Positions 1 to 64,000 of a DNA stretch of 64,000 nt are shown here, in pieces. Location of the stretch: NCBI RefSeq assembly GCF_963921235.1, contig NC_086097.1:84322001-84386000 (forward strand), read 5' to 3'. The position numbers and the translations under genes are program-made. The notes under the pieces were generated by a model. It saw only the letters and a list, made by a program, of their open reading frames with translations. It was not told where the DNA came from and did not search any database. Source of the stretch: Mobula hypostoma (Eukaryota). Each line of letters opens with the position of its first letter. Position 1 is the first letter of the stretch.

Positions 1-253
1 GGCGTTGTCAATAAAACTCAGCTCATTGTCCTAGAAACCCATGGGTATGAGAGACGTGTCCAGTCCATGGGATTTAGCCTTCACACCGGATATTGTTCTG
101 AACAATCTCCATCCAGACATCTGCTCAGCATCAATGGAATCCTGTAATTTTCATGTAAACAACAGGAATTCTGCAGATGCTGGAAATTCAAGCAACACAC
201 ATCAAAGTTGCTGGTGAACGCAGCAGGCCAGGCAGCATCTCTAGGAAGAGGTA

Positions 254-291
254 CAGTCGACGTTTCAGGCCGAGACCCTTCATCAGAACTA
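254..291 (-). ncRNA. Minimal type I hammerhead ribozyme motif (antisense arm)
   Basis: Reverse complement reads TAGTT-CTGATGA-AGG(GTCTCGG)CCT-GAAA-CGTC-GACTG. Confidence 0.72.
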
Positions 292-372
292 ACTGAAGGA
301 AGAGTGAGTAAGAGATTTGAGCTGGCCCTTCCCCCCCCCACTTTCAAATCTCTTACTAACTCTTCCTTCAGT

Positions 373-410
373 TAGTCCTGACGAAGGGTCTTGGCCTGAA
401 ACGTCGACTG
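373..410 (+). ncRNA. Minimal type I hammerhead ribozyme motif
   Basis: TAGTC-CTGACGA-AGG(GTCTTGG)CCT-GAAA-CGTC-GACTG: conserved core, 3-bp stem II, palindromic ACGT in place of stem III, 5-bp stem I. Predicted cut after C405. Confidence 0.75.
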
Positions 411-2560
411 TACCTCTTCCTAGAGATGCTGCCTGGCCTGCTGCGTTCACCAGCAACTTTGATGAATTTTCATGTAGGACATTTTTCATGAGCATCCCGA
501 TCTAGAGATCATAAACATGTTTTCCCTTTTACAAAGTTAACTTTATCTTTTAAAGGGTTGGCATATTATTTTAATGTGTTTGTAATTCAGGGCCACACAA
601 AATACTTGTGACGAATTCCTGGTCGATGTGGTCTTTGATGGGCTCACAAAGAAATCAAGTGACTGTAACCATGAATTATCTTTATTTGAATTGATACACT
701 CTGGATCTCAGGAGATCCCAACATACAATAATTCTATTTAAGAGCACAGCAAGTTCTCTTAATTTGCATAATTATTGGCCAAGGCTCACGCCCTTGGAAA
801 TGGTGCTCCAGAATCTTCTATACCTGAAGGGGTAGTTAGGCCCTGATTTTAACTTCTCGTTGAGGAACAACCCTTTAGACTAAGCAACACAGACAGTCAT
901 CAGTATCTTTGTGCTCAGGTTTGGAGACATGATCCATGACCATCTGTTTGAGGCAACGGTGCCACGAAGTGAGCCACCGTTATCATCACAGCAATTTTAC
1001 CTTTGTTGTAAATCTCATATAAAACCTGTTCATGTTCTGTTTAGTGAATGCAGTTAAAGTGTGTATGGGATGGATGGGGCGTGTGGTGGAGGGAGGGAGG
1101 AAGAAAACGTACGCAAATAAGAAGCCCAGCTTTGTGGGACTGCTAAGGCAGCATTAGGTTATACTGTCCAGTGATTTGTAAATGTTTCAGTGTGACAGAA
1201 GTGTGACAGGTTCTTTTAATATATTTGCTTAGCAATAATGTGCTACGGGATGGAAAACTTGAGCGATGATGCAATTACGTGACCCAGTTTAGATAGGTGA
1301 TGAAAAACCAGGCTGAAATTCACGCAATGGATCCTGGGACATAACTTAAAGAGCCAAATTTTGGAACCAACCAAACTGAAACTAATCCATGGCTATTAAA
1401 CCAGGTGAAAATATCATTAGACAAACCTAGCATTGTTATAGTAACCTGCCAGAAGTTTGCACTAGGAGGGGTGGTGGGCTTCAGACTTTCACAAGTGTAA
1501 ATTCCTTTCCCCTTGTTTCCATTTCTTTCTGCATCTTCAAAAGTTGCATTGGCATTTTAAGGGGGGATTTGCTTCTGTAGATGAGTAACTGCTGTTATTT
1601 CCAGCATCTGAAAGCTGGGGAAGACATGGGTTACTGTTTAAGAGTTCTGATTTTAAGATGTTTGCTTTGGGGCAGTGGTTTCCATCTTGATGTTTTGAAT
1701 GAATATTTTTTTCAAAAATATACTTCATTCATAAAACTTGCAAGTAAACAGTACAGTATTTTCATATGTCACATTCGCTGCACATGATATATTATTCACA
1801 TGTTATATCAGCAGAACGTCATTTTTTTCTTTCACATAAGGGATGGTGTGGGCCATTTTTACTCAGGGCCCTATTTAAGTGGGACCTATATTATAGCCAC
1901 TTTCTTATTATAGCCTTAATGATGGCTGTCCTGAATTTCAGCACGTCCCTGGCACTTGGTCGTGCAGCTGGAGCTGTGCCAGCCAGATGCCCTGACTGCT
2001 TGAACTGTGTCATTCATTCATCAGTTTCCAGTCTCGGCCACTGATGCTGGAAATCTGAAATAAATTTAGAGAAGGATAGGGATCTTGGAACAACTCCATG
2101 TTTCTCTCCACGGATGTCATCTGACCTGTTGAATATTTACAAAGCTTTCTGGTTTTAACGTATTGGCCACAAATCAAGCCTTTTTGCCTTGGGTCCTCTC
2201 TAAGTGAATGTCATTGCTGTTTGAACCCGTGGCCTTCTGAGGTTCTGTCCTTGGTGGTAACTTGGTGGCACTCAATCAAATGTGTGACCTTATCAGTCAC
2301 CGCTTTGAAGCTATATCCAGATTTCTTTGTTTTGTTGCTCTCCTGGGTCCTACCGCATGTTGGCTGTCCCAACATTCACACAATGAATGTTAAATGATAA
2401 CACTTACGGGATTGTAGTGCTTGTATTGTTTGGAGATGGAGCAGGATGGGCTTTTGACAGATCAAGCAGAGCAATAGAAACATCTTGTTAGCCATTTCCT
2501 TTGTAATGCATAGCAGTTGCTTAAATTGACGTAGGGTGAAGATAATTGCTTTATTTACAG

Positions 2561-2629
2561 TGAAACACTTGGTTATAAAACAACTCTCACAAACTGTTGG
2601 CAAACCTGGCAATTACAATCCAACTGGAG
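2561..2629 (+). CDS. SMOC1: Candidate upstream SMOC1 exon (SMOC-unique domain)
   Basis: ttgctttatttacag| acceptor. 69 bp phase-1/phase-1 open frame xKHLVIKQLSQTVGKPGNYNPTG, where KHLVIK matches tetrapod SMOC1. Its last G would join AC at 30958 in frame. The donor (AG|gtcatt) is weak and the expected upstream EITAPTLWI is absent. Confidence 0.35.
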
Positions 2630-3004
2630 GTCATTTAATGGGGCCCTTTAAACAGCTTGGATCTTAAAGGAAAACTAATTGGTGCCTAAGTGCTGAGTAG
2701 ATAACCTGCCTGTGAACTGCTATAAAAATGATTTAGGTTGTCCCAATCTCAGTGTTTACAGCACTGAAAGGAATTTGTAGAACTGTTGGGTAGGTTGCTG
2801 CAAATTAATTTAAAATAAACAGCCCACGGTTGGACAGGCTAAAGAAGAGAAAGGACTAGTGTTCCTGATCAAATTTCAAAATAGATAATAAACCTGATTC
2901 TGTTACACGGGGCATATTGAATGAATTCAAAATGGTCTGTTTGTCAGTAAAAGTAAGATTGCTTCTTAATCCTACACCAAAGTTTTGCTCTATCACAAAT
3001 TTTC

Positions 3005-3455
3005 CAAGTCCAAAGTTCAATGTAAATTTATTATCAAAGTATGCAGAGGTCACCATGTACTGCTTTGAGATCCATTTTCTTGTGGGCATTCACAGTAGAT
3101 GTAAAGAGACACAACAGAATTAATGAAAAACTACACACAAAGAAAGATGGACAGAACAATTTGAAAAGTAAGACAAACTGTGTAAATACCAAAGAAACTA
3201 GTAAAAATAATAAATAAAATTGAGAACAGGAGTAGTGGAGTCTTGAAGATGAGTCCATAGATCATGGAAGCAGCTCAGCGGTGACAAGAGTGAAGTTATT
3301 CACCCTGGTTCAGGACCCTGATAGCTGAGGAGTAATAACTGCTCCTGAACCTGGTGGTGTGGGACCTAAGGCTCCTGTGTCTTCTTGATGGCAGCATCAT
3401 GAGGAGAGTATAGCCTCGATGGTGGGGGTCCTGGGTGGCGGATGCTGCTTTCAAG
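3005..3455 (-). mobile_element. Decayed 3' part of a Rex/Babar- or L2-type LINE
   Basis: Shares aatttattatcaaagta..ccattttcttgtgggcattcac and ..cctgaacctggtggtgtgggac.. blocks with copies near 48125-48445, 8090-8590 and 28770-29200. Confidence 0.55.
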
Positions 3456-3963
3456 ATGTGTATTTGAGAGAAACATCAACTATTGGAGTATTCTCTAACT
3501 GGCAGTCCAGGTTGATATTAACAAAGGCTGAAAGTATACATGACTCTAAGGCAGGGGTTCACAAGCTGGGGTCCATGGACCTTCTTGCTTAGTGGTATAG
3601 GTCCATGGCATAAAAATGCTGGGAACTCCTGCTCAAAATCTGTTGGACTTAGAGAGGTGATGAAACCGAACTTCTTCGGACTGCGGTAAAGGAGCTTCTC
3701 AGTCACAGTAAGATGCTGAGAAGTGAGAATGCCCACTTTTACTGAGGTCAAGTCAAAACTGCTTGAATGCTTTGCAGGTTCAGTTTAACATTCTGCCCTC
3801 CTTGTTGAATATGGTGACTCTCAGAGATCCATGCACTGTTGGAGGCAGACTTCGGGTAGACTATCCCTCTTGGATTTGTCTGTGGACAGCATCCAAAGGT
3901 GGAAGGATTATGGATTCGAATCTCACTCTGGGGACTTGAGGACAAAAACCTTAGCTGAGGGTA

Positions 3964-4527
3964 CATAGACATAGACATAGACATAGACATACTTTATTGA
4001 TCCCGAGGGAAATTGAGTTTTGTTACAGCTGCACCAACCAAGAATAGAGCATAAATATAGAAATACAAAAACCACAAACAATCAAACAACAATATGCAAA
4101 CTATGCCAGATGGAAGTAAGTCCAGGACCAGCCTATTGGCTCAGGGTGTCTGATCCTTCACGGGAGGAGCTGCATAGTTCGATGGCCACAGGCAGGAACA
4201 ACCTCCGATGACGCCCAGTGTTGTATCTCGGTGGAATATGGCCGGAGTCCAACAGCAAAAAGTTCAATATCCAGGCTACAAACACGTTCCTCAATCATAA
4301 TATGACCAGGATTGCACCATCTGTTGTTAACCAGAACAGCAAGCCCCCAACGCTTACCTCCTTTACGCTTACCACTCTCAGTGCACTTCTGGTCAGCCCA
4401 AACGGTCTGGAAGCCCTCCATGGAAAAGTTTTGGTCAGGTATGTCCACGTTGTGGTATTGAGGCTGCGCTGGGTGGTGTCGACTTTCAGGTGAGGCTTTA
4501 AACTGCTCTTTAAGCAAGTACGCAGTA
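3964..4527 (-). mobile_element. Internally deleted Rex/Babar-type LINE
   Basis: (CATAGA)4 tail at 3964-3987. The minus strand encodes APE-like SGKRKGG..LAVLVNNRWC..DIELFAVGLRPY fused at ~4236 to ORF2 C-terminal-like PRYNTGRHRRLFLPVAIELCSS. Confidence 0.7.
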
Positions 4528-4561
4528 GGTACTTCAAAGATGAGTAGGGCAAGTATTCCCT

Positions 4562-5143
4562 AACAGAAGAAATTCTGCAGATGCTGGAAATCCAAAGCAA
4601 TACACTCAAGCTGCTGGAGGAACTCTGCAGGTCAGGCAGCATCTAGGGGAATGAATAAACAGTTGACGTTTCGGGCTGAGACTCTTCTTCGGGACTGAAA
4701 AGGAAGGGCGAAGATGCCAGACTAAAATGGTGGAGGAAGGGGAAGGAGGATTGCTAGAAGGTGACAGGTGAAGCCAGGTGGGTAGGAAAGATAAAGGGCT
4801 GGAGAAGAAGGAATCTAATAGGAGAGGAAAGTGGGCCATAGGAGAAAGGGAAGGAGGAGGGGAGTCAGGGGGAGGTAATAGGCAGGTGAGAAGAGGTAAG
4901 AGGCCAGAGTGGGAAATAGAAGAAGAGGGGAGTAAGAGGGAGTTTTTTTTTTATGGGAAGGAGAAATTGATATTCACGCCATCAGGTTGGAGAGTACCAA
5001 GACGGAATATAAGGTGTTGGTCCTCCACCCTGGGGGTGGCCTCATCTTGGCACAAGAGGAGCCATGGACCGGCATGTCGGAACAGGAATGGGAATTAAAA
5101 CGTTTGGCCTCCGGGAAGTTCTGTTTTTGGCGGATGGAGCGGC
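4562..5143 (-). mobile_element. Penelope-like element 3' portion (GIY-YIG C-terminal remnant and terminal repeat)
   Basis: Minus-strand frames give FNSHSCSDMPVHG and ..QHLIFRLGTLQPDGVNINF, typical of vertebrate PLE GIY-YIG ends. These are followed by a pyrimidine-rich UTR and the hammerhead repeat (core mutated to CCGAAGA, 4660-4697). Confidence 0.8.
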
Positions 5144-6209
5144 GTATTCCATGCCTGTATCTCCTGTTACAGACTTGGTCTTTGCTGTTGCTTCTGGTAG
5201 CAACTTGGGCGCAGCAGAGCTGTTTCCTCCACTGCATCTGCTGCACCCTAGACCACCTCATGAATTGCAACTAGATGGACTTTGCTGCTGGTTTGCAGAT
5301 AAATCTGAGCAACAGTATCACAGAAATTTCCCCAGCTCATTCAGAATGGTGCCCTAGGAAGATACACACCTACCCGAGAGGAAAGTCTTGGATTAACTTC
5401 AGTTGGGAATAAAATGAAGCCATCTGAAAGCACGGCCACTGCTCCCCTGCAGTCCTGCCCCCTTCTCCTTTCACACGCATTTAGGTGAAAGATCTCACCT
5501 CATGAGTGTGTGTTTAGCAGAAGCGTATCCTACACAAAAATAAAATGTATGAAGTTCAGGAAGTACTGCAGTCGAAGATATGATGCAGTCACTACAGCAC
5601 CAATTAATTTATTGATCTCCAATGCATTTAAAGTAAATATAAACTTCAACACAGAACAAATTGATTAGAATGGTACACAATAACAAACACGATAAAATTT
5701 GCAGATGCTGGAAATCCAACTGTCTCCTGCTCCGCTTGCTTTGACAGAAGTTACAGGTTCAAACCCCACTCTAGATACTTGATTAGAGTCACTAAAAATA
5801 GATCCACTGGTTGTTAGGCGTGTTGTGTGCAAATGTCTTGCTGTGTTTCCTCTAATGCAGCAGGGACTCTATTTTGGGAATGCCTTGAAAGCTGACATAG
5901 ACTTTTTATGGGCTGAATGATTTCTTTCTATATGGTAAGAAATGGTTGCTCTACTTCCTGTATCTCAGTCAAGACTGTGATGGAACTGTGCTATGTACAG
6001 TCCTGTTGCAGGTACTTTGGGACACCCTGAGATCACAGTGGAGCAGCTGGTAGAACTGCTGCCCTCACAACCCTTGTGATCCAGGTTCAGTCCTGACCTC
6101 TGGTGTCGTCTGTTCAGGCTTCGCCTGTTCTCCCTTTGACCAGGTGGTTTTCCTGTGAGTGAAAATATGCCCAAGTTGGCGGATCAACTGCCCCCTCTAC
6201 TGTATAATT

Positions 6210-7029
6210 AACATAGAACATTATAATAGTACAGCACAGTACAGGCCCTTTGGCCCACAATGTAGTGCCAACCCTTAAACCCTGCCTTCCATATAACCCC
6301 CCACCTTAAATTCCTCCATATACCTGTCTAGCAGTCTCTTAAATTTCAGTAGTGTATCTGCCTCCACCACAGACTCAGGCAGTGCATTCCACACACCAAC
6401 CACTCTCTGAGTAAAAAACCTTACTCTAATATCCCCCTTGAACTTCCCATCCCTTACCTTAAAGCCATGTCCTCTTGTATTGAGCAGTGGTGCCCTGGGG
6501 AAGAGATGCTGGCTGTCCACTCTATCTATTCCTTTTAATATCTTGTATACCTCTATCATGTCTCCTCTCATCCTCCTTCTTTCCAAAGAATAAAGCCCTA
6601 GCTCCCTTAATCTCTGATCATAATGCATACTCTCTAAACCAGGCAGCATCCTGGTAAATCTCCTCTGTACCCTTTCCAATGCTTCCACATCCTTCCTATA
6701 GTGAGGCGACTAGAACTGGATGCAGTACTCCAAGTGTGGCTTAACCAGAGTTTTATAGAGCTGCATCATTACATCGCGACTCTTAAACTCTGTCCCTCGA
6801 CTTATGAAGGCTAACACCCCATAAGCTTTCTTAACTGCCCTATCTACCTGTGAGGCAACTTTCAGGGATCTGTGGACATGTACTCCAGATCCCTCTGCTC
6901 CTCCACACTACCAAGTACCCTGCCATTTACTTTGTACTCTGCCTTGGAGTTTGTCCTTCCAAAGTGTACCATCTCACACTTCTCCGGGTTGAACTCCACC
7001 TGCCACTTCTCAGCCCACTTCTGCATCCT
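6210..7029 (-). mobile_element. CR1 LINE 3' fragment
   Basis: ORFs ALERVQRRFTRMLPGL..LYSLERRRMRGDMIEVYKI..TRGH..FFTQRVVGVWNALP and WAEKWQVEFNPEKCEMVHFGR are diagnostic of the CR1 ORF2 C-terminus. CATAGAA-type tail at 6210. Confidence 0.9.
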
Positions 7030-7459
7030 AGCTGAGTAATAGAAATGAGAGGGGCAGTTGTTATTGGGAATTCGGTGAGAATAAAGTAACATTAGTGTAT
7101 TTTGGAAGTTGATCTACTGACTTGGTGGACCAATGGGCCCGTTCTCTTCCTGTAGGACTCCATAACAAATGACATCATTTATAAATGCAAGTCTGTTCAT
7201 TCATTGCATCTACAGTTGATATTTTTCAACTAATTTTTTTTTGCTAAAGAGCACCTCCTGGATCTCTTGGCTTCCAGTTTAGTTTGGTATGAAATGAAAT
7301 CATTAATCATTAATATAAAAATGCTTTAAGATAAAAGCTGAAAAATGTCTGTGGACCCAATTGTGTCTTGCTTGCTGTCTTCTGAAGCCCACTCTGGATC
7401 ACTCGTAATATGTCACAGGGAGCCAACTAGATTGAAATCTCGCCTTCCCCGTGAGCTTG

Positions 7460-8590
7460 GTAAATTGGTTTAATATTATAGTCACATGTACCCAGGTATC
7501 CATATATCTCCTTTCATTACAACAGTACATTGGGATAGCACAAGAGAAACTAATAACAGAATGCAGAATGTAGTGTAACAGTAACAGAGAAAGTGCAGTG
7601 CAGGCAAACAATAAGCTGCAAGGATAGTTGTGAGGGCAAGAGTTCATCTTATGGTCCAAGGGGACTATTGGAAAGTCTTATAACACCGAGACAGAAAATG
7701 TCGTTGAGCTGCTTTATCAAGGCAGTATGAAGTGCAGGAAGGCTGGTTTCTATCCACAACACCACAACTTCTTGTACTCTTGGCAGAGCAGTTGCCATGG
7801 TAAGCAATGATGCATCCAGATAAGAAGCTTTCCACGGTGTGCCAATAAAAATTGGTGACAGCTCTTTATCCTCTTGAGGGAGTAGAGGTGCTGGTGAGCT
7901 TTCTTGCCGTTGCGTCCCTGTGGTTAGACCAGGACAGGGTATTGGTGATGTTCACTCCTTGGAACTTCAAACTTCCAGACTCTTGACCTCAGCACCGTTA
8001 ATGCAAACAGGAGCATGTGCACAGCACCCTCTTCCTGAAGTTGATGAGTTGCTGCTCTGCTTTTCCGACAATGAGGGAATTTTTTAAAAATCAAAATTCA
8101 AAGTCAAGGTTATTGTCATCTGCTCAAGTACATGTATGAACAGGTCCAATTAAAAACTTGCAGCCACATCACTTGCACATAGCATCAACTAAAAAGTATT
8201 CAGAAGAAAACTGTAAATTGAACATAAATTATACATTTTTTTACATGTAATCATAATTAGAACAAAAAATAAACCAAGTCAGTTGTGGTGCAAAGTGGTC
8301 AAAGTGTTCACAATGTTGCTAAACTGCAGGATTACGGTTCTCTGGTTGGTTCAAGACCGAATATTTGAAGCGAAGTAACTGTTCTTGGACCCGGTAGTGT
8401 GGGACTTCAGGGTCCTGCCTGATGGTTGCTGTAAAAAGGTGGTGTGGCTTAGATAGTGGGGTTGTTTGATAGATGTTGCCCTTTTGAAGCAGCAGCTCCT
8501 GTAAATACTGCCAGTGATGGGGTGGGATGTTATCATGATGTACTGGGCAGAGTCCACTACTCTCTGTCGCTTCTTGCGTTCTTACGCATT
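7460..8590 (-). mobile_element. Two adjacent decayed Rex/Babar- or L2-type LINE 3' fragments
   Basis: tttattgtca..catgta 3'-end motifs near 7470 and 8110. ORF 8351-8557 (SIYRSCCFKRATSI..H.SH..F..PSGR) resembles this clade's C-terminus. Confidence 0.55.
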
Positions 8591-9456
8591 TGCTTTTGCA
8601 TGGGTATTGAAGGCAATACTGTAGTCAATAAACAATAGTTTAATGTAGGTGCTTTTACTGTCCTTTACTATCTTAATAGACACCAGACAGGGTGAATCCG
8701 TATGTCCTAATTCCCCTGTCAGAGAAGCCAAGAGTTGTGGGACTTGGACTTTAGATGTTTTGGGTGGACATCTTTCACCTGAACTGTCAGATCAGACGAA
8801 TGATCTCGTTCCAGAACGTTGACTGTTCCTTTTCCTCCACAGATGCTGCCTGACCTGCTTTTTGTGTGTTGCTTATTTAGGGAGCACACGGATGAACATC
8901 TGATGTGACATAACTTAAAAGTCTGCAGACATTTGAACTCAGGCCTGAGCAGCTGACTTGTGAACCATGGCTGAAGGACTTGGTCCTGTGACATCAGGTT
9001 CAGCAAATCTCACATTCTGACAATAACTGGAGCTATAGAGAGTTACGGAATAGAAACAGGCTCTTCAGCCAACCAAGTCTGTGCAAACCTTCACTCACTC
9101 ATGTATACTAATTCCATGTTTATCCCTTTTTATTTACTCCCCCCATTCTCCTCAGGCTCCCCCAGATTCTATCAATCAGCATTGTGGGCAATTTGCAGCA
9201 CTGAGCAATCTGCATTTGTTTGGGCCATGGAGAGAAACTCTTAGAAAACCCACACAGTCACAGGGAAATGTGCAAACTCTACAAAAACAACAAGCAAAAT
9301 CAGGATTAAGCCCTGTCCTTATAACTTCCCATGTCATATAAAAAGGAAGCTCCCTGTGAAAGCATGTGGTTCTGCTGTTGCCAGAAACCTAGAGCAACGA
9401 ACGCATAATACTGGAGAAACTCAGCAAGTCACGCAGCTTCCATGGAGGGGGATCAA

Positions 9457-9494
9457 CAGTTGACATTTCAGGTCGAGACCCTTCATCAGGACTG
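9457..9494 (-). ncRNA. Hammerhead motif in a PLE fragment (~9375-9605)
   Basis: Reverse complement CAGTC-CTGATGA-AGG(GTCTCGA)CCT-GAAA-TGTC-AACTG. Core intact, mismatch at the first pair of stem I. Confidence 0.55.
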
Positions 9495-12258
9495 GAAAGG
9501 AAGGGAGCAGAAGCCAAAGTAAGAAGGTGGGGGGGGGTGGAATTACCAGAAGTTAGAAAAATTGATGTTCATGCCCAACAGGTTGGAGGCTACCCAGACA
9601 AAATGCTGAATTCCTCTGACCTGGAGCCAGAAACCTACAGGCATCTCCAGTTGTTCTCAGCTTGACCCTGTGGGCACTACCACAGGAGATCCATGAACTC
9701 AATGGCTGACTGAAGGTTCTAGGTTGCCCTTCTCAGAACATCCAAGTCACTTCCTTCAAGTATAATTTGTTGACTGTGAAGTTACTTTTGTAGGAAATGC
9801 AGCAGTTACTTTATGCATGGTAAGATGCCACAATCAGGAATGTGGTAGTGACCAGGCTGCCTGCTTTAGGAATGTTGACTGAGGATTCAAAAATCTGAGG
9901 ACTCTTTTAAAAAAAAATTATATGAATGAGCTTTTAAATCATCATGTGGTCCTACTGCTGGTAAATGGAATTAATATAGATGTGTATGGGGTGGTCAGCT
10001 TAGTCATGGTGGGCTGAATGCTATTAATTATTTGCTAGGACACAGGATAAATACCTGCTCTTCAGAATAATACCATGGCAACTTTTGCTTCCAACTGTGG
10101 GGACAGAGGCAGTCTCAGATGAATGCCTCATCCAAAACTGAGCATCGCTGATGGGGAACCATTTCCTCGTTTTGCACTGAAGCAAGAGTTGAACTCACAA
10201 CTTTCTACTTCCAAGAACCTACTTTTGCAACATCCACAGTCATACAGAACATTCGGCCCACTGACTAGGAGACTCCCATTCTCCCTACATTCTTTTCAAC
10301 TCCCTCCAGATTGACTTACACAGCTGAGGCAATTTCCAGTGACAAATTGCTTGCCAATTAATTTATTTTGGGTGCAGGGGGAATCTGAGCACCTGGAAGA
10401 AACCCATGCAGTATTTGGGAGGGCGTGCTACTCCACATAGACAGGATCAGGAATGAACACAGGTCATTGGGGTTGTGAGGCAGTAGCTGTACCACTCTTC
10501 TGAAAATGAAACTTATTTTAACAACAAAGCAAGTTAATCCAAGGAGCGTGCTTCTTTGGTGAATTGGTCATTTGCTTTGTTGGTGGAAGAAGTAAATTCA
10601 AAAAGAAAAAGTTTTTAAATTAGTCAGATATGGCAGCTTTTAGCATCTTGTAGAACTTGGTTTAAAATTGCAGACTCTGGCTATTGCTTTAAAGGACAAG
10701 GATCATACTGAATATTGGGCTACAGGTTATGTATTTTGGGGATTTCCATGCAAAGATACTTTGCATTGGAAGGATTTGTGTTGCATGTGATGCAGTTAGA
10801 TGAGCCTAGTTTTCTAGCCACCTGCCTGTATCTGGACAAAGTGCTTTACGTACTGAACTGCATACACTGGAAATCTGAACCAAACACAAGAGAATGTTGA
10901 AAATACCCAGCAGGTCTGGCATCATCTGTATATGGAGAAATAGTTAATGCTTCATTTCAAATGGTTCTGGGTTTAAACTTTACTTAGACTCTTGAATGGT
11001 CATTAACTTAAAACATTAATCTATTTCTCTCTCTCCTGTTCTTATGATTCCCATGGTTAGTGATTCAGCATAACTTTGACCCTGTCAAGTTTCAGTGACA
11101 TCACAGTTCCCTTCGAAAGAAAAAAATAAAAGCAAAAATAATTTAGCAGGTCAGGCAGCAGCCGTAGAGGGAGAAGCAGAGTTAATGTTTTCGCTTGTTA
11201 CCCCTTTATCAGAACTCAAATCATTAAGTGTTTTTCACCGCTTGTCCTGTTGAGTATTTCCAATATTTTCTGTACTTGGTACAACACTTTGAATTCCAGT
11301 TGCTGGGCAACTTTATTGAAAAGCAATAGAGTACATAATTGCAACCAGAATCAGATTCCAAACACTTGCAGTAATTGTTGTTAACGGTAATCATTCTGCA
11401 TGAGAAAATAGCAAACGTTTTTTGCCATTGCTGATTACAGTTGCTTCATGTGGATTGGAGGTAGATCTGTAAGGCAAAAGAGCAGTGGGGGGAAGTCAGA
11501 CTATAAGACAGCTCTAAAAAGTCATCACTGAATCATTGGGCCAGATGGCGTGATGCAATGCTTGACTCTGTGTAAGGAATTTAGTAATCCTTGGATCATG
11601 GAGGATTTTGTCTGTTGTATCTTAATGTGCACAGAGAATCTAGTCAAGTGGCCTTCAGTCAGTCTAGATAATTTAATGGTGATCAAAACTCGTGAAAGTG
11701 TTAAGCCAGTTTCAGGTGAATTCAAATAACAGCATCTTGATCAAATATTACCAGAATTATCACAGTGTATTTGCTTTTCTTTCTTTTGCTTCTCCCTGAA
11801 GCAAACTGCATACCAACTGAACAAGCCATCCAGGTTGTATTGGATAAATTTCTTTTCGGAGAATGGTATTCAGTGTTAACTCTTAATTGACAGAATTCAA
11901 GAAGCTTGTGCTAAATAGTCAAATGACTTATTTTTATTACAGGGCAGGTAGCTCAACATGACATCCACAGATTTGTTTTTCTTTGGTTTCACAGATTAGT
12001 ATTAAGGAATGGGAACTCCATCTGACTGTAGCCTCGCCCTTCTTAACAGAACCAATTATTTTCTGGTCTGGTTTTAAGTCCAATATAAACGTGCTGATTC
12101 AACACCAGCATGGACTGAACCCAAGACTTGATGATTTTTATGTTGTTTCTGGAGAAGTTACCAACAGTCAGAACTGTGGCAGGGGAATTGCCACAATTGC
12201 CTTTAACTTACTGAGTGTCTACTTATAGCCCTTATTTTATAACTGATAATCAGGAATA

Positions 12259-12781
12259 CGAGGGGTGATTGATAAGTTCGTGTCCTAAGGTAGAAGGAGT
12301 CAATTTTAGAAAATGTAGCACATTTATTTTTCAACATAGTCCTCTCCTACATGTGCACACTTAGTCCAGCGGTCGTGGAGCATACGGATCCCTTCTTTGT
12401 AGAAGTCGGCGTCTTGGACCTCCAAAAGTGGTCCACAGCAGGGGTGATTGATAAGTTTGTGGCCTAATGTAGAAGGAGATGAGTTATTAACTTGAAACTT
12501 TCTGCATAATCACTCAAAGAGTTGAACTGCACATACATGTAACGAGAGCTGTATATCTCATCTCCTTCTACCTTAGGCCACGAACTTATCAATCACCCCG
12601 GCTGTGGACCACTTTTGGAGGTCCAAGATGCCGACTTCTACAAAGAAGAGATTCATATGCTCCACGACTGCTGGACTAAGTGTGTAAATGTAGGAGGGGA
12701 CTATGTTGAAAAATAAATGTGCTAGGTTTTCTAAAATTGACTCCTTCTACCCTAGGCCACAAACCTATCAATCACCCCTCG
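12259..12781. mobile_element. Mariner-derived fold-back MITE
   Basis: TA|CGAGGGGTGATTGATAAG...CCTATCAATCACCCCTCG|TA with ~225-bp inverted arms. Each arm encodes a mariner transposase C-terminus (DFYKEGIRMLHDRWTKC..VG.DYVEK*). Extra internal TIR copies at ~12440 and ~12599. Confidence 0.9.
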
Positions 12782-13096
12782 TAAATTCAGTATTTGTTTC
12801 ACTACTTACATACTTAATTACAACATTGAAGGCATCCATTTCAGTCCTTTAAGTCCATGACAGCTCACAGAGCAATCCCATTCTTCCACTATTTTTCCCT
12901 ATTCTCCAATGTTTCACAAAACAAAGAACAAGGGTCTCGGCCCTAAATGTTGACTGTTTACTCTTTTCGATAGATGCTGCCTGGCCTGTTGAGTTCCGCT
13001 AGCATTTTGTGTGTGTTGAAAGAACAGATGGGCCATTTGGCCCATTATGTTGTGCAAGTCTTGATGCTGGTTCATACGTCAAGTCATCAACAGCAT

Positions 13097-13385
13097 TGGT
13101 GGCGTAATGGTATTATAGTACCAGTGACCCCGGTTCAATTCTGCCACTGTCTGTAAGGAGTTTGTATGTTCTCCCTGTGATTGCACGAGTTTCTCAACCG
13201 GTTTCCTCCCACATTCCAAAGATAGATGGGTTACGTTTAGTAAGTGGTGGTCGTACTACACTGGCGCTGGACATATGGCCAAACTTGCAGGCTGTCCCCA
13301 GCATATCTTTGGACTGTGTTGGTTGCTGACACGACACAGTTCACTATACATTTTGGTGTTTTGATGTGAGAAATAAATCTAATCA
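13097..13385 (+). mobile_element. tRNA-derived SINE
   Basis: GGTGGCGTAATGG A-box-like and GGTTCAATTC B-box-like head. Body ctgtaaggagtttgtatgttctcc is shared with minus copies at ~16420-16670 and ~21500-21770. Confidence 0.7.
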
Positions 13386-13419
13386 ACTAAATGTTCTCCT
13401 TGTTTATTGCACCTTCCCC

Positions 13420-15590
13420 TCCACTCCCTTCGTATTCATGTGTCTATCTAAAAGCCTTTTAAACTCCACCAAACTGCCTGCTTGCACTCCTACCCCTGGT
13501 AACGTATCCCAGGCATTGACCACCGTCTCCATGGAAAAAGAAACTTCCCTTTTATCCTCTGTTGTTTGACATTTCTACCCTGGGGAACAGATTCTGTCTG
13601 TCTACCCTATCTATACTTCATAATTAAAACAAAACCTCTATCAGGTTTCCTCTCGGTCTCTGACACTCTAGGGAGAAGAACCCAAGTTTGCCTAACCTTT
13701 CTTTAATCCAGGCTGCCTTGGGCTTTATCCCCAATCTCCACATCCTTTTTTATAATGAGGCAACCAGAACTGCACTCAATTCTCCAAGCTGCAGCATGGC
13801 TTCCTCATTGAAGTACTCAACACTTCTACTAATGAAGGCAACCATTCTATATGTCTTCCTTACCACCTTATCCACTTTCAGTGAACTATGGACCTGGATC
13901 CTTGGATCCCTCTGTACTTCAATGCTATTAAGGGGCCTACCATTAACTTTTCTCCTTCCATTTGACCTCCCAACGTGCAAGAGCTCCCACTTTCCTGGAT
14001 TAAATGCCATCTCCCACTTCTCTGCCCATATTTATAACTGATTTATATTCCCCTGTGTTCTTTGATAGTCCTTAACACAGTCCACAATTCTACCGATCTT
14101 GGAGCTATTTTCAAACTTGCTAATCCATCAAGCTATGTAGGTATCAGAAGTCCCAGCAATGATCCTTGCAGAACATCACTGGCCACAGACCTTCAGACAG
14201 AATATCAGCCCTACTCCCTGGACTAGGATTTCCAAATACAAACTTGCAGTTTACCCTGAATTATATTCTGAGTCAACCTACCATGAGGGACCTTTCCAAA
14301 TGCCCTACTAAACTCCATGTAGGTAATGTCTATGGCCGTATCCCCATCAAAGTCCTTTTTCACCTCCTCCAAAAACTGAACCAAGTTTGTAGGGCATAAC
14401 CTGCCCAGCACAAAGCGAAGCAGACTGTACCTAAGCAGACTATGCCTTTCCAACTGTGCATAAGTCCTATTCCTCAGTATCCTCCTCATTAGCTTCTCTA
14501 CCACTGACATGATGCTCACTGGCCCATGATTACCTGGTTTAACCCTATCTCCCTTCTTGAACAAAGGCACAACATTTATTACTCTGTTGGGACCTCACTT
14601 CTTGCTAGTGAGGACACAAATATCCTTGCAACACACAGAGAACTTGGCAGGCCAGGCAGCATCTATCAAAAAGACTAAACAGTTGACGTTTTGGGCTGAG
14701 ACCCTTCATCAGTTCCTCCGGCATTTTGTGTGTGTTGCTCAGATTTCCAGCATCTGCTGATTTTCTCATTTGTGACAAAAATATCCTCATCAGAGCTCCT
14801 TCAGTCTCTTCACTTGCTTCTTTCAGTATTGTGGGATATATGCCATCATGCCATGTGGATTCTTCCATCTTAATGCTTTTCAGAAGACTCAAAACTATCT
14901 CCTCTTCAATCTCAAATGAACATTAGCATGCCCCGTGCTATTTTCGCTATCCTCCAATTTCTTCTCCTCGGTAAATACCTTCACATTGTACTCATTTATT
15001 ACCTCACCCACTTGCTTTGACTCTAAGCATAAATCCCCTCTTTTATCCTTGAGCGGACCTACTCTGTATAAATTACCTTGGGATTCTCCTTGATACTGCT
15101 GGCCAGGGGCATTTCATGGCCCATTTTGGCCTTCCTAATCGCCCATTTGAACACTTCCCTACTATATGTTCTTCAATGACATAGTCTTTTTAGCATTCTA
15201 AACCCATGCCTGCTTTCTATTGTTTTCTGACTAAATTTAGGACCTCTCGGGTCATCCAAGGTTCCCTTTCCTTACCCATCCTTGTCCTTACTTCTTACCA
15301 GAACATGCCGATCCTGAGCTCTGCTCAGCTGGTCTTTAAACTACTGCCACTGCTCAGACATAGACTTGCCTGGTAGCAGCTGTTCCTAACCAATGCTCCT
15401 TATTCTGTCATAATTTGCCCTCCCCCAATTTAATAATTTCCCACAAAATCCAAATTTATCCTTACTCCTCTCTTAAAACATAATAAGTTGTGGTCACTAT
15501 TCCCAGAATGCTCACCAACTCTCCAGTCTATCACCTGGCCTGGCTAATTTCCCAAAACTAGGTCCGGCATCTTCCTTCTTCTTGTTGGAA
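13420..15590 (-). mobile_element. Decayed CR1 LINE ORF2 with internal deletions
   Basis: ORF fragments PLFKKGDRVKPGNHGPVSIMSVVEKLM, TNLVQFLEEV..DITYMEFSRAFGKVPHGRL, MAFNPGKWELLHVGR and DGIYPTILKE. Confidence 0.85.
14627..14773 (+). mobile_element. Short PLE insertion with inverted 5' segment, inside CR1
   Basis: A minus-oriented repeat (14627-14712) abuts a plus-oriented 3' end with tail. Flanked by GACACAAATATCCT (14613-14626) and GACAAAAATATCCT (14774-14787). Confidence 0.75.
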
Positions 15591-17484
15591 GTTTCCATAC
15601 ATTTCTCCCTTCCTCTCCCAGATTATGGCACTCCCGTGCACACCTAACTTCTCAATCCATATGCTGTTGTGTTGTAGAAGGGTGAAAGTGCAGACCCCAC
15701 AAAGACACACTGGAGGACAGGATGGAACCTGGCTTGCTGAAGATGTGAGGCATTGGCTCTAACACTTTGCCACTCTTTTCCATTGTGTCAGGAGGATCAA
15801 TGACTTCAGGTTTGCCCTTCCACTGGTGGCTGAGTTGGGATCCAGACTGATGTGGTATAACTCTACACAGGAGAGGGAGCTTCCGAGCTCACTCTCAGAT
15901 CACTGTTGGATTGTCTTGTGATGAGTGGTTAAAAAAAGCAGATACAAATTCTGTGAAGTTCAGAAGAATGGGGAGTGAACTTCTTAAAAATGTCCCTTCT
16001 TAGGGAACATGGCAGGGTAGATGTAGACATACGTTCACTTGTTAGAACATAAGGGAGAAGTCATGAAAAACTGAATTTTTTCACAGAGAAGGTGGTGAAT
16101 TTCTGAAGTTTTTTATCTGAAGGGTTGAGGGGGCTGGATCACTTGGGAGTTTTTAAAGAGGAGGTAGATAATTTTTTCAAAGATCAGGGAATTTTAAAGT
16201 GGATAGCAGGTTAGCCGCCATCATATTGAATGACAGGGCAGCCATGAGCAATTCTGCTCCTCTTCCTATTAAGCTTTTAGCTAGCCTCAGGACAATGTTG
16301 GCAGTGGACAGGTGATAATTGATCCTGATGTCTCAAGCTAAAAAGGAAAAGGAACATGGCTACATCTCAGAAACTTGTTTCGTTGGGACAACTTGCCCCA
16401 AGAGCACCACATATTTGTGTATTGAATTTATTGGCATACAGTGCAGAAAAGGCCCTTCCAGCCCTACAGGCTACACCCGCCCAGCAATCCACTGATTTAA
16501 CCCTAGCCTAATCACGGGATAATTTACAATGACAAGTTAACCTACCCGCCGGGACATCTTTAGACTGAGGGAGGAAACCCACACAGTCATGGGGAGAATG
16601 TACAAACTCCTTACAGGCAGTGGTGGGACTGTAATGCGTTGTGTTAACCACAACGCTACCATGCTGTCAAAGCCAAACTTTAATATATTGTTCACCAGAT
16701 ATGTAGTAAGCTAGCCCCCAAATTCTGAGCTACAGTGTTACCAGTGATAAACTGCAGGAATTCTGCTTGAAAATCCAACAGTCAAATGAAGGATTCTCTC
16801 TTGACGTGGGGACTTTTACAAAACACAGAGATGCAGTGATCAATTATGCATCTGCCTTTACTAACGAGTGAAATTTTATAAACATAGGTTGACAGCGACC
16901 AGTGTAGGAGGAGCTGGTATCTAATCTCAGCTCTCTGCTCCCAGAAGAAGGAAGGATGTGTTCAGTGCACTATTCTTCATCACAGGTTGTATAGACACAC
17001 GATCAAACACTCAACTCTTTTGGAAGAAAGGGGCACAGATTGAAGAAAAGTCTGATCCATGCCGTCAGGCTCTCGTCTGAATTAATAGTAGTTCAGGGTC
17101 AGAAAGCAGGAAAGACGAGGGTGACAGACTCCATGCTGTTCTGAATTAAAACACCAGGTTCACAGCCTGTGGGCTGAACTGGTCTCTAAACAATAAGAAA
17201 GGAATGGAGACAAGCTTGAGAAGGTCCTCATACTCTTGTTCAGACTAGAATGTTTAACGTCTCCAGAACTTCACCTATTTGTGATACTGTTTTCTGGTTG
17301 TTTTACACACACACAATGCTGGAGGAATTCAGAAAGTCAGGCGGTATCTGCGGAAATGAATATATAGTTGATGTTTAGGGCCAAGATCTTTCATCAGGGT
17401 GGAAAGGAAGGGGGAAGAAACCAAAAGAAGTTCCCCTCAGGTTCCTTTTAAATATTTCCCCTCTAATCTTAAATCTATGTTGCA

Positions 17485-20400
17485 GCCTCAGCAACCAGCT
17501 GTCTGACATTGCGCCTGGCTCTGTGGCTCAGAAAGGAAGCGGGGGGGAGACGACGAGTGCTGTTGGTGATCAGGGATTCCATAAGTTAGAGGAGCAGAAG
17601 ATGGTACGTTGCCTCCCAGGTGCCAGGGTCAGGGATGTCTCAAATCAGTCCACAGCATTCTAAAGGGAGGGGATGAACAACTGGAAATCAGGGTACAGAT
17701 TGGTACCAATGACATAGGTAGAAAAAGGGAGGAGGTCCTGAAAATTCAATCTGTGGAGTAAGGCAGAAAGCTGAAAAGCATGACCTCCAGTGTAGTAATC
17801 TCTGGATTGCTGCCTGTGCCACGTGCCAGTGACAGTAAGAATAGGATGATTTGGCAGATAAATTTGTGGCTGAAGGATTGGTGCAGGGAGCAGGGTTTCA
17901 AATTTCTGGATCATTGGGACCTCTTTTGGGGAAGGTATGTCGTGTACAAAAAGGAGAGGTTACACTTGAACCTGAGGGGTACCAAAATCTTTGTGAGCAG
18001 TTTTGCCAGAGCTGTGGGGGAGAGTTTAAACTAATTTGGGAACTGGAGTGATGGGGCTGAGGATGGGGCAGTTGGTATACAACCAGATTCAGTGTGTAGT
18101 GAGACTGTGAGGAAGGACAGGCAGTTAGGGCAAAGTTGCAGACAGTGGTATGAATTAAAGTGTAACAGGGGGCCAAAATCAAAAAGAGTGGTGAATAAAG
18201 GACTGAAGTTGTTATGATTGAATGCACACAGTATACAGAATAAGGGAGATGATCTTGTAGTGCAGTTAGAGATTGGCAGGTATAGTGTTGTAGGAATCTC
18301 TGAGTCATGGCTGAAAGCATATAGTTAGGCACTTAACATCCAAGGATACATTCTATCGGAAGGACAGGCAGGGCAGAGGAGGTCGGTAAAAAATGAAATC
18401 AAATCCTTATAAAGAGATGACAGAGGATTGGAAGATGTAGAATCCTTGTGGGTAGAGTTGAGAAACTGCAAGGGTAAAGAGACCCTGATAGGAATTATAT
18501 ACAAGCCTCCAACCAGTAGTCAGAATGTGGGCTGCAGTTGCAATGAGATAGAAAAGACATGTAAAAAGGACAACGTTGTGATAATCATGGGGGATTTTGA
18601 TATTAGATTGGGAAATTAAGGTTGGTGCTAGATCCCAAGAGAGAGAATTTGAAAAATGCCTACAGATTGCTTTCTAGAGCAGCTTGGGGTTGAGCCCACT
18701 AGATGAACAACATTTCTGGATTGGGTATTATGTAATGACCAGGTTTGATTAGAGAGCTTAAGGTAAAGGAACCCTTAGGAGACAGTGATCTTAGTATGTA
18801 AAATTCACCCTGCAATTTGAGAAGGAGAAGCTAAAATCAGATGTCTCAGTATTACAGTGGTGTAAAAGGAATTACTGGGACATGAGAGAGAAGCTGGCCA
18901 AATTTGATTGGAAGGGGACACTATCAGGGATGACAGCAGAACAGCAATGGCTGATGTTTCTCGGGGAAATTTGGAAAGTGCAGGAAAGATAAATCCCAAA
19001 GATGAAGAAGTACTCTACAGGGAGGATGAGGCAACCATGGCTGACAAGGGAAGTCAAAGGAAGCAGGAAAGCAAAAGAGAAGGCATACAATACAGCAAAT
19101 ATTAGTGAGAAGGTGGAGGACTGCAAAGCTTTATTAAACAACAGAGGGCAACTAAGAAATGCTATAAAGAGAGAAAAAATGAAACATGAAGGTAAGCAAG
19201 ACAATAATGTAAAAGAAGATACAAAAAGTTTTTTCATATATATGAGTAAAAGAGAGATGAGAGTATACTGGTCAGCTGGAAAATGATACTGGAGAGGTAG
19301 TAATGGGGGACAAAGAAATGGTGGTCAAATTGAAAAAGTATTTTGCATCAGTCTTTACTGTGGAAGATACAAGCAGAATGCCATAAATGTTACGAAGGAG
19401 AAGGTGCTTGGGAGGTTGAAAATTCTGAAGGTAGATATGTCACCTGGACCAGATGGACCACACTGCAGCGTTGTGAAAGAGGTAGTTGCAGAGATTGTGG
19501 AGGCATTAGTAATGATCTTTCAAGAATCACTAGATTCCGGAATGGTTTTGGAGGACTGAAAGGTTGAAAGTGTCACTCCACTCTTAAAGAAGGGAAATTA
19601 TAGGTCAGTTAGCCTGAATTCAGTGGTTGGAAAGATGTTGGAGTCCATTATTAAGATTGAGGTTTTGGGGTTACTTGGAGATACCTGATAAAAATGGACA
19701 AAGTCAACATGGTTTTCTCAAGAGGAAGTCTAGCCTGACAAATCTGTTAGAATTCTTTGAAGTAATAACAGGCAGGGTAGACAAAAGAGAGTTAAAAGAT
19801 TTTCGGAAGACCTTTGACAAGGTGCCACACATGAGACATGAGGCTGCTTAACAAGATAAGAGCCCATCGTATTACAGTAAAGATACTAGCATAGATGAAG
19901 CAGTGGCTGATTGGCAGGAGGCAAAGAGTGGGAATAAAGAGGGCTTTTTCTGATTGGTTGCCAGTGATTAGTGATGTTCCACAGGGGGACAGTGTTGGGA
20001 CCGATTCTTTTCACGTTATATGTAATAATTTGGATGAATCATAGAATCATAGAAATCTGCAGCACATTTCAGGCCCTTTGGCCCACAATGTTGTGCCAAC
20101 CATGTAACCTACTCTGGAAGCTGCCTAGAATTACCCTACTGCATAGCCCTCTATTTTTCTAAGCTCCATGTACCTACCTAAGAATCTCTTAAAAGATCCT
20201 GTTGTATCTGCCTCTACCACTGTCGCTGGCAGTGTATTCCACACACCCACCAGGAAGGAATTAATAGCTTTGTGGCCAAGTTTGCAGACAATAGATAGGT
20301 GGAGTGACAGGTAGTGTTGAGGAAGCAGGGAGTCTGTAGACAAATTGGGGGAATTGGCAAAGAAGTGGACCAGATGGAATATAGTGTAGGAAAGTGTGTA

Positions 20401-21185
20401 GTCATGCATTTCGGCAGAAGGAAGAAAGGCATGGATTATTTTCTAAATGGGGAGAAAATTCAAAAATCGGAGGTGCAAAGAGACTTGGGAGTCCTTGCGC
20501 AAGATTCCCTGAAGGTTAATTGAAGTGGTAAGGAAGGCAAGTGCAATGTTAACATTCACTTTGAGAGAACTAGAATGCAAAAGCAAGGATGTAATGCTGA
20601 GGCTTTATAAGGCCTTGGTCAGAACACACTTGGGGTACTGTGAGCAGTTTTGGGTCTCTTACCTGAGAAAAGAAGTACTGGCATTGGAGAGGGTCCAGAG
20701 GATGTTCACGAGAATGATCACAGGAATGAAAGGGTTTACGTATGAGGAGCATTTAATGGCTCTGGGCCTATACTTTTGGGAGTTTAGAAGAATGAGGGGG
20801 GTGCTCTTATTGAAACTGATGAAATATTGAAAACCTAGATAGAGTGGATGTGATGAGGATGAAGATGTTTCCTATTGTGGGGGAGTCTAGGACCAGAGAG
20901 CAAGGGCTTAGACTTGAGGGGTGTCCACTTAGAATAGAGATGAAGAAAACTTTGTTAGCCAGAGAGTGGTGAATCTGTGGAATTCATCGCCACAGATGGC
21001 TGTGCAGGCCAGTTCATTGGTTATATTTAAGGTGGAGATTGATGGGTTCTTGATTAATCAGAGTGTTAAAGGTTACATGGAGAAGGCAAGAGAATGGGGT
21101 TGAATAGGATAATAAATCAGTCATAATGGAATGGTGGAGCAGACTTGATGGGCTGAATGGCCTAATTCTGCTCCTATGCCTTATA
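17485..21185 (+). mobile_element. Long, 5'-truncated, inactivated CR1 LINE (ORF1 esterase, APE, RT, 3' UTR)
   Basis: ORF1 SGNH-like VVISGLLPVPRAS..NLWLKDWCREQGFKFLDHWDLFWGR..LHLN. APE ESLWVELRN.KGKETLIGIIYKPP..IIMGDF. RT SQHGFLK.KS.LTNLLEFFE..DFRKTFDKVPH. C-terminal LYKALVR.HL.YC.QFW..LERVQR. Many frameshifts and stops. Confidence 0.92.
20039..20253 (-). mobile_element. CR1 3' fragment nested in the long CR1
   Basis: (CATAGAAT) tail and VGVWNTLPATVVEADT..FKRFLGRYM on the minus strand. It interrupts the host at ..ggatgaa|gaaggaatt... Confidence 0.8.
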
Positions 21186-23007
21186 TCCTTTGCTTCTAAT
21201 CTCCCCTACCTTTGGAGAAGGATTACGACCACCCACCCTAACTATGTTTCTCATGTGTTTTACACTTATACAATGTCACTCTCCAGCCTCTGACACTCCG
21301 GGAGAAAATGTCCCAGTTTATCCAGCCTCTCCTTATAACCTAACCATCTGCAGAATTTTGCATTTATGACTTTTTGGTTGTTGTTGTTTCATGTTCAGTT
21401 TCACCGGACAAAGCTCTAGTGAACAGGGGATGTTACCTGGGACGGATGGGCTTTGGTTATGAGGGGAGACAGGTCAGGCTCCCCAGATTGATTGGTTTGT
21501 TTATTGAGATTCAGCGCGGAATCGGTTTTTCCAACCCTGGGAGCCGCACCCGCCAGCAATCCCCTGAAGTAATCATGGGACAGTTTACAATGACCCATTA
21601 GCCTACTAAACAGTACACTTTTGGACTGTGGGAAGAAATTGAACCATCTGGAGGAAGCCCACACAGTCACAGTGAGAACGTACAAACTCCTAACAGGCAA
21701 TAGCAGGGATTGAACTGGTGTCACTTATATCTTAAAGCGCTGTGCTAACCACTACACCACCGTGCTGCTGCAAGGATTTGAGGTAACTTATAGCAGCTAA
21801 TTAGACTAACTACTCTCATGTGGGAGGAAACACAGAGAGAACATTTAAACTCCACAGGGACAGCAGCCAGGGTCAGGATTGACCCTGGGCTGCTGGAGCT
21901 ATGAGGCGTCGCTGTGCTGCTGTTCAGAATCAGCAAGGTAGTGCGCTGCCTAGGGCTCATCACCTGGTTTCTTGGAGGAAAGTTCTGCCCAGGGGCTCAG
22001 GCAAGTCAGCCTGAAGCCTTGCCAGTCAGCAGAAGATTCAGGCCATGGACAGTGTGATTCTTCACTAATTCCCTGTGACGGCAGCCGAGGCCATGTGCGC
22101 AAACCCCATCTTGGAGCCTGCAGCCAGAGATTTGCAAATGGCTTATGGTCTATATCGATGGGAATTTTGGCTTAATCACAAAGTGCTGCTTCATTGCCTA
22201 AGAATACTCATCTCATTAACGGTCATTTTAACATAAACCACTCCGTTTACTGTATGAGAGGGAAATGTAAATCTGCATAAATGCCTGGCATTCCAATTAA
22301 TTTACAGAACAGGCTGTGATTAAATACCTGAAGAAATTGGAATTAGCAATATAAACCTTTAAATCTGCAGCCCATTATTTACCAGCCCACTTGTCAACTA
22401 AGAGATTAGCAGACACGACTGAATTATGTGGTTTGAGCACTGTTTATACAGGTGTGTTGCATTTCCCGCTATTCCATCCTCAATTACATACTGCAAATAA
22501 TCCTCTTCTTCTGGTTTTGACATCGGCTGCATGCTTTTTTTTTGTACTTTATACTAATTATCTTCTCTCCTGGGAATGTAATGCAGAAAAATCATATCAT
22601 CCACCAGGCAACTCCAGGAATGTACCTCGGTGGTGCCCGTTGGGGTGTAAATTGGCATAGTGAGTTTTGGGGAGATTATCCAGTCCCAGAAGCCCAGCAG
22701 TGTCCCCGTCTATGGCCAATGCTCATCATGCACACAACGATCAGAGCAGCTGGTTGTCGGGGTCCATGAGGTGGTTTCGGGGGAGAGATGGTATTTATTC
22801 ACCTGGCCATAAATAAAAATGGAAAACGCTGGAGGAAGTCAGCAGGTTGTGCGACATCTGGAAAGGCAGGGTAAAACAACAAATTACTTGTGCTTCTTTC
22901 AATTTAGCGCACTGCATTCAGTGTTCACAATGCAGTCACCATATTGAAAAAAATGCAGATTTTCCCCCCAAAATAGACTTTATTCAGGATAAAAGTTATA
23001 TATTTAT

Positions 23008-23032
23008 ACACACACACACACACACACACACA
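23008..23032. repeat. (CA)n microsatellite
   Basis: Direct reading. Confidence 0.95.
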
Positions 23033-23129
23033 AAGGAAGAAAATGAAAAAAAAACTTTACATTTGTGGTTATTACATTCAACAGTGTAAACTTTAAAGAG
23101 GAAGAGACAGCCTTTGCAGAGAGATCCTG

Positions 23130-23310
23130 AGCTTTTTGCTGCGCATCACTTTAATTCCTCATCCTACTCCCACCCTGATCTCTGTGTCTCTGGCCTTCGG
23201 TGCTGTTACAATGAGGCCCAATGCTAGCTTGAGGAGCAGCACATCACCTTCTCTCTGGTCACCTTGCTCCTTGTACGTCGCAATATCAAGTTCTCCACAT
23301 TTTTGAAAGC
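23130..23310 (+). mobile_element. Old PLE GIY-YIG C-terminal remnant
   Basis: cactttaattc..ctactcccaccctgatctctgtgtctctggcctt..aatgaggcccaatgctagcttgaggagcagcacatcaccttc translates as HFNS..SH.DL.V.GL..NEAQ..LEEQHI.F. Confidence 0.6.
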
Positions 23311-23777
23311 TCGATCTTTCTTTCTTTTTGTATCAGACTGGCCATTTCTGCCTGCCGTTCTTCTCTTTCTTTTCCCCTTTCCTGGCGTGCTGTCTTTGCA
23401 AAATTAGCAGTGCTCTGGTATGAAGACAAAAGATGTTATAGATGATTGAATCCCATTACGCAGATGCTTGGATGGATTAAAAAAAAATGCCATCATTTAA
23501 AGGGAAACAGGTTGCTCCTATCATGCCCTGACTGGATTCCTTAAATTGTATGGTATGGACTTCATCATATTCCTGTTTGTGGAGCAAACTTACAGCCAGG
23601 TTTCTAACATTACAATGGTTGCTCATTCAAAGATACTAGATTTAAATTACTTCAAAGCACTTTCAAGTTTAGAAAGCTGTCCTTTCAAGGAATGCAAGCT
23701 TATTTTCTATGTTGTAGTCACTGCCTCTTTAAAATACCAAACTGCTTCAAAGATATTATCAACCTGCTTTCAATTGC

Positions 23778-23780
<3 letters not shown>

Positions 23781-23826
<46 letters not shown>
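23781..23826. repeat. (TG)23 microsatellite
   Basis: Direct reading. Confidence 0.95.
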
Positions 23827-23828
<2 letters not shown>

Positions 23829-24049
23829 CTGTGAATTGCGTGTATCTGTAAAACAAGGTCTTATGCAGTCTATTGATAACAGTACCATAGAATTAAGCTA
23901 TCCCTGTTTGCCCAGGATAAAAGCTGTTGCAATACTGTTACCTTCCCAAACTTACCACATTTATGACATTAATTGAATTGTGAACATTAATTTTGCTAGA
24001 ACCATGGGCATGAAAACTTGAAGTGGTTAGAGAATGCTTCACTGAGGAG

Positions 24050-24340
24050 TTCAACAGGAGGCAGGGAGAAAAATAAAGGCAAAGAAAAGAAAGAGTAGAG
24101 ACGAGGAAGGGGGAGAGAAAGTGTGTAGTGAGGAGGGGAGGGAGGGAAAATAAGGGTGGAGTCAGGAAGGGAGAATGAAGGTGAGAGAGGGAGAAAGATA
24201 GAGCGATGTAAGGAAGACGTTTGAGAGGGACAGATGGTGAGAGAAATATTAGGAGAGAGGAGGGAAGGGCTAAATGATGTGAAGAGGTGGAGAGAAAAGT
24301 GAGGGCGAGATGGGAATGGAGATTTGGATGTGGAGGTAGG
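24050..24340 (+). repeat. Purine-rich (GA) low-complexity tract
   Basis: About 290 bp of mostly G/A on the + strand, with no exact period. Confidence 0.7.
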
Positions 24341-27300
24341 TACTGAAATGTCATAGCTTCTCCCTGTTCTGGCCTGGAATTGCAAAGACAATCGTGTGCA
24401 TCGCCAATTTACTTCCGTTAACCTCTGTAGTAACAAGTAGTAACCCAAACAGTAACAAGTCCGCTAACCCTTGTTCAGTGAACGGTAGCTGACATGTCTG
24501 ACACCATGCTTTGTCACCTTGCTCGGAGTTGAGATTCTGTGGCATGAAATAACCTATTTCCATTGGCAGTTTTGGTTGGCAAAAATGCCATTTGGGACTG
24601 ATGGCCATACAGGAGAGCTCTTCAGTCCCTGTGCTTTAGTCAGTTTGGTTGTAGATCTCAAAGAGTATTTGAAAGGAATGCAGAAGAACTGTTTTTAATT
24701 TTTGAAATAAAGCAAGAGTAATGAATGGACCCTGAAGAGTAGAGCTTGTCACCCAAAGATTGTAGTATTCTGGAAACATTCCGAAAACCATTTAAAACTG
24801 CATATGCCTCCTAGGTGGAGGGCAATAGCATTGTCTGGGTACAATGTCACCCTGGCCATATTGCAATGTCCATAACTTGCCACTAATGATGCTATTCCCT
24901 GACCATAACCTCTCAATGAAGCAACATCAGTATCCTATTCTGCTTCAGGATGAGCTGCCAGGGGCTGCCAGTTTCCACCTCGGGTATTGTCCCACTTGTT
25001 CTCCCCCTTGAGGTGCTGAATCAATTCCTTCGACTTGTCTGGTTTCCATGTCATGGTCCAATTCTGTGTTAAGACCTGCTCGCCAGCTTTTCCTGATTCC
25101 TGAACGTCGCACATTTAGTCTCGATGAAGGGATCTCAACACAAAATGTCAATTGTTCATTTCCCTCTATAGAAGCTGCCTGACTCACTGCGTTCCTCTAC
25201 CTCCTTTGGTGCATCACACCTCAGGTCTTTATGTTGTGTTTTAAGCCCTTCACATTCTTCCCAGGCTGGTGGAGATTATATAGCCCGACTTCTAGGCAGT
25301 AGCTCCAGCATCTCTAGGCTGGTGGTGATTGTACAGACCAACCCATGTAATCATCACCAGCCTGCAAGATCCTCTGTCTCCATGGAGCTGTTGGTGTTCT
25401 TCATTCTGGTTCTCCATACATCTCCCATCTCTAATGCCCTACCATTGGTAGATGTATGCTATTGTCTGCTCATTTCCAGGTATATCCCAACCTGTAGGAT
25501 CTTGGAGCTGAAAATCGAACTCTGTTTCTCTTGACTGAGCTGTGAATGTTTCTTGCTTTTCAGATTAAAAAAAATTCTATCCTCTGAAGTATTCTTTATA
25601 TGTTGCCTCTTTAACAGAATTTTTGGTCATCTATCTCTGCATTAGTAGCTTTGTTTTTTTGGCTTGGTGTTGGTTTCTTTTTCTGATGCTAATTTTGGGA
25701 AGCAAACTGGGATCTGTGGTCTATGTTAAAGGCAATATAAAATGTAAGCTGTTAACTTCTGTGACCAAATTTGAACACAGTTATCTTTCTTGATAAATTG
25801 GAGAACAGGGTACTCTTGACTGAGACATATTAATAACTGTGGAAAAACAGCACTAAGTATCAGCTAAAACTCATTGCAAACATCAAAGATTTTTATTGCT
25901 TGTGATCTGCAGATTATCTTTATGATGAGAATATACTTGCGACAAGTTGTTTATGACAGATACAGGCTACTAATTTCAAACAAATAAAGGCTCTTACGGT
26001 GATAGTAATTTAGAGAAAATCTGGCTTTTGAGAAGTTATTTACAATGTTCATTTGTTACTATTTCCTAAAGAAGCATATAATGAAAGAAATACAATACAT
26101 TATTTTTGGAAAAATGTTTTGAAAGTTTCTTGCTAGATTACCTCTATCCTCTTTTATTCTTTACTCTAAGGTTGTTGTAAAAATACCAGCATGCTTGCTG
26201 AGGTAGGTAGTTTTATTGTACAAGCCAAACACATGACTGAATAGCAGGTGGCATATCATTTGATGGGGCTGGATTTTACTGTGAGACAGACTAACTTTCC
26301 TCAGTGTGCAGCCCTTTGGAATGCATACACTTGACTTTAACTCCCCAAAATAACTGTTCAGCATGGTGCCATGCCATATGACACAGTCGTGTAACGTACC
26401 GCTTCTATTTTGTTGCTGCTGTTTCTTTTGTATTATTCAGCCACCCGTTTTGCTTCAGACTTCCTTTGCTTGACCATTTTCCTCCTCTCATATTGGTGAC
26501 TCTCCAGATTGTTTGCGGACGCTGATATTGATAGATTTCTGTAAGGTAAGGATTGATCAATCAGAGACTGCTACATGGATTTGAGGTAGGGATTGGCGGT
26601 TTGAGAGGATGAATGGCTGATCATGTCGTTGTGTTCCTGTGCCATTGAGTCCTGTCTGTGCCCCTGTGGGAAAGATGAGAGAACTATGCGGCACAATTAC
26701 TGCTTTCTGAAGTCTCAGGATTTGGAGCATCACCCAGGCTTTGGGTTAATCAGAAAACGATAAGGCCACAAGGACAGAGGACATGTAGATTGTATTTAAA
26801 ATTGGGAAGCAAGTTGGCTGGTGGGAATTTTATCCAAGTTTCTGGCTCTCTTCCAAACCCTGCTGCAGACAGTCAAACAGCATGGTTAGAAATTGTTTGG
26901 TGACTCTAACATGCTGTTGGGTGAATCGCAATGGGACAATGAAACTTGTTCTTTGGGAGCTAGTAAACTTGAGGCCTTTGCCTTAGTGTTTTGTCACTTA
27001 CAGGGAGAACAAAGGGACAATCTTTGGGATTGGGGCTGGATTTAGTTGATGTGGGGCAAGGGAGTGCTCAGTACAGGTAGAGCTATAGGGATGAAGACTG
27101 CTCTTAAGAGGCGATGTTGGGCTAGAGTGCAGGGCAGATGCAGTAGGAAGCCAGATGGGCCTGGCTTGGTAATTAATGGCTCAGGCCTGGAAGTCTCAGG
27201 CAAGTTTAGTAGGTAATGAGTTGATGCTGGGATGAGATTGGATGTTGGATGGAGCTGGGTGTGGTCAGAGGTGGCACAGGGGTAGAGGAGGAGGGGTTCA

Positions 27301-28769
27301 GATCAGGGTTACAAACTGGCAATGGGGTAGGGGTGCTGCTTGATTGGCTCTGTGGGGATTGAGTGAGGTGCTGGGGGCTGCGATGTCAGGAGCTCCAAGA
27401 GAAAGTTGGGTAAGTTCCCACCTCTTTTCTGCCTAGGCTAGTTTCTCACTTCAAGTTGAGCAGAAGCAGTTCTTGAGTGATTGCTGCCCGCTGTGATGTT
27501 GAACCAAGGATCTAGCCACACAGCGACCTTAACTACCCTTCTTCCTGACTCACCCGTCTAAAACAAAGCAAGCTTCTAAACCAATTCCTCACCTAATGGC
27601 TTTCCGCCCTGTTTAGCCTACAGTTGGCTGCTGAGGTGTACTTGAAAATTCCCTTGACCTGACCCCTCAAAATCAGGACAGCTCTCCATTGTGTTCCGAT
27701 GAACAGTTATGCTCAGACAACAGCACCAAGGTTAGGTTAACCATCATTTGCCTCCTCTGTGGGATCTCACTGTGTACACATCGGCATCGCTTAAAAAACA
27801 AGTGATCCCACTTTAAAGAGGATGTGACAGGCAGGAGGGGAGAAAAGACTGGATAGAGGGTGTTCGGACCGAGGCAGGCAGCAATACTTGGCCATACCCT
27901 CCCTCTGTGTGAGCCCTTGTTGCTTTAACTATCAATTAAGAAAGAAACCATCCCATATTTTTGAAGCACAAAAGGAGTCTGGATTTCTGAACTAATCCTT
28001 TTGTTCTGTTAACACAACTTGAATGAGGCCCCAGAGTTGTTTTCCTTCTGCCTGTCAAATTAAAAACGCATAATTAATCAGAAATTGGTAATTAAATAGA
28101 TCCCCTCCCTGTTTACAACACTTCCTTTGGAAGCTCTCCAAATTCTTTATAAAGGGAACTTTATTTGTGAAAGAGGTGCTTTATGTGGGTTTTGTTTTCA
28201 TGGGTGAGTTATAAACAGTAGAAGTTTAATCACTGCTTGTGGAAACCCAGTGAACATTGTAAATCGAAGTCCCTTGTGTCTGTATTACTTCTCTGGCAGG
28301 GAATTAACTATTCCCCCTCCCCTCAATCTCTTATATGCTAGGATGGATTTTCAGCAATTTTCCCCTTTAGATAGCTATGTAAAATTCAAAGGGATTTGTA
28401 ACAAATGCCTGATCTCTATGTCATTGGAGATCAGCCAGAGGCTATGGTCGTCTCAGTGATGTGCTCCAAGAGCTGTAAACTGGATGTGCAAGTTAAAGCC
28501 AAGACCAGTGGGCAGCACGCAATGTACTGAGATCAGGTATTGCCTGAAGGCCAATGGTTGCTGGATCCCTGTTCTGACTGGTTACTGTTTCCACAACTCC
28601 ATTTTCTGACAGTCACATGATTTAATGAACTATGTCTTAATTGTTTCAAGTCTCCAACCGTTCGTTCTCAGCCGCCAAACCCTGTGGATTTTGGATTTGG
28701 ACCAGCAGGGAATGGATTTGTTTATCGTTGTCTCTGCTCAGTTACAATGTGCCTTGTATATTGTTTTCA

Positions 28770-29200
28770 CTGAGGACAAAGAAGTGTACAGGAATGAGAC
28801 AGATCAGCTGGTTAGTTATGTCACAACCTCACACTCAACGTCAGCAAGACCGAGGCACTGATTGATCAAGCTCCATCATGGGCACGACCTTCCCATCATG
28901 GAGAGCATCTTCAAACGGCAGTGCCTCAAGAAGGCAGCATCTATCTCCGAAGACCCTCACCACCCAGGACATGCCCTCTTCTCATGACTACCATCAAGCA
29001 GGAGTTACAGGAGCCTGAGGACCGACACTCAAAGATTCAGCAACAGTTTCTTCCCCTCAGCCGTCAGATTGCTACCGATTTGTTCCATTTCTTTTGCACT
29101 ATTTATTTTGTAATTTATAATATTTGCACTGCACTGCTGCCACAAAATAGCACATTTTACATCAAGTAAGATAATAAACCTCATTCTTATTCTGATTCTA
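28770..29200 (+). mobile_element. Rex/Babar- or L2-type LINE 3' fragment
   Basis: ..caacctcacactcaacgtcagcaagacc.., ..caagaaggcagcatctatc..cacccaggacatgccctcttctc..ccatcaagcagg.. and the aataaacc(tgattc)n-like tail. Confidence 0.65.
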
Positions 29201-30246
29201 AACCTTCCGACTTTCTCCTCCGTCTCTTTCAAACATAGGCAAGCAAAGGACAGCAAGATTCAGCAGTTGTAAAAGACAATGTATCACTCCTATCGGTATT
29301 CCTTTACTGCTCTGTGTATGGTGTACTCTCCAATTTAATATACATAAAGTCTGAACAATAATTTAACAACTTATGTGGAAAAAAATCCACTCGACTTTGC
29401 TGTTACTGATGTTCAAATTGGCCAGTGACTTGTGCTAAGAAGTGAAATGGTATGAATTGCAGTTGGCTATGTTAGTCTCTAATATACACTGCTCAGCTGT
29501 AAGCTTTGGGAGCTCGACCTTAACTCTGAAATTTCTTGAAACTGCTGTATTTGACCATTATTTGCTCATTAAGCCCACTGCAGGAAGTAAGTTATCTTAA
29601 TCAACAGCATAAGTTGCCTTTTAATTGCACACAATTTTTTAAGGGCTGCTGTTGTATTGGTCTCATCAAGAAGCTGAGCAACTCTTTGCAGAGTCTAATT
29701 TCTTCAAGTTATAAATTGTTTTAGGAAAATATTCTTCTTTTGTCTGTCGTTCTCTCTCAACTTAATCTTTCTTTCCTTCCTTTTATTTCTCTTATTTTGC
29801 ACCTGTTTTGATGCTGAATTTATCCTGTCACATTCACCTTCCTTCACTGTCGGTTTGTTCTGCTCTCGTTTATTGTTGCAGGAGCAAACTCTCTCTCCCT
29901 CGCTGGGAGAGAGACCGGTCTGGGATACCAGAGTGCTGGTTTGTAGACTGTAGTTTTGATGGACTCTGAATCAAGGATTCTTTGGGGCTTTGGGTCTTCT
30001 GCCTTTGCTTGCGTGGTGCGGGTGGGGCTTCTGCTGGTGCGAGTGGGGGGAGGAGGGGGTCCATGCTTTTGCTGCAGCTTGTGCGAAGGGGGGGAGGAGG
30101 GGCTTTGATTTTTCTATCATTCATCCCATGGGGTTTCTTGTTTCGTGGATGTCTGTGAAGGGTAGGAATTTCAGGTTGTATACTCTGATATTAAATGAAT
30201 CTCTGAACTTACCGGGCTGAGGAGGTATGTTGTTTGTCTGGACACC

Positions 30247-30288
30247 AGGAGTCCTGATGAAGGATTTCAGCTTGAAATGTCGACTCCT
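30247..30288 (+). ncRNA. Minimal hammerhead ribozyme motif in a short PLE fragment (fragment extends to ~30346)
   Basis: AGGAGTC-CTGATGA-AGG(ATTTCAG)CTT-GAAA-TGTC-GACTCCT: 7-bp perfect stem I and intact core, followed by the PLE repeat gatgctgcctgacgtgctgagttcctccagcatt. Confidence 0.65.
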
Positions 30289-30957
30289 TACTTCTTTCTA
30301 GATGCTGCCTGACGTGCTGAGTTCCTCCAGCATTCTGTTTGTGTTACCCAAGTGCCCTTTCCATTCATTGCAATAGTTTGCAAATTGATTTGAAACCAAT
30401 TATGTCAGAACTTGTCTGCTTAATGTTGGCAGGGGTACAAGTGCAAAAGTGTTCTGTTCCAGCAAAGTCATGACTGGGAAGCTTCTGGGAATGCAGCGAA
30501 GTTCCTTATAAACTGTTTCTAATTAGTATCATGTTGGCATTCTTTAATCTGATTCCGGTCTTAGACGAGAAAGCAGATTCCAATAATTATATTAAAAATA
30601 TGTTGAGATTGACATTAGTGAGCAAATTGCACTGTGCAGCTGGAAAGAGGGAGCTCATGTTTCTGCCATTATTTTCTTCAATTGGACTGATATACACATT
30701 GCAAAAATATTCCTGAACTAAGTCACTTTATGAATCTTGAGAACAATGGACCTGTTTTTTTTAGGCTCAAAGCACTGTGTGTATGCCAGCAAGATGTTGT
30801 AACTATTGGAAGGGATAAAATTTAAATTAGTCTGACATGAAAGCTATTTGGCTAAAAGTACCAAAATGGGATTAAGCCTGGCAACTGGCATGTAAACGCA
30901 AGGGGAAAAAAGCCGGAATTTTATGAATTGTTTTCTTTCTCTGCTCCTTCTGAACAG

Positions 30958-31147
30958 ACAAACCCTCCTGCGACCAAGAGAGGCAAGCAGCTTTGGAGGA
31001 AACTCACCAGTACCCGAGAGATGGCATCTTCATTCCAGAGTGTGCTGGTGCAGGGCTCTACAAGCCAGTGCAGTGCCACCAGTCGACTGGGTACTGCTGG
31101 TGCGTCTTGGTGGACATTGGACGCCCCATTCCTGGGACCTCCACCAG
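30958..31147 (+). CDS. SMOC1: SMOC1 internal exon encoding the second thyroglobulin type-1 domain
   Basis: Polypyrimidine tract plus cag acceptor (..ttttctttctctgctccttctgaacag|) and AG|gtaagt donor. 190 bp, phase 1 to phase 2, translating xKPSCDQERQAALEETHQYPRDGIFIPECAGAGLYKPVQCHQSTGYCWCVLVDIGRPIPGTSTR with the QC..TGYCWCV thyroglobulin motif. DQERQ, PRDG and QCHQST match SMOC1 rather than SMOC2 as I recall them. This frame is not in the ORF track. Confidence 0.95.
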
Positions 31148-31232
31148 GTAAGTGCACATTATCTTTGGAGGTGATGGAGAGGGATGCCAGGTGAGTAAAA
31201 CTGAGCTGGAGTAAGTCTTGTCTAGGTGGCTC

Positions 31233-31625
31233 CAGTACTGTGCAAAAGTCATGTGAGTGATGATAAACCTAATTCTGATATGGGTCTCTGTCATGGACTG
31301 AGAGAGGGAAGGGGACTGTGAGAGGATTTGGAAAAAGGGAAAGTAGAAGGGAGGGAGTGGGAAGCACCAGAGAGGCATTCTGTTTTGATCAATAACCCAA
31401 TTGTTTGGAATCAGGTGACCTTGCTTGGTGTCTCGGGGCTGGGTGAGTCTGCACCCATGCCACAACCTTGCCCCAGCAATCCTTCTCTCCCACCTGTCCC
31501 ACACCTCTCCTGTGGCACTCCACCCTTGCCATTCCCAACATCCTTTGCTCCCACCAGATTTACAAACTCGCTCTCTGCTCCATGTTGACAAATGCAGTAC
31601 TGTGCGGAAGTCTTAGGCACCCTAG
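31233..31625 (+). mobile_element. Partial copy of the CAGTACTGTGCAAAAGTC Tc1-like MITE
   Basis: Internal sequence aligns by eye with 39950-40325. TIR motifs at 31233 and ~31595. Confidence 0.75.
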
Positions 31626-32854
31626 AATTGTGGTATTTTTACAAATAAAACCTTGACCTCCTGAGGTATTAACTTAAGCTCAAACTATGAAATCTAGGTA
31701 AAGGAAGTTTGCAAGCTTGTATGTAAACCCCTGCTGTATCTCTGCCATGTGACGTGAAAGTGATGTTTGAATCATTTAGGCTGTGTGCATTGCGCTGCAG
31801 CGTTAATGTGCTGTTGAGTGAACACTCTCTCCCCTTTGTATGTTGGTAACCATTCCTAATTCTGCCCATACCTGCAAGACACATGGGTGCGTTGGACATT
31901 TCTTGGAAACTGACCATGGGTTGTCGCTCAAGGACCTCTCAGTAACTCAATAGTCAGGGGCATCAGCACGGTAGTGTGCTGTAACCTTCTCCAACTGTCA
32001 GTGTGGTAATTGTTTTGTACGATTTTGACCTCCATGAGTACTGCCATATCTTAAGAACTTACGAAATAGAACAGTACAGCACAATATAGATCCTTTGGTC
32101 CACAATGTTGTGTTGACCCAGACAGACCTGCTCCACCATCAATCTAATCCTTCCCTCCTACATCAGTCAGAACCTTCAGTTTTTTTTTCTTACATCCATG
32201 TAACTATCTACAAGTGTTTTAAATGTCCCTGTTGTATCAGCTTCTACCGCCACTCCAGACAGAGAGTGAGGCACCCACCACTCTCCGTGTAAGGAACCTA
32301 CCTCTACCATCTGCCCTAATCTTACCCCCACTCACCTTAAATAGATATCCTCTGGTATTGGCCATTACTGTCCTGGGTAAGAAGTGCTGGCTGTCAACTT
32401 TATCCATGCCTCTCATAGTCTTGTGCTTCTCTTATAATGGTGCGATTAAAAAGGAGCAAATAACCTTTGCAGCACACACAAAATGCTCACTGGCCTGCTG
32501 AGTTCCTCCAGCATTTTGGGTGTTTTGCTTTGATTTCCAGCGCTTGCAGATTTTCTCTTGTTTGTAAATACTGGTGTACTTTAAAGGTTACTATTATTGC
32601 ATAAGACATAATGGTCACCTTGAAACACGTTACAAATTTAGCCTTGTCCACAGCAATCTGTTGTTTACTATGCCAGCCAAGCACCTCTCTAAACCTTCTT
32701 AATAACTAGATAAAGTTGCCTTTGATTAGCTGGGCCACACAGACCAGGATAGACAAAGGTTCAACGTTAGCTTCAGTGTGCCCACATTCAGTGAAGAAGG
32801 AATTAAACCAGATTAGGGTTCCCAGACAGAAAGAGAGAGAATGCGTATCAGTTT

Positions 32855-32855
32855 G

Positions 32856-32886
<31 letters not shown>

Positions 32887-32902
32887 TGTGTGTGTATGTG
32901 TG
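32855..32902. repeat. Imperfect (TG)n microsatellite
   Basis: Direct reading. Confidence 0.9.
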
Positions 32903-32935
32903 TTCGTTCCAGGATTGTGAGTGTATTCACGCATA

Positions 32936-33230
32936 CACTCAGTGGTCACTTTATTAGGTACACCTGTACACCTGCTTGTTAATGCAAATATCTAATTAGC
33001 CAGTTGTGATAACAACTCAGTGCATAAACCATGCAGACATGGTCAAGAGGTTCAGTTAATGTCTAGACCAAACATTGGAATGGGGGACTAAGTGTAATCT
33101 GAGTGACTTTGACTGTTGGAGTGATTGTCGGTGCCAGATGGGGCGACAGCAGCAGAAGATCATGAACATGCACATTCAGTGGCCACTTTATTGGATACAG
33201 GAGGCACCTAATAAAATGGCTGCCCCAGTG
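32936..33230. mobile_element. Tc1-like non-autonomous element
   Basis: TA|CACTCAGTGGTCACTTTATTAGGT ... ACCTAATAAAATGGCTGCCCCAGTG|TA (imperfect TIRs), with an extra TIR copy at ~33173-33199. Confidence 0.7.
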
Positions 33231-34767
33231 TACGTGACTCTGTTTATTCACATTAATGTACATGCTTCACTTGAGAAGCAGTTCTCCTATAAGACTCCAG
33301 AAGTGTATCAACAGAGACGCTTCTAGACAGTCTGTCCCATCACACAGACAGAGTCTGTTGTGAACATATTTTCCATGCCAGCCACTGCAGTTTGTTGTAT
33401 TAAAAGTAAGTGGCGGATGGCACTGGATAGATTGTACTGCTTTGTCACAAAGTAGGCACAGAGCTCAAAGTTTAGATTATACCGAATGAAACCTCGCCCA
33501 CTCAAACAATACTGAGTATTGAGACCACGCATAAAGTGGAGCTGCTTCATTCTTTCCTGCTGTGATATCTCAGCAGGAGAAGGCTGAAATGCTATTTCAA
33601 CAGTGGCTAGATGGCCAGTGAGAAAGATGTTTCATTACAAAAGTCTTTTATGAAATGGCATAATTAGAGCCTGGGTGACACACGGGTTTGGAACATTATC
33701 CCTTCATCGCTGACAGTTTGGTTTGCCTTTGTCCCAGAACGGAAAATCTTCTCTTGTGGCTCATAATTAGGCTCCAAAGTAAAATATTTGTGGACAGATC
33801 ATTTGATTTCCCCAGTGGGTATAGTGGATGTTCAAAGTGGAGAGCTGGTGTTACAAAAGGGAAATCCTCTGGTGGAAAAGTTGCAGCTGTTGGGTGGGCA
33901 GAGCTGTGAGTGCTTTAGTTCGTACCACCAGCTGAAGCTGACATGAAATTCTACAAAGGGAAAGCAAATTCTTTCCCACCTGAAAGGTGATGCATTTGAT
34001 CCCAGGTCTGCGTTGGGCTGTGGTAGAGGCTGTAAGTCAAGGGCAGATTGGAAATTGGATTTGAAACTGGTTTGGGAGTAGGCAGTGGGTGATGGTGGAG
34101 GGTTGCTTTGTGATTGGAAGCTAATGATAAGTGGTGCACCAAAGGGATCAGTGTGGGACTCTTAATGTTTGTTATAAATATGAATGACTGGGATGTGAAG
34201 GCATGGTGTGGTTGGCGTGTATATGGGAAACTGGAACATCTTTTGACTGACCAAGTTTCCTGAGAGTTAGCCTGATTGACAGGTTTTGTTTCCATTGTTT
34301 CTGTTCTGGTGGGAAGGACTTAGTAACGAGTCATGTATAGGTGGGAATAACAACCCCCCCACCCCCCATCCCGTGCTTCTCCTCAAGTTTGTGAGTGTGA
34401 AGGGGAGTGGAGTGCACTGCATGGGTGGGTTCCAAGCTCTAGCACCTGGATCAGTCCAGTCCCTGCCCGAGTGGGCTGAGGGTCAGTGGAGGCTGAGGAG
34501 TCACTTTTGTTGTCCTTGCTCCTTTAACCTTACCTCCCAGAAATGCCTGCCTTTTCTCTGAAGCAAATCTTCTTTGCCTTCAGCTGCCAGGTTTGCTCAA
34601 ACCAGAGAACCAGCTAATTAGGATAAACCATTAATTCGGAGACTTCTTGTAACATCCATTACATTACCCTGCTTGTAGTATAACTAGTGAAATGAGCTCG
34701 AGTTCCAGATTTTTAACGTATCAGATCTATTCTCAACTAGATTAAAGAGAGGAAATAATGTCAAAAA

Positions 34768-35105
34768 GGGAAACACACATAAAATGCTGGAGGAACTCAG
34801 CAGGTCTGGAAACATCTATGGAGGGGAATAAGTACTTAACGTTTTGGGCTGAGACCCTTCATTAGAACTGGAGAGGAGCAGGGAAGAAGCCAGAGTAAGA
34901 AGCTGGCAAGTGATGGGTAAGACCAGTGAAGGGGAAGATGAGAGTATGGGGGAGGGGGCAATGAAGTGAGAAGCTAGAAGGTGATAGGTGGAAAAAGTAA
35001 AGGGCTGAAGAAGGAGAAATCTGATAGGAGAGGAGAGTGGACCATAGGAGAAAGGGAAGATGGTGACAGGCAGGTGAGGAGAAGTGAAAATAAGATTAAA
35101 CAGTG
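34768..35105 (-). mobile_element. PLE terminal repeat and UTR fragment
   Basis: aaaatgctggaggaactcagcagg..gagacccttcatta.. plus the purine-rich block shared with 4562-4930 and 40694-41000. Hammerhead core degenerate. Confidence 0.7.
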
Positions 35106-35641
35106 GCACTGAAAGTTGGCCTTTGTAACATTGCCAACAAATGAAATCGAGTGATTTAACAATTTAAATTCTCCCTTTCAAGACTGGTGAGGTTAACAAT
35201 CATCACATCATTAAATGATCAGATTTAACTTCCTGCTTTGAGTTTAATGAGCCTCTTTCAGAATTTCCTATGGAGAACTAGAAGGTTGAGAGCACCTTGT
35301 TGAATGTAGAAAGCCGATAATGTTGCAATCAACCTGCAATTGTTGGAAATTCACCCTTTGCAGCATATCTGCTGATTGGTTTTGAGTTTGTTGACTGATT
35401 TGGGCCTGTGCTGCATCGTTAACGCAGCACTGCTTTTCCAGCAAGATTCAGCCCAATAAATATATAATGTCTGCTGCTTGAATAAGGCTCCATTCTCTGC
35501 AATGACCTCACACTTTAAAGAGACACTATCCCTTTTGATGGTATTAAAAAGCTGAATTTAAACAAAATATAGAAGCTCAAAGTTCCAACTACAGCAGAAT
35601 TATCCAGAACACATTCCAGCCTTTTGAATGATGTCAAAGTA

Positions 35642-36410
35642 CAGTGGATTCCAGTTAATTGGGACACATTGGGACTCAATTTCAGCCCAATTAAACGGCC
35701 GCCCCAAGTTTCATGGAAATGCTTAAAATGGTATAAAAAAAAGACAAAGTAACAAATAATGTGTTTAAATGAACACTACCAATAATACTATACTATAATA
35801 CTGTAGTAATATAAAAGTTCCTAATAGTTATCAACAGAGGAATTCATCCAGAGAACGTAATGAACAAAATCAGCATTGACACCTAGTGTAGATAATAGAC
35901 TGCCTTCATAGAATACTTTTGATGATTGCATCCTCCAAATCTTTTCCAAAGTAGCATTCAAAATAGTTGTTGATACCATCAAATTTTTCGTAGTTCCCAA
36001 CTTGCTGAAGTAGTGAAATCATTTAATTTTCACTCCCGGCTGTTTGTGGCATCTCTTAGCCCGAATGCTTGAAACTGCAGCGAGAAACATAGTTTGGAAT
36101 TGTCTTGCTGCTTATTTCTCACCAACTATCAGTGATTTAAAAAAAATCACTCTTTTTGAGCACAAACATACGCAACTGACGCTATTTTAAAAACTGTTTG
36201 CTCTAAGCGTGGTATAGTGTCTAACGGGTACACAAGTGAACTTGACTGACGCTATTTGGAACCTGCTTGGCAAGCTTCCTGCCCCAATTAAGCAGCACAG
36301 TGTCCCAAGTAAATGAAGGGCATCCTGGCAAATTGTTTTTGTTCTTTAAGAGTTATCCCAAATAAGCAACTGTCTTGATTAACCAATGGCCTATTATCCA
36401 GAATCCACTG
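35642..36410. mobile_element. pogo/Tigger-like non-autonomous DNA transposon
   Basis: TA|CAGTGGATTCCAGTTAATTGGG ... GGCCTATTATCCAGAATCCACTG|TA, with subterminal cccaattaa motifs at both ends. Confidence 0.75.
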
Positions 36411-39400
36411 TATTTGCAATAAATTCAGGATGGCAGAAGAACTGGATTTAACAACACAATCATTCTCTTCTGTTTTAGTAACTGTTACCACAGAAGTTGT
36501 GTTAAATGCTCAGTGGGGATTGGCAGGCCTTGGTGGTGATGATACTTTTCCTTCATCTGGACAGGCATCGCCTTACTTACAAACCACGACTGTGGAAGAG
36601 AGATCTATTCTGTTGAGACCGGCTGAGATTAAACCAGGCCAGAGCCTGATAGATTAACTAGGACTATAAACATAACCTTAAATCAGTACAATGGAAAGTT
36701 GGGGGTCAATTTAGGGAAAGGTTAGAGATTTAAAGGAAAGTACCCGGGAAAAAGAACAAAGCAGCAGTGAAAAATATTGTGATACAGGAAGAGACAAGAC
36801 TGGAAATTACTCGATTAAAGGTTTAATCAACATGGTTTGTGGATTGTGGACTATAATTCACATTTATGATCTGCTCCGGCTTCTGGTTACTCTTTTTTTT
36901 GTAGCTAGGACGGGCGATTTTGAATCAGGGTGGCCTGCAGATAAGGAACACTGAGCTGAACTGAAATATGCCTTTTGATTTTGTGTTGTATGTTCTGTGT
37001 TTTCACTTTTTTTTAACGCTGTTTGCGCAATTTGTTTTTTTTTACACGTGGGGGTGGAAGGGGGTTTGATTTTTTTTCCTCCTTTGAATGGGTTCCATGG
37101 TTTTCTTAGGTTTTGTGGCTATCTATGGGAAACCCAAATCTCAGAGTTGCATACTGCATACATAATTTGATAATGAATGTACTTTGAATCCTTGTATCTT
37201 AATGCCATTAAGACATCATTCTATTTCAACTTAATGTTGTTTGTGTAAGCCCATTAGACATTATGTTCTTTATTAGCAATGTTCCCAGAGCAGTGTGATT
37301 GGATTTCTGTGAAAAATTCACTGTCAGCTGGCCTGTTGGAAAACTTTAGTAGCTGTCACTTGGCTCAATTTCTTTGAGCTGGGATGCCAATACTTACATT
37401 CCACAATATGAACAACACTATTCCATCTCCAGAGGGCTCCGGCTTAAAGAGATCTATGGGACAATAGAGAGTCTCAGAGGGAGTTGGATGAGCTGATGAA
37501 GAGCCGTGGGTGCAGAGACGTGCCTTTGTTTAAAGGTGCAGTGCAGACTCTCCTGGGAGACAACCAGGTATTTTCTGGCAGAAGCTGATAAGAGGGTCTT
37601 TACAGGGTGTATTACTGCTGGATGACAGCCGATAAATGTCAGCACTTTGGGAAAGGTCGTGTCACGGACAGATATCCACGCCTCCACTTCCAGTTCCTCT
37701 AGGCTGAAGGGTGAAGAAAAAACAAATGAGGTCTCCTCCCCTTGAGTGTCCTCCTTAATGCAGGAGAGGGCAGCAGTCTGTGGAATGTGGCAGAGACTAT
37801 CAACAGCAGCAGGCTGCAGTGATCCTGGGGTCAGGAAGCTGAGAGTAAAGTTGACCCTGGTCTTGATGGGCGAGGCAGTCCAGGCACATCTAAGGTCACA
37901 GGCATTGGTCAGGGCAATGAATGCAGGCTGAGGATCGGCCCTTTAAGTTTCAGGGAAAAGGGGTTAGTATAAGCTGTTTTCTTCACAAGTAAAAACAACT
38001 TGAGACCAGCAAGTTTGGAGATCATTCTGAAGATGAATTTTTGGCATTGCGCTGTTCACATCATTTTGAGGAGTTTTAATATGCACATAAGCTTCTAGTG
38101 TGAAAGAAAATCCTGTAGTCAGCAGTCAGATTTCCCACTGGACATGAGGAGAGCCAGAAATGGGTGCAGTTCTGGTCTACTCAGGCTTAAGATAACTATT
38201 TTCTTGGAGCTCAGTAAAGAAAATTCCATGTCAGAATTTAACTGAGATGGTGCATTGGTGAAATAGATCAACTGAAGGAGACGTGTTAAGATTTGAATGT
38301 TTCGTATCTGAATAGAAGCAGCATTTGGAACAAAATAGACCAACCAATGAATTGAAAATGAATGAGATGTTTTATTTAACAACACTTGCATTGTTGTGGT
38401 TTACATGATGATCAAGGCTGAGAATGAAATAAAAGAACACAAGCAATGAGAAGCAGCAGCAGGCCACTCAGCCCTTCAAACCTACCCCACCGTTCAATGT
38501 GATAGAGGTGCCAGTTTCCCATAGCCCTAAATCCTCAGATTTTCGAAAATGTATCCACTTCCTCTTTTAATACTTCCAATCATCCAGGGTAGAGAGTTCC
38601 TACTCACCTTAGTTTCAGGTGACTAACTCCTGATTTTGTAACTATGTCCTCATGAGCAAACACTTCAACTTCGACCCTGCCATGGCCCCCTTAGGATCCT
38701 ATATATCTCAGTAAGTTCACTCCTCATTCTTGTAAACTCACATACCAGAATAGACAATGTCTAGAGAGGACAGACAACTTTTATTTTAATTATTACCAAA
38801 ATATATTTTATAATTAATATGTATTTGCATAAACCATATATGCTAACACACTAATGTGCCGTCGTGCACAAGACCTGTTCTTCTTAACAAGATTCATGGA
38901 CATCAGCAGGATAAACATTTAAAGTGAGTGGGGGGGGGCAGAATTTCAAAGGAGATGTGTGGGGTAAATTACTTTTACACAGTGTAGGGTGTGGGCAGTG
39001 CACTTCCTAGGGTACTGGTGGAGGCAGATAAAATAGAGGTATTTAAGACTCTGCTACATAGGCACGTGAGTATGCAAAGAATGGAGGGATATGGAGAAGA
39101 GAAGGGAATAGTTTAGTTGGGTGTTTAATTAGTTTGGCACCGGGGGCCAAAGGTCCTATTCCTGTGCTGTACAGTTCTGTGTTGTATGTTGGTATTTTAT
39201 TCTGCACATATTCCATGAGGGTTAAGACCCAGCTCTTCGGTATGCACTGACGGGAAAGCCCTATATTCTAACCTTACCCTGCCTAACCTTTACAGCGACT
39301 GTGCCAAGTTTCAAGGTGAAACTCAGCATGTGGTCCTGAACCATACCATATGAGGGCTGGCTTCACTCTATCATGGAGAACCCCGCACACTGGAAGACCA

Positions 39401-39819
39401 GCCAGTTTTGGGCAGACCACAGTCGATAACCTTCCACCAGCGGGTGACATTGTGCACGCTCTGTGCCCTTTGGGCACTGGCCCTGGAACACAGAAAGACG
39501 GAATGGGAGCGAGAGTCGATCCATAGTGGAAGTATTTCTCTTTCCTGATTACCTCTCTCCCCAGATTATTTGAAGGAGAACTCAGTCTGCGGTGTGCAGG
39601 TAGTCGATGCTGGCAGTGTGCTCTCCTCCTAACATCTGGTTCTGTTGAAATCAGTGGAGTTGAATACATGGAGTCCTGCAAGCTGATACCCCCTTGAGTA
39701 TCAGGAAACAGAAACTAAATTTGCCCCCACCATTAAGCCCAGCTGGAGGAACATTTTCTAGAATGTCAATATTTATAGTCAGACCCACAGAGTAAACCCA
39801 GTTCTCTCCACTACATCTA

Positions 39820-40359
39820 CAGTACTGTGGAAAAAGCCTTAGGCACATTATATATAGCTTGGGTGCCTAAGACTTTTGCACAGTACTGTTATGATTTTAT
39901 TTATTGCACTGTAGGTCTACCGCAAATAAGAACAAATTTCCTGACCTATGTGAGTGCTGTTAAACCTGATTCTGATATGGGCCTCTATTGTGGACTGAGA
40001 CTGAGAAGGGGTCAGGGGGAGAGGGGAATCATGGTTGGGGAAAAGGGGGAGGGAGTGGGAAGTACTGGAGAGGCATTCTGGAATGATCAGTAAACCAACT
40101 GTTTGGAATCAAGTGACCTTGCCTGGTGTCTTGGGGCTGGGTGAGTCTGCCCCCACACCACCCCCTGCCCCGGCACTCCTTCTCTGCCCCCCCCGTCCCA
40201 TCCCCTCCCATGGCGCTCCATCTTTGCCATTCCCAACACCCTTTGGTTCTGCAAAATTTACAAACTCACTCTCTGCTCCATGTTGGCAAATACAGTACTG
40301 TGCAAAAGTCTGAGGGACCCTAGCCATATATATGCGCCTTAAACTTTTGCTCAGTACTG
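39820..40359. mobile_element. Tc1-like MITE with hairpin-doubled ends
   Basis: TA|CAGTACTGTGGAAAAAGCCTTAGGCAC..GTGCCTAAGACTTTTGCACAGTACTG (39820-39888) and a second TIR pair at 40293-40359 enclose ~400 bp shared with 31233-31625. Confidence 0.8.
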
Positions 40360-40693
40360 CAAGTCTGCTGTCATGTTCCAAATACACAGCAGATAGACTA
40401 ATCTTCAAACAAAGATCTAATGAAGGTTCTGCATTCATCAGGTGCTGGTGCTTGCAGCACCTCTCCCTTTAATCTCTTCAATCTGTACCTCTCATCATTT
40501 TGTATATCCCTGTCAGGTCACCTCTCCATCTCCCGTGCTCCTAACCTTCCCAATATTTCCCCTTCTCTAAAGTCCTCTGATTCCGGCACCAGCACTGTTG
40601 AATCTCCTCTGCACTCTCTCCGACATTGCCTCATCCTTCCTATAATCAGGTAATCTGAACTGCACATATTAATGTCCCAGCTTCTACCTTCTG

Positions 40694-41000
40694 TAACAAC
40701 GCACACAAAACACTGTAGGAACTCAGCAGGTAAGGTAGCATCCAGGGAAATGAACAAACGGTCGATGTTGCAGGTGAAGACACTTCTCCAGGATTGGAAA
40801 GGAAGGGGGAAGTGGCCAGAATGAAAAGGTGGGAGGAGGGGAGGGAGGATAGCTGGAAGGTGATATGTGAAGCCAGGTGGGTGGGAAAGGTAAAGGGCTG
40901 GAGAGGAGGGAATATGATAGGAGAGGAGAGTGGATCAAGGAAGAAAGTAGGGGCACCAAGGGAGGTGATAGGCAGGTGAAAAGATGTAAGAGGCCAGAGT
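40694..41000 (-). mobile_element. PLE terminal repeat and UTR fragment
   Basis: Same blocks as 4562-4930. Hammerhead region heavily mutated. Confidence 0.7.
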
Positions 41001-43213
41001 AGGGACCTGGCCTGTAAAGGCAAGCATACCTTATGCCTTTTTTACCAACTTACCTACCTGTTTTGCCACTTTCAGGGAACTATGTTCTCGGACTTGGACC
41101 CTCCTAGGTCTTTCTGTTCATCTGGCCAACTCTGTTTGATTTCCCAAAATTCTTCACCTTGCACTCGTCAGGATTGCCGTCTGCCAATGTTCTGGCCAGC
41201 TTTCCAACTAATGTGCTGTATATCCTGCTGTAGCATTAGGCAACCTTACTTATTGTCTATAATTGCACCTGCCTTCTTGTCACCCACAAACTTACTTACC
41301 ACACTTTCTACATTCATATCCAGGTTGAAAATGCATATCACAAGACAGCAAGGGCCAATCAATAGACACCCACCCATTGTTCCTCTCCTTTCACCCAGCT
41401 ACTTTTGGTTCCAATTAGTCATGTGCCTGAGAAATTAGACAGAGAATTGCAACAACGGTCTATCTTTTATACTTGAGGGTTAATCAGTCCTTTACTAAAC
41501 CAGGGCACGATGTGAAAGCAGAAGCTGTACAGGGCTGTGAGGATTAGGTGAAAATATTATTTGCTTCCCTGCTGTTTGCTTGTGTCTCCCGAGTGCACAG
41601 TTTTTTGTGTCTATTTAAGCAATGTTTCCCAATTGAAACCCGCTGCAAATGAAAAATTATTTTGCAGCCCACTGGTGTGATTAATCTGGTCAGATGTTGT
41701 TACAGGTGCCAAAACACTTTGTTCACCCTGATGTCACTTTGCTTTGGGATAACACTGGGGCCCCACAGGAGTCAGTCAAAGTTCATGAGGTGTGAGGTCA
41801 GCGCGGTGCACTAAGTGATTTTGCAGTTTCGTTTGGTCACAGTGGCTTTGTATTACTGCTTTGTACAAGGATCGGCTAATACCAATTGAGAACAAACATT
41901 CTTGCAGCAGCCGAATTGCAGGTGGCCTGGGTTACAGTGGTGCTGTGTTTGGTTTGTTATTGTCACCGAGGTGCAGTGTAAAGCTTCTGCTTTGCCTGCC
42001 ATACATCAAGGTAGTTAAAAGTTAAACCTGACTGAAGAGAGAACGACCGGGTTGGGAGGAGTCTTTGATTATGCCAAAGGGAACTTGCGTTTCTCAGAAC
42101 AAGTGTTACAATTACCTTTGTGGTTTCCTAGTCAAAACAAAAGGACTCAGTAGCATAGATCTGGGGAAACCATAAAAAATAATCCACCTTGAACCACAAG
42201 GGGCACGGAAACCAATTCTCATTTGGAATAGCACAGGATTCTGTCATAGTAACAGTCCAAATGATTAAGAAGTATGAGAATTACCAGGGTTTGATGTCGG
42301 TAGAGAGGTTAAGTTCCTGTCTTAATATTTCAGAAATCCAAATTTCAAATCTGACACTTTTCCTAATTGTAATTTTAGAAGAAAAACTAATCATTAGTAC
42401 CAATGAGCATAATGCTCCCAGATTGTTATAAAAACCCATTGGTTTTCATGTCCTTCAGGAGAAGACCTGTTATTTTCTCAGGTGAATGTCGGGTTGAGAT
42501 TACAATCAGGTGGGTGCTGAGTAGAGAGCCATCTGGAAAGGCTGAGCAGTCTACTCCCACACTTAATTTTGCCTTCACGTTATTCCTGACCTACAGTGGT
42601 GTGTTGGCTGTGAGATGCTCTGTCAATCCCTTATGACAAGGCAAAAGCACCCACACCCCACCTTGCTAGTACCCCAAACAATAATTCCTTTTTAAAAACT
42701 GTGGATAATCCTGGCAGAGGTGGTCACCCGGGGTTTACTGGAAAGTGAAGACAGATACTAATCTAACTGATTAGGTAATTAGCTGAGAACATCAAAAATT
42801 GCAGAAGCTGGAAGTCTGAAATCAAAACAGAAGATGCTGGAAGTGTGCAGAAGATCAGGCATTGTGGAAGGAGATATCGGGTTAATATTTGAGGTCAAAC
42901 ACTCTTGTCAGGACGATTAGGAGGGGGAAAATCAGGAGAGTGCAAGGACATGAGAGGAAAGGACCTGTGGAGGAGAAGAAGGGACGATGAGGGGAGGGCC
43001 AGACCAATAATGGTGCTGCTCATTACCAGGTTGGTGTGCGGTGATATGGTTAAATTTATTTGTGGCTGAGATAGGTCTCCACTCTTGTCTTGCTCTGGAG
43101 CTGCAGCAGTTTAGCAAACGTGGCCACGCCGTGATCAGATTAGTAATGGATCACACAAGGACTGGCAGCAGGTTTCTGGCGTGCCTTCTCAGTCCTGCCC
43201 TTGTTTCTTCCAG

Positions 43214-43296
43214 ATACCAAACGCCTAACTGTGACAGCAATGCCCGGTCCAAGCTCATCGAGGGTGACGATCCATTCAAGGACAAGGAGCTACAAG
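43214..43296 (+). CDS. SMOC1: SMOC1 internal exon (end of TY domain and linker before the EF-hand EC domain)
   Basis: cccttgtttcttccag| acceptor and G|gtgagc donor. 83 bp. The phase-2 start completes the AG|A (Arg) codon of the previous exon. Translates YQTPNCDSNARSKLIEGDDPFKDKELQ(G), matching SMOC1 Y..P.C.S.AR.K..E.DDPFKD.EL.G. Confidence 0.93.
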
Positions 43297-44584
43297 GTGA
43301 GCCATTACTTCATACCTCACCCACACAGCAGGGAGTGATCAGTGTCTATTGCAGGGAAACCACTAGCCTATCTTGCAGTCATTCAGCAGTTATGGATGAT
43401 TGCCCTGTACAAGTGCAACATGTGATTTGACTAATTGACATTTAATTGGTTACAGATGCTACTCTCCAAAATGGTGATGGTTAATTACAAGAGAATAAGA
43501 GCTCTCCACATGAAATATTCCTTCTCTGGCAGTGCTAATGTTTTACAATATATTTTTTAAAATTTTGATCTCTAATGGCATAAAGAATTGATGTATATGA
43601 TATAGGAACTCAGCTACGAGCTGCTCAGATTCAGAGGCGTGATCCTTGAAACCATATCAGCTTTTGCTCAGTGTGTATCTGGTTGGTACCGATCCAAACA
43701 AGTCAAAACAAAATAAGAACTTCCCAGAGCACAGTTGTGAAAGTATAAGCGAATGAAACAACTGTGTCTCTGAGCTTTATCCACAATGAAACTTAATTGC
43801 TGCAGAATTTGTTGAATAGGAAGCAATATTGAAAGATTCTATGGAGGTGAGTAGACACAGTCTGGGCAGTACAAAGCTAGTCTGTCAAATGAATTACTTA
43901 CTTGCAAGAATATTTGAAGCTAAGCAGTTCAATTGTTCCCAGTGAATATACTAAAACCTCAATAGCTTAGGAATGTCTTAAGTCTACCTCCTGCTCTGGT
44001 GCGAAATTTTCAGTGAGACTTGAATATCAGGGAGGAGGTGAGCTTTTGCTATTTCTGCAGGTTTAACACACACAGCAGCTTCAAATTTCTCCGAGCCACG
44101 AGGCAGACACAATCTGAAGTTAAATGTGCTTAATGTGGTTGAAAATCAATTTTCCCATAGATCATGCTCTATCTAGCCGTGTAATATAAGTATTCTCATT
44201 TGCAAGGGCGATCTTAACCATACTCAGAAATTGCCACTCATCAGTTAGCTGCTTAATTACATGGAATTATTTGTCAGCGTCGCCCTGCACAGATGCTGTC
44301 TTGCACATGTTCTGCTCTTTGCTATTAAGCTGATCTCCTTTGATCAAGATTTTGATTGTCTTTTCTAATATTTCCTTTTGAGACTATGTGTTCTGTGAGG
44401 CATCTGGAGTAACTTACTGCACTTAGGATGCAGGATGTGGTTAGAAATTGGAGCGTGTTGGCTGCGTAGAGCAATAGCAGCACCAGTAACCCTTGTAGCT
44501 GTCAGCCTCCTGCTGCAGATTCCCCTTCCCCCTTTGGCTGAAGCTGACTAGTTAATGCTTCTGCCCTTCTGGTATTTTGTAGTC

Positions 44585-45125
44585 ACAGCCTGTCCACCAC
44601 CTACAAGGCTCAGGTCAGGAGTGTAATGGAAACTCGTCAATCGCCAGGATGAGTGCAGCTCCATCAACACTCAAGAAGCTAGACACCATCCAGTATAAGG
44701 CAGTCACCTTGATGGGTACCCCTTCCACAAGCATCCAATTCCTTCACCATCGACGAACAGTTGCAGCGGTGTGTACTATCTACAAGATGCACAGCAACAA
44801 CACACCAAAGTTCCTCACGCAGCACCTTCCAGACCCATGACCACTACCATCGAGAACAGCAGATACCTGGGAACACCACCACTTGGAAATCCCCTTCCAA
44901 GTCACTCACCATCCTGACTTGGAAACATATCGCCGTTCCTTCATTGTCGCTGGGTCAGAATCATGGAATTCCCTCCCTAACAGCACTGTGGGTGTACCTA
45001 CACCTCAGGGACTGCAGCAGTTCAAAAAAGCAGCTAGTCACCATCACCTCAAGGGCAACTAGGGATGGGCAATAAATGCTGGCCTAGTTGGCAATGCCCA
45101 CATCCCATAAATGAATAAATATTTT
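44585..45125 (+). mobile_element. LINE 3' fragment (RT C-terminus and 3' UTR, clade uncertain)
   Basis: YKAQVRSVME..MSAAPSTLKKLDTIQYKAVTLMG..LHHRRTVAAVCTIYKMH is a non-LTR ORF2 C-terminal pattern. Ends aataaatgctggcct..cccacatcccataaatgaataaa. Confidence 0.7.
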
Positions 45126-47272
45126 AAAAAAGGTTCAGATGGAATTGCTGAGCTTGGCAGAGTGTGGGTGAGCATTGGGAGACTGGCGTTATTTGGATTA
45201 CAGAGTGGTGGCGATGGAGCTGTGGCTGCATATGACAGTGTTTGAATGGTGCAGGCTGAGGAGGAGATGGTGTGGGGGAGGGAAGCTACATTTTTCTGCT
45301 GGTGGCCAGGTCGTACAACAGATTGGGAGAATTGTGGTGGTGGGAGGTTGAGGCAGGGTTGGGGAGCCAGAGGTTGAAAGTTATTTCCCAACTTACCTGG
45401 CCCCGAGCTGCAGTGGGAAGACCTCTTTGTCCCAACAGTGTCCCTTGGCTATTCCCAGGACAATGTGGTCCAGGTTTCTGCTGCAAAGCTCCAAGTGGAG
45501 CATTGACCTGAAGCTATGCCCTGATGTAGAATGTGCATTAGAAAAGCAAAGTGACCTACTTTGGGAGCGAGGCAAAAGATAGGTTGAGAAGTACTCATTA
45601 CTACTTTTCCCATTGCAGAACATTACAGACTCCCTACAGTCTACTGTGTCATTACATAATTTGCTAAAGTGCAACTTTCTGATGTTGCGATGTAGTCACT
45701 GGAAGTTCTAACAGAGAGAGGTTTGTTTGTAATGTAATTTCGTGTCCTTTGAGTGCTTCATTCTCAAGCTGTTACTGTTAAATGCACTTTACAGTGGCAC
45801 AGCACTTTGAAAACATCCCTTTTATTTCAGAGGATGCTGCACTGAGATGAATAAATATTGTTTTGCGCTACTAACCTGGGAGTAATTTCTTGACCCTCCT
45901 ATTTCTGCTCCAAGTTTGAAATTGCACTGAAGAGCATGAGTTGCAGGAAGTAATTGTTGAGCTGGTTCGTTCAGGCAGGGCCTCTTGTGTCCAATTCAAA
46001 CAGCTGTGTGCTGCTGGAGACATAGCTTATCGTTTGGGCGAAGCATTAAACTGAGACCCCATGTATCCTTCCTGGTTTGTACCGTGGATCCTCTGTTACC
46101 ATTTCAGGGAAATTATCATTGGTCTCCTGACCAAAATTAGTCTGTAAACCAATGGATTAACTATCTATTTACTTCATCACTGTTTGTAGGAGCCTGCAAT
46201 ATATTGACTGGTTGACCATACTTGAAAGATAAGAATAGTTCAAATTCAAACACAGCATAGAAATTGGCTCCTTGGCCCAATTTGTCCCTGCTGTCCGAGG
46301 TGCCTTTCTATTTCAATCTCATTTGCCTGCATCCCTCTGCACCTTTCCTATCTATGTACATGAAGGGCTTGTAAGTTCTTTGGCATGGGTGAAGTGAATT
46401 CCACTCTATTCCAATCTATACCAGATTGAACTAGAAGCATACTAATCCATTTGCCATCCTGATATGTTCTGGCTGTTGGGGAAAGTTGGAAAATGGGACA
46501 TCTTCAAGCAAAAAAATTTACTGACTGGATTGTGCTTTCACAGATGGCCAAGTTACTATCCGGATAACAATAGTATGACTAACAACAATCCCTTGAAAAT
46601 TCTATTTCACATCAATTATTAACAGCAGGCATAAATTGTTACCATAAACGTAAGCATTCCTTACAGTCTAATAACTAGTTGACTTAATGCCCACAGCACC
46701 AAGTGTCCCCTCAAAAGAAAATTCTTCTTAAAGTCTGAAGATGCATTTAATATCTGTATTTGTTTGGTTGAATTAGAACTGTAGATTTAATGGTACGTTG
46801 TGTAGCTTTTGGCAACTGTCTCTTCAGTTTCTTGACAAAATGCCCATGCTGGATGGGACAGGCTCCACCACGTTTAAAAGCATTTGATGATTAGTTGTTT
46901 TAAGGTTGCCCGTGGTTTTTAAGACTTGCTCCAGCCAGCCATGGAGTGAGAAATCCTGAACTGTTCCCATTTGCCAAAGATCAGAACTGGGGAAACAATA
47001 ATTGCTCCAGACTGAATTCCGCAATCACATTGAATGCTGGCCAAGCTCAGACACTTCAGAACAATGGCAAGGGTCAGCCTGAGTGTGTCTGTCCTAGCTG
47101 CACTGAACTTGCTGCTTTTCCCATCAATGTGGATTGTGGATGAGTACTTTGGAACTTGCTTCCATACTCAAGATGGCAAAGTCTTGACTGGTGCCCTGTT
47201 CACCAGACATTTATAGTTTTTACTGAATTTTATTTTGCTGCTGCTACCTCCCATTTGTATTCCAGTCATGTA

Positions 47273-47782
47273 TGTTATGTTTTGTAACTTCAAAACAGAA
47301 AAATAATTGAAAGGAAAAGCACAGAGCTGGGGATGACTCATGTCCAGTGAGGTATGCATTTATGACATGGCGTGATGACGTACGCCATTCATGTACTTTT
47401 ACATATAACCCATAATGGCGGCTGGTGGCGCAGTGACATCAGCGCCGGACTCTGGAACGGAGGTTCCCGGGTTGGAATCCAGTCGGCCGTTCCAGAGTAC
47501 GCTTTCCATCTGTGCCGGGTTGAGTGTTGAGCTCACCACTCAACCTCATAAAATAAAGAAAAAAGAGTGCAAAATGTCGGTGCGAGGAGTGGCGCCCCAC
47601 ACAGCCTTCCGATCCACGCCTTGTATGGCATGAAAATGCCTGACGCTGGCCTCTCAGGCCTGAGTCAACGTCGTCATCATCATCAGCATCATAATGAATT
47701 ATGTACACAACAAAGAATGTTTAATCAAACAATATATCTACAATATTACTTGAATATTACTGAAATGTTAAATGCACAAACA
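47273..47782 (-). mobile_element. Solo LTR of the Gypsy family at 59340-60588, interrupted by a SINE
   Basis: TGTT...AACA termini. Colinear with 60204-60588 (ttttgtaact.caaaaca, tgcatttatga, tataaccca.aatg, caacaaagaatgttt.atcaaacaatata). No clean TSD seen. Confidence 0.7.
47418..47689 (+). mobile_element. tRNA-derived SINE with (CAT)n tail
   Basis: A box TGGCGCAGTGA, B box GGTTGGAATCC, CATCATCATCAGCAT tail, 7-bp TSD CATAATG (47411-47417, 47690-47696). CpG-rich. Confidence 0.85.
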
Positions 47783-49518
47783 TGGGTATCATCTTCTTTT
47801 CCTTTTTTTTCTGGGACACAGAGTTAAATACGATGGAGGATATAGTCTAGCTCTGTCATAAGGGAGAGATTACCAGGTGGACAGGGATAAAGATTCAAGG
47901 ATATGCTCAGAGCGCCTCTGGGGGAAGTTGTAATGTTCCTGCTGGCTCCTGGGCCTTGTCCACTCACAGTGGAGATTGAGTGTCCATGATGGTATTCAGG
48001 AGATCCGGTGGAGGGGGAGCATTGGGACCATGCAGGTGTATAAGCAGAGGGAGGAGTGCACTTTCTTGCACTCCCACCCTGGAAAGCACTACTGTCCTGT
48101 CTGTGATAAGAGTTTGTGGTTCCCATGTCAAAGTTCAAAATACATACATGTTACCATATACAATCCTGAGATTCATTTTCTTGCAGGCATACTCAATAAG
48201 TCCACAATAGGGTAATAACCATAAATATAACCCATGAAAGACCACCGCAACTTGGGCCTTCAGCCGGTGTGCAAAAGGAGGCAAACTATGCAAATACAAA
48301 AAGAAAGACAAAATAAATAAGTGGGCAATAAATACTGAGTAAACATGAGATGAAGAGTCATTGAAATTGAGTCCATAGATTGTGGGAACATTTCAATGAT
48401 GGGGCAAGTGATGTTGAGTGAAGTTATCCCCTTTGGTTCAAGTGTCAATAAAGAGCATCCTGATGTATGCATCTTTGCTGTCCAGACGTTCCAGGATTGA
48501 GTGAAAAGCCAATGAAATGATACCTGCGGTGGACCTGTTGTTCCAGAAGGCAAATTAGAGCAGATCCGAGATGCTTCTCAGACAGGGCTCAATATGTTTC
48601 ATCACCAACCTTCAAAACGCTTCATTGGCCACCTCATGACCCACAAAACCCGAATGAAAGCGACGCCTCACCCCCCTCCCCCGATCCTGAGTGCCTGAGA
48701 AGAAGCGTTGCATCTTCCATCATGGGCCTTAACTTGTGATCACAGAATGTCCATAATACCTCATTCCTTTTTAACATCCTATCTTTATAAACTTCCTGAA
48801 TGACCATGAGCCACTTATGATTAGGATATGCACAGTTGCTGTGGAATTTGCAACATCGATAAAGGCAAGTATCTTATTCAACTGTATGAGATAGTTATAT
48901 TTGTGAAATGAAGCAGGTTTATTGTTTGCAAAGTAGTTCCCTTCATGGTCTTGAAGGCTAAAGAGCAATTTTATATCTGAAGAGTTTCAGGAAGATGTGG
49001 AACATGGAGTTAACCCCTTCAGCCCAGCTCATCCATGCTGGCCAAGGTGCCTACATCCACTAAAACCCATTTGCCTGTTTTTCACCCATAACCTGCTGAA
49101 CCTTTCCTATCCATGTACTTGTCTGAATATTGTTCAAGTGTTGTAATTGTACTTTCGTTCATCACCTCTTTTGGCAGATTGCCTGTTTACCCATCGCTCT
49201 CAATATGGAAAATTGTGACCCTCAGATCCCCTTAAATCTTTCCCTTCTCATCTTAAACCAGCATGCAGTTATAGACTGCCTTACCCTGAAGAAAAGACTT
49301 TATGGGTTTATACAATTAAGAGGAGAAAGTACCTTGTCTATGCCCCTCATGACTGTATAAACCTTTAAGAGGTCTCCTCTCTGTCTCCTTTGCTTAAGGG
49401 AAAGCAGTCCCAGCCTATGCAATCTCTCCCTGTTACTCAAACCCTCCAGTCCAGGCAATGATTAGGGCGGCACGGTAGCATAACAGTATTACATCGCTTG
49501 TGACCCGGGTTCATCTCC

Positions 49519-50497
49519 AAATCAAGTCAAGTCAAGTCAAGTTTATTGTCATTTCAACCATAAGCTGCTGGTACAGTACACAGTAAAAACAAAACAATGT
49601 TTCTCCAGGACCATGGTGCTACATGAAACAACACAAAACTACACTGGACTATGTGAGACAACACTAAACTACACTAGACTACGTGAAACAACACTAAACT
49701 ACACTACACTATCTGAGACAGCACGAGGCTACACTACTCTATGCAAAACAACATTAAAAACTACACTAGACTACAGACCTGCACAGGACTACATAAAGTG
49801 CACAAAACAGTGCAGGACAGTACAATAATTAATAAACAAGACAATAGGCACATTAGAGGGCAAATTACAATATAATAATAAATGACATAGATGTCAGTCT
49901 AGACTCTGGGTATTGAGGAGTCTGATGACTTGGGGGAAGAAACTGTTGCACAGTCTGGTCGTGAGAGCCCAAGTGCTTCAGGACCTTTTGCCAGATGGCG
50001 GGAGGGAGAAGAGTTTGTATGAGGGGTGCGTGGGGTCCTTCACAATACCGTTAACTTTGCGGATTCAGTGTGTGGTGTAAATGTCTGTAATAGTGGGAGG
50101 AGAGACCCCGATGTTCTCAGCTGACCTCACTATCCGCTGCAGGGTCTTGCGATCCGAGACGGTGCAATTCCCAAACCAGGCGGTCATGCAGCTGCTCAGG
50201 ATGCTCTCAATACAACCTCTTTAGAATGTGGTGAGAATGGGGGGTGGGAGATGGACTTTTCTCAGCCTTGGCAGCAAGTAGAGACGCTGCTGGGCTTTCT
50301 TGGCTATGGAGCTGGTGTTGAGGGACCAGGTGAGATTCTCCACCAGGTGAACACCAAGAAATTTGGTCTGTTAACGATCTCTACGGAGGAGTCGTCAATG
50401 TTCAGTGGAGAGTGGTCGCTCTGTGCTCTCCCGAAGTCAACAACCATCTCTTTTGTTTTGCTCACATTCGGAGACGGGTTGTTGGTTCTGCACCACC
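49519..50497 (-). mobile_element. Rex/Babar-type LINE 3' fragment
   Basis: (TCAAG)4 tail. The minus strand encodes WCRTNN.S.NVSKTKEMVVDFGR..HSPLNID.SSVEIV... Confidence 0.8.
49619..49770. repeat. 30-bp minisatellite, 5 imperfect units, in the LINE 3' UTR
   Basis: Units such as ctacatgaaacaacacaaaactacactgga / ctatgtgagacaacactaaactacactaga / ctacgtgaaacaacactaaactacactaca. Confidence 0.85.
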
Positions 50498-50821
50498 GTT
50501 GTCTGTAAGGAGTTTGTATGTTCTTCACACTATCGCGCAGCTTTCTTCTAGTGCTCCAGTTTCCTCCTGCATTCCAAAGAAGTACAGGTTAGTAGGTTAA
50601 TCGGTCGCATGAGTGTAACTGGGCATTGTAGGCTCATTGGGCAGGTAGAGCCTGTTACTGTGTTGTATCTCTAAATAAATAAACAATCAAATAATTCTGT
50701 GAATCTTTTCGGGACCCTCTCAGCTGAATCACGCCGTACTTGTAGTGTGGTGACCAGAACCACATACAATAGTTGTGTCTTTGATCAATACAAAATTGTA
50801 ATAGCCAGAGAAAAACTCAAA

Positions 50822-52157
50822 GTAACAAATGCAAGACGATGGAGGAACTCCTAGAGAGGTGGCATCTATAGAAATGAGTAAAGAGTCGATGTTTTGGGCC
50901 AAGACCCTTCATCAGCACCAGAAAGGTAGGGGAAAACGCCAGAATAAAACCATATAACAATTACAGCATGGAAACAGGCCATCTCGGCCCTTCTAGTCCG
51001 TGCCGGACTCTTACTCTCACTTAGTCCCACCGACCTGCATTCAGCCCATAACCTTCCATTCCTTTCTGTCCATATATCTATCCAATTTAACTTTAAACGA
51101 GAACATTGAACCTGCCTCAACCATTTCTGCTGGAAGCTCGTTCCACACAGCTACCACTCTCTGAGTAAAGAAGTTCCCCCTCAAGTTACCCCTAAACTTT
51201 TGCCCTTTAACTCTTAACTCATGTCCTCTTGTTTGAATTTCCCCCACTCTCAATGGAAAAAGCCTATCCATGTCAACTCTATCTATCCCCCTCTCAATTT
51301 TAAGTACCTCTATTAAGTCCCCTCTCAACCTTCTACGCTCCAAAGAATAAAGACCCAACTTGTTCAAGGGTGGGGGGGGGTGGAGATGAAGTAAGAATCT
51401 TGGAGGTGATAGGTGGAGAACGCAAATGACTGGAGAAGAAGGAATCTGATAGGAGATGAGAGTGGACCATGGGAGAAAGGGAAGGAGGGGCACCACAGGG
51501 AGGCGATAGTTAGGTGAGGAGAAGAGACAAGAGACCAGAGTGGGGAAATGAAGAAGAGGGGAGGGGGAGGGGTAATATCACTGGGAGAAATTGATGTTCA
51601 TGCCATCAGGTTGGAGGCTAACTGGAAGGAATAGGAGGTGTTGCTTCTTCACGCCTCATTGTGGCAGAGGAGGCCATGGACTGACATTTCATAATGGGAA
51701 TGGGCATAGGGTTTAAAATTGTTAAAAGATTAGTAGGGAGGGATGAATGAACAAGGGAATCAGGGAGTCATGGGGGGGGGTGAGGGGAAGTGGTCCCCGC
51801 TGAAAACAGAGTTGGGGGAGACGTAAAGATGTGTTTGGTGGTAGACGTTGCAGAGAATGATGTGTTGGATGCAGGGGTTCGTGGGGTGGTAGGTGAGGAC
51901 AAGAGGAACTCTGTCTCCATTAAGGCAGCAGGAAGACAGGGTGAGTGAAGACGTTCGGGAAATGGAGGAGATGCAGGTCAATGTAGCATCCAGTGGTGGA
52001 GGAAGAGAAACACTGTTCTTTGAAGGAGGAGGACATTGCTGATATCCTGGAAAGGAAAGCTCCATCCTGGGAACAGATGCGAGAGAGATGAAATGATTGA
52101 GAAAAGGGTATAGAATTTTATAGGAGATAGGATGGGAAGAGGTATGGCTAAAAACCA
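50822..52157 (-). mobile_element. Penelope-like element (linker and GIY-YIG remnants, terminal repeat), interrupted by CR1
   Basis: Minus-strand DRVPLVLTYHPTNPCIQHII (PLE RT-EN linker motif), GIY-YIG end at ~51585-51720, terminal repeat at 50822-50947 with GAAA mutated to AAAA. Confidence 0.8.
50948..51367 (-). mobile_element. Young CR1 3' fragment inside the PLE
   Basis: Uninterrupted LGLYSLERRRLRGDLIEV..TRGHELRV..FFTQRVVAVWNELP. AACCATAT tail unit. Confidence 0.9.
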
Positions 52158-54523
52158 ATAATGTTGTTTCTGTGTAGCGGAGGATGTAGGCTAAAGCAGA
52201 AAGAAGTAAGTGATGGGGATTTAACTTGCTTACGAGCTCAGTAACATTAACTAATGTGATCTAGGCTTGCACTGTGTGGAAGGAAGAGCAATGGGACATC
52301 TCTGGCAACTTGTGCCATGCTGATTCCAAATCCGTGCTGCAAGCAATCTGGAAGGTCCACAGTTTAGTTTGAGGAATTCAGTTGGCCTTGTTTACCTTGT
52401 GTATTTGCCCATGTGGAATGTTTCTCACTGATAGATGAAAATAAAACTGTCTTTTCATATAAACTCAGTTATAGGTCTCTCAATTTGGAAAGATTTTCTC
52501 AGTTTGTGATTCCTGGCCAGCTATGGTTCGTGGAATCTAGTATTGAGTGCTAAATGTGATAAAGATTTGTTGCTTTTTTTAAAAGATGTTTTCGTGTTAC
52601 TCTTTGACCTGTTTACTGTCAATGATTCTTAGCAATGTGATTTTTACACCAGGGTGGATAAAGTTTTCTAAGGCTAGAAACCGAGAACTTGAAAAAGGCA
52701 TTTGGGGATAATCTAATATGAAGATTGAGGGCAGAAGCCCAAGAGAGAGACCAGTTCAAGAACATTTTGAGTCAAGGTATGGAACTGGTCAGAGGTCAAG
52801 ACCAGTGCTGCTGCCTCTGATTGGAAAAGCCCTGCCCTTTGCTGGAATTGCCAATCCTCTTGGAGTGACCTGCCCCTTGGCAGACTACCTGGGAGAGCAC
52901 TCTTAGGAACAGTGTACTCCTGATGACCAGTGAAAAATGTCAATGTCAGTAGCTAACAGCACTCTATACAGTAAAATAAGATTATCAAATTGGTTTATTT
53001 AGAAACAAAAATACACAAATATTTTAAATAAGGAAATGTAATGAAGATTTGCATGTAAAATACAAGGTACCATGTTGTCCCCATGCAACCTGGAAAACTG
53101 CAAAAAAAGAGGAATCAGATAGCTGATCAGCCATATTTTGATCTGTCAGATTACTACTTATGATACTTGTCGAGTATTATCATGGGAATAAGCTGTAGAT
53201 TCATGGGTTAATGAGGGCAGTTGAAGAGAGAGAAAACAAAAGATTGTGAAGCAGTAGGAAATGCCCATCAGGTCAAACGGTGCCAATGGGGAGATGAAAA
53301 ACTGAGGCAATTATCAGAGATTAATGACGTAGAGTCAAATTGCCCAGTTTTAATACTAACAGAAATTGAGTTATCTAAGGCTTTGGAATTTGACAATGTG
53401 TTTGGAAGGATGCAACATACCAAGATGGGAGATGAGGCCTGTTCTTCAAGCTTGCTTTGGGCCTGGAGACCTGCACTGAGAGGCTGGAGTGGCGAGAGAA
53501 CTGAGAAGTGGAAGACAACCACCGTGATGCCCCTCAGACTGAATGCAGGCGGCTTGTCCAGGGTAGGGAGGACCATGTTGTGAGTAGCATGGTTGCAGTA
53601 CATCAGACTAGAGGAAATCATTGCTTCACTGAGAAGGACCTTTTGGGTGCTGGGAAGGGAAGAGGTGAAAGAACAAGTTTTACGTATGATTTTAGCACCT
53701 GCAGATTTTTAAAATTGATTTTCATCCTGCTGGCGCATGCTTGTCCAACCTTATTACAATTTATTGCTTTAATAGCTTCTTACAGTTTCTTATTTGGTCC
53801 GTACCAGCAGAAGGACTAAAACTAGGGTCCCCTTTTGTTTAATCAGCTTATGTACTTCAATTTGGGATAAGCTTCAACAGCATGAACCAAAGTGCTGCCA
53901 GAACTCAACAAAGTTCCAGTGGTGAAATCCAACATGTGTTTTAAAGTTAAGATTACTTTTTAGACAGGGCCACAAAAAGTTACTTTTTTTTTTGCCTTTG
54001 GTGAGTAGGTGCTGTTATACTAGAGACTAACAAAGTGTTCATGAAGTTGAATCTGTATGCAGTATAAATGATAAAGATGGATTGATCTACAGAATACTAG
54101 AAGATGCGAGATTCTTTCCTGGTGTTGAGATTTCATTTCCCTTGTGCTTGGCTGTTACTCTTTGAATGATTTGCTGAGTGCAGGAAAGCTAAGTTGATAT
54201 TCCATTTATTCCTCCTAATAACACTATGTGTCTCTGTACAGTGCTTTACAGCACTGTCTGTTTCTTGACAGCCTCCCAACCCCAGACTCTGCAACTGCAT
54301 GCTTCAGTATCTCTAAGCTGACAAGGGTAGCTTTGCCCAGAACCCACCCTCTGTCAGCTTTTTTTCTGATCTTGGTTGGTTGCTTCCTTTGCTGACATAC
54401 CACGCCATGTTTTCCCATTCTGGGACCCAACCCTTCCTCTCCCCCACTTCCCCTGTGTACTCTCTCACAACACCAAAGCACCAGCCCCTTTAGCATCAAC
54501 CCCACAGTGACAGAAAAATGAGG

Positions 54524-54664
54524 AAACATAGAAAATAGGTGCAGGAGTAGGCCATTCAGCCCTTCGAGCCTTAACCGCCATTCAGTATGATCATGGCTGA
54601 TCATCCAACTCAGAACCCTGTACCAGCCTTCCCTCCATACCCCCTGATCCCTTTAGCCACAAGG
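54524..54664 (-). mobile_element. CR1 extreme 3' end
   Basis: gaaacatagaaaataggtgcaggagtaggccattcagcccttcgagcc.. is the reverse complement of the 3' UTR type seen at ~21100-21185. Confidence 0.75.
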
Positions 54665-57312
54665 AGAGAAACACAAGGCAGGAGCAACTGGAAAAGACAG
54701 TTGGAGACCAGATGTAAAGAGGAAATCTGAAGAGATATCTTAAAAGATTGGCCTAGCTGATGGCAAGAAATGGAGATAAGGAGAATACAGCATATTCTCA
54801 TTTCATCAGGATGTAGGAGACCTTTTGACTAATAAAATGTATGCTGGCTCATCTATCGTCTAGCTCATCTACTGCTTTCTCCCATATTTCTCTGTAACGT
54901 ATTCTCTCAAATGCTCACGAACTTTTCATCCACCTACATCAGAGCCAATTAACCTACTGATTTGCACACCTTTCGGGTTCGTGTTGTAATTGGAACACTT
55001 GGTGAAAACCACACTGTACAGGGAGAACATGTCAACTGCACACAGATGGCACTGGAGGTCAGGGTTGAGCCCACGGTGTCGCCATGGGAATGGGGAAAGA
55101 TTGAGAGGTTATAGGTTGAGCGGTTGGTGTAATGCAGACTCTCCACAAGGAATCAAGGAGAGAGACTGAAATCCAGAACTCAGTGGCAGCTGGATAAAAT
55201 GCAAGCAGTAAATTGTGAAGATGACACAAGCAAGCACGAGAAAAAAACAGTTTGACACTCTGCATCAGACCACGTGAGATCCTTTATTATGTAAAGAAAG
55301 GCTCACACCTGGCTTCTATCCATTACACTCCAGGTGTAACACTTGCAAACAAACAAAAAACCTCTGGTTTTGTGATGGATTCTTCTTCATCAGAGCCAAG
55401 AAATCTACAGTTACATTGCCCTTTGCCTGACCTCAGGATTTCTGAGCAGCAGTTGCTTATCTGGTTGTGTTGGTTCAGATCAGCTTTCCACAGGAATGAC
55501 TAGAAGGGAGTGCACTGGGCTAGATTAACAGCCAATCATTAGTATTATGCATGATATTTATTATTTATTTATTATTATCATCATTTCTTTCTTTTTATAT
55601 TTGCACAGTTTGACTTTTGCACACTGGTTGAACACCCAAGTTGGTGCAGTCTTCCATTGATGCTATTGTGGTTATTATTCTATTATGGATTTATTGTGTA
55701 TACCTGCAAGAAAATGAATCACAGGATTTTATATGGTGACATAAATTTACTTTAAACTTTGACCCATCAATCACTTGTGGGAGATGTATTATTTTAAAAG
55801 AAAATATGAATACCTCATTATCCAAATGCAATTTGATGGAAGCAGTAGAAAAAAAGTGTGTCCATTAGCCCAGTCACTCCTACTTCCCGTCGGGGGCCCT
55901 GCTCACAGTGTTGTCTCTGGCAGGAATCACAGTTCCCTCTTACTTCCCCCACTGCTTGACGCAGTGTCCCCTGTTATTCCTTCTCCATGGTGGAGGGAAC
56001 TGACTAGGCTGAAGGTTTTGCATTCAGCCAGAATATTCTCCTGTAACTGTTTAAGCTATCATGGCTTCTAAGCAATTCACAGGCTGTATTGACATCAAAT
56101 ATTTTATGGTTTGTAGAAAATTAGCCTCCCACTAGCAAAACGTAAATTTTGGGAAATTAATCATGAAGATAAATCCTTTGAAGTGGAAAGGAATAATTGT
56201 TCAACTCTTGTAATATTTGAGTGAGAATCAAATCACAAAGGAATAAATATTAATGAAGCAGCAACATAAAGTGAAGGATCAGTGATTTACTAATAGAAAG
56301 CAGCAACAGAGGCTATAGAAATTGTTTAGAGAAATTCTAAAACAATTTGTCTTTATGCAGCGCCTTAACTCCAGGAAATGGTAGCATATTTCTTTGCATG
56401 GATGGTCTGAAACGAGATTTGACGTCTGAGCTTGGAAGAAGATATTTAGGCAAATGACTAAATATTTGATGATAGAGGTTTTAGGGTGCATTTAAAAGGA
56501 AGGTAGGTAAAAGGTAGAGACTTTGACCTATTCAAAAGGCCAATCTACTTAGTTGTGCTTCCCTGTTCTTTTCTCAATTTGTTCAAGTTTCTGTCCAATT
56601 CCATTTACCTGCAAGTATATAAATCTGGTGTAGGTGTAGGCTACTGTCAGCCTGTTTTACCCTTTAATAGGGTAATGGCTAATCTGATTGACATTAACTC
56701 GTCATCCCTGCCTACCCTGCTAACCTCTCACTTCCTTGTTTACCATTAATCTGTTTAATAAGGACGTCCAGAGGCTCTGCTTTCATTGTCCTTTGAGGAA
56801 AGGTATTCCAAAATTTCAGAACCCTTAAGGGAAAAAAAAATCACCTTTTATGTCATAAATGAATGACCCCTTAATTTTATACAGTGACCCACATTTCTAG
56901 ATTCTGCAACTAGAGCAAGTATTCTCTACATACTCATCCTCAATAACTTTTATGTTTTCATCATTGTTCTAAGCTGCAGTGAGTGCAGTGCTAGGCTGCC
57001 CAACCTTTCCTCGTGATTCAAACCCATGTGTTCCAGGTAGTTTGAAATGTGCTATTGTCTGTACATTTATTATCGCAGCAGAGTGTGCTTTTCAAATCCT
57101 AACCTGTGTTGCATAAAATCTTTCTTCAAGAAACCTTTTAAAACTCTTTTGTCAATCAGGACCCATGACCAGTTCTGAAACATTAACATCCTCTTCTCCC
57201 TCACAAAACATTCTGTTACAAGGTAGGAGGTCAGTCAGCTGATCAAGTCTGTACTCGCAGATTAATCCCATCAGTCCCATTCATCCACTTATTTCTCCGT
57301 TGTCTATTCTAA

Positions 57313-57827
57313 AGACTGATTTATACTTCGGCGTCGAATCAATGCCGTACCTACGGCGTTGCCGCGAACCCTATGCAGAGCCTACGCGGATCCCTACGCT
57401 ATAGCCTGATGTGCACCTCTCCCAAAATGTAACTACACGTCACGGCAACGCAGACCGCAATAACTGTGATTGATCCGCTTGGTAGCATCGCATTTCCTCC
57501 TACGCTGCAATAGCTTCCCATTGGGCGACTGAAGGGCCGGGAAGGAACTCTGGCTGCAATGCTTTCCATAAAGCTTTACAGACCTCCAAAATTATGGAGG
57601 ACACATTTCACTTTTTCAAAAAAAGACGCTTGCTTTAAACTTGTTTACCCTGAGAAAGACTACCATGACCATGAAGCCTTGCACTGGCAGGTGTGTGCGC
57701 ATGCGTGACGTGCGCGAATTGCAGAGCGACGCAGACACACCAACGCAAAAATATAAATACACACAACGCGCGTAGGTCACTTGCATAGGTCACGGTGTCG
57801 ATTTGATGTAGAAGTATAAATCAACCT
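57313..57827. mobile_element. PIF/Harbinger-like MITE
   Basis: TIRs AGACTGATTTATACTTCGGCGTCGAATC / GATTTGATGTAGAAGTATAAATCAACCT, left flank TAA, right flank TTG. Subterminal CCTACG/CGTAGG motifs. CpG-rich. Confidence 0.65.
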
Positions 57828-58902
57828 TTGCACATGCACCAATTCTTACTACAAAACCTAAGGAAGGGATAATTTACAGAAACCAATAGACAAGCATGGC
57901 TTTGGGATCTGAAAGGGAAACCATGTGGTCACAGGGAGAACATGCAAACTCCACATGGACAACAAAAGAAGTCTTGTGTAGTAAGAGTCTGAAATTGATA
58001 CCTGTCCTGTCTTAAATTTCAAGAGCTGTGTTCTCATTTCTCTGTTTCCATTAAGGTTATTCATGTTCCATGAGCAATTCAGGCTTTAGAACAGTGCCAA
58101 GAAATTTCCCTTTAAGTTTTTGCTGTCACAAGTGTCAGGTTTTGATTTGGTGCAAGTAGTCGTGGGAAGTGTGTGCCAAGACCATGTTTTGAGCTGATGA
58201 CGGTCTTGAGAAATGGCAAGAGAGTTTAATTCCACCCCACAACACCTCTCCTTTAAATTGCACCTCCAATATTCCCAAGGTGCTTCACAGGAGCGGCAAC
58301 TGGTTTTTCATAATTAGCTCAGTGACTAATATTTAGTCAAAGTGGTAAGTCTTTAAGCCCTTGAGAAAAGGGGAGAGAAACCAAGTTTTGAGAAATTTGA
58401 GAAGGGAATTTCAGAACATCAGCTTGAAGGTGCAGCCACTAATGGTGGTGTGATCAGAGTTGTGGGGATGCTGAAGAGGTCAGAATTTGAGCTGAAGTTG
58501 GATTTGCTGCCAAAAAGTAACTTGGATTGGCTGCTGCTCTCTTACTGAAATCTTGAAAATTTCCATCCTTCTGTTATGTTATGATTAGGAAGATGAATAC
58601 ATTTTAGAGGAAAGACTGAAGGAGACTCTTAACTTGGTATAAAAACAGGTAGGATGAGGTTTACTCCAAAGGCACAACTTTGTAGTTGACAGATCTGGCC
58701 AGCAGTCAAGCCATTCGATGTTAGCTCAAAAACCTTTACCCTCTTTGTGGAAATCAACCCTGCTTTATTTATGACTCTGCAATTTTTTTTGGAAAAAAAA
58801 CACAAGCTTTGTAATGCCAAGTTTAGCCCAACAATAAATTATCTTTAATTTTATAATACTTACAAGGTGATATTCCAAACTATCGTGAGACTCTATGCAT
58901 TT

Positions 58903-59302
58903 AACCATATAACCATTTAACAATTACAGCAGGGACACAGGCCATCTCAGCCCTTCTAGTCCATGCCAAACTCTTATTCTCACCTCGTCCCACCGACCTG
59001 CACTCAGCCCATAACCCTCCATTCCTTTCCTGTCCATATAGCTATCCAATTTAGCCTTAAATGACAGCATCGAACCTGCCTCAACCACTTCTGTTGGAAG
59101 CTCGTTCCACACAGCTACCACTCTCTGAGTAAAGAAGTTCCCCCTCATGTTACCCCTAAACTTTTGCCCTTTAACTCTCAACTCGTGTCCTCTTGTTTGA
59201 ATCTCCCTCACTCTCAATGGAAAAAGCCTATCCATGTCAACTCTATCTATCCCTCTCATAATTTTAAATACCTCTATCAAGTTCCCCCTCAACCTTCTAC
59301 GC
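58903..59302 (-). mobile_element. Young CR1 3' fragment (same subfamily as 50948-51367)
   Basis: Open RGNLIEVFKIMRGIDRVDMDRLFPLRV..TRGHELRVKGQKFRGN.RGNFFTQRVVAVWNELP and (AACCATAT)-type tail. Confidence 0.9.
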
Positions 59303-59339
59303 GTCTAATGTATTGTTAGTTTCACACTGTAAAACTCAG

Positions 59340-60588
59340 GCTAGTCAGTCCTGTGTCACTGGCATTATTATCTCATTATCAAAGTTTTCATCAACAGCTT
59401 GCAGATTTGTGCTCTTTTTGAAACTACAACTTGAATTTTTATCTTTTCCTCTTCCCTAGGCAGAATTTTATTGTTAGCTGCCTGACATGCTCTTTGTGTG
59501 TATCCTACTTCGTTGCATTTTCTGCAAATTTGACTTTTAAATCTGCATTTATCCGGTGTGTGTGAGCCCCTGCCACAATGGTAACACAATTTGTTCAGCC
59601 AGGCTGGTTTCTGATCGGAGTTTTCAATTTTGTGCACACTCACTTTCATTCCTGACAGCAACTTAATTGTGTTTCTATCTGCTGGTAGTATTAATACAGC
59701 GATTTCAACTGCTTGTTTAAATGTGAGTTGTGTTTCTGTTAGGAGCCATTTTTGAATGTTTTCTTTTAAGGTTCCACAAATTAAACAATCTTACAGTGCG
59801 TTGTTAAGCCCATCACTGGATTGTTCTCATGCAATCTCTTCAAGTCAGCTATGTATACTGAAACAGGCTCCCTTTCCCTTTGATTTCTCATGTAAAACCT
59901 AAAGTGTTCTGCAATCAACAATAAATTTGGTTCTAAATGATCCTGCAATACCTCTGGATATCAGCAAAGCACATTTTGGCTGGTTTGGTTGGAGCAAACT
60001 GTATGCCTTTCCTCCCAATGCTCTCAGCAAAACAGGTACTTGTTTTATATCAGCTGTTTTGTTTGCTTCAAAATGCTGTTCGATTTGCTCGTGTTGTGCT
60101 GTACTTTTTTAACTTGATCATTTATTTTTAACCCCAAATGTCTCACTGTGCTTCAACAGGTAGATAGTCATTTTGGGTTTGTTTAGAACTTTTTCATCAT
60201 CATCGTTTTGTTTTGTAACTCCAAAACATAAAACTAATTGGAAAAAAAATGGAAGCCAGGGAGAATGTATCTTAGTTTTGTTTTTACTTCTAGTGAGGGG
60301 TGCATTTATGATGTAGTGGTGTGGAGACGTATACTGTTCCATACTTCTAAGTATAACCCATGATGAATTTGTAAACAACAAAGAATGTTTGATCAAACAA
60401 TATACTTACATTATTGCAAACATAAGAAAGTCTGCAGTTGCTGGACATCCAATGCAACACACACAAAATGCTGGAGAAACTCAGCAGGTCAGGCAACATC
60501 TATGGAAATGAATAAGCAATTGACTTCTGGGCCGAGACCTTTTTACATTATTACCCAAATATTACTGAATATTAAATGCATATAAACC
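59340..60588 (-). mobile_element. Ty3/Gypsy LTR retrotransposon remnant: 5' LTR (60204-60588) and decayed gag
   Basis: Two zinc-knuckle-like motifs CYHCGRGSHTPDKC and CRKCNEVGYTQRAC. Other frames give KQVPVLLRALGGKAYSLL and LICGTLKENIQKWLLTETQLTFKQAVEIA. The LTR matches 47273-47782. Confidence 0.8.
60418..60542 (-). mobile_element. Short PLE 3'-end insertion inside the LTR
   Basis: aaacataagaaagtctgcagttgctgg..ggccgagacc flanked by TTACATTATT(G/A)C at 60406-60417 and 60543-60554. Confidence 0.75.
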
Positions 60589-60656
60589 TCCTAATTTGTA
60601 AGGAAATCGGAAGATTTGAAAAAATAAATTATATCACATATACAGTATATTTGAAT

Positions 60657-61280
60657 AAACATAAGACCATGGAATATAGGAGCAGAATTAGGCCATGTGG
60701 CCCATTGAGTCTGCTCCACCATTCCACCATGGCTGATCCATTTTTTCTCTCAGCGCCAATCTACTGCCTTCTCCCTGTAGCTCTTCATGCCCTGACCAAC
60801 CTCTGCCTTAAGTATACCTAAAGGCTCAGCCTCCACAGCTGCCTGTGGCAAAGAATTCCACAGATTCACCATCCTCTGGCTAAAGAAATTTGTCCTTATC
60901 CCTGTTCTAAAGGATGCCCCTCTGCTCTGAGGCTGTGTCCTCTGATCTTAGACCTTTCCACCATAGGAAACATCCCTTCCACATCCACTCCATCAAGGTC
61001 CCCCACCATCTGATAGCTTTCAATGAGGTCACCCCTCATTCCTATGAACCCCAGTGAATTCAGGCCCAGAATCATCAGATGCTCTTCACATGAACCTCCC
61101 CCGAATCCCCTCCAGCCCCAGCATATCCCCTCCAAGACAAGGGGCCCAAACCCACCCACAGTACTCCAAGTGAGGCCCCACCAGTGCCCTACAAAGTCCC
61201 AACATTATATCCTTGCTTCTATATTCCAGTCCTCCTGAACTGAATGCCAACATTGCATTTGCCTTCCTCACCACTGACTC
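60657..61280 (-). mobile_element. CR1 3' fragment with deletions
   Basis: VVRKANAMLAF..GLEYRSKDIML.L.RALV.PHLEYC..VWAP and GL.SL...MRGDLIE.Y. Confidence 0.85.
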
Positions 61281-64000
61281 AAATAGTGAGGACCAAGAAG
61301 GTATGGACAAGGGAAGCACAGGAGCAATTTATATGGTATCATTGAGTAAAAAATGAAACAAAATAGATTTGTAACATAAAATGTCTGCCCGGTTGTTTTG
61401 TAAAGAAGCCATTTTTACCAGTAGAAGGTATTGCTGTTCAAAGTGTCTTTGTCTTGTGCGTAAGATTGGTCACGCTCTTATCATGCAGATCAGTCGTACA
61501 GAAATGGGTAAATTGATACAGAGTGTCTGAAGTACAGTGAAAACCCAAGTGACTCACTTCTTACTCTACAAAAGTGCAGATTAAGAAGATTTGAAATTGT
61601 TGAATATCCTGAAAAAGGAAGCATTTTAAGCTGTGTCAGTTGGAGATGACAACTTTATTAAACGCAGACTAATGTTATATCCTTCATTGCTAGAATTGAT
61701 TGATAGTGATGCGACTCCTTTTAATAGAAAATATGCCCTAAGCTGTTTTTGATGCTGAAGTGTTTAAATATTTGGTGAGTTTTGAGAACTGCCTTGAAGT
61801 GGGGAAGAGATGATGGAGAAGAAAATTGATACATTGAATAATAATCTGGCTATCACTGAAATGATGTTGTAAGACTTACTTCTTTCCTGTTGTTAGCTGA
61901 AGGATGCCAACTGATGGAGTCTGCTTTTTATTTATATTTAAGATCAGTGTTGTCAGTTCTGTGGAAGAGTTGCTGATCCAAAACGTTGACTGGTTTCTCT
62001 TTCTGCAGATGCTGCTTGTTTGGCTGAATTTTTCCAGAATTCCTTTATTTTTGTTTTTATTAACGATTATTTTATTGTTCCTCCAAATCAGTAAGGTTTC
62101 TCAAATGAAGAGCAAAAATGTGTTCCTTGCAAGGCACTCTGCAAGTTTAACCCTTTACGCTGCATACCCACAATCCCACCTTTGGTCACCCACTGCCTCC
62201 TCCCCAGATGGAAAACAATGGTCTCTGTCAGCCATTTGGCTGATTCTTTGTATCCCCATCTCCGATGATCTTATAACTTTAAAATAAGTCGGAAGAAAGC
62301 TTTCTGATGCCTTTGCTGTTCTCCCAGGATTTCCAGCAGTGACCCAATTTCTGAAGGCTGCTGGACTGTTGGCAACGAAAGCCTTTGAGAAATCGAGCAC
62401 CCAATGCAAAGAATTGAATTTTGTTTAAACCTGTTCAGTAACTTCAGTGAATAAGCTTTCCTAATGACTAGATATTTTTCCTCAGAGCTAACAAGATTGC
62501 CTAATTCCTACTCTGATATCAAATATGTTCTCTCTTGTGCTATTCCATCAAGTTAAACATTTAATTAAAAGAACTTTCTTTGATCATATCATTCAGCACC
62601 AAGTGATTTTTGTTTCTACACCCCCCACCCCCCACCATTTGAAACTCAAATTAAAAAATATACTTGCTCAAGTGTTTGGCAAGACTAACTTCTGACCTTG
62701 TACTTTTATTGAAGATTACACTGCCTGTAACTCAGCAATTGGTATGTAACAGTAGGATTCAACAAGCTTCTCTTGTTAGGTGAACTGGGGATTTTAGAAC
62801 ACTGTTTTCATTGGTCATTAATTTAGAATTGTTACACTGTGAGATATAATTCAATCAATGCATAAAAGCTCACTATTGTTTGACATAATGGGAAATCAGC
62901 AGGATAGCATTGGCACATTTCAAGTCTGTCTCGTATAACCTTTCCTCTATGATGTCCTTGTATCTGATCTGAAAATAAATAATTGCTCATGATGCGCGTA
63001 CTGGGGGAATATCTTAATTTTCTGGATTTCTTTATTTACACATCTCCAAGCTCTTTAAAATCTTGCTCTGTTTAAATTCACTATTATCTCATTGTAGAAA
63101 TCTGTCTTGTTATAGGCACTAGACTATTGAACCATGCTTCTGAGATTGTCCTCACTGATGTTGATGGAACCAAATTCGGAAAGAGTTCAATGGGCATATA
63201 TTACTGTATCAAGTATGTATTACAAACCATGGAAGGTGAATTTCTGCACCATGTTTTCTAATGGATTTGGCACAGTTTGAAATGGAGTGCACCATGTGTT
63301 CTGTTCTGTTCTCTAGGATACCTGGTGTTGATGTGAATGGTGTGGAAGCTATAGAACTAAACACTTTGCTGTTCTTGACTTAAGAGATGCCAATGCCATT
63401 TAGTTTTTGGTAGTTCTAGCTTACATAGAGCGAGGCAGGTGGTTTGGTACATATTTTAATTACTGGTCCTTCTTGGGTTACAAACACCCTTTGCATAAGA
63501 ACGATTGTTTAGAAGACCGGCAGGATGGTGAGAACAGATTTGCTCCCTAATGTGCTGCTGGCATCTTCTGCTAGGTGGGAATATGGAGTTTTGTAATAAT
63601 CAGAGGCTAAGTTGAGCTGAGCACAGTCGTGTGCTTATTCAGAGTCACTGAGACTGGCTGGCACCCACTCTTCAAGCACCCACTTGTTCTCCAATCAGAG
63701 TTGTTTCTCTGATGCTGTCCCATGCACTCTTCTTGTTCATTTCTGACTAATGAACAGTTTAGGTGATGGTCAATTCTCAGGAATGGAACCCTGTCCTAAC
63801 CTGGAGACTGCCTGTTGAGAGTTCAATAGGATAAGCATCTATTTATTTCTGGGAAATGAAAATAAAAAAAAATGCAGATGCTAGATAATGGAAAATAAAA
63901 GCAAAAACGGCTGGAAATGTTCTGCTGCTCAGTCAGCATCTGTAGAGCTAATATTTCAGAATAGTCATTCATGTTCTGATAACACATGTATGGTCTGAAA

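Follow-up and report, generated by a model that had tools for sequence, protein, structure and literature searches.

A 307-base insert near the left end of the window (the whole stretch of DNA analysed here, 64,000 nucleotides long) contains a minimal hammerhead ribozyme motif on each strand within a fold-back, and it raises the question of what it represents: a mobile unit in its own right, a ribozyme that lies in a host gene and is controlled by its own antisense copy, or the residue of a retroelement integration. The explanation that we favor, with a probability of about 0.85, is that the insert consists of two 5′-truncated 3′ ends placed head to head by one integration of an endonuclease-bearing Penelope-like element (PLE), and that the hammerheads are inactive passengers.

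Layout of the insert and its hammerhead motifs

The insert (158–464) is bracketed by a perfect 12-bp target-site duplication (TSD), as the initial annotation had described: 146–157 and 465–476 agree at 12/12 positions and cannot be extended. On the + strand of the 64-kb window the 12-mer is found at these two places alone, and the − strand lacks it. Such bracketing would arise by chance with a probability of about 2e-7 for fixed ends and 9e-5, or about 1e-4, when 10 nt of slack is allowed on each side. The two arms (200–320 and 344–464) are 121 bp long and complementary at 117/121 positions, with four mismatched pairs at 272/392, 282/382, 287/377, and 306/358. The arms are thus reverse complements as first stated, but they do not fill the insert, because 158–199 is a 42-nt extension (referred to as the tail) present only in the left arm and 326–343 is present only in the right arm. 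The apparent 23-nt loop between the arms resolves into a 5-nt linker, a 5-mer that recurs at 179 and 210, and 18 nt of element sequence that matches the loose-end consensus of the family contigs continuing behind 320 at 16/18 positions by eye. The inner head-to-head junction is not palindromic, and the insert is bounded on either side by an element 3′ end. There is no open reading frame, in agreement with the initial annotation, and only the last 139–163 nt of each element copy is left. The features are:

146–157, no strand: left TSD, 12 bp, by sequence comparison
158–199, − strand: tail, the longer 3′ terminus of the element, 42 nt, left arm only, from contig loose ends and window copies
200–320, − strand: left arm, 5′-truncated pLTR-like 3′ end of the element, from arm alignment and contigs
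254–291, − strand: minimal type-I hammerhead, core 286–259, U·G inner stem I pair, U at 11.1; antisense in SMOC1 pre-mRNA
321–325, no strand: 5-nt linker at the head-to-head junction, by sequence comparison
326–343, + strand: 18 further nt of the element, right arm only, 16/18 by eye to the loose-end consensus
344–464, + strand: right arm, second 5′-truncated copy with a tail-less terminus, from arm alignment
373–410, + strand: minimal type-I hammerhead, core 378–405, predicted cut after C405, U at 11.1; sense in SMOC1 pre-mRNA
465–476, no strand: right TSD, 12 bp, by sequence comparison

Sequencing can generate fold-backs, and the structure might accordingly be an assembly artefact, or else a chance symmetry. 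The exact TSD, the four arm differences, and the recovery of the left junction in a second organism and another study speak against both, and we consider their probability practically nil.

Each arm holds a complete hammerhead core (378–405 on the + strand and 286–259 on the − strand) with CUGANGA, GAAA, and U16.1-H17, which upholds the proposal of one minimal type-I motif per strand at the positions first given. Stem III is a loopless ACGU palindrome (15.2–16.2), and C405 is position 17 in the standard numbering. Two details of the original description need correction. The minus motif had been presented as equivalent to the plus motif, but the copies differ, with U·G replacing C-G at the core-adjacent stem I pair (287) of the minus motif. 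Stem II had been drawn as AGG/CCT, a helix with P of about 0.02 when 365–420 is folded alone; the favored arrangement is a bulged A with pairing of 386–389 to 394–397 (P 0.69–0.77). The conserved G10.1-C11.1 pair, which is typical of these ribozymes and not part of the search descriptor, is absent from both arms, where 11.1 is U (267 and 397). In the contigs, the C allele at this position makes up approximately 31%, 35%, 78%, and 69% of the summed depth in runs X1, X5, X13, and X14, respectively; U is the majority in organisms A (approximately 69%) and B (approximately 65% of summed depth), and C dominates in D and E. Because U is the majority allele in A and B, we read it as probably a subfamily trait, and the family may include a successful source lineage with a ribozyme weakened by U instead of C at 11.1.

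With an E-value limit of 10, Rfam yielded 28 matches for 1–2000 and one for 360–430, and neither set included any hammerhead model. Sub-threshold Rfam matches to miRNA hairpins reflect the fold-back and were rejected as evidence of a miRNA. Elsewhere in the window, two older single copies (9462–9489 and 30254–30281) retain a complete hammerhead core; the copy at 30254 is sense to SMOC1 and lies approximately 700 nt before an exon.

The repeat family, its Penelope-like relative, and the age of the insert

The arms correspond to the 3′ end of a repeat that is very abundant. A search with nhmmer gave 19 hits in the window, 17 of them beyond the two arms, and the contigs placed on window positions 1–343 numbered 109,278, 66,792, 21,787, and 15,252 in the four runs, from four organisms, nearly all of them on 157–324 in the depth table. 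The run data are contigs only, taken from filtered records, and their summed depth is not taken as copy number. Unrelated A-rich loose ends precede position 157 in 531 contigs in X1, 507 in X5, and 133 in a third run. Because hundreds of contigs carry such unrelated ends, we take 158 as a natural terminus of the element, and the window copies at 4562, 32562, and 60419 terminate at the same point as the tail.

The connection to PLEs, which the initial annotation had proposed, was made through an older relative within the window:

4562–5094, − strand: older, longer relative, 77% identical over 149 columns, running from tail to hammerhead to a broken PLE-endonuclease-like C-terminal frame

A purine/pyrimidine-skewed stretch precedes the broken frame, and the frame gave 21 protein matches at E up to 0.001. 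Among them, P0131 shows by eye both reverse transcriptase (RT) motifs and the endonuclease motif Y-C-x-x-C-x-x-C...YIGET, and it aligned back onto 4966–5061 with an E value of 4e-9. Cysteines between GIY and YIG define the PLE endonuclease, according to the available text of Craig 2021. Several of the other matches resemble host gene models with an element-derived stretch, and P0126 and P0127 are unrelated repeat proteins. Pfam returned no family for the 4562–5094 frame and no RT or GIY-YIG family for P0131 or the others of the 21, and when the 47-aa endonuclease-like frame was compared with proteins by word index, seven candidates emerged, none at E up to 0.001. Judged by these alignments, the case for a PLE origin of the arms, which runs via the 77%-identical relative, is good but indirect, and the original proposal stands on it.

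Two other stretches of the window resemble PLE proteins, namely a fragment at 51838–52117 that matches the RT thumb region of the PLE-like protein P0131 (E 1e-13) and a degraded stretch in the 23147 region (+ strand) that resembles a PLE endonuclease C-terminus. Repeats of other kinds are present as well. A fold-back at 12257–12783 has 231-bp arms that are 92% complementary, internal end-motif repeats, and TA at both ends, and we take it to resemble a Tc1/mariner-type miniature element. The frames at 6275–6709, 51041–51577, and 58924–59304 resemble the 3′ end of LINE ORF2, presumably of the CR1/L2 type, and 49619–49768 is a tandem array with 10/20/30-nt periodicity.

The left junction of the insert gives a bound on its age. 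A contig of organism B, a close relative, covers 1–179 with six differences and ends 22 bases inside the insert, where an empty site would match only 5/22 of the insert bases. Because this contig spans the left junction, the insertion predates the split from organism B; the lack of contig cover at 337–343 in B carries no weight. Contigs on the flank are also available from organisms D and E. Compared with the family majority, each arm differs at 2/121 positions (282 and 287 in the left arm, 358 and 392 in the right arm), and two of the four differences are CpG transitions. The insert had been called young, which is correct relative to the other window copies but not in an absolute sense, given the junction held in common with organism B and the two differences per arm. 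By these comparisons the insert is recent among the window copies yet not newly inserted, and it has probably decayed neutrally since.

Preferential conservation of the hammerhead core across copies, named at the outset as something that a functional motif should show genome-wide, was not seen among the older copies in the window. We scored 15 of the 17 hits, the other two being without the motif region. The 11-nt core was kept at 136/163 positions, a figure lowered by copies truncated inside the motif, and the downstream sequence at 251/296, and the core is therefore no better preserved than its surroundings downstream. G12 was kept in 5/15 copies and the whole core in 2/15. None of the 26 differences listed for the run data affects an invariant core base; variation of about 9–12% or more is seen at N7, in the CpG of stem III, and at C17. 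This pattern is compatible with selection and with youth alike and does not separate them.

A fold-back probably made at integration

The initial annotation had regarded the insert as a non-autonomous unit, and one reading is that the whole 307-bp fold-back is MITE-like or retrozyme-like and moves as such. The clean TSD, the absence of an open reading frame, and the near-perfect terminal symmetry would suit such a unit, and opposite-strand joints do occur elsewhere in the genome (at least six, with 15 joints listed of 61). These joints, however, lie at scattered and differing places, and the inner junction of the insert behaves as single-copy sequence: its contig depth in X1 is 20.6 at 325–336 and 11.8 at 337–343, compared with 14.9 for the unique flank and values in the millions for the arms, and the family contigs extend beyond 320 into more of the element. 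A second fold-back of the same repeat group was found in the window:

14627–14773, no strand: older fold-back with other breakpoints and a 14-bp duplication with one mismatch

Its tail-less arm reaches through the hammerhead and its tailed arm is approximately 60 nt long. Because the inner junction is single-copy, the joints are scattered, and the breakpoints at 14627–14773 differ, the fold-back appears to have been made anew at integration. A MITE would have terminal inverted repeats at both very ends and many copies with a shared internal junction, whereas the left arm is offset by the 42-nt tail and the junction stands at single-copy depth in the contigs. Retrozymes, as far as the accessible text of bioRxiv 10.64898/2026.07.22.740005 describes them, consist of tandem repeats on one strand, with at least two motifs in each RNA, whereas the motifs of the insert lie on opposite strands. 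We therefore consider it extremely unlikely that the fold-back is a mobile unit.

A tailed copy at 32443–32567 (+ strand) is preceded by an apparent short inverted stub and has a weak 9-bp duplication. The TSD search at this copy and at 4562–5143 gave only 9-mers with one mismatch, which were not counted as support.

How one PLE integration could leave two inverted 3′ ends is suggested by biochemical work on an anole element, in which the PLE protein nicks and extends both strands and prefers AT-rich targets (Frangieh et al. 2024, PMC11167929); the available part of the same work also reports two RT start sites that bound the tail. At the insert, an element protein with RT and GIY-YIG activities would have made a 12-nt staggered cut in AT-rich DNA. 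Reverse transcription would then have started from the 3′ end of each target strand, in one case at the tail terminus and in the other 42 nt further inward, and the cDNAs would have stopped after approximately 163 and 139 nt and been joined. An inverted stub of such length has one motif on each strand because the hammerhead lies 60–130 nt from the 3′ ends. Extending this to the family, we lean slightly toward the view that fold-back stubs are footprints of double priming, in which a dimeric PLE protein cuts both strands and starts once on each, using the pair of start sites on either side of the tail.

The same anatomy could instead have been produced by snap-back self-priming of one cDNA, or from an antisense template, in place of two primings. 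This alternative concerns the mechanistic step only and otherwise overlaps with the PLE integration described above. Palindromes at inverted junctions have been read as self-priming (Arkhipova et al. 2013, PMC3846280, in its accessible portion), the arms are near-identical, and a later deletion or template switch could turn a symmetric junction into an asymmetric one. However, neither arm of the insert is a plain copy of the other. Because the tail is found only in the left arm and 326–343 only in the right arm, the arms were probably templated independently; the fold-back at 14627–14773 is asymmetric in the same way, and the junction of the insert is no palindrome. Snap-back is rather unlikely. 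Our literature search, which mostly omitted subscription papers, found nothing on PLE integration by twin priming. If double priming is correct, the numerous young copies would allow a genome-wide test in rays of how inverted PLE ends are formed, and the asymmetry of the insert bears on the field's standing question of PLE integration.

Predicted folding, the host gene, and comparison with known systems

The computed folds, which are equilibrium predictions on the insert alone or with short flanks, bear out the original proposal that the antisense arm sequesters the sense motif. The insert hairpin has a predicted energy of about −242 kcal/mol and a fold z-score of −30 (100 shuffles). The + motif alone (365–420) forms stems I and II with P of about 0.7; the probability of stem I falls below 0.01 within 344–464, and that of stems I and II is 0.000 in 254–464 and longer sequences. 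Forcing the hammerhead fold in the presence of the left arm carries a penalty of 67 kcal/mol, and the + motif pairs with the earlier-made antisense arm in 7/7 transcript prefixes with probabilities of 0.77–0.95. When two copies are cofolded, an intermolecular ACGU helix is predicted (−33.3 vs 2 × −11.6 kcal/mol). Any one transcript contains a single sense hammerhead and therefore lacks a dimer partner in cis.

The host strand is set by the coding sequence of SMOC1:

30957–31148, + strand: first SMOC1 coding exon in the window, aa 224–287 of P0001

This exon encodes 64 aa that are 100% identical to SMOC1 proteins named from two rays. It was the only SMOC1 exon given by tblastn, and an exact 6-mer scan added a second, so that SMOC1 is represented in the window by aa 224–287 and 287–315 only. 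Both exons lie on the + strand, which confirms the orientation of SMOC1 in the initial annotation and the + motif as sense. The insert probably lies in a long SMOC1 intron before exon 30957–31148 if the gene is intact upstream; the closest SMOC1 exon within the window is approximately 30 kb away. During transcription of SMOC1, the antisense arm would precede the sense motif, which is predicted to base-pair with it upon emerging, and the paired arms would form a long intronic hairpin to be removed by splicing. Processing of this hairpin by ADAR or Dicer is plausible by analogy with inverted Penelope copies that yield siRNAs in Drosophila (PMC3681739, in the text available).

These predictions invite the idea that the insert has been co-opted, either as a hairpin that gates a self-cleaving ribozyme or as a substrate of ADAR or Dicer with a role in SMOC1 regulation or in silencing of the family. 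In its favor, a complete core lies in sense orientation in SMOC1 pre-mRNA, the hairpin is very stable, the junction is common to organism B, inverted Penelope copies are a source of siRNAs in Drosophila, and the hammerhead of the anole PLE, which requires the element protein, does cleave in its presence (PMC11167929, available text). The same source describes cleavage as dispensable for insertion in vitro. Against co-option, the sense motif has no dimer partner in cis and U at 11.1 is found in both arms, and for minimal motifs in vitro monomer cleavage was not detectable and dimer cleavage was low (Cervera and De la Pena 2014, PMC4209133, in the part available). Moreover, the arm differences resemble ordinary decay, the distance to the nearest SMOC1 exon in the window is large, sharing with a close relative requires no selection, and incidental editing would not prove function. 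Although a ribozyme gated by its own antisense copy within a developmental gene would be of real interest, we regard co-option as very unlikely. Folding and published activities suggest that both motifs are likely inactive passengers of the PLE integration. The self-inhibition proposed initially is most likely a by-product of insertion geometry and not a design, since the geometry follows a known PLE insertion pattern and dual minimal hammerheads on opposite strands, 100–700 bp apart, were reported in 2014 (PMC4209133).

Literature searches for Penelope-like hammerheads in stingray found nothing, and a search for Penelope retrotransposons in Chondrichthyes returned no paper devoted by title to the family of the insert. 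The structure itself corresponds closely to EN+ PLE insertion units. In the accessible texts, these show an inverted pLTR with an optional 31-bp tail on one pLTR and a 9–10-bp TSD (PMC3846280), or an inverted 5′-truncated copy with a 30–40-bp tail at one end (Craig et al. 2021, 10.1101/2021.04.23.441226), and the inverted pLTR, one-sided tail, and TSD are also described in PMC8969392. Like them, the insert has head-to-head inverted 5′-truncated copies, a one-sided tail, an AT-rich target, a TSD of variable length (12 bp at the insert and 14 bp at 14627–14773), and a 3′ repeat (pLTR) with a type-I hammerhead. It differs in that its copies are reduced to the last 139–163 nt with no open reading frame, its tail of 42 nt is slightly above the published 30–40, its junction is asymmetric with a 5-nt linker and no palindrome, and its host is a ray.

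The motifs themselves match the metazoan PLE minimal hammerheads, as presented in the available part of PMC4209133, in the full core, the extra base between 9 and 10.1, the palindromic 15.2–16.2 without loop 3, and the 5-bp stem I, whereas stem II has 3–4 bp compared with 7–8 bp in the Schistosoma families and G10.1-C11.1 is replaced by G·U (or A-U) in both arms. With PAc, a Poseidon element of Anolis carolinensis (PMC11167929), the insert shares two 3′ termini a tail apart, an AT-rich target with ATT ending one primer strand, and, in the minus arm, an ATG in the core approximately 25–26 nt before the cut site; it has no open reading frame, and the accessible text on PAc does not reconstitute inverted insertions. 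The non-LTR retrozymes (10.64898/2026.07.22.740005, available text) are likewise ORF-less and PLE-derived with type-I hammerheads, but the motifs of the insert are on opposite strands instead of in tandem on the same strand. The insert thus probably belongs to a known kind, being an inverted PLE insertion of minimal size whose hammerheads are passengers, and an ordinary dead one. As a single locus it matters little; it is useful as a clean and hardly decayed specimen of the end product with an inverted copy and a tail.
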